Shown here one piece after another: positions 1-676 of a stretch of 676 bases of DNA; positions within the stretch are counted from its first letter, which is position 1, and the number at the start of each line of letters is the position of its first letter. Origin of the DNA: Escherichia coli (GTDB lineage Bacteria > Pseudomonadota > Gammaproteobacteria > Enterobacterales > Enterobacteriaceae); NCBI RefSeq assembly GCF_003334385.1, contig NZ_QOWN01000152.1; one strand, 5' to 3'. The translations under genes and the position numbers were made by a program. A model generated the notes under the pieces. That model did not search any database. It was given only the letters and a program-made list of their open reading frames with translations, and was not told the DNA's origin.

Positions 1-42
1 GGGGCGCGGTGTCCAAAGCGATCGTTTTTTACGCCGGATGAT

Positions 43-50
43 CCCCCCCC
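43..50. repeat. C8 homopolymer (G8 on the minus strand), followed by GGG
   Basis: Read directly: eight consecutive C at 43-50, 9-16 nt 3' of the HNH stop codon. Confidence 0.5.
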
Positions 51-58
51 GGGTCGGG

Positions 59-424
59 TTACAGTCCGATGATGTCGTCCGCTCTGCCACTACCTCCGGA
101 CACCTCCGGCAGCGTCGGGTCCGGCATACCACCCGCCGCTTCACGAGCAGACTTTTGTCGATGGCATTCGGTACAGAGCGTCCAGAGATTCGTCTCCTCA
201 TTACCACCACCGAACTGAAGTGCAATTCGGTGATCGAGTTCACTGTCACAGAGGTCAACCACACGACCACAGATACAGCACTGCCCGGCGTCCCTCAGCC
301 AGATATGACGCTTGAGGGAAACACGTGCACTGCCACTGACACGACGCTGCTCCCCCTTCAGAATATTCACCCGTCGGGTATTCAGTGTTTTGATTCTGCT
401 CTGGAGTGTACGAAGCTGAGCCAT
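59..424 (-). CDS. HNH endonuclease (zinc-binding beta-beta-alpha-metal nuclease), 121 aa, complete
   Basis: Minus-strand ORF with ATG at 424-422 and TAA at 61-59. I verified codons by hand: Cys49 (278-280), Asp64-His65 (230-235), Cys84-Thr-Glu-Cys87-His88 (161-175). The protein has the full HNH signature: CxxC (C49/C52), catalytic DH (D64-H65), GGGNEETN with Asn75/Asn79, and a second CxxC-H (C84/C87/H88). An SD-like GGGGA sits 6 nt upstream of the start. Family assignment is motif-based, not from a search. Confidence 0.85.
   Translation of the reverse strand: MAQLRTLQSRIKTLNTRRVNILKGEQRRVSGSARVSLKRHIWLRDAGQCCICGRVVDLCDSELDHRIALQFGGGNEETNLWTLCTECHRQKSAREAAGGMPDPTLPEVSGGSGRADDIIGL
92..111. repeat. 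10-bp tandem direct repeat (ACCTCCGGAC / ACCTCCGGCA) in the HNH 3' tail
   Basis: Read directly: ACCTCCGG occurs at 92-99 and 102-109, each followed by 2 nt. On the minus strand it encodes PEVSGG in the low-complexity C-terminal tail. Confidence 0.45.
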
Positions 425-430
425 GTAAAA

Positions 431-435
431 TCCCC
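431..435 (-). promoter_or_regulatory. SD-like GGGGA for the HNH CDS
   Basis: The minus strand reads CGGGGA-TTTTAC-ATG; the G-rich element lies 6 nt upstream of the ATG at 424. Confidence 0.4.
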
Positions 436-453
436 GTCATATGGCAATCAGTA

Positions 454-458
454 AAGGA
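454..458 (+). promoter_or_regulatory. Shine-Dalgarno (AAGGA) for the CDS starting at 466
   Basis: AAGGA at 454-458 with a 7-nt AT-rich spacer to ATG 466. This supports ATG 466 over the GTG at 406 used by the ORF track. Confidence 0.55.
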
Positions 459-465
459 AATAAAT

Positions 466-666
466 ATGTCATCGAAAAACCGGACCCGCAGAACCACAAC
501 CCGCAATATCCGTTTCCCCAATCACATGATTGAACAGATCAACATCGCCCTTGAGCATAAAGGATCCGGTAACTTTTCAGCGTGGGTTATTGAAGCCTGC
601 AGGAGAAGGCTGGCAACAGATGCAACGCATCTGCGCCCGGCCAGCATGAAAAATAACGAGAAATGA
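466..666 (+). CDS. Small basic ribbon-helix-helix-like DNA-binding protein, DUF3950 (YlcI/YnfO-like) prophage family, 66 aa, complete
   Basis: ATG at 466 is preceded by AAGGA (454-458) with a 7-nt spacer; stop TGA at 664-666. Translation verified codon by codon: MSSKNRTRRTTTRNIRFPNHMIEQINIALEHKGSGNFSAWVIEACRRRLATDATHLRPASMKNNEK. It has an Arg/Thr-rich N-terminal arm, then a strand-like NIRFPNHM segment and a helix-like GSGNFSAWVIEA segment, which matches the Arc/Mnt-type RHH pattern (N-x-R-x-P ... NGRS-x-N-S). The resemblance to E. coli prophage YlcI/YnfO is from memory and is not search-verified. Confidence 0.8.
   Translation: MSSKNRTRRTTTRNIRFPNHMIEQINIALEHKGSGNFSAWVIEACRRRLATDATHLRPASMKNNEK
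617..633. repeat. Perfect 7-bp inverted repeat with 3-nt spacer (CAGATGC-AAC-GCATCTG)
   Basis: Read directly: 617-623 CAGATGC is the exact reverse complement of 627-633 GCATCTG. It lies inside the 3' end of the 466..666 CDS (codons ATDATHL), about 30 bp upstream of the putative downstream start. Its existence is certain; its function is unknown. Confidence 0.5.
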
Positions 667-676
667 ACGTTCGGTT
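663..676 (+). CDS. Possible 5' end of a downstream gene (M-N-V-R...), truncated by the window edge; possibly terminase small subunit by synteny
   Basis: ATG at 663-665 overlaps the TGA stop of the upstream gene (ATGA), a classic translational-coupling arrangement. Only 14 nt are visible, so the product cannot be verified. The terminase suggestion rests solely on remembered synteny (ylcI-nohD in DLP12, ynfO next to nohA in Qin). Confidence 0.3.

What the first reader, a model, noticed from the sequence alone, without database searches (positions are those of the whole stretch)
1..676. Compositional step between the HNH gene and the RHH gene
By my hand count, 1-120 is about 65% G+C, the HNH gene averages about 57%, the intergenic and RHH 5' region drops to about a third, and the RHH gene body is about 50%. 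A shift of this size over a few hundred bp is typical of a mosaic junction in phage genomes. It supports the idea that the HNH gene is a separately acquired module. The counts are approximate and the window is short.
Basis: seen in the sequence. Interest (0 to 1): 0.25.

Follow-up and report, generated by a model that had tools for sequence, protein, structure and literature searches.

The report
Prophage packaging-module boundary beside cos
The window is the right end of a common E. coli lambda-like prophage, where a packaging nuclease (HNH) gene that travels with the terminase genes meets a conserved small gene (YlcI/YnfO); the G+C change is real but ordinary, and the nuclease gene is not a separate insertion.

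Summary
They are weak evidence. HNH (56.0%) against YlcI (49.3%) gives z = 1.5. Third-position G+C is the same (0.549 against 0.567). 15% of 676-nt windows in the same prophage vary as much.

The window matches an E. coli prophage exactly. The order there is lysis genes, YlcI/YnfO (opposite strand), HNH, cos, terS, terL, then a protease-capsid fusion gene.

A mosaic junction does exist, at the YlcI start codon (window 465/466). It is shown by comparison, not by composition. Prophages with lambda-type terminase genes, phage lambda and K-12 DLP12 all carry YlcI at the same place, without an HNH gene. Their homology to the window starts exactly at the ATG.

The HNH gene is not a separate insertion. 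It stays with cos-terS-terL in about 3,000 E. coli places, in all 83 related E. coli and Stx phage records, and in a Salmonella phage. This is the known HK97 gp74-type packaging arrangement.

Window 1-8 lies within the predicted 10-nt cohesive end.

Verdict: observation confirmed, interpretation partly supported, already known biology, low interest.

The parts
1..8 (.). Inner 8 nt of the predicted 10-nt cohesive-end sequence (cosN). The full site is L001 19999-20008, AGGGGGCGCG, which is window -1 to 8.
   Evidence: Phage Lys8385Vzw is 94.8% identical over the window. It is reported as a cos phage with a 3' cohesive end, CGCCCCCCCT, at its genome end (PMC7946995). The reverse complement, AGGGGGGGCG, forms bases 1-10 of L005 and aligns to window -1 to 8 with one mismatch. 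Cleavage at this site in this prophage is inferred, not shown.
1..58 (.). G+C-rich flank of cos (67% G+C) and 3' untranslated region of HNH. It includes the conserved core GGGGCGCGGTGTCC and a run of eight C.
   Evidence: 81% identical to the HNH-terS spacer of Salmonella phage FSL SP-016, although the genes themselves are only about 74% identical. The core is invariant in four aligned elements, including a satellite-like island.
59..424 (-). HNH endonuclease gene, 121 aa, with C49xxC52, H65, N79 and C84xxC87-H88. It is the terminase-associated packaging nuclease, of the same type as HK97 gp74.
   Evidence: Pfam HNH PF01844, E 6.9e-7. phrog_589 HNH endonuclease, 1.6e-44. RefSeq WP_000057924.1, 'HNH endonuclease'. 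Always followed by cos, terS and terL.
425..465 (.). 41-nt A+T-rich spacer (34% G+C) between the divergent HNH and YlcI start codons. It carries both ribosome-binding sites: AAGGA before the YlcI ATG, and GGGGA on the minus strand before the HNH ATG. It belongs to the HNH side of the junction.
   Evidence: Read directly from the sequence. Homology to lambda-type loci is absent over this stretch and begins at the ATG. Intergenic regions of this prophage range from 25% to 61% G+C, so 34% is ordinary.
464..467 (.). Mosaic junction A. It separates the HK97-type packaging module (HNH-cos-terS-terL) from the conserved YlcI core.
   Evidence: Partial E. coli matches begin at query 465/466. The alignment with L002-L004 is random upstream of the ATG and 85-95% identical from it. 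Lambda and K-12 DLP12 have YlcI next to cos-Nu1/nohD without HNH.
466..666 (+). YlcI/YnfO-family gene (DUF3950), 66 aa, on the strand opposite to the late operon. The N-terminal 50 residues or so are nearly invariant. A ribbon-helix-helix fold is possible but not shown.
   Evidence: Pfam DUF3950, 6.2e-20. NCBIfam YlcI_YnfO_N, 35.3 bits against a cutoff of 30. phrog_949. The AlphaFold model has two helices (19-32, 34-56) at pLDDT 73. The best PDB fold hits are ParD2, but E is about 5. ParD2 being a ribbon-helix-helix antitoxin is from my own knowledge.
594..620 (.). Mosaic junction B, inside the YlcI gene (codons 43-52). The C-terminal tails beyond it are hypervariable.
   Evidence: Matches end at query 594, 599, 600, 608 or 620. 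The protein alignment has invariant positions from residue 1 to 46 and nearly invariant ones to 49. Beyond residue 50 the tails are unalignable and total protein lengths range from 53 to about 90 aa.
668..676 (.). Mosaic junction C, just after the YlcI stop codon.
   Evidence: A second prophage in the same genome (L014) is 99.95% identical from terL through window 676. It then carries about 600 bp extra with a TonB-like gene, and homology resumes at 92%.

Best explanation
The window is the right-hand terminus of a lambdoid prophage that uses an HK97-type DNA-packaging module.

**How it works**
- Late transcription runs on the window's minus strand. It passes antisense through YlcI, then through HNH, across cos, and into terS, terL and the protease-capsid fusion gene.
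- HNH is the accessory nuclease that works with the terminase to cut cos. The predicted 10-nt cohesive end is at window -1 to 8.
- HNH is therefore an integral, co-inherited part of the packaging module.

**Where the G+C pattern comes from**
- A G+C-rich cos flank at 1-58.
- A Gly/Ala/Pro/Arg-rich HNH protein, especially its C-terminal tail encoded at 59-120.
- An ordinary A+T-rich 41-nt spacer holding two ribosome-binding sites.
- An Asn/Thr/Lys/Ile-rich YlcI protein.

All of this sits on the general lambdoid tendency for head and packaging genes to be richer in G+C than the lysis end. The same tendency is seen in lambda.

**The junction**
A module boundary does lie at the YlcI ATG. The conserved YlcI core of about 135-155 nt is shared by phages with lambda-type and HK97-type packaging modules. 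I infer that it acts as a stretch of homology where recombination swaps whole packaging modules.

**Shown:** the gene identities, the linkage, the breakpoints and the composition statistics. **Inferred:** the role of HNH in cos cleavage (by analogy with HK97 gp74), the exact cleavage site (from a 94.8%-identical phage), and the linker role of YlcI.
For: - Context: a 100% match places the window in the order Rz, hypothetical gene, YlcI(+), HNH(-), 289-bp spacer, terS, terL, protease-capsid fusion.
- Composition: G+C is 0.560 for HNH, 0.548 for terS, 0.578 for terL and 0.54-0.60 for the structural genes. The lysis-side genes range from 0.45 to 0.56.
- The HNH/YlcI difference is in GC1, not GC3.
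- Linkage:
  - The terS-cos-HNH stretch occurs at 3019 places and HNH alone at 2933. 1254 of 1287 records match at 80% coverage or more, and no terS-only class was seen among the 60 best-place rows sampled.
  - All 10 contexts of the exact protein show HNH followed by Terminase_2, TerL (called in 7 of 10) and the S78-capsid fusion.
  - All 83 matching phage records contain both genes.
  - In FSL SP-016, HNH lies directly upstream of terS and terL with unrelated upstream genes.
  - In an Acinetobacter phage, an HNH homologue lies near an annotated 3' cohesive end.
- Module type: TerL carries PF03354 and PF20441. It is 23% identical to HK97 gp2 over about 490 aa, E 2e-11.
- gp74 promotes cos cleavage by HK97 TerL (PMC9410871, citing Kala et al. 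2014).
- Many phages encode an HNH next to cos and the terminase genes (PMC3592412).
- The junction:
  - Partial matches start at 465/466.
  - The alignment confirms the breakpoint.
  - L002-L004 have lambda-type Nu1/A/W/B/C genes and no HNH. L002 and L003 carry the same holin protein (WP_000284510.1) as L001, and both carry SASA-esterase genes; L004 has a different holin. So in L002 and L003 the right arm is shared and the packaging module is what was swapped.
  - Lambda and K-12 DLP12 have YlcI about 200-390 nt from Nu1/nohD.
- cos: the 3' cohesive end reported for Lys8385Vzw maps to window -1 to 8.
Against: - Synonymous codon usage of HNH fits the lysis-side genes (P = 0.28-0.44) and rejects the usage of terL through the tail genes (P < 0.001). 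terS is intermediate. HNH is therefore not compositionally uniform with the whole structural module. This could reflect low expression or an older, separate origin of the HNH-terS part.
- This HNH is not detectably similar to HK97 gp74 beyond the motif (pairwise E = 0.096).
- No experiment on this HNH was found in the literature searched.
- The place counts (4480 for the whole window, 2933 for HNH, 3494 for the YlcI core) do not add up simply. Some HNH copies may therefore sit next to YlcI alleles too diverged for megablast. I could not list secondary places within a genome.
Confidence: 0.85

Rival explanations
1. HNH is an independently acquired, possibly mobile (homing-type) endonuclease gene that inserted between YlcI and cos. 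The G+C step marks its insertion boundary.
For: - Some GenBank records call it 'homing endonuclease' (H1-H3).
- HNH genes are often mobile, and caution about reading their role from position is advised (PMC12315714).
- HNH codon usage differs from that of terL through the tail genes.
- Lambda-type relatives lack HNH at the equivalent place.
Against: - No empty-site alleles were seen. Where this terS-cos is present, HNH is present.
- Relatives without HNH differ in the entire packaging module, not only in HNH.
- HNH lies upstream of terS and terL in Salmonella phage FSL SP-016 and upstream of the terminase gene in a Moraxella phage; in an Acinetobacter phage it lies near the 3' cohesive end.
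- G+C and GC3 are the same as in terS.
Confidence: 0.06
2. There is no junction. The G+C variation is only local noise from amino-acid composition and intergenic A+T richness.
For: - z = 1.5 for HNH against YlcI, and GC3 is equal.
- 15% of windows in the prophage vary as much.
- The A+T-rich spacer is ordinary.
Against: Comparative data show sharp homology breakpoints at 465/466, at 594-620 and at about 668-676. A significant step of about 6 points exists at the 10-kb scale.
Confidence: 0.05
3. YlcI, not the packaging module, is the mobile unit. On this view it is a moron-like cassette, on the opposite strand, inserted next to cos independently in different phages.
For: - YlcI is bounded by junctions on both sides and lies on the opposite strand to the late operon.
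- It is present in many otherwise different contexts.
Against: - It always occupies the same position and orientation, as the last gene before cos. This includes lambda and DLP12.
- Adjacent right-arm genes (the identical holin WP_000284510.1, DUF826, DUF1378, SASA esterase) are shared between the HK97-type locus and the lambda-type loci L002 and L003. What differs is the packaging side.
- No promoter or terminator signal above chance flanks it.
Confidence: 0.04

Closest known systems
HK97 gp74-type terminase-associated HNH endonuclease (Kala et al. 2014 PNAS, cited in PMC9410871; Xu & Gupta 2013, PMC3592412)
   Same: - A small HNH protein of about 120 aa with CxxC...H...N...CxxCH.
- It is the last gene at the right end of the genome, directly before cos, terS, terL and an HK97-fold capsid gene.
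- TerL belongs to the same Pfam families and is distantly homologous to HK97 gp2.
- A near relative has a 10-nt 3' cohesive end.
   Different: - No significant sequence similarity to gp74 beyond the motif (E 0.096).
- terS is Terminase_2 and is unrelated to HK97 gp1.
- The protease and capsid genes are fused.
- HK97 has no YlcI gene upstream of gp74.
- The function of this protein has not been tested.
Right end of phage lambda and of K-12 DLP12: ...bor, p78, p79, YlcI, cos, Nu1/nohD
   Same: The same YlcI gene (88% identical over 52 aa) is the last gene before cos, on the strand opposite to late transcription. The G+C rise from the lysis end into the packaging genes is also the same.
   Different: Lambda-type Nu1/A terminase, a 12-nt 5' overhang (PMC12315714), and no HNH. 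The spacer between YlcI and Nu1 is A+T-rich (36-43% G+C) and is not occupied by a gene.
Modular mosaicism of lambdoid phages, with junctions at gene boundaries (established knowledge: Susskind & Botstein 1978; Juhala et al. 2000; cited from memory)
   Same: Sharp homology breakpoints fall at a start codon and near gene ends. Whole functional modules are exchanged between phages that share flanking sequence.
   Different: Nothing essential. This is a typical example. Here composition is a poor indicator of the junction.

Membership tests
Terminase-associated packaging HNH (HK97 gp74 type) | HNH (beta-beta-alpha-metal) motif with a zinc-binding CxxC pair | tested here: met
   Pfam HNH, 6.9e-7, residues 49-94. 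C49xxC52, H65, N79 and C84xxC87-H88 can be read in the translation.
Terminase-associated packaging HNH (HK97 gp74 type) | Gene lies immediately upstream of cos and of terS/terL, in the same orientation, at the right end of the genome | tested here: met
   The Lys8385Vzw record ends 59 nt after the HNH stop codon.
Terminase-associated packaging HNH (HK97 gp74 type) | Partner TerL of the HK97 class, with an HK97-fold capsid module | tested here: met
   TerL_ATPase PF03354 and TerL_nuclease PF20441. 23% identity to HK97 gp2, E 2e-11. Peptidase_S78 plus Phage_capsid fusion.
Terminase-associated packaging HNH (HK97 gp74 type) | 10-nt 3'-protruding cohesive ends | tested here: inconclusive
   Reported for the 94.8%-identical phage Lys8385Vzw (PMC7946995). 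The homologous 10-mer is present with one mismatch. The ends of this prophage's DNA have not been measured.
Terminase-associated packaging HNH (HK97 gp74 type) | Sequence homology to gp74 itself | tested here: not met
   BLASTP E = 0.096, motif region only. HK97 is absent from the tblastn hits at 1e-5. The class is defined by position and function rather than by orthology, so this lowers 'orthologue of gp74', not 'works like gp74'.
Terminase-associated packaging HNH (HK97 gp74 type) | Required for, or stimulates, cos cleavage by the terminase | not testable with these tools
   Needs genetics or an in vitro cleavage assay.
Free-standing homing HNH endonuclease, or separately acquired module | Sporadic presence or absence at an otherwise conserved site among close relatives | tested here: not met
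   The spanning query terS-cos-HNH matches at 80% coverage or more in 1254 of 1287 records. The remaining records include cos-only and truncated matches. Only the best place per record could be inspected.
Free-standing homing HNH endonuclease, or separately acquired module | Composition or codon usage distinct from both neighbours | tested here: not met
   G+C and GC3 are the same as in terS, and GC3 and codon usage are the same as in YlcI. True foreign inserts in the same prophage look very different: the ompC-like porin has GC3 0.358, and the nuclease and Dcm genes have GC3 0.246 and 0.303.
YlcI/YnfO family (DUF3950) | Match to the family models above threshold | tested here: met
   PF13132, 6.2e-20. 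NF041551, 35.3 bits against a cutoff of 30.
   The model shows two helices preceded by an extended RNIRFP segment (pLDDT 73). The top PDB fold hits are ParD2, but E is about 5 and probability 0.15; ParD2 being an RHH antitoxin is from my own knowledge. There is no sequence match to any solved structure.

The most novel reading that the evidence does not exclude
The conserved YlcI/YnfO core may be more than a passenger gene. It is the last gene before cos in lambdoid phages with unrelated packaging modules, and it is always antisense to the late operon. It is present but unannotated in phage lambda itself. A member of the same family sits in the regulator position of a satellite-like island that also carries a copy of this phage's cos element. 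YlcI could be a small DNA-binding regulator acting at or near cos, for example on read-through of late transcription into the packaging genes, or on packaging or satellite interference. Its coding sequence could also be the homology patch that mediates swaps of packaging modules.
Probability: 0.15. Interest if true: 0.45.

Novelty: already known. Interest (0 to 1): 0.12.

Why it matters
It matters little for new biology. The arrangement of HNH, cos and terminase genes, lambdoid mosaicism, and the G+C asymmetry between structural and lysis regions are all established.

The case is useful as a caution. A visually striking G+C change over a few hundred bases was explained by amino-acid composition, an ordinary spacer and a G+C-rich cos flank. 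The true junction was found only by comparison with other genomes.

It also corrects annotations such as 'homing endonuclease', 'DNase' and 'restriction endonuclease' for this gene in many Stx-phage records.

Tried and rejected
- **Place-count arithmetic.** I tried to derive the number of HNH-only and YlcI-only places from the counts (4480 for the whole window, 2933 for HNH, 3494 for the YlcI core). I rejected this. Megablast misses diverged YlcI alleles such as the K-12/lambda type, and only the best place per genome is listed.
- **Direct homology to HK97 gp74 and gp1.** Not significant.
- **Kala et al. 2014 (PMC4000778).** Not held. Cited through PMC9410871.
- **Promoter and terminator scan around YlcI and HNH.** No more sites than in shuffles. 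There is one weak sigma-70-like site inside HNH, at window 336-364.
- **Rfam scan of 2 kb around the window.** Nothing.
- **RHH fold of YlcI.** The Foldseek search against the PDB gave no significant match. Sequence and profile searches of solved structures also found nothing.
- **G+C change-point analysis.** It cannot decide between the terS-HNH spacer and the HNH start.
- **Literature search for YlcI/YnfO.** The 12 listed of 38 hits contained no functional study.
Full report
**1. What the window is**

The 676 bases match E. coli DETEC-S792 (NZ_CP116067.1, 1508018-1508693) at 100%. The full window is found at 80% coverage or more in 1250 of 5426 complete E. coli genomes, and in 83 phage records, mostly Stx-converting phages.

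In the 40-kb context (L001) the late operon runs on the window's minus strand. The gene order is:
- Q antiterminator
- holin, lysozyme, Rz
- a hypothetical gene
- YlcI/YnfO (plus strand, so antisense to the late operon)
- HNH
- a 289-bp spacer
- terS, terL
- a protease-capsid fusion gene
- portal and tail genes.

HNH (window 59-424, minus strand, 121 aa) matches Pfam HNH (6.9e-7) and phrog_589. It has an intact CxxC...H...N...CxxCH motif.

The 'RHH' gene (466-666, plus strand, 66 aa) is a YlcI/YnfO DUF3950 protein (Pfam 6.2e-20; NCBIfam above its cutoff).

**2. The observation**

| Segment | G+C |
|---|---|
| 1-120 | 65.0% |
| HNH CDS 59-424 | 56.0% |
| Spacer 425-465 | 34.1% |
| YlcI CDS 466-666 | 49.3% |

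Only the claim that the 5' part of the RHH gene is low is wrong. Its first 60 nt are 51.7%.

As evidence the numbers are weak.
- HNH against YlcI gives z = 1.53.
- The whole difference is in codon position 1 (0.631 against 0.418). HNH is rich in Arg, Gly, Leu and Ala. YlcI is rich in Arg, Asn, Thr and Ala, with Ser, Ile and Lys also frequent.
- GC3 is equal, 0.549 against 0.567.
- 15% of 676-nt windows in this prophage show an equal or larger spread of 60-nt G+C. The left/right contrast is reached at 5.8% of positions.
- The spacer's 34% lies within the range for intergenic regions here, 25-61%.
- The 65% at the left end comes from two sources. One is a G+C-rich cos flank (1-58, 67%). The other is the Gly/Ala/Pro-rich C-terminal tail of HNH (59-120).

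**3. The larger-scale step**

The structural side, from the tail genes to HNH, is 57.5% G+C once an ompC-like insert is excluded. The 7 kb on the YlcI/lysis side is 51.8%.
- A single change-point model gives a log-likelihood ratio of about 30, so the step is real.
- The maximum is at L001 19842, in the terS-HNH spacer (32.1). The HNH start scores 29.3 and the YlcI ATG 27.4. Composition therefore cannot say on which side HNH belongs.

The same asymmetry exists elsewhere.
- Lambda is 56.9% over its first 20 kb and 44.9% over the rest.
- In the lambda-type prophages L002-L004 the packaging genes are 51-52% and the region downstream of YlcI is 45-46%.

It is a general property of lambdoid genomes, not a mark of a recent insertion.

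**4. Codon usage**

I built synonymous-codon models from terL through the tail genes and from the lysis-side genes.
- HNH fits the lysis-side usage (P = 0.28-0.44) and rejects the structural usage (P < 0.001 in 3000 simulations).
- YlcI behaves in the same way.
- terS is intermediate.

HNH and YlcI are therefore alike at synonymous sites. It also shows that HNH, and partly terS, are not uniform with the abundant structural genes. That could reflect low expression or an older history. I record it as evidence against a fully uniform module.

For contrast, inserts in this prophage that look truly foreign have very different third-position G+C:
- the ompC-like porin, GC3 0.358
- an OLD/Gabija-like ATPase-nuclease, GC3 0.246
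- a Dcm methyltransferase, GC3 0.303.

**5. Comparative evidence: a junction exists, at the YlcI ATG**

In E. coli genomes, the records whose best match is only partial start at query 465/466 and end at 599-620.

Three such loci (L002-L004) have YlcI in the same position and orientation. Beside it they have lambda-type packaging genes: Nu1-like terS, A-like terL, W, B portal and C S49 peptidase. They have no HNH.

The alignment shows no similarity upstream of the ATG and 85-95% identity from the ATG to about window 612.

L002 and L003 share right-arm genes with L001, including an identical holin protein (WP_000284510.1). What was exchanged there is the packaging module.

K-12 DLP12 has ylcI next to nohD. 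Phage lambda itself has an intact 64-aa YlcI ORF at 48303-48109 on the minus strand, 199 nt from its right end. This ORF is absent from the RefSeq feature table.

There are two further junctions.
- One lies inside YlcI at about 594-620. The residues up to about 50 are nearly invariant and the C-terminal tails are hypervariable.
- One lies at about 668-676. There a second prophage in the same genome, 99.95% identical from terL up to that point, diverges.

**6. HNH travels with the terminase genes**

- A 901-nt query spanning the terS 5' end, the spacer and the HNH 3' end is intact in 1254 of 1287 matching records. It occurs at 3019 places, against 2933 for HNH alone. No class with terS but without HNH was seen among the 60 best-place rows sampled.
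- The exact HNH protein has the same downstream neighbours in 10 of 10 distinct contexts: Terminase_2, TerL (called in 7 of 10) and a Peptidase_S78-capsid fusion.
- A 70%-identical HNH in Salmonella phage FSL SP-016 lies directly upstream of terS, terL and the protease-capsid gene. The genes upstream of it are unrelated and there is no YlcI.
- Homologues at about 34% identity in Moraxella and Acinetobacter phages lie by the terminase gene or by an annotated 3' cohesive end.
- TerL belongs to PF03354 and PF20441 and is distantly homologous to HK97 gp2.

This is the arrangement described for HK97 gp74. There the HNH protein promotes cos cleavage by TerL (PMC9410871, citing Kala et al. 2014). HNH genes are also widely found beside cos and the terminase genes (PMC3592412).

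The protein is not a detectable homologue of gp74 beyond the motif. I therefore say it works like gp74, not that it is an orthologue of gp74.

**7. cos**

Phage Lys8385Vzw is 94.8% identical over the window. [quoted passage not shown] Its record ends 2 nt to the left of window position 1. The homologous 10-mer, AGGGGGCGCG, is L001 19999-20008, which is window -1 to 8.

The window is thus essentially the last 676 nt at the right end of the virion chromosome. The stretch toward terS holds five GTTAAC-centred repeats, which are candidate TerS-binding sites.

**8. The 'RHH' label**

The YlcI model has an extended RNIRFP segment followed by two helices, at pLDDT 73. This is compatible with a ribbon-helix-helix fold. 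The best fold matches, to ParD2 (an RHH antitoxin, from my own knowledge), are not significant (E about 5). Sequence searches of solved structures find nothing. The label is plausible but unproven.

**9. Verdict**

- A junction is present. It is revealed by comparison, not by composition.
- HNH is part of the HK97-type packaging module and is not a separately acquired gene.
- All elements are of known kinds and are very common in E. coli.
- Interest is low.

The only mildly open threads concern the untested YlcI gene that sits beside cos, and a satellite-like island that carries a copy of this cos element. Both are listed under things noticed in passing.

Noticed in passing
L001 19840-20016 (window -160 to +16): A cos-like element lies in the terS-HNH spacer. 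It has five GTTAAC-centred repeats (at 19846, 19861, 19884, 19952 and 19960) and a conserved core, ATTTTTTCTCTGCGTGAG|AGGGGGCGCGGTGTCC. The core is shared with Salmonella phage FSL SP-016. The repeats are candidate TerS-binding sites.
   Followed up: partly
L025 (NZ_CP086526.1 2992500-3008000), cos-like element at L012 4001-4175: A satellite-like island of about 10 kb lies between clpS and cspD. It carries an integrase, an HTH regulator, an Icd-like gene, a RepA helicase, an SSB fragment and a ClpP-protease/capsid fusion gene. At its end it has an 80%-identical copy of this phage's cos element, GTTAAC repeats included. No more than about 30 E. coli records can have only this 174-nt element as their best match (two were seen among the 60 rows sampled). 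This could be cos mimicry by a PICI-type satellite.
   Followed up: partly
L025 7621-7926 (+): In that island a 101-aa protein matches the YlcI_YnfO_N model more strongly than the window's own protein does (60.3 bits against 35.3). It lies divergent from the Icd-like/replication operon, the slot usually held by a regulator. It shows no pairwise BLAST similarity to the window's YlcI.
   Followed up: partly
L011 (phage lambda NC_001416.1) 48109-48303, minus strand: Lambda has an intact 64-aa YlcI/DUF3950 ORF 199 nt from its right cohesive end. By eye its sequence looks the same as K-12 YlcI. It is not in the RefSeq feature table.
   Followed up: partly
window 1 and window 676: Both window edges coincide with biological boundaries. 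Position 1 lies inside the predicted cohesive end. Position 676 is where a second prophage of the same genome stops being 99.95% identical.
   Followed up: partly
L001 17001-20676 and L014 602-4277: Two prophages in one genome share a 3.7-kb block (terL, terS, cos, HNH, YlcI) with only 2 mismatches, at window 542 and 564. Their flanks differ by 5-8%. This suggests recent recombination or gene conversion between resident prophages.
   Followed up: partly
L001 4788-5951: An ompC-like porin gene sits inside the tail gene cluster. It has 43.6% G+C and GC3 0.358, with flanks of 25-37% G+C. This is a much clearer compositional island than anything in the window.
   Followed up: no
L001 28312-31146 (+): An ATPase-nuclease related to OLD, Gabija GajA and PARIS AriA (best PADLOC hit HEC-04, 1.9e-36) lies next to a Dcm-type methyltransferase. 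Both are on the strand opposite to the late operon, between Q and the tRNA genes. G+C is 33-40%. This is probably a defence insert.
   Followed up: partly
L001 12751-15335: The portal gene of this prophage is annotated as frameshifted, so this copy may be defective for particle production.
   Followed up: no
window 594-666; alignment A2: The C-terminal tails of YlcI proteins are hypervariable in sequence, and total protein length ranges from 53 to about 115 aa. The first 50 residues or so are nearly invariant across 918 database proteins.
   Followed up: partly

What the first reader, a model, noticed from the sequence alone, without database searches (positions are those of the whole stretch)
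43..53. C8 homopolymer (CCCCCCCCGGG) immediately 3' of the HNH stop
An 8-nt C/G homopolymer is at the length where slipped-strand mispairing becomes frequent in bacteria. It lies 9-16 nt beyond the HNH stop and could be in the 3' UTR, in the 3' end of an unseen upstream plus-strand gene, or in a regulatory region. It is also a common site of sequencing or assembly error. The CCCGGG core overlaps a small dyad.
Basis: seen in the sequence. Interest (0 to 1): 0.25.

Follow-up and report, generated by a model that had tools for sequence, protein, structure and literature searches.

The report
Conserved G-run in phage cos site
The C8 run is not a gene switch or an assembly glitch: it is the plus-strand view of a G-run that sits a fixed 34-35 bp upstream of the DNA-packaging cut site (cos) in HK97-type phages, always at least six G long, with extra length that drifts between strains, and it probably acts as an undescribed packaging signal like lambda's cosQ.

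Summary
In detail: C8 at 43-50, GGG at 51-53, 9-16 nt past the HNH stop, against 0.07 such runs expected by chance. The window comes from an E. coli lambdoid (Stx-phage-type) prophage. On the minus strand the order is lysis genes, HNH, a 289-bp gap, TerS, then an HK97-class TerL. PhageTerm data published for a 95%-identical phage place the 10-nt 3' cohesive end at window -1..8, so the run (G8 in packaging orientation) lies 34 nt upstream of the inner nick. Run length does vary: C6-C13 across 74 sequences, and C8/C9/C10 in finished genomes >=99% identical to the window. No real ORF, promoter, terminator or Rfam RNA overlaps it. A search for the cos core alone found 64 distinct cos sites, and all 64 have a G-run >=6 (none has a C-run) ending 34-35 nt from the nick (63/64); chance matches gave 2/61. 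Across 13 lineages with diverged spacers, six G columns are invariant while DNA further upstream is at random-level identity. HK97, HK022, mEp235, Acinetobacter fEg-Aba01, Pseudomonas D3, Clostridium phi3626 and phiC31 carry a G-run or G-rich block at the same place. Best reading: a conserved upstream cos sub-element, possibly a cosQ-like termination signal, apparently undescribed. Its function is inferred, not shown.

The parts
44..49 (-). Invariant G6 core of the run (C on the + strand). In packaging orientation it lies 36-41 nt upstream of the inner (bottom-strand) cos nick.
   Evidence: Six columns at 2.0 bits across 13 lineages whose 28-nt spacers are <75% identical. 64/64 distinct cos sites have a G-run >=6 here.
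43..43 (-). Nick-proximal edge of the run. It is G in the window, and T (A on the + strand) in many relatives.
   Evidence: GATGATC... versus GATGATA... variants; column information 0.5 bits.
50..53 (-). Distal, length-variable end of the run (window 50) plus the flanking CCC (GGG on the + strand, 51-53). This is where length differences appear between relatives; the neighbouring run is G3 or G4 on the + strand.
   Evidence: Run lengths 6-13 and adjacent G3/G4. The distal column carries only 1.0 bit. The CCCGGG dyad is absent in other lineages.
9..42 (-). 34-nt spacer between the run and the inner nick. It contains ATCA (39-42), an A6 tract (T6 on the + strand, 25-30, itself length-variable), CGATCG (19-24) and GGACAC (9-14).
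   Evidence: Sequence. Partly conserved columns (T.AA, CGATCG). T6/T7 variation.
1..8 (-). Eight of the ten bases of the 3' cohesive end (CGCGCCCCCT in packaging orientation). The last two bases lie just left of the window (L001 5999-6000).
   Evidence: PhageTerm: cos CGCCCCCCCT with 3' cohesive ends at the genome end of the 95%-identical phage Lys8385Vzw (PMC7946995). Record end and start aligned to the window. Near-identical CGCCCCCCAT confirmed experimentally in fEg-Aba01 (PMC7354433).
59..424 (-). Packaging-associated HNH endonuclease gene, immediately upstream of cos.
   Evidence: RefSeq annotation WP_000057924.1. phrog_589 HNH endonuclease, E = 1.6e-44. Third-codon-position excess of variable sites, 16/16/40.
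38..454 (+). Shadow ORF antisense to HNH that starts 5 nt before the run; not a gene.
   Evidence: Synonymous/non-synonymous 56/279 against 197/138 in the HNH frame. Stops in 7 of 31 distinct sequences. ATG 38 is out of frame in 54 of 73 loci. The phrog_1487 match covers only residues 42-121.
466..666 (+). YlcI/YnfO (DUF3950) gene on the opposite strand. It is context only and not part of the cos element.
   Evidence: RefSeq annotation; phrog_949, E = 2.6e-33.

Best explanation
The C8 run is the plus-strand view of a G-run that belongs to the cos (cohesive-end) site of an HK97-class, HNH-assisted, 3'-overhang DNA-packaging module. In the direction in which DNA enters the capsid the order is: HNH gene, G-run, 34-35 bp spacer, staggered cut (10-nt 3' overhang CGCGCCCCCT), an A-tract plus CCC motif that resembles the mapped HK97 TerS site, then the TerS and TerL genes. 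Selection keeps at least six G on the packaging strand at a fixed distance from the nick. Any extra G beyond the core is free to expand and contract by replication slippage, which explains the strain-to-strain length differences. Inferred mechanism, not shown: like lambda cosQ, the run is read from the upstream side when the translocating motor reaches the end of a genome, and it helps arrest or position the TerL/HNH nuclease for the terminal cut.
For: Shown:
(1) Context. The gene order is lysis genes, HNH, a 289-bp gap, TerS, TerL, capsid, portal. TerL is a full-length homolog of HK97 TerL (23% identity, E = 2e-11).
(2) Cut position. PhageTerm gives 3' cohesive ends with cos CGCCCCCCCT at the end of Lys8385Vzw (PMC7946995), which aligns to window -1..8.
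(3) Unbiased test. A scan for GGACACCGCNCCCCC alone gave 64 distinct sites with the family's downstream signature. All 64 have a G-run >=6, none has a C-run >=6, and the run ends 34-35 nt from the nick in 63/64. Of 61 no-signature (chance) sites, 2 have such a run.
(4) Island of conservation. In 13 lineages with <75% identical spacers, six G columns are invariant. Mean pairwise identity is 0.26 at -80..-51 and 0.45 in the spacer.
(5) Independent lineages. HK97 and HK022 have G9 42 nt from the genome end. fEg-Aba01 has G6 at 45 nt, with an annotated cohesive end. mEp235 has G9CGGG about 35 nt before GGAC|CGCCGCC. D3 has GGGGTGGGGCGGG. phi3626 has GGGGAGGGGTAGGG in a 36%-GC region and phiC31 has GGGGGCGGGGCGG.
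(6) The run follows cos, not genes. The HNH stop is 9 nt away here but about 270 nt away in HK97.
(7) Length drift with a floor. Runs are 6-13 in this family and 7-11 in the HK97 lineage, never shorter.
Inferred: the cosQ-like role, from its position on the last-packaged side of the cut and from the matching geometry. Lambda GGGTCCT lies 35 bp from the bottom-strand nick (cosQ coordinates from memory), and the run here lies 34-35 bp from the bottom-strand nick. cosQ function is cited from PMC4856287.
Against: There is no experiment on this element. The HK97 papers I could read map only the downstream TerS site (+15 to +29) and say nothing about -32 to -41. The 64 sites are not phylogenetically independent. 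The 13 lineages share a selected nick-proximal motif, so part of the signal could be common descent of a compact cos module. In D3, phi3626 and phiC31 the block is interrupted and its distance from the end differs by several nt, so homology of function there is an extrapolation. I assumed that the phiC31 record ends at cos. Staphylococcus phage 3A has a C6 run, the opposite polarity, in its HNH-TerS gap, and its cut site is unknown to me. The portal gene of this particular prophage is annotated as frameshifted, so this copy may not be in use.
Confidence: 0.65

Rival explanations
1. Neutral, hypermutable homopolymer in a non-coding spacer, or a mosaic recombination joint at the edge of the cos module. 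It has no function of its own, and its length differences reflect slippage plus sequencing error.
For: Length varies freely with no multiple-of-3 pattern. The run sits exactly where similarity between lineages ends on the upstream side, as a module junction would. Many source assemblies are drafts, in which homopolymer errors occur.
Against: A neutral run would decay by point substitution. Instead six G columns are invariant across 13 lineages whose adjacent spacer is only 45% identical. Runs are never shorter than 6, are always G on the packaging strand (0/64 C-runs), and recur at the same distance in HK97, fEg-Aba01 and mEp235, whose spacers cannot be aligned to this one.
Confidence: 0.12
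2. The run is a cos sub-element that acts at initiation rather than termination. It would be a docking or recognition site for the HNH protein or a second TerL protomer, or a structural (rigid, A-form-prone) element that helps assemble the cutting complex. It may work as an inverted partner of the C-run inside the cohesive end.
For: G8 and the CGCGCCCCC of the cohesive end form an inverted repeat and pair in the MFE fold. HNH proteins of this class lack sequence specificity on their own and need terminase (PMC12967558), so an additional DNA cue is plausible. The conservation data fit equally well.
Against: HK97, HK022 and mEp235 have cohesive ends without a long C-run (CGCCGCCAAA / CGCCGCCTAG) yet keep G9, so the inverted-repeat relationship is not general. 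There are no binding data. The RNA fold is not significant (z = 0.24).
Confidence: 0.18
3. Phase-variable contingency switch: slippage in the run turns a gene or promoter on and off.
For: The run length is in the slippage-prone range and varies between strains. ATG 38 opens a 138-aa ORF across the run.
Against: That ORF is a shadow of HNH: syn/nonsyn 56/279, stops in 7 of 31 sequences, and the ATG out of frame in 54 of 73 loci. No promoter-like site overlaps the run. The run lies after the HNH stop and 274 bp before the TerS start. The same run exists where the neighbouring genes are different.
Confidence: 0.03
4. Sequencing or assembly artefact: the true length is constant and the apparent polymorphism is homopolymer error.
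For: Homopolymers are error-prone in 454, Ion Torrent and nanopore data. Some clonal groups are uniform.
Against: The run is present in every record, including the reference records of BP-4795 (G9), HK97 and HK022 (G9) and D3. Lengths span 6-13, far more than typical +/-1 errors. Groups of up to 8 loci with identical flanks agree exactly, which argues against random error dominating.
Confidence: 0.02

Closest known systems
cosQ of phage lambda and lambda-like phages (termination sub-site of cos)
   Same: Both are short conserved elements on the upstream, last-packaged side of the cos nicks and are not part of the TerS-binding side. Both are G-initial: lambda has GGGTCCT, 23 nt from the top-strand nick and 35 nt from the bottom-strand nick (coordinates from memory), while the run here is 34-35 nt from the bottom-strand nick. 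Several HK97-type lineages carry a lambda-like AATGATAA..ATTATCA palindrome just before the run, as lambda does before cosQ. In lambda, cosQ is needed to arrest packaging and nick the bottom strand (PMC4856287; PMC4669245).
   Different: The sequences differ: a homopolymer of 6-13 G against a fixed 7-bp GGGTCCT. The terminase class differs (HK97-type with HNH and a 10-nt 3' overhang, against lambda gpNu1/gpA with a 12-nt 5' overhang). Length polymorphism is tolerated here, whereas natural variation in lambda cosQ is 'not apparent' (PMC4669245). Function is untested here.
HK97 cos site as currently defined (cleavage site plus TerS site at +15 to +29)
   Same: The packaging class is the same: TerL homolog, adjacent HNH, and a 10-nt 3' overhang starting CGC preceded by GAC. 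Downstream there is an A/T-tract plus CCC(G) motif at +18 to +26, comparable to the HK97 TerS site. HK97 itself has the G9 run at -33 to -41.
   Different: The published HK97 description contains no upstream element. TerS and HNH of the two phages are not detectably similar by BLASTP. In this family, GTTAAC-centred repeats follow further downstream.
Homopolymeric contingency loci (phase-variable simple sequence repeats) of bacteria
   Same: A G/C homopolymer of slippage-prone length whose length differs between closely related strains.
   Different: No gene or promoter is controlled. There is a conserved minimum length and a fixed position relative to a DNA cleavage site.

Membership tests
HK97-class 3'-cos site (HNH-assisted terminase) | Large terminase of the HK97 class next to the site | tested here: met
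   TerL (L001 3548-5209) against HK97 gp2: 23% identity over about 490 aa, E = 2e-11; phrog_9 terminase large subunit.
HK97-class 3'-cos site (HNH-assisted terminase) | HNH endonuclease gene directly upstream of cos and of the terminase genes | tested here: met
   HNH at window 59-424 on the minus strand, then a 289-bp gap, then TerS.
HK97-class 3'-cos site (HNH-assisted terminase) | About 10-nt 3' protruding cohesive ends at a defined sequence | tested here: inconclusive
   Not measured for this prophage. PhageTerm in the 95%-identical Lys8385Vzw gives 3' ends with CGCCCCCCCT (PMC7946995). The window has CGCGCCCCCT at the homologous place. Near-identical ends were confirmed experimentally in fEg-Aba01.
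HK97-class 3'-cos site (HNH-assisted terminase) | TerS recognition site just downstream of the cut | not testable with these tools
   Only sequence resemblance: AAAAAATTCCCGTTT at +12..+26, against the HK97 site at +15..+29. It lies outside the window.
lambda cosQ | Lies upstream of the nicks, on the end of the genome packaged last | tested here: met
   The run is on the HNH side and TerS is on the other side of the cut.
lambda cosQ | Conserved 7-bp sequence GGGTCCT | tested here: not met
   The sequence here is G8 followed by ATCA; lambda has GGGTCCT. It is therefore not a member of cosQ in the strict sense.
lambda cosQ | Works with a lambda-type terminase that makes 12-nt 5' overhangs | tested here: not met
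   The terminase is HK97-class and the overhangs are 3'.
lambda cosQ | Required for packaging arrest and bottom-strand nicking at the downstream cos | not testable with these tools
   This needs genetics or biochemistry. Only the geometry (34-35 bp to the bottom-strand nick, against 35 bp in lambda) and the conservation support it.
Phase-variable homopolymer (contingency locus) | Repeat length varies between close relatives | tested here: met
   C6-C13; variation within identical flanks; C8/C9/C10 in finished genomes >=99% identical to the window.
Phase-variable homopolymer (contingency locus) | Repeat lies within a real ORF or a promoter, so that its length changes expression | tested here: not met
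   Shadow ORF only; no promoter-like site overlaps the run; it lies after the HNH stop.
Intrinsic terminator of the HNH gene | GC-rich hairpin followed by a U-run on the transcribed strand | tested here: not met
   No terminator-like sites in L001 5600-6700. On the HNH strand the run is followed by an A-run, not a U-run. Fold z-score 0.24.

The most novel reading that the evidence does not exclude
A run of at least six G (or a G-rich block) about 35 bp upstream of the bottom-strand nick is the general, so far undescribed, termination or 'stop-and-cut' signal of HK97-class HNH-assisted cos packaging machines, from E. coli, Acinetobacter and Pseudomonas to Clostridium and Streptomyces phages. 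It would be the functional counterpart of lambda cosQ, read by the translocating TerL/portal/HNH assembly rather than by TerS.
Probability: 0.35. Interest if true: 0.7.

Novelty: new variant of a known kind. Interest (0 to 1): 0.55.

Why it matters
HK97 is the current structural model for cos-type DNA packaging. Its published cos definition has a cleavage site and a downstream TerS site but no upstream element, and how the motor recognises the end of a genome is still argued from models. A strictly conserved, strand-specific G-run at a fixed distance upstream of the cut gives a concrete, cheap-to-test candidate for the missing cosQ-like signal. The existing plasmid substrate (-312 to +472) already contains it. 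The finding also has practical uses. First, it marks the cos site of the long-tailed Stx-converting prophages of pathogenic E. coli, so virion genome ends can be predicted from sequence. Second, it warns that length differences at this homopolymer between assemblies are expected natural or technical variation with no coding consequence.

Tried and rejected
(1) A plus-strand ORF across the run (38-454). Rejected as an antisense shadow of HNH. Its PHROG match (phrog_1487) covers only residues 42-121 and probably reflects mis-called ORFs.
(2) An ORF entering from outside the window. Only an out-of-frame minus-strand ORF (L001 5953-6270) that overlaps HNH crosses the run. A 34-aa plus-strand ORF ends just before it.
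(3) Terminator or promoter. None at the run.
(4) Structured RNA. No Rfam match at E <= 1, and the fold is not better than shuffles.
(5) Looking for intermediate relatives through TerS tblastn in the phage collection. Only >=92% or <40% identical hits were found.
(6) Uninformative records. Burkholderia vB_E264, Vibrio K275 and Staphylococcus 3A do not end at cos.
(7) Literature. No paper in the searchable library describes an upstream G element in HK97-type cos sites. Kala 2014 and Wieczorek 2002 are not held. The original HK97/HK022, D3, phiC31 and phi3626 genome papers could not be checked, so prior mention there cannot be excluded.
(8) G-quadruplex idea. A single G8 run cannot supply four G-tracts, and only phi3626 has a four-tract arrangement, so I did not pursue it.
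It is not conserved in other lineages.

Full report
OBSERVATION. Window 43-50 is C8 followed by GGG at 51-53. One such run is present against 0.07 expected from shuffles.

WHERE THE WINDOW COMES FROM. The window is 100% identical to E. coli DETEC-S792 chromosome 1508018-1508693. Related sequence occurs in 1464 of 5426 complete E. coli genomes, with a median of 2 copies per genome that has any, and in 83 phage records, mostly Stx-converting phages. On the minus strand the gene order is lysis genes, HNH, a 289-bp gap, TerS, TerL, major capsid and portal. A YlcI/YnfO (DUF3950) gene sits on the other strand. TerL is a full-length homolog of HK97 TerL (23% identity, E = 2e-11). TerS and HNH are too diverged from the HK97 proteins for BLASTP to detect. 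This is therefore a distant member of the HK97-type, HNH-assisted packaging class.

WHERE THE CUT IS. The record of phage Lys8385Vzw, which is 95% identical to the window, ends 2 nt left of window position 1 and starts with CTCACGCAGAG. Its authors report from PhageTerm that it is a cos phage with 3' cohesive ends and that the cos sequence CGCCCCCCCT lies at the genome end (PMC7946995). In the window's phage the homologous 10-mer is CGCGCCCCCT. Window 1-8 is the reverse complement of its first eight bases. The inner (bottom-strand) nick therefore falls between window 8 and 9, and the run, which is G8 in packaging orientation, ends 34 nt upstream of it. Acinetobacter phage fEg-Aba01 has an almost identical, experimentally confirmed end, GGACAC|CGCCCCCCAT (PMC7354433).

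IS THE LENGTH VARIABLE? Yes.
- In 70 IMG/VR loci plus reference loci the run is C6 to C13, the neighbouring G-run is 3 or 4, and the first base is C or A.
- It differs among loci with identical 150-300 bp flanks, although the largest clonal groups are uniform.
- In finished genomes >=99% identical to the window it reads C8, AC8, C9, C10 or AC7. Two strains differ only at this run across the whole 676 bp.
- The HK97 lineage behaves the same way: G7-G11 in 56 loci, with lengths 7, 8, 9 and 11 inside one flank haplotype.
I could not look at reads, so the share of this variation that is due to sequencing error is unknown.

DOES IT TOUCH A GENE OR A SIGNAL? No.
- The plus-strand ORF 38-454 that starts 5 nt before the run is a codon-for-codon antisense shadow of HNH. 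Substitutions are 197 synonymous / 138 non-synonymous in the HNH frame but 56 / 279 in the antisense frame. The antisense frame carries stops in 7 of 31 distinct sequences, and ATG 38 is out of frame in 54 of 73 loci.
- No promoter-like or terminator-like site overlaps the run.
- There is no Rfam match and no significant RNA fold.

WHAT IT IS. HK97 and HK022 have G9 followed by ATCA, 42 nt before their right genome ends (32 nt before the inner nick). The window's phage has G8 followed by ATCA, 44 nt before the end (34 nt before the inner nick). To test this without bias, I scanned the viral collection for the nick-proximal core GGACACCGCNCCCCC alone.
- Of 132 distinct sites, 64 carry the family's downstream signature (TCTCA...AAAAAAT.CCC).
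- All 64 have a G-run >=6 upstream and none has a C-run >=6. In 63 of 64 the run ends 34-35 nt from the nick. Run lengths are 6-13.
- Of 61 sites without any downstream signature (chance matches), 2 have such a run.
- When the 64 sites are reduced to 13 lineages whose 28-nt spacers are <75% identical, six G columns are invariant (2.0 bits each). Mean pairwise identity is 0.45 in the spacer and 0.26, the random level, at -80..-51.
- The genes upstream of the run differ between lineages. In HK97 the HNH stop is about 270 nt away. The run therefore follows the cut site, not a gene.
- More distant phages have a G-rich block at the same place: mEp235 G9CGGG; Pseudomonas D3 GGGGTGGGGCGGG, in a record that ends at the motif; Clostridium phi3626 GGGGAGGGGTAGGG in a 36%-GC region with an annotated 3' cohesive end; and phiC31 GGGGGCGGGGCGG.

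HOW IT PROBABLY WORKS. What is shown: a strand-specific G6 or longer core at a fixed distance upstream of the cos nick is under purifying selection, and its excess length drifts. What is inferred: its role. In HK97 the only mapped recognition site is the TerS site at +15..+29, downstream of the cut (PMC11331095). Reviews list no upstream element for HK97, whereas lambda needs the upstream element cosQ for termination (PMC7617512). [quoted passage not shown] Lambda's GGGTCCT lies 23 nt from the top-strand nick and 35 nt from the bottom-strand nick (the cosQ coordinates 48473-48479 are from my memory). The run here lies 34-35 nt from the bottom-strand nick. Several HK97-type lineages also carry a lambda-like AATGATAA..ATTATCA palindrome just before the run, as lambda does before cosQ. 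I therefore favour a cosQ-like role. A role at initiation, for example docking of HNH or of a second TerL protomer, is a serious rival. The G-run and the C-run of the cohesive end form an inverted repeat in this family, but not in HK97.

COMPARISON AND NOVELTY. It is not a member of cosQ: the sequence and the terminase class differ. It is also not a contingency locus: no gene is controlled. It is best described as a new variant of a known kind, namely an upstream cos sub-element in the HK97 class. I found no description of it in the searchable literature, but the older subscription papers on HK97/HK022, D3, phiC31 and phi3626 could not be read.

CAVEATS. The sites share ancestry. The function is untested. 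The distances in D3, phi3626 and phiC31 differ by several nt. I assumed that the phiC31 record ends at cos. Staphylococcus phage 3A shows a C6 run of the opposite polarity, with a cut site unknown to me. The portal gene of this prophage copy is annotated as frameshifted.

Noticed in passing
L001 5840-5968 (28-160 nt left of the window, between cos and the TerS start): Five or more copies of a GTTAAC-centred motif (CAGTTAACAT / ATGTTAACTG), in direct and inverted orientation and including a perfect 18-bp palindrome CAGTTAACATGTTAACTG. They could be additional TerS or host-factor binding sites, like lambda cosB.
   Followed up: no
window 25-30: A second homopolymer, T6 (A6 in packaging orientation, inside the spacer between the G-run and the nick), is also length-variable: T7 in strain EC2. 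An A-rich stretch follows the G block in HK97, fEg-Aba01, mEp235, D3 and phi3626 too (GGGTCAAAA-like).
   Followed up: partly
L198 (lambda 48440-48472) and L129, L145, L148, L162 upstream of their G-runs: Lambda has AGATGATAATCATTATCAC, a near-perfect match to the Fur-box consensus as I remember it, immediately before cosQ. Several HK97-type cos lineages carry a similar AATGATAA..ATTATCA palindrome immediately before the G-run. Its function is unknown.
   Followed up: no
window 38-454 (+): The antisense shadow ORF of HNH matches PHROG family phrog_1487 ('unknown function', E = 8e-52, residues 42-121). That family is probably built from mis-called antisense ORFs.
   Followed up: partly
window 43-50 with window 1-8: The G-run and the C-run of the cohesive end (CGCGCCCCC) form an inverted repeat 34 nt apart and pair with each other in the predicted fold. 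This holds for the CGCNCCCCC-type cos sites but not for HK97, HK022 or mEp235 (CGCCGCC).
   Followed up: partly
L001 1-1335: The portal gene of this prophage is annotated as frameshifted (pseudogene), so the DETEC-S792 copy may be defective even though its cos region is intact.
   Followed up: no
window 466-666 (+): The YlcI/YnfO (DUF3950) gene is transcribed against the direction of the surrounding late operon, only 41 nt from the HNH start. The only promoter-like site upstream of it lies inside HNH (window 336-364).
   Followed up: no
L082 end joined to L257 start (Staphylococcus phage 3A, HNH-TerS gap): In this 30%-GC region the gap contains ATGCCCCCCTGCCC, a C-rich block on the packaging strand, which is the opposite polarity to the G blocks seen elsewhere. 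I do not know the cut site of this phage.
   Followed up: no

What the first reader, a model, noticed from the sequence alone, without database searches (positions are those of the whole stretch)
92..111. Frame-changing 10-bp tandem duplication in the HNH C-terminal tail
ACCTCCGGAC and ACCTCCGGCA are adjacent near-identical 10-mers encoding part of the Gly/Ser-rich tail (PEVSGGSG). Because 10 is not a multiple of 3, gain or loss of one unit by slippage would shift the frame and change the C-terminus and stop position. The present tail may itself result from such an event. The catalytic core lies upstream and would be unaffected.
Basis: seen in the sequence. Interest (0 to 1): 0.3.

Follow-up and report, generated by a model that had tools for sequence, protein, structure and literature searches.

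The report
Deletion-prone 10-bp repeat in prophage HNH gene
Two adjacent copies of a short DNA motif near the end of a prophage nuclease gene are a real weak spot: about 4% of E. coli copies have lost one unit, which scrambles the protein's tail, but this is ordinary one-way gene decay, not a switch.

Summary
ACCTCCGG occurs exactly at 92-99 and 102-109, 10 bp apart, inside the minus-strand HNH endonuclease gene (59-424, 121 aa), at codons L105-G111. On its own the repeat is not unusual: 10% of shuffled windows contain an equivalent one.

Alleles missing exactly one 10-bp unit exist. The 121-aa protein then becomes 150-176 aa: the last 13 residues are replaced by read-through into the intergenic DNA upstream of terS.

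- Complete E. coli genomes: 2070 two-copy places, at least 90 one-copy, no three-copy.
- IMG/VR: 73 two-copy, 7 one-copy, no three-copy.
- The deletion sits on at least two different flanking haplotypes, so it arose at least twice. It is the only recurrent indel in the gene.

The idea that the present tail came from a frameshift is not supported. Repeat-free alleles and homologues from other genera have the same length (120-123 aa), and all 90 end in a hydrophobic tetrapeptide like IIGL.

Best reading: a short-direct-repeat slippage hotspot causing one-way, probably inactivating loss. The three one-copy prophages inspected all carry IS insertions or truncated genes, and PGAP calls the gene a pseudogene in the four one-copy loci inspected. 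It is a known kind of event and of low interest.

The parts
92..99 (-). Repeat copy 1 (ACCTCCGG on +, CCGGAGGT on the coding strand); covers codons S109(part)-G110-G111
   Evidence: (D7)
102..109 (-). Repeat copy 2 (ACCTCCGG on +); covers codons P106-E107-V108(part)
   Evidence: (D7)
100..109 (-). One placement of the 10-bp unit missing in natural one-copy alleles. The placement is ambiguous within 92-109 because of the repeat.
   Evidence: the same 10-bp gap in L002, L003, L004, L008, L014, L018, L054, L065, L067, L068
59..424 (-). HNH endonuclease gene, 121 aa, immediately upstream of terS/terL in an E. coli prophage late operon
   Evidence: PF01844, residues 49-94; phrog_589
59..100 (-). 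Codons S109-L121 plus the stop. This C-terminal tail, with the conserved hydrophobic end IIGL, is lost when one repeat unit is deleted.
   Evidence: (pLDDT below 50 for residues 109-121)
1..58 (-). Intergenic DNA between HNH and terS. Frameshifted one-copy alleles translate through it. It contains a length-variable poly-C/G run at 43-50 that sets where the shifted frame stops.
466..666 (+). YlcI/YnfO (DUF3950) gene on the opposite strand; context only

Best explanation
The two CCGGAGGT octamers, 10 bp apart near the 3' end of a terminase-associated HNH endonuclease gene, act as a short-direct-repeat deletion hotspot. During replication the nascent strand can mispair between the two copies and drop one 10-bp unit; this mechanism is inferred. 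The deletion shifts the frame after V108. It removes the last 13 residues, including the family-conserved hydrophobic C-terminal tetrapeptide. It replaces them with 42-68 unrelated residues translated from the intergenic DNA upstream of terS; this outcome is shown. The event is one-way, because slippage has no second copy left to work from. It has happened at least twice, and the one-copy alleles then persist clonally in prophages that are decaying in other ways too. The present two-copy sequence is the intact, ancestral-length gene, not the product of a frameshift.
For: - Exact repeat at the stated place.
- Natural alleles lacking exactly one unit, at protein level and DNA level.
- Census of complete E. 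coli genomes: the HNH core is found at 2933 places in 1253 genomes. A two-copy junction 30-mer is found at 2070 places in 1188 genomes. A one-copy allele-B junction 39-mer is found at 88 places in 80 genomes. A one-copy allele-A-like junction is found in 2 genomes. A three-copy junction is found nowhere.
- IMG/VR: 80 loci, of which 7 are one-copy and none three-copy.
- Phage records: 76 two-copy records against one phage (JLK-2012, two records) with one copy.
- Independent origins: one-copy alleles A and B differ by about 32 of 344 gene sites and carry different SNPs on both sides within roughly 20 bp of the junction. Each has a two-copy sister allele 0-1 differences away.
- Site specificity: it is the only recurrent indel in the gene among 83 aligned sequences; the others are two singleton insertions.
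- Ancestral frame: 90 full-length homologues are 120-123 aa and all end in a hydrophobic tetrapeptide. Repeat-free alleles have the same length.
- Decay context: PGAP annotates the one-copy gene as 'frameshifted' or 'missing C-terminus'. The three prophages inspected carry IS insertions and truncated genes.
Against: - No mutation rate was measured, so 'hotspot' rests on at least two inferred independent events plus the absence of other recurrent indels.
- All allele-B one-copy loci share one local haplotype. They may be a single old event spread by recombination among lambdoid prophages, so the true number of events could be as low as two.
- The repeat alone is within chance expectation.
- Loss of function of the frameshifted protein is inferred, not shown. 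The HNH fold is intact, and the tail is predicted to be disordered.
Confidence: 0.8

Rival explanations
1. No intrinsic hotspot. One or two chance deletions happened to fall between the repeats and were then spread among prophages by recombination and clonal descent. The site is no more mutable than its neighbours.
For: All allele-B one-copy loci share the same local 3' haplotype although the upstream gene and prophage backbones differ. Lambdoid late regions are mosaic. The repeat is within chance expectation.
Against: The same 10-bp unit is lost on two backgrounds that differ on both sides of the junction, each with a near-identical two-copy sister. No other recurrent indel occurs in the 366-bp gene. 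The breakpoints coincide exactly with the repeat unit.
Confidence: 0.12
2. A reversible contingency (phase-variation) switch. Gain and loss of the 10-bp unit toggles the HNH C-terminus, and so prophage packaging competence.
For: The unit length is not a multiple of 3, and both states exist in nature.
Against: There are only two units, and TRF finds no array. No three-copy allele was found in 5426 genomes or 80 viral loci. One-copy alleles are distributed clonally across O55:H7, O111:H8 and O121:H19 strains, not mixed within lineages. A single remaining copy cannot regain a unit by slippage. One-copy prophages show other irreversible lesions.
Confidence: 0.04
3. The one-copy alleles are sequencing or assembly artefacts.
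For: Some other frameshifted variants come from single old draft assemblies (L089, L090).
Against: The deletion is present in 82 complete genomes from many laboratories and platforms, and is consistent within serotype lineages. A clean 10-bp loss is not a typical error of any platform. It is also present in IMG/VR and NCBI drafts.
Confidence: 0.02

Closest known systems
Slipped-strand deletion between short direct repeats (lacI CTGG hotspot; short-homology deletions in lacI) - recalled from established knowledge, not looked up here
   Same: Loss of exactly one repeat unit with breakpoints inside the repeats; a frameshift outcome; recurrence at the same site.
   Different: There are only two copies of an 8-bp identity with a 10-bp period. 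Only deletions are seen, never additions. The rate was not measured. The evidence is from population genomics, not from mutation spectra.
Phase-variable simple-sequence contingency loci (e.g. tetranucleotide or homopolymer tracts in Haemophilus and Neisseria) - established knowledge
   Same: Repeat-unit change inside a coding region alters the reading frame.
   Different: Those loci have many units, show expansion and contraction, and switch reversibly within clones. Here there are two units, one-way loss, clonal inheritance and no expansions.
Terminase-associated HNH endonucleases such as HK97 gp74
   Same: A small (~120 aa) single-domain HNH protein with CxxC...CxxC/H zinc ligands, encoded next to terS/terL. 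In HK97, gp74 stimulates cos cleavage by TerL (PMC9410871). Many phages encode an HNH endonuclease next to cos and the terminase genes (PMC3592412).
   Different: Direct homology to gp74 and a role in cos cleavage were not tested for this protein. The conserved hydrophobic C-terminal tetrapeptide noted here is not something I found described.

Membership tests
Short-direct-repeat slippage/deletion site | Two direct repeats close together | tested here: met
   Exact 8-mer at 92-99 and 102-109, spacing 10
Short-direct-repeat slippage/deletion site | Variant alleles that lack exactly one repeat unit, with breakpoints inside the repeats | tested here: met
   A 10-bp gap at 100-109 in ten loci; the protein variants
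Short-direct-repeat slippage/deletion site | Recurrence on independent genetic backgrounds | tested here: met
   Alleles A and B differ on both flanks, and each has a two-copy sister at 0-1 differences. At least 2 events; the upper bound is unresolved.
Short-direct-repeat slippage/deletion site | Raised mutation rate relative to non-repeat sequence | not testable with these tools
   Needs a fluctuation assay or deep sequencing. The only indirect support is that this is the sole recurrent indel in the gene.
Phase-variable contingency locus | A tract of several tandem units | tested here: not met
   Two units only; TRF finds nothing
Phase-variable contingency locus | Both expansions and contractions present in populations | tested here: not met
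   One-copy alleles found. No three-copy allele in complete E. coli genomes, and none among the 80 IMG/VR loci returned by the viral-contig scan.
Phase-variable contingency locus | Reversible switching within a clone | not testable with these tools
   No reads or cultures were available. The serotype-wide distribution of the one-copy state argues against frequent switching.
Terminase-associated HNH endonuclease (HK97 gp74-like) | HNH motif with zinc-binding cysteines | tested here: met
   PF01844 E=6.9e-7 over residues 49-94. C49, C52, C84, C87, H88, D64 and N75/N79 are invariant in 59 homologues.
Terminase-associated HNH endonuclease (HK97 gp74-like) | Gene adjacent to the terminase genes, on the same strand | tested here: met
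   The order HNH, then terS (PF03592), then terL on one strand in all eight loci with gene tables: L001, L002, L003, L004, L085, L092, L093 and L087-L090
Terminase-associated HNH endonuclease (HK97 gp74-like) | Required for or stimulates cos cleavage | not testable with these tools
   Known for HK97 gp74 (PMC9410871); not tested for this protein
Terminase-associated HNH endonuclease (HK97 gp74-like) | Detectable sequence homology to gp74 itself | not tested
   Only the generic HNH families (Pfam, phrog_589) were matched

The most novel reading that the evidence does not exclude
The recurrent 10-bp loss is not neutral decay but is selected. The family-conserved hydrophobic C-terminal tetrapeptide would be a docking motif for the terminase. 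Deleting it through this ready-made slippage site would be a repeated route by which EHEC-lineage hosts immobilise prophages, blocking cos cleavage and packaging while keeping the rest of the late region. Alternatively, the extended 150-176-aa product could have a new activity.
Probability: 0.08. Interest if true: 0.45.

Novelty: new member of a known kind. Interest (0 to 1): 0.25.

Why it matters
It shows that a tool-free prediction from raw sequence (a 10-bp repeat that should slip and shift the frame) is borne out in thousands of genomes. It explains why annotation of this common prophage gene flips between 'HNH endonuclease' of 121 aa, products of 150-176 aa, and 'pseudogene'. Practically, the one-copy/two-copy state marks certain prophage lineages in O55:H7, O111, O121 and atypical O157 strains, and it may indicate packaging-defective prophages. 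It also points to an undescribed conserved hydrophobic C-terminal motif in this HNH family that may be worth testing as a terminase-interaction site. Beyond that, it is an ordinary example of repeat-mediated gene decay.

Tried and rejected
- Tandem Repeats Finder at minimum score 30 found nothing. The repeat is too short to be an array.
- A shuffle test showed the repeat alone is not significant.
- The exact 39-mer for the allele-A one-copy junction gave no hit in complete genomes. The two A-like complete-genome cases carry a SNP next to the junction (AGTGA).
- A three-copy junction query gave no hit.
- The idea that the tail arose by frameshift was rejected from the homologue tails and repeat-free alleles.
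- Two other long variants (P0021 at 156 aa, P0022 at 155 aa) turned out not to be 10-bp deletions. They are -1 frameshifts at GATGG(T)CATG in alleles without the repeat, from old draft assemblies and possibly sequencing errors.
- P0035, P0036 and P0040 are upstream frameshifts that read the two-copy repeat in another frame.
- Rfam and the promoter/terminator scan found nothing relevant at the site.
- PDB sequence matches cover only the HNH core, so they say nothing about the tail.

Full report
**What the window is.** The 676-bp window is identical to part of a prophage in E. coli DETEC-S792. It is 83-98% identical to the same region in about 1250 of 5426 complete E. coli genomes and in 83 phage records, mostly Stx-converting phages.

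The minus strand carries a 121-aa ORF at 59-424. It matches Pfam HNH (PF01844, residues 49-94) and PHROG 589, 'HNH endonuclease'. In the source genome the gene order on that strand is lysis genes, then HNH, terS, terL, major capsid and portal. A YlcI/YnfO (DUF3950) gene (466-666) lies on the opposite strand just upstream of HNH.

This is the arrangement described for terminase-associated HNH endonucleases next to cos (PMC3592412). In HK97, the HNH protein gp74 stimulates cos cleavage by TerL (PMC9410871).

**The observation.** Window 92-101 (ACCTCCGGAC) and 102-111 (ACCTCCGGCA) match at 8 of 10 positions. The exact repeat is the octamer ACCTCCGG at 92-99 and 102-109. On the coding strand it reads CTG CCG GAG GTG TCC GGA GGT, which is L105-G111. 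PEVSGGSG is residues 106-113.

TRF reports nothing. In 5000 dinucleotide-preserving shuffles, 10% of windows contain an exact 8-mer repeated at a lag of 4-15. The feature is real and correctly located but not remarkable alone.

**Natural one-copy alleles.** A protein search returned the expected 121-aa proteins and also longer ones that diverge right after 'PEV'.
- P0010 and P0015 read ...LPEV|VAERTTSSDCNP... (153 and 150 aa).
- P0018, P0020, P0037, P0042 and P0044 read ...LPEV|MAGQTISSDCDP....

These are the sequences expected if one 10-bp unit is removed from the two common alleles (...GGT AGT GGC AGA GCG... and ...GGT CAT GGC AGG GCA...).

DNA of the encoding contigs shows a clean 10-bp gap and nothing else. 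The shifted frame runs past the normal stop and through the intergenic DNA upstream of terS, covering window 1-58 and beyond. Where it stops depends on a length-variable G-run.

**Census.**

| Collection | Query or class | Result |
|---|---|---|
| Complete E. coli genomes | HNH core | 2933 places, 1253 genomes |
| Complete E. coli genomes | two-copy junction 30-mer | 2070 places, 1188 genomes |
| Complete E. coli genomes | one-copy allele-B junction 39-mer (cannot seed on two-copy DNA) | 88 places, 80 genomes |
| Complete E. coli genomes | one-copy A-like allele | 2 genomes |
| Complete E. coli genomes | three-copy junction | none |
| IMG/VR, gapped pattern allowing 1-3 units | 80 loci | 73 two-copy, 7 one-copy, 0 three-copy |
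| Phage records | two-copy / one-copy | 76 records / 1 phage (JLK-2012) |

About 4% of loci that have or had the exact repeat have lost one unit, and none has gained one.

**Independence and specificity.** One-copy alleles A and B differ at about 32 of 344 gene sites. They carry different SNPs on both sides within roughly 20 bp of the junction. Each has a two-copy sister allele 0-1 differences away. That requires at least two separate deletions.

Within type B, the local haplotype is shared while the upstream gene and prophage backbones differ. Recombination could have spread a single event, so I do not claim more than two.

Among 83 aligned sequences, the 10-bp deletion is the only recurrent indel in the gene. 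The others are two singleton insertions.

Alleles whose tail lacks the exact octamer repeat are L087 (CCTGAGCTTCCTGATGGC) and L088 (CCGGAAGTGCCCGGTGGT). No 10-bp-deletion derivatives of them appeared in the protein set.

**Which state is ancestral.** Ninety full-length homologues from E. coli, Klebsiella, Citrobacter, Cronobacter, Hafnia, Serratia and others are 120-123 aa. Every one ends in a hydrophobic tetrapeptide such as IIGL, FVGL, IVVI or VIVI. The two-copy E. coli allele ends ...DDIIGL, in register with them.

The Cronobacter gene has no repeat. L088 has the same length with an imperfect repeat that differs from the window only by point substitutions.

The two-copy allele is therefore the intact gene. 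The exact repeat arose by substitution, not by a frame-changing duplication.

**Consequence for the protein.** AlphaFold with a 59-sequence alignment gives a confident HNH core (residues 31-98, block pLDDT 82-91). Residues 109-121 have pLDDT below 50. The deletion leaves the fold intact.

It does remove a tail that is disordered in isolation but has a conserved hydrophobic end. I infer this end is a partner-binding motif; that was not tested.

PGAP annotates one-copy genes as 'frameshifted' or 'incomplete, missing C-terminus'.

The three one-copy prophages I inspected all carry other lesions:
- O157:H7 PV15-279: an IS66 insertion and truncated exonuclease, antiterminator and methylase genes.
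- O55:H7 CB9615: ISEc31 inserted in the capsid gene.
- O121:H19 FWSEC0006: an IS3 element and a truncated helicase.

This fits decay, but three is a small sample and there is no matched control.

**Mechanism and rivals.** The best reading is slipped-strand mispairing between the two octamers, giving a one-way 10-bp loss. With a single copy left, slippage cannot restore the unit.

A reversible phase-variation switch is unlikely. There are only two units, no expansions were seen, the one-copy state is shared across whole serotype lineages, and its carriers have other irreversible damage.

Artefact is excluded by 82 complete genomes from many sources.

The remaining rival is that the site is not intrinsically mutable and the pattern reflects two chance events plus recombination. 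This cannot be excluded without a rate measurement.

**Verdict.** It is a new instance of a well-known kind of event (short-direct-repeat deletion producing frameshift pseudogenes) in a common prophage gene, and of low general interest.

Noticed in passing
window 43-50 (poly-C; a G-run on the HNH strand, just after the HNH stop): Homopolymer length varies from 7 to 13 among 63 related loci, and a nearby A/T run (window 25-30) varies from 6 to 8. This explains the 675/676/677-bp hit lengths. It also sets where frameshifted HNH products stop (150, 151, 153 or 176 aa).
   Followed up: partly
window 302-312 and 338-348 (minus-strand AGCGTC(GT) repeats, 36 bp apart): A second short-direct-repeat indel site in the same gene, this one in frame. 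P0006 (133 aa) has a tandem duplication of the 12 residues RRVSGSARVSLK, and P0025 (109 aa) has the matching deletion.
   Followed up: partly
L001 1-1335; L085 18780-21039; L092 22040-24624; L093 20778-23362: PGAP annotates the portal gene downstream as 'frameshifted' in all four prophage loci where it was in view, including the window's own prophage. This looks systematic: either a programmed or conserved frameshift, or a mismatch with the annotation model.
   Followed up: no
window left edge (about position 1); L086 end: The phage Lys8385Vzw record ends 59 bp after the HNH stop, at the window's left edge. phi330 also has HNH near its record end. The genome end (cos) may lie there, in which case the frameshifted ORF would run across it.
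   Followed up: no
L089 401-868; L090 401-871: Two old draft assemblies (O55:H7 USDA 5905 and DEC4D) carry -1 frameshifts at GATGG(T)CATG in tail alleles that lack the 10-mer repeat. They give 155- and 156-aa products. These could be real or sequencing errors.
   Followed up: partly
window 59-70 (last four codons, IIGL) and homologues: All 90 full-length homologues end in a hydrophobic tetrapeptide, although the preceding ~10 residues are highly variable and the tail is predicted to be disordered. This may be a docking motif.
   Followed up: partly
L087 tail (codons 104-110): Another common allele (PELPDGTL) has a 9-bp in-frame quasi-repeat, TTGCCTGAG/CTTCCTGAT, at the same place. The tail region therefore tends to be repetitive across alleles.
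   Followed up: no

What the first reader, a model, noticed from the sequence alone, without database searches (positions are those of the whole stretch)
466..666. Uncharacterised RHH-like DUF3950 protein translationally coupled to the putative packaging gene
The 66-aa protein has a basic N-terminal arm and an Arc/Mnt-like strand-helix signature, predicting a dimeric sequence-specific DNA binder. Its stop overlaps the next start (ATGA). From memory, YlcI/YnfO-family genes sit immediately upstream of Nu1-like terminase small-subunit genes in E. coli prophages, yet the family has no assigned function. A DNA-binding protein stoichiometrically coupled to terminase small subunit is a candidate cos-recognition accessory factor or late-region regulator.
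Basis: partly seen in the sequence, partly recalled or inferred. Interest (0 to 1): 0.55.

Follow-up and report, generated by a model that had tools for sequence, protein, structure and literature searches.

The report
Conserved small prophage protein, not packaging-coupled
This is a real, strongly conserved 66-residue prophage gene of the uncharacterised YlcI/YnfO (DUF3950) family, probably a small ribbon-helix-helix DNA-binding protein, but it lies on the strand opposite the DNA-packaging genes and points away from them, so the proposed coupling to terminase is wrong.

Summary
The ORF at 466-666 (+) is real. It has a Shine-Dalgarno site (AGGA, 455-458), matches Pfam DUF3950 (E=6e-20) and NCBIfam YlcI/YnfO above cut-off, and has dN/dS of about 0.02 against its phage lambda homologue. 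RefSeq already annotates the identical protein.

The ATGA stop/start overlap exists, but the ORF it opens is only 33 codons. That ORF occurs as two unrelated alleles, is 17 codons in lambda and is absent elsewhere. It is not a terminase.

All late genes (lysis, HNH, terS, terL, capsid) lie on the minus strand. The DUF3950 gene is the only plus-strand gene. It diverges from the HNH gene across 41 bp and converges on the lysis genes. In K-12, ylcI/nohD and ynfO/nohA are also divergent neighbours, 389 bp apart.

The ribbon-helix-helix (RHH) reading has several weak but mutually consistent supports and none that is significant alone.

New observations:
- Lambda carries an unannotated ORF identical to YlcI, 199 bp from its right end.
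- Homology between lambda-type and HNH-type phages covers only codons 1 to about 48.
- PICI-like (phage-inducible chromosomal island) satellites carry paralogues at a repressor-like position, one fused to a TerS-like DNA-binding domain.

Best reading: an autonomously transcribed small RHH-type regulator rather than a packaging-coupled factor. Its target is unknown. Interest is modest.

The parts
466..666 (+). CDS of a 66-aa YlcI/YnfO (DUF3950) family protein; the stop codon is TGA at 664-666
   Evidence: ORF and translation. Pfam PF13132 E=6e-20. NCBIfam NF041551 above cut-off. RefSeq WP_000095743.1 at the 100% identical locus. dN/dS 0.02-0.11 against diverged homologues.
455..458 (+). Shine-Dalgarno-like AGGA, 7 nt upstream of the ATG
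   Evidence: Read directly from the sequence. A purine-rich SD is kept in BP-4795 and JLK-2012 although the surrounding bases differ.
466..611 (+). Conserved core module (codons 1 to about 48): basic arm, predicted beta-strand (residues 13-18, NIRFP), helix A (19-32) and helix B (37-53)
   Evidence: blastn homology to lambda, DLP12 and Qin is confined to window 466-600/611. Invariant residues are I15, R16, I25, F37, V41 and C45. AF2 secondary structure.
612..663 (+). Hypervariable C-terminal tail, specific to this allele; contains the 608-642 hairpin
   Evidence: Tails differ completely between window, lambda/YlcI, YnfO and BP-4795. Low pLDDT. Hairpin -19.4/-21.4 kcal/mol, z about -2.3.
425..465 (.). 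41-bp divergent intergenic region between the HNH start and the DUF3950 start. It holds the 5' leaders and RBS of both genes, and a weak -10 candidate (TAAAAT, 426-431) found by eye.
   Evidence: Coordinates. The consensus scan found no convincing promoter here. This upstream region has no similarity to the region upstream of lambda or K-12 ylcI/ynfO.
59..424 (-). HNH endonuclease gene (121 aa) of the late/packaging operon, divergent from the DUF3950 gene
   Evidence: ORF. phrog_589 HNH endonuclease E=1.6e-44. RefSeq annotation; terS and terL follow on the same strand.
1..24 (.). Probable cosN-like segment of the phage cohesive-end site. It is context only, not part of the DUF3950 unit.
   Evidence: A 30-bp stretch (L005 8995-9024) is 87% identical to a site just upstream of the terS of a PICI-like satellite. 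Phage record MT225100 is linearised 2 nt from window position 1. This is an inference.
663..676 (+). Start of a 33-codon ORF that overlaps the stop codon (ATGA); not a conserved gene
   Evidence: The ORF is L005 9663-9764 and is unannotated. It has two unrelated alleles, is 17 codons in lambda and is absent elsewhere. No PHROG hit.

Best explanation
The feature is a genuine gene for a small YlcI/YnfO (DUF3950) protein under strong purifying selection. It most likely folds as a ribbon-helix-helix (RHH) dimer. In that model a basic N-terminal arm and a two-stranded beta-ribbon (residues about 13-18, NIRFP) bind DNA.

The gene is an autonomous transcription unit on the strand opposite the phage late operon. 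It sits at the junction between the lysis genes and the packaging module (HNH, cos, terS, terL). It is therefore neither co-transcribed with nor translationally coupled to the packaging genes, and late transcription runs antisense through it.

The most likely role is a small sequence-specific regulator, probably a repressor, made from its own promoter when late transcription is off (prophage state or early infection). Its DNA target is unknown.

Shown: gene reality, family membership, orientation and context, lack of coupling. Inferred with moderate support: the RHH fold. Inferred only: DNA binding, a regulatory role and the timing of expression.
For: Gene and family:
-.
- dN/dS = 0.02 against lambda over 50 codons.

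Orientation:
- The source prophage (100% match) has lysis, HNH, terS, terL and capsid genes all on the minus strand, with this gene alone on the plus strand.
- The same layout is seen in JLK-2012, BP-4795 and vB_EcoS-783R2 and in 80 of 80 IMG/VR loci.
- K-12 ylcI/nohD and ynfO/nohA are divergent.
- Lambda has the same ORF reading inward from the right end.

RHH fold:
- AF2 gives an extended segment followed by helices 19-32 and 37-55. A tandem construct pairs residues 15-16 with 83-84.
- hhalign to RHH proteins gives P=9.5e-4 in the correct register, against 0.15-0.5 for non-RHH controls.
- A weak PHROG match to HicB-like antitoxins has E=0.006.

Regulator role:
- In PICI-like satellites, paralogues are the only opposite-strand genes between the int/AlpA-like genes and the replication operon, where a master repressor would sit.
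- Conserved 12-bp palindromes (TGGTACGTACCA, two copies) lie at the promoter of the satellite copy.
- One paralogue is fused to a TerS-type helix-turn-helix (HTH) domain. That fits DUF3950 acting as a dimerising, DNA-binding module.

Transcription: K-12 ylcI is transcribed, being listed in a ybcW-ylcI convergent excludon (PMC12288877).
Against:
- No convincing sigma-70 promoter, terminator or conserved operator was found next to the gene in the window or in lambda.
- The region upstream of the ATG is unrelated between phage lineages, so no shared autoregulatory site is visible.
- In satellites, which protein binds the palindromes is unknown.
- No experimental function is reported in the searchable literature.
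Confidence: 0.5

Rival explanations
1. Cos or packaging accessory factor. The protein binds DNA near cos and assists or modulates terminase, for example in cos recognition, termination at cosQ or end protection.
For: - The gene is always the closest or second-closest gene to cos on the right arm. It is 199 bp from the lambda right end, 389 bp from nohD and nohA, and separated from cos only by the HNH gene here.
- It keeps this position next to two non-homologous packaging modules.
- In satellites, a DUF3950 domain is fused to a DNA-binding domain 62-66% identical to the helper TerS N-terminus. GTT(T/A)AAC repeats like the phage cosB-like repeats lie just upstream of the fusion gene.
Against: - It lies on the strand opposite the late operon, so it is transcribed antisense when terminase is made.
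- There is no translational coupling.
- The core, including the putative DNA-reading strand, is 92% identical between phages whose cos and terS regions share no detectable similarity. This argues against cos-specific recognition.
- Satellite paralogues lie about 4 kb from the satellite's own cos-like site.
- Relatives occur in non-phage islands.
- From established lambda biochemistry (my own knowledge): cos cleavage and packaging are reconstituted with terminase (Nu1 and A), IHF and proheads, with no further phage DNA-binding factor.
Confidence: 0.12
2. Helper-satellite cross-talk factor. The phage copy is a homologue of the PICI-like satellites' regulator. It would act on the satellite as a decoy repressor or as an inducer through heterodimers or shared operators, or the satellite copies would act on the phage.
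For: - Satellites that parasitise exactly this phage type carry one or two DUF3950 paralogues at the regulatory switch. The link to this phage type rests on a shared cosN-like 30-mer, a TerS with a helper-like C-terminus, and insertion into the prophage terL.
- One paralogue carries a helper-like TerS DNA-binding domain.
Against: - Phage and satellite copies are only about 35-45% identical.
- The satellite palindrome GGTACGTACC is absent from all phage loci fetched.
- The fusion occurs at 80% or more coverage in only 1 of 5,426 complete E. coli genomes, whereas window-like sequence is in 1,464 of them. Most carriers therefore have no such partner.
Confidence: 0.1
3. Non-DNA-binding small protein, for example an orphan antitoxin-like or adaptor protein, or the first gene of a lysogenic-conversion cassette with DUF1398 and bor.
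For: - Weak PHROG match to HicB-like antitoxin.
- In Qin, ynfO is followed 58 bp later by ydfO (DUF1398) on the same strand.
- In lambda and DLP12 the leftward block is ylcI ... DUF1398 (ybcV in DLP12; lambdap78 at the equivalent position in lambda) ... bor.
- One relative follows cdtABC.
Against: - No conserved partner gene lies next to it in the window lineage.
- Neighbours differ in every context examined.
- The invariant residues fit a DNA-binding RHH pattern.
- No PADLOC defence-system match.
Confidence: 0.1
4. The main function is the act of antisense transcription. The unit would insulate the HNH and terminase genes from read-through in the lysogen (an excludon), and the protein would be secondary.
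For: - Opposite-strand placement directly upstream of the packaging genes in every lambdoid context.
- ybcW-ylcI is reported as a convergent excludon in K-12 RNA-seq.
Against: dN/dS of 0.02-0.11 with saturated synonymous change shows selection on the amino-acid sequence rather than only on transcription. The family also occurs where there is no operon to insulate.
Confidence: 0.06

Closest known systems
YlcI (DLP12) and YnfO (Qin) of E. coli K-12; Pfam DUF3950 (PF13132) / NCBIfam NF041551
   Same: Same family by HMM, above curated cut-offs. The first 50 residues are 92% identical to YlcI and the lambda ORF. Similar size. Same position beside the packaging module and on the opposite strand.
   Different: The neighbour is an HNH endonuclease gene plus a Terminase_2-type terS, not a Nu1-type nohD/nohA. 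The upstream region and the C-terminal tail are unrelated. The family itself has no assigned function.
Ribbon-helix-helix repressors (Arc and Mnt of P22, CopG, the NikR N-terminal domain)
   Same: Size. A basic N-terminal arm. A hydrophobic/polar alternating strand (NIRFP against Arc FNLRWP). A two-helix layout with an N/S-capped second helix. A register-consistent weak profile match. RHH proteins are the nearest structural neighbours.
   Different: No significant sequence or structure score. No Pfam RHH hit. The dimer and DNA binding are untested. No operator has been identified.
Lambda-type morons (for example bor): independently transcribed genes set against the late operon near the right end
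   Same: Opposite-strand placement between the lysis genes and cos, and presence in cryptic prophages. Mosaic boundaries lie tight around the gene.
   Different: A moron is defined by its own promoter and terminator, and neither could be shown here. The position immediately next to the packaging module is unusually constant.
Master repressors of phage satellites (for example Stl of SaPIs), by position only
   Same: Satellite DUF3950 paralogues are the lone divergent genes at the int/replication switch, with palindromic sites at their promoter.
   Different: There is no homology to Stl. This applies to the satellite paralogues and not to the window gene. The function is untested.

Membership tests
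DUF3950 / YlcI-YnfO family | Match to the family HMMs above threshold | tested here: met
   Pfam PF13132 E=6.2e-20, model positions 1-30 of 30. NCBIfam NF041551 35.3 bits against a cut-off of 30. phrog_949 E=2.6e-33.
DUF3950 / YlcI-YnfO family | Conserved core motif IRFP...NFSAWV..AC in a protein of about 50-90 aa | tested here: met
   I15, R16, F17, F37, W40, V41, A44 and C45 are invariant or nearly so across 17-19 diverse members, including the query.
Ribbon-helix-helix (Arc/MetJ/CopG) superfamily | Beta-alpha-alpha topology | tested here: inconclusive
Ribbon-helix-helix (Arc/MetJ/CopG) superfamily | Obligate dimer with an intertwined antiparallel beta-ribbon | tested here: inconclusive
   The single-chain tandem model shows paired strand residues 15-16 and 83-84, but mean pLDDT is 42.6. 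No multimer tool was available.
Ribbon-helix-helix (Arc/MetJ/CopG) superfamily | Detectable sequence-profile relationship to RHH families | tested here: inconclusive
   No Pfam RHH family at E<=10 for the query or at E<=0.1 for 17 members.
Ribbon-helix-helix (Arc/MetJ/CopG) superfamily | Sequence-specific DNA binding | not testable with these tools
   Needs EMSA, footprinting or ChIP. No conserved operator was found near the gene.
Packaging-operon gene translationally coupled to terS | Same strand as terS, directly upstream of it, with a stop/start overlap | tested here: not met
   terS is at L005 8206-8769 on the minus strand, on the 5' side of the plus-strand DUF3950 gene. 80 of 80 related loci show TerL-, TerS-, HNH-, [DUF3950+], Rz-. 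The ORF opened by the ATGA is 33 codons and not conserved.
Type II toxin-antitoxin antitoxin (RHH class) | Operon with an adjacent conserved toxin gene | tested here: not met
   There is no conserved same-strand neighbour. The downstream ORF varies or is absent. Contexts are heterogeneous.
Moron (autonomous transcription unit within a phage operon) | Own promoter and terminator flanking the gene | tested here: inconclusive
   Opposite-strand placement implies its own promoter. Consensus scans found nothing above shuffled expectation, and no plus-strand terminator.

The most novel reading that the evidence does not exclude
DUF3950 proteins are a regulator family shared by lambdoid helper phages and the PICI-like satellites that parasitise them. 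The phage copy takes part in helper-satellite cross-talk, as a decoy repressor, as an inducer or as a target. The satellite fusion of DUF3950 with a helper-like TerS DNA-binding domain binds GTTAAC-type cosB repeats to interfere with helper packaging. A related positional idea also remains open: the gene reads inward from the chromosome end that enters the cell first, so it could act as a pre-early gene.
Probability: 0.1. Interest if true: 0.7.

Novelty: new member of a known kind. Interest (0 to 1): 0.3.

Why it matters
On its own this is an ordinary, already annotated member of a common prophage gene family. Window-like sequence occurs in 1,464 of 5,426 complete E. coli genomes.

Three points give it some residual value:
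- Phage lambda itself carries an unannotated copy under very strong purifying selection, 199 bp from its right end. This is a rare case of a conserved lambda gene with no known function that could be tested directly by a simple deletion.
- The conserved unit is only the core of about 145 bp. It keeps its place beside two unrelated packaging modules.
- Satellites of these phages use paralogues at their regulatory switch and fuse one to a TerS DNA-binding domain. This gives concrete, testable leads to its function.

Tried and rejected
- Translational coupling to a packaging gene: rejected.
- Sequence homology to solved structures: none, with the single sequence or with a profile. The only hits were spurious, a ribosomal protein and short pAgo at E>0.1.
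- Pfam RHH families: no hit for the query or for 17 members.
- Single-chain tandem AF2 model to force the dimer: low confidence, pLDDT 43. It was not used for fold search.
- Rfam scan of the 3 kb around the window at E<=1: only a chance rimP-leader hit outside the window.
- Promoter and terminator scans in the window locus and in lambda: nothing above shuffled expectation on the relevant strand.
- A conserved operator upstream of the gene: the upstream regions of HNH-type and lambda-type phages are unrelated. The imperfect CCATGT-N12-ATATGG repeat in the window, seen by eye, is not conserved in BP-4795 or JLK-2012.
- The 617-633 palindrome as a binding site: it is a marginal hairpin in an allele-specific tail.
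- Defence-system membership: no PADLOC hit.
- Literature: no functional study of YlcI, YnfO or DUF3950. Nothing links PICIs to RHH regulators. The lambda ribosome-profiling paper could not be retrieved.
- The IMG/VR context survey returned only near-identical loci, so diversity was sampled through individual contig look-ups instead.

Full report
**1. What is in the window**

The 676-base window holds two genes. An HNH endonuclease gene lies on the minus strand at 59-424 (121 aa; phrog_589 E=1.6e-44).

The ORF in question lies on the plus strand at 466-666 and encodes MSSKNRTRRTTTRNIRFPNHMIEQINIALEHKGSGNFSAWVIEACRRRLATDATHLRPASMKNNEK.
- A Shine-Dalgarno-like AGGA sits at 455-458, 7 nt before the ATG.
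- The protein matches Pfam DUF3950 (PF13132, E=6.2e-20).
- It matches NCBIfam YlcI_YnfO_N at 35.3 bits against a cut-off of 30.
- It matches phrog_949, a family of unknown function, at E=2.6e-33.

The window is 100% identical to a prophage of E. coli DETEC-S792, where RefSeq already names the product 'YlcI/YnfO family protein'. Similar sequence is present in 1,464 of 5,426 complete E. coli genomes, with up to nine copies per genome, and in 83 phage records, mostly Stx-converting phages.

**2. Is it a real gene?**

Yes. An ORF alone proves little, since the window has 13 ORFs of at least 20 codons, including a 138-codon ORF antisense to the HNH gene. The comparative evidence is decisive.
- Over the first 50 codons, window versus lambda or YlcI shows 24 synonymous and 5 non-synonymous differences, giving dN/dS = 0.02.
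- Other diverged pairs give 0.03-0.11.
- All homologues start at the same ATG, and nucleotide homology to lambda-type phages begins exactly there. The start is therefore ATG 466 and not the upstream in-frame GTG at 406.

**3. Context: the coupling claim fails**

In the source prophage every late gene lies on the minus strand: holin, lysozyme, Rz-like lysis gene, HNH, terS, terL, capsid, portal. The DUF3950 gene is the only plus-strand gene. It diverges from the HNH gene across 41 bp and converges on a small hypothetical gene and the Rz-like lysis gene.

The same layout is annotated in JLK-2012, BP-4795 and vB_EcoS-783R2. It was recovered by tblastn in all 80 IMG/VR loci fetched, wherever enough flank was present: TerL-, TerS-, HNH-, [DUF3950+], Rz-. 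The terminase small-subunit gene therefore lies on the 5' side of the gene and on the other strand.

The ATGA at 663-666 does open an ORF, but it runs for only 33 codons (L005 9663-9764) and is unannotated.
- Among loci with near-identical DUF3950 genes it exists as two unrelated 33-residue sequences.
- It is 17 codons in lambda and K-12 ylcI.
- It is absent in BP-4795 and ynfO.
- It has no PHROG match.
It is not a packaging gene and most likely not a gene at all.

ylcI and nohD, and ynfO and nohA, are neighbours, but they are divergent with a 389-bp gap. That gap holds the lambda-type cos. The sequence upstream of ylcI in the alignment starts with the reverse complement of the lambda right end.

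**4. Lambda has this gene**

NC_001416 does not annotate it. A 64-codon ORF at 48303..48109 on the minus strand encodes a protein identical to K-12 YlcI. Its start codon is 199 bp from the right cohesive end.

The family is small: 103 representatives at 50% identity have E<1e-3. Named members are almost all from Enterobacterales, including Escherichia, Salmonella, Klebsiella, Rouxiella, Providencia, Proteus, Moellerella and Serratia. Many 'ena' contigs of about 3.5 kb, and some 'Staphylococcus aureus' entries, look like lambda control DNA. That last point is my inference.

**5. The conserved unit is only the core**

blastn between the window locus and lambda, DLP12 or Qin aligns only window 466-600/611, which is the start codon to about codon 45-49. 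Upstream sequence, C-terminal tail and downstream DNA are unrelated.

The core is 46/50 identical between this phage (HNH plus Terminase_2-type terS) and lambda (Nu1-type), although their cos and terS regions share no detectable similarity. A protein that read cos specifically would be expected to co-vary with the cos type, and this one does not.

**6. Fold**

No solved structure is related by sequence, and no Pfam family other than DUF3950 matches the query or 17 diverse members.

| Test | Result |
|---|---|
| AF2 with a 19-sequence alignment | Extended segment at 13-18, helices 19-32 and 37-55; mean pLDDT 68, core blocks 71-83 |
| AF2 tandem 'single-chain dimer' | Residues 15-16 pair with 83-84, two helices per half; pLDDT only 43 |
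| Foldseek against PDB | Top hit apo-NikR, E=2.5 |
| Foldseek against AFDB50 | 4 of 12 hits CopG/RHH and 4 TCP-domain; best E=0.41 |
| hhalign against four non-RHH controls | P=0.15-0.5 |
| PHROG HicB-like antitoxin | E=0.006 |

Each line is weak, but all point the same way. I put the RHH fold at roughly 75%.

**7. Relatives elsewhere give functional hints**

Satellites. Two representatives (P0217, 120 aa; P0192, 129 aa) join an N-terminal DUF3950 domain to a segment 66% and 62% identical to residues 1-53 of this prophage's TerS, its HTH DNA-binding domain. They lie in PICI-like satellites of about 9 kb that carry an integrase, an AlpA-like gene, DUF4222, a D5-type primase, a TerS-like gene and a capsid-like gene.

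In these satellites, and in others from Providencia and E. coli, the DUF3950 genes are again the only opposite-strand genes. They sit between the int/AlpA-like genes and the replication operon, where a master repressor would be expected. Two features mark their regulatory regions:
- The promoter region of the 60-aa satellite gene holds two perfect 12-bp palindromes (TGGTACGTACCA) 33 bp apart. They are conserved in four loci while the flanks vary, and they are absent from all phage loci fetched.
- The fusion gene is preceded by four GTT(T/A)AAC repeats. These resemble the GTTAAC-containing repeats between terS and HNH in the phage.

The satellite's own cos-like 30-mer is 87% identical to L005 8995-9024, which includes window 1-24. 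It lies next to the satellite terS, about 4 kb from the DUF3950 genes. Proximity to cos is therefore not a general property of the family.

Other contexts. More distant members sit in non-phage or decayed settings:
- after cytochrome bd-type oxidase genes in Rouxiella;
- in a Salmonella island;
- after cdtABC;
- in integrative elements.

**8. Mechanism**

The best-supported account is an autonomous, oppositely oriented transcription unit that encodes a small dimeric RHH-type DNA-binding regulator. Because late transcription runs antisense through it, it is most plausibly expressed when the late operon is silent.

K-12 ylcI is transcribed and is reported as a convergent excludon with ybcW (PMC12288877). 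No function has been published.

What I could not find is a convincing promoter, terminator or operator, either near the window gene or in lambda.

The rivals are listed with their evidence in the Rival explanations section: a cos accessory factor, helper-satellite cross-talk, an antitoxin-like or adaptor protein, and a pure antisense insulator. The cos accessory idea keeps some weight because of the constant position next to cos and the TerS-domain fusion. Strand, lack of coupling, lack of co-variation with cos type and the occurrences away from cos all count against it.

**9. Comparison with what is known, and novelty**

Membership of DUF3950/YlcI-YnfO is established. Membership of the RHH superfamily is likely but unproven. 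Membership of a terS-coupled packaging operon was tested and not met. The gene is a new (in fact already annotated) member of a known but uncharacterised family.

**10. Verdict**

The headline claim of coupling to a packaging gene is wrong. Interest is 0.3.

Noticed in passing
window 1-24 (L005 8995-9024): A 30-bp stretch spanning the first bases of the window is 87% identical to a site just upstream of the terS of a PICI-like satellite (L009 3734-3763). Phage record MT225100 is linearised 2 nt from window position 1. This is probably the cosN region shared by helper and satellite.
   Followed up: partly
L005 8840-8970 (outside the window, between terS and HNH): Five GTTAAC-containing repeats (CAGTTAACAT / ATGTTAACTG) in both orientations. 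They look like TerS-binding (cosB-type) sites.
   Followed up: no
L013 3110-3304 (-) = NC_001416 48109-48303: The phage lambda reference record does not annotate a 64-codon ORF whose product is identical to K-12 YlcI. The ORF starts 199 bp from the right cohesive end.
   Followed up: yes
L009 about 1221-10046 (E. coli 90-3040, CP027459.1): A PICI-like satellite of about 8.8 kb is inserted inside the terL gene of a prophage of the window's type. It splits terL into a 93-aa N-terminal fragment and a C-terminal fragment of at least 451 aa, with a 14-bp duplication (L005 7935-7948). The same junction appears in L011. Satellites inside prophages have already been reported (preprint cited in PMC10085698).
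   Followed up: partly
L009 8001-8363; L008 4714-5103: Satellite proteins fuse an N-terminal DUF3950 domain to a TerS-type DNA-binding domain 62-66% identical to the helper TerS N-terminus. Four GTT(T/A)AAC repeats lie directly upstream of the gene in L009 (7893-7973). The fusion is rare, found at 80% or more coverage in 1 of 5,426 complete E. coli genomes.
   Followed up: partly
L009 7545-7589; L105 6984-7028; also L010, L011: Two perfect palindromes (TGGTACGTACCA in L009; core GGTACGTACC in all four loci), 33 bp apart, flank a TATAAT-like box just before the satellite 60-aa DUF3950 gene. They are conserved while the flanks vary, which makes them likely operators. The binding protein is unknown.
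   Followed up: partly
L008 4560-4650; L098 6895-6935: Two or three GTGCACAAACAC-like direct repeats lie upstream of DUF3950 genes in another satellite lineage (Providencia and a metagenome contig).
   Followed up: no
L013, 37-52 nt from the lambda right end (minus-strand reading); same in K-12 ylcI and ynfO upstream regions: GATAATGATTATCATC resembles a Fur box (comparison from memory). It lies about 150 nt upstream of the ylcI-type start codon.
   Followed up: no
window 663-676 and L005 9663-9764: The ORF that overlaps the stop codon occurs as two unrelated sequences that are both exactly 33 codons long and diverge after the fourth codon. This marks a recombination junction immediately after the DUF3950 stop codon.
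   Followed up: partly
window 608-642: A hairpin (7-bp perfect inner stem, 3-nt loop, extended outer stem) of -19.4 kcal/mol on the plus strand and -21.4 on the minus strand, z about -2.3. It lies inside the allele-specific tail-coding region and is not followed by a T-run on either strand.
   Followed up: partly
L005 9766-9830: A 10-bp perfect inverted repeat (TATCCCCGCA / TGCGGGGATA) with 45 nt between the arms, just downstream of the 33-codon ORF. The fold is not unusual compared with shuffled sequence (z -1.3 to -1.9).
   Followed up: partly
protein database hits P0223, P0068 and many 'ena' contigs of about 3.5 kb: YlcI/YnfO proteins attributed to Staphylococcus aureus, and dozens of frameshifted variants on contigs of about 3.5 kb, look like lambda control DNA and noisy long reads rather than true homologues. 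This inflates the family in databases.
   Followed up: no
L095 7001-7180 (Rouxiella sp.): A DUF3950 gene sits directly after cytochrome bd-type oxidase subunit I and II genes and before a DUF2474 gene, on the same strand. This is a non-phage context.
   Followed up: no
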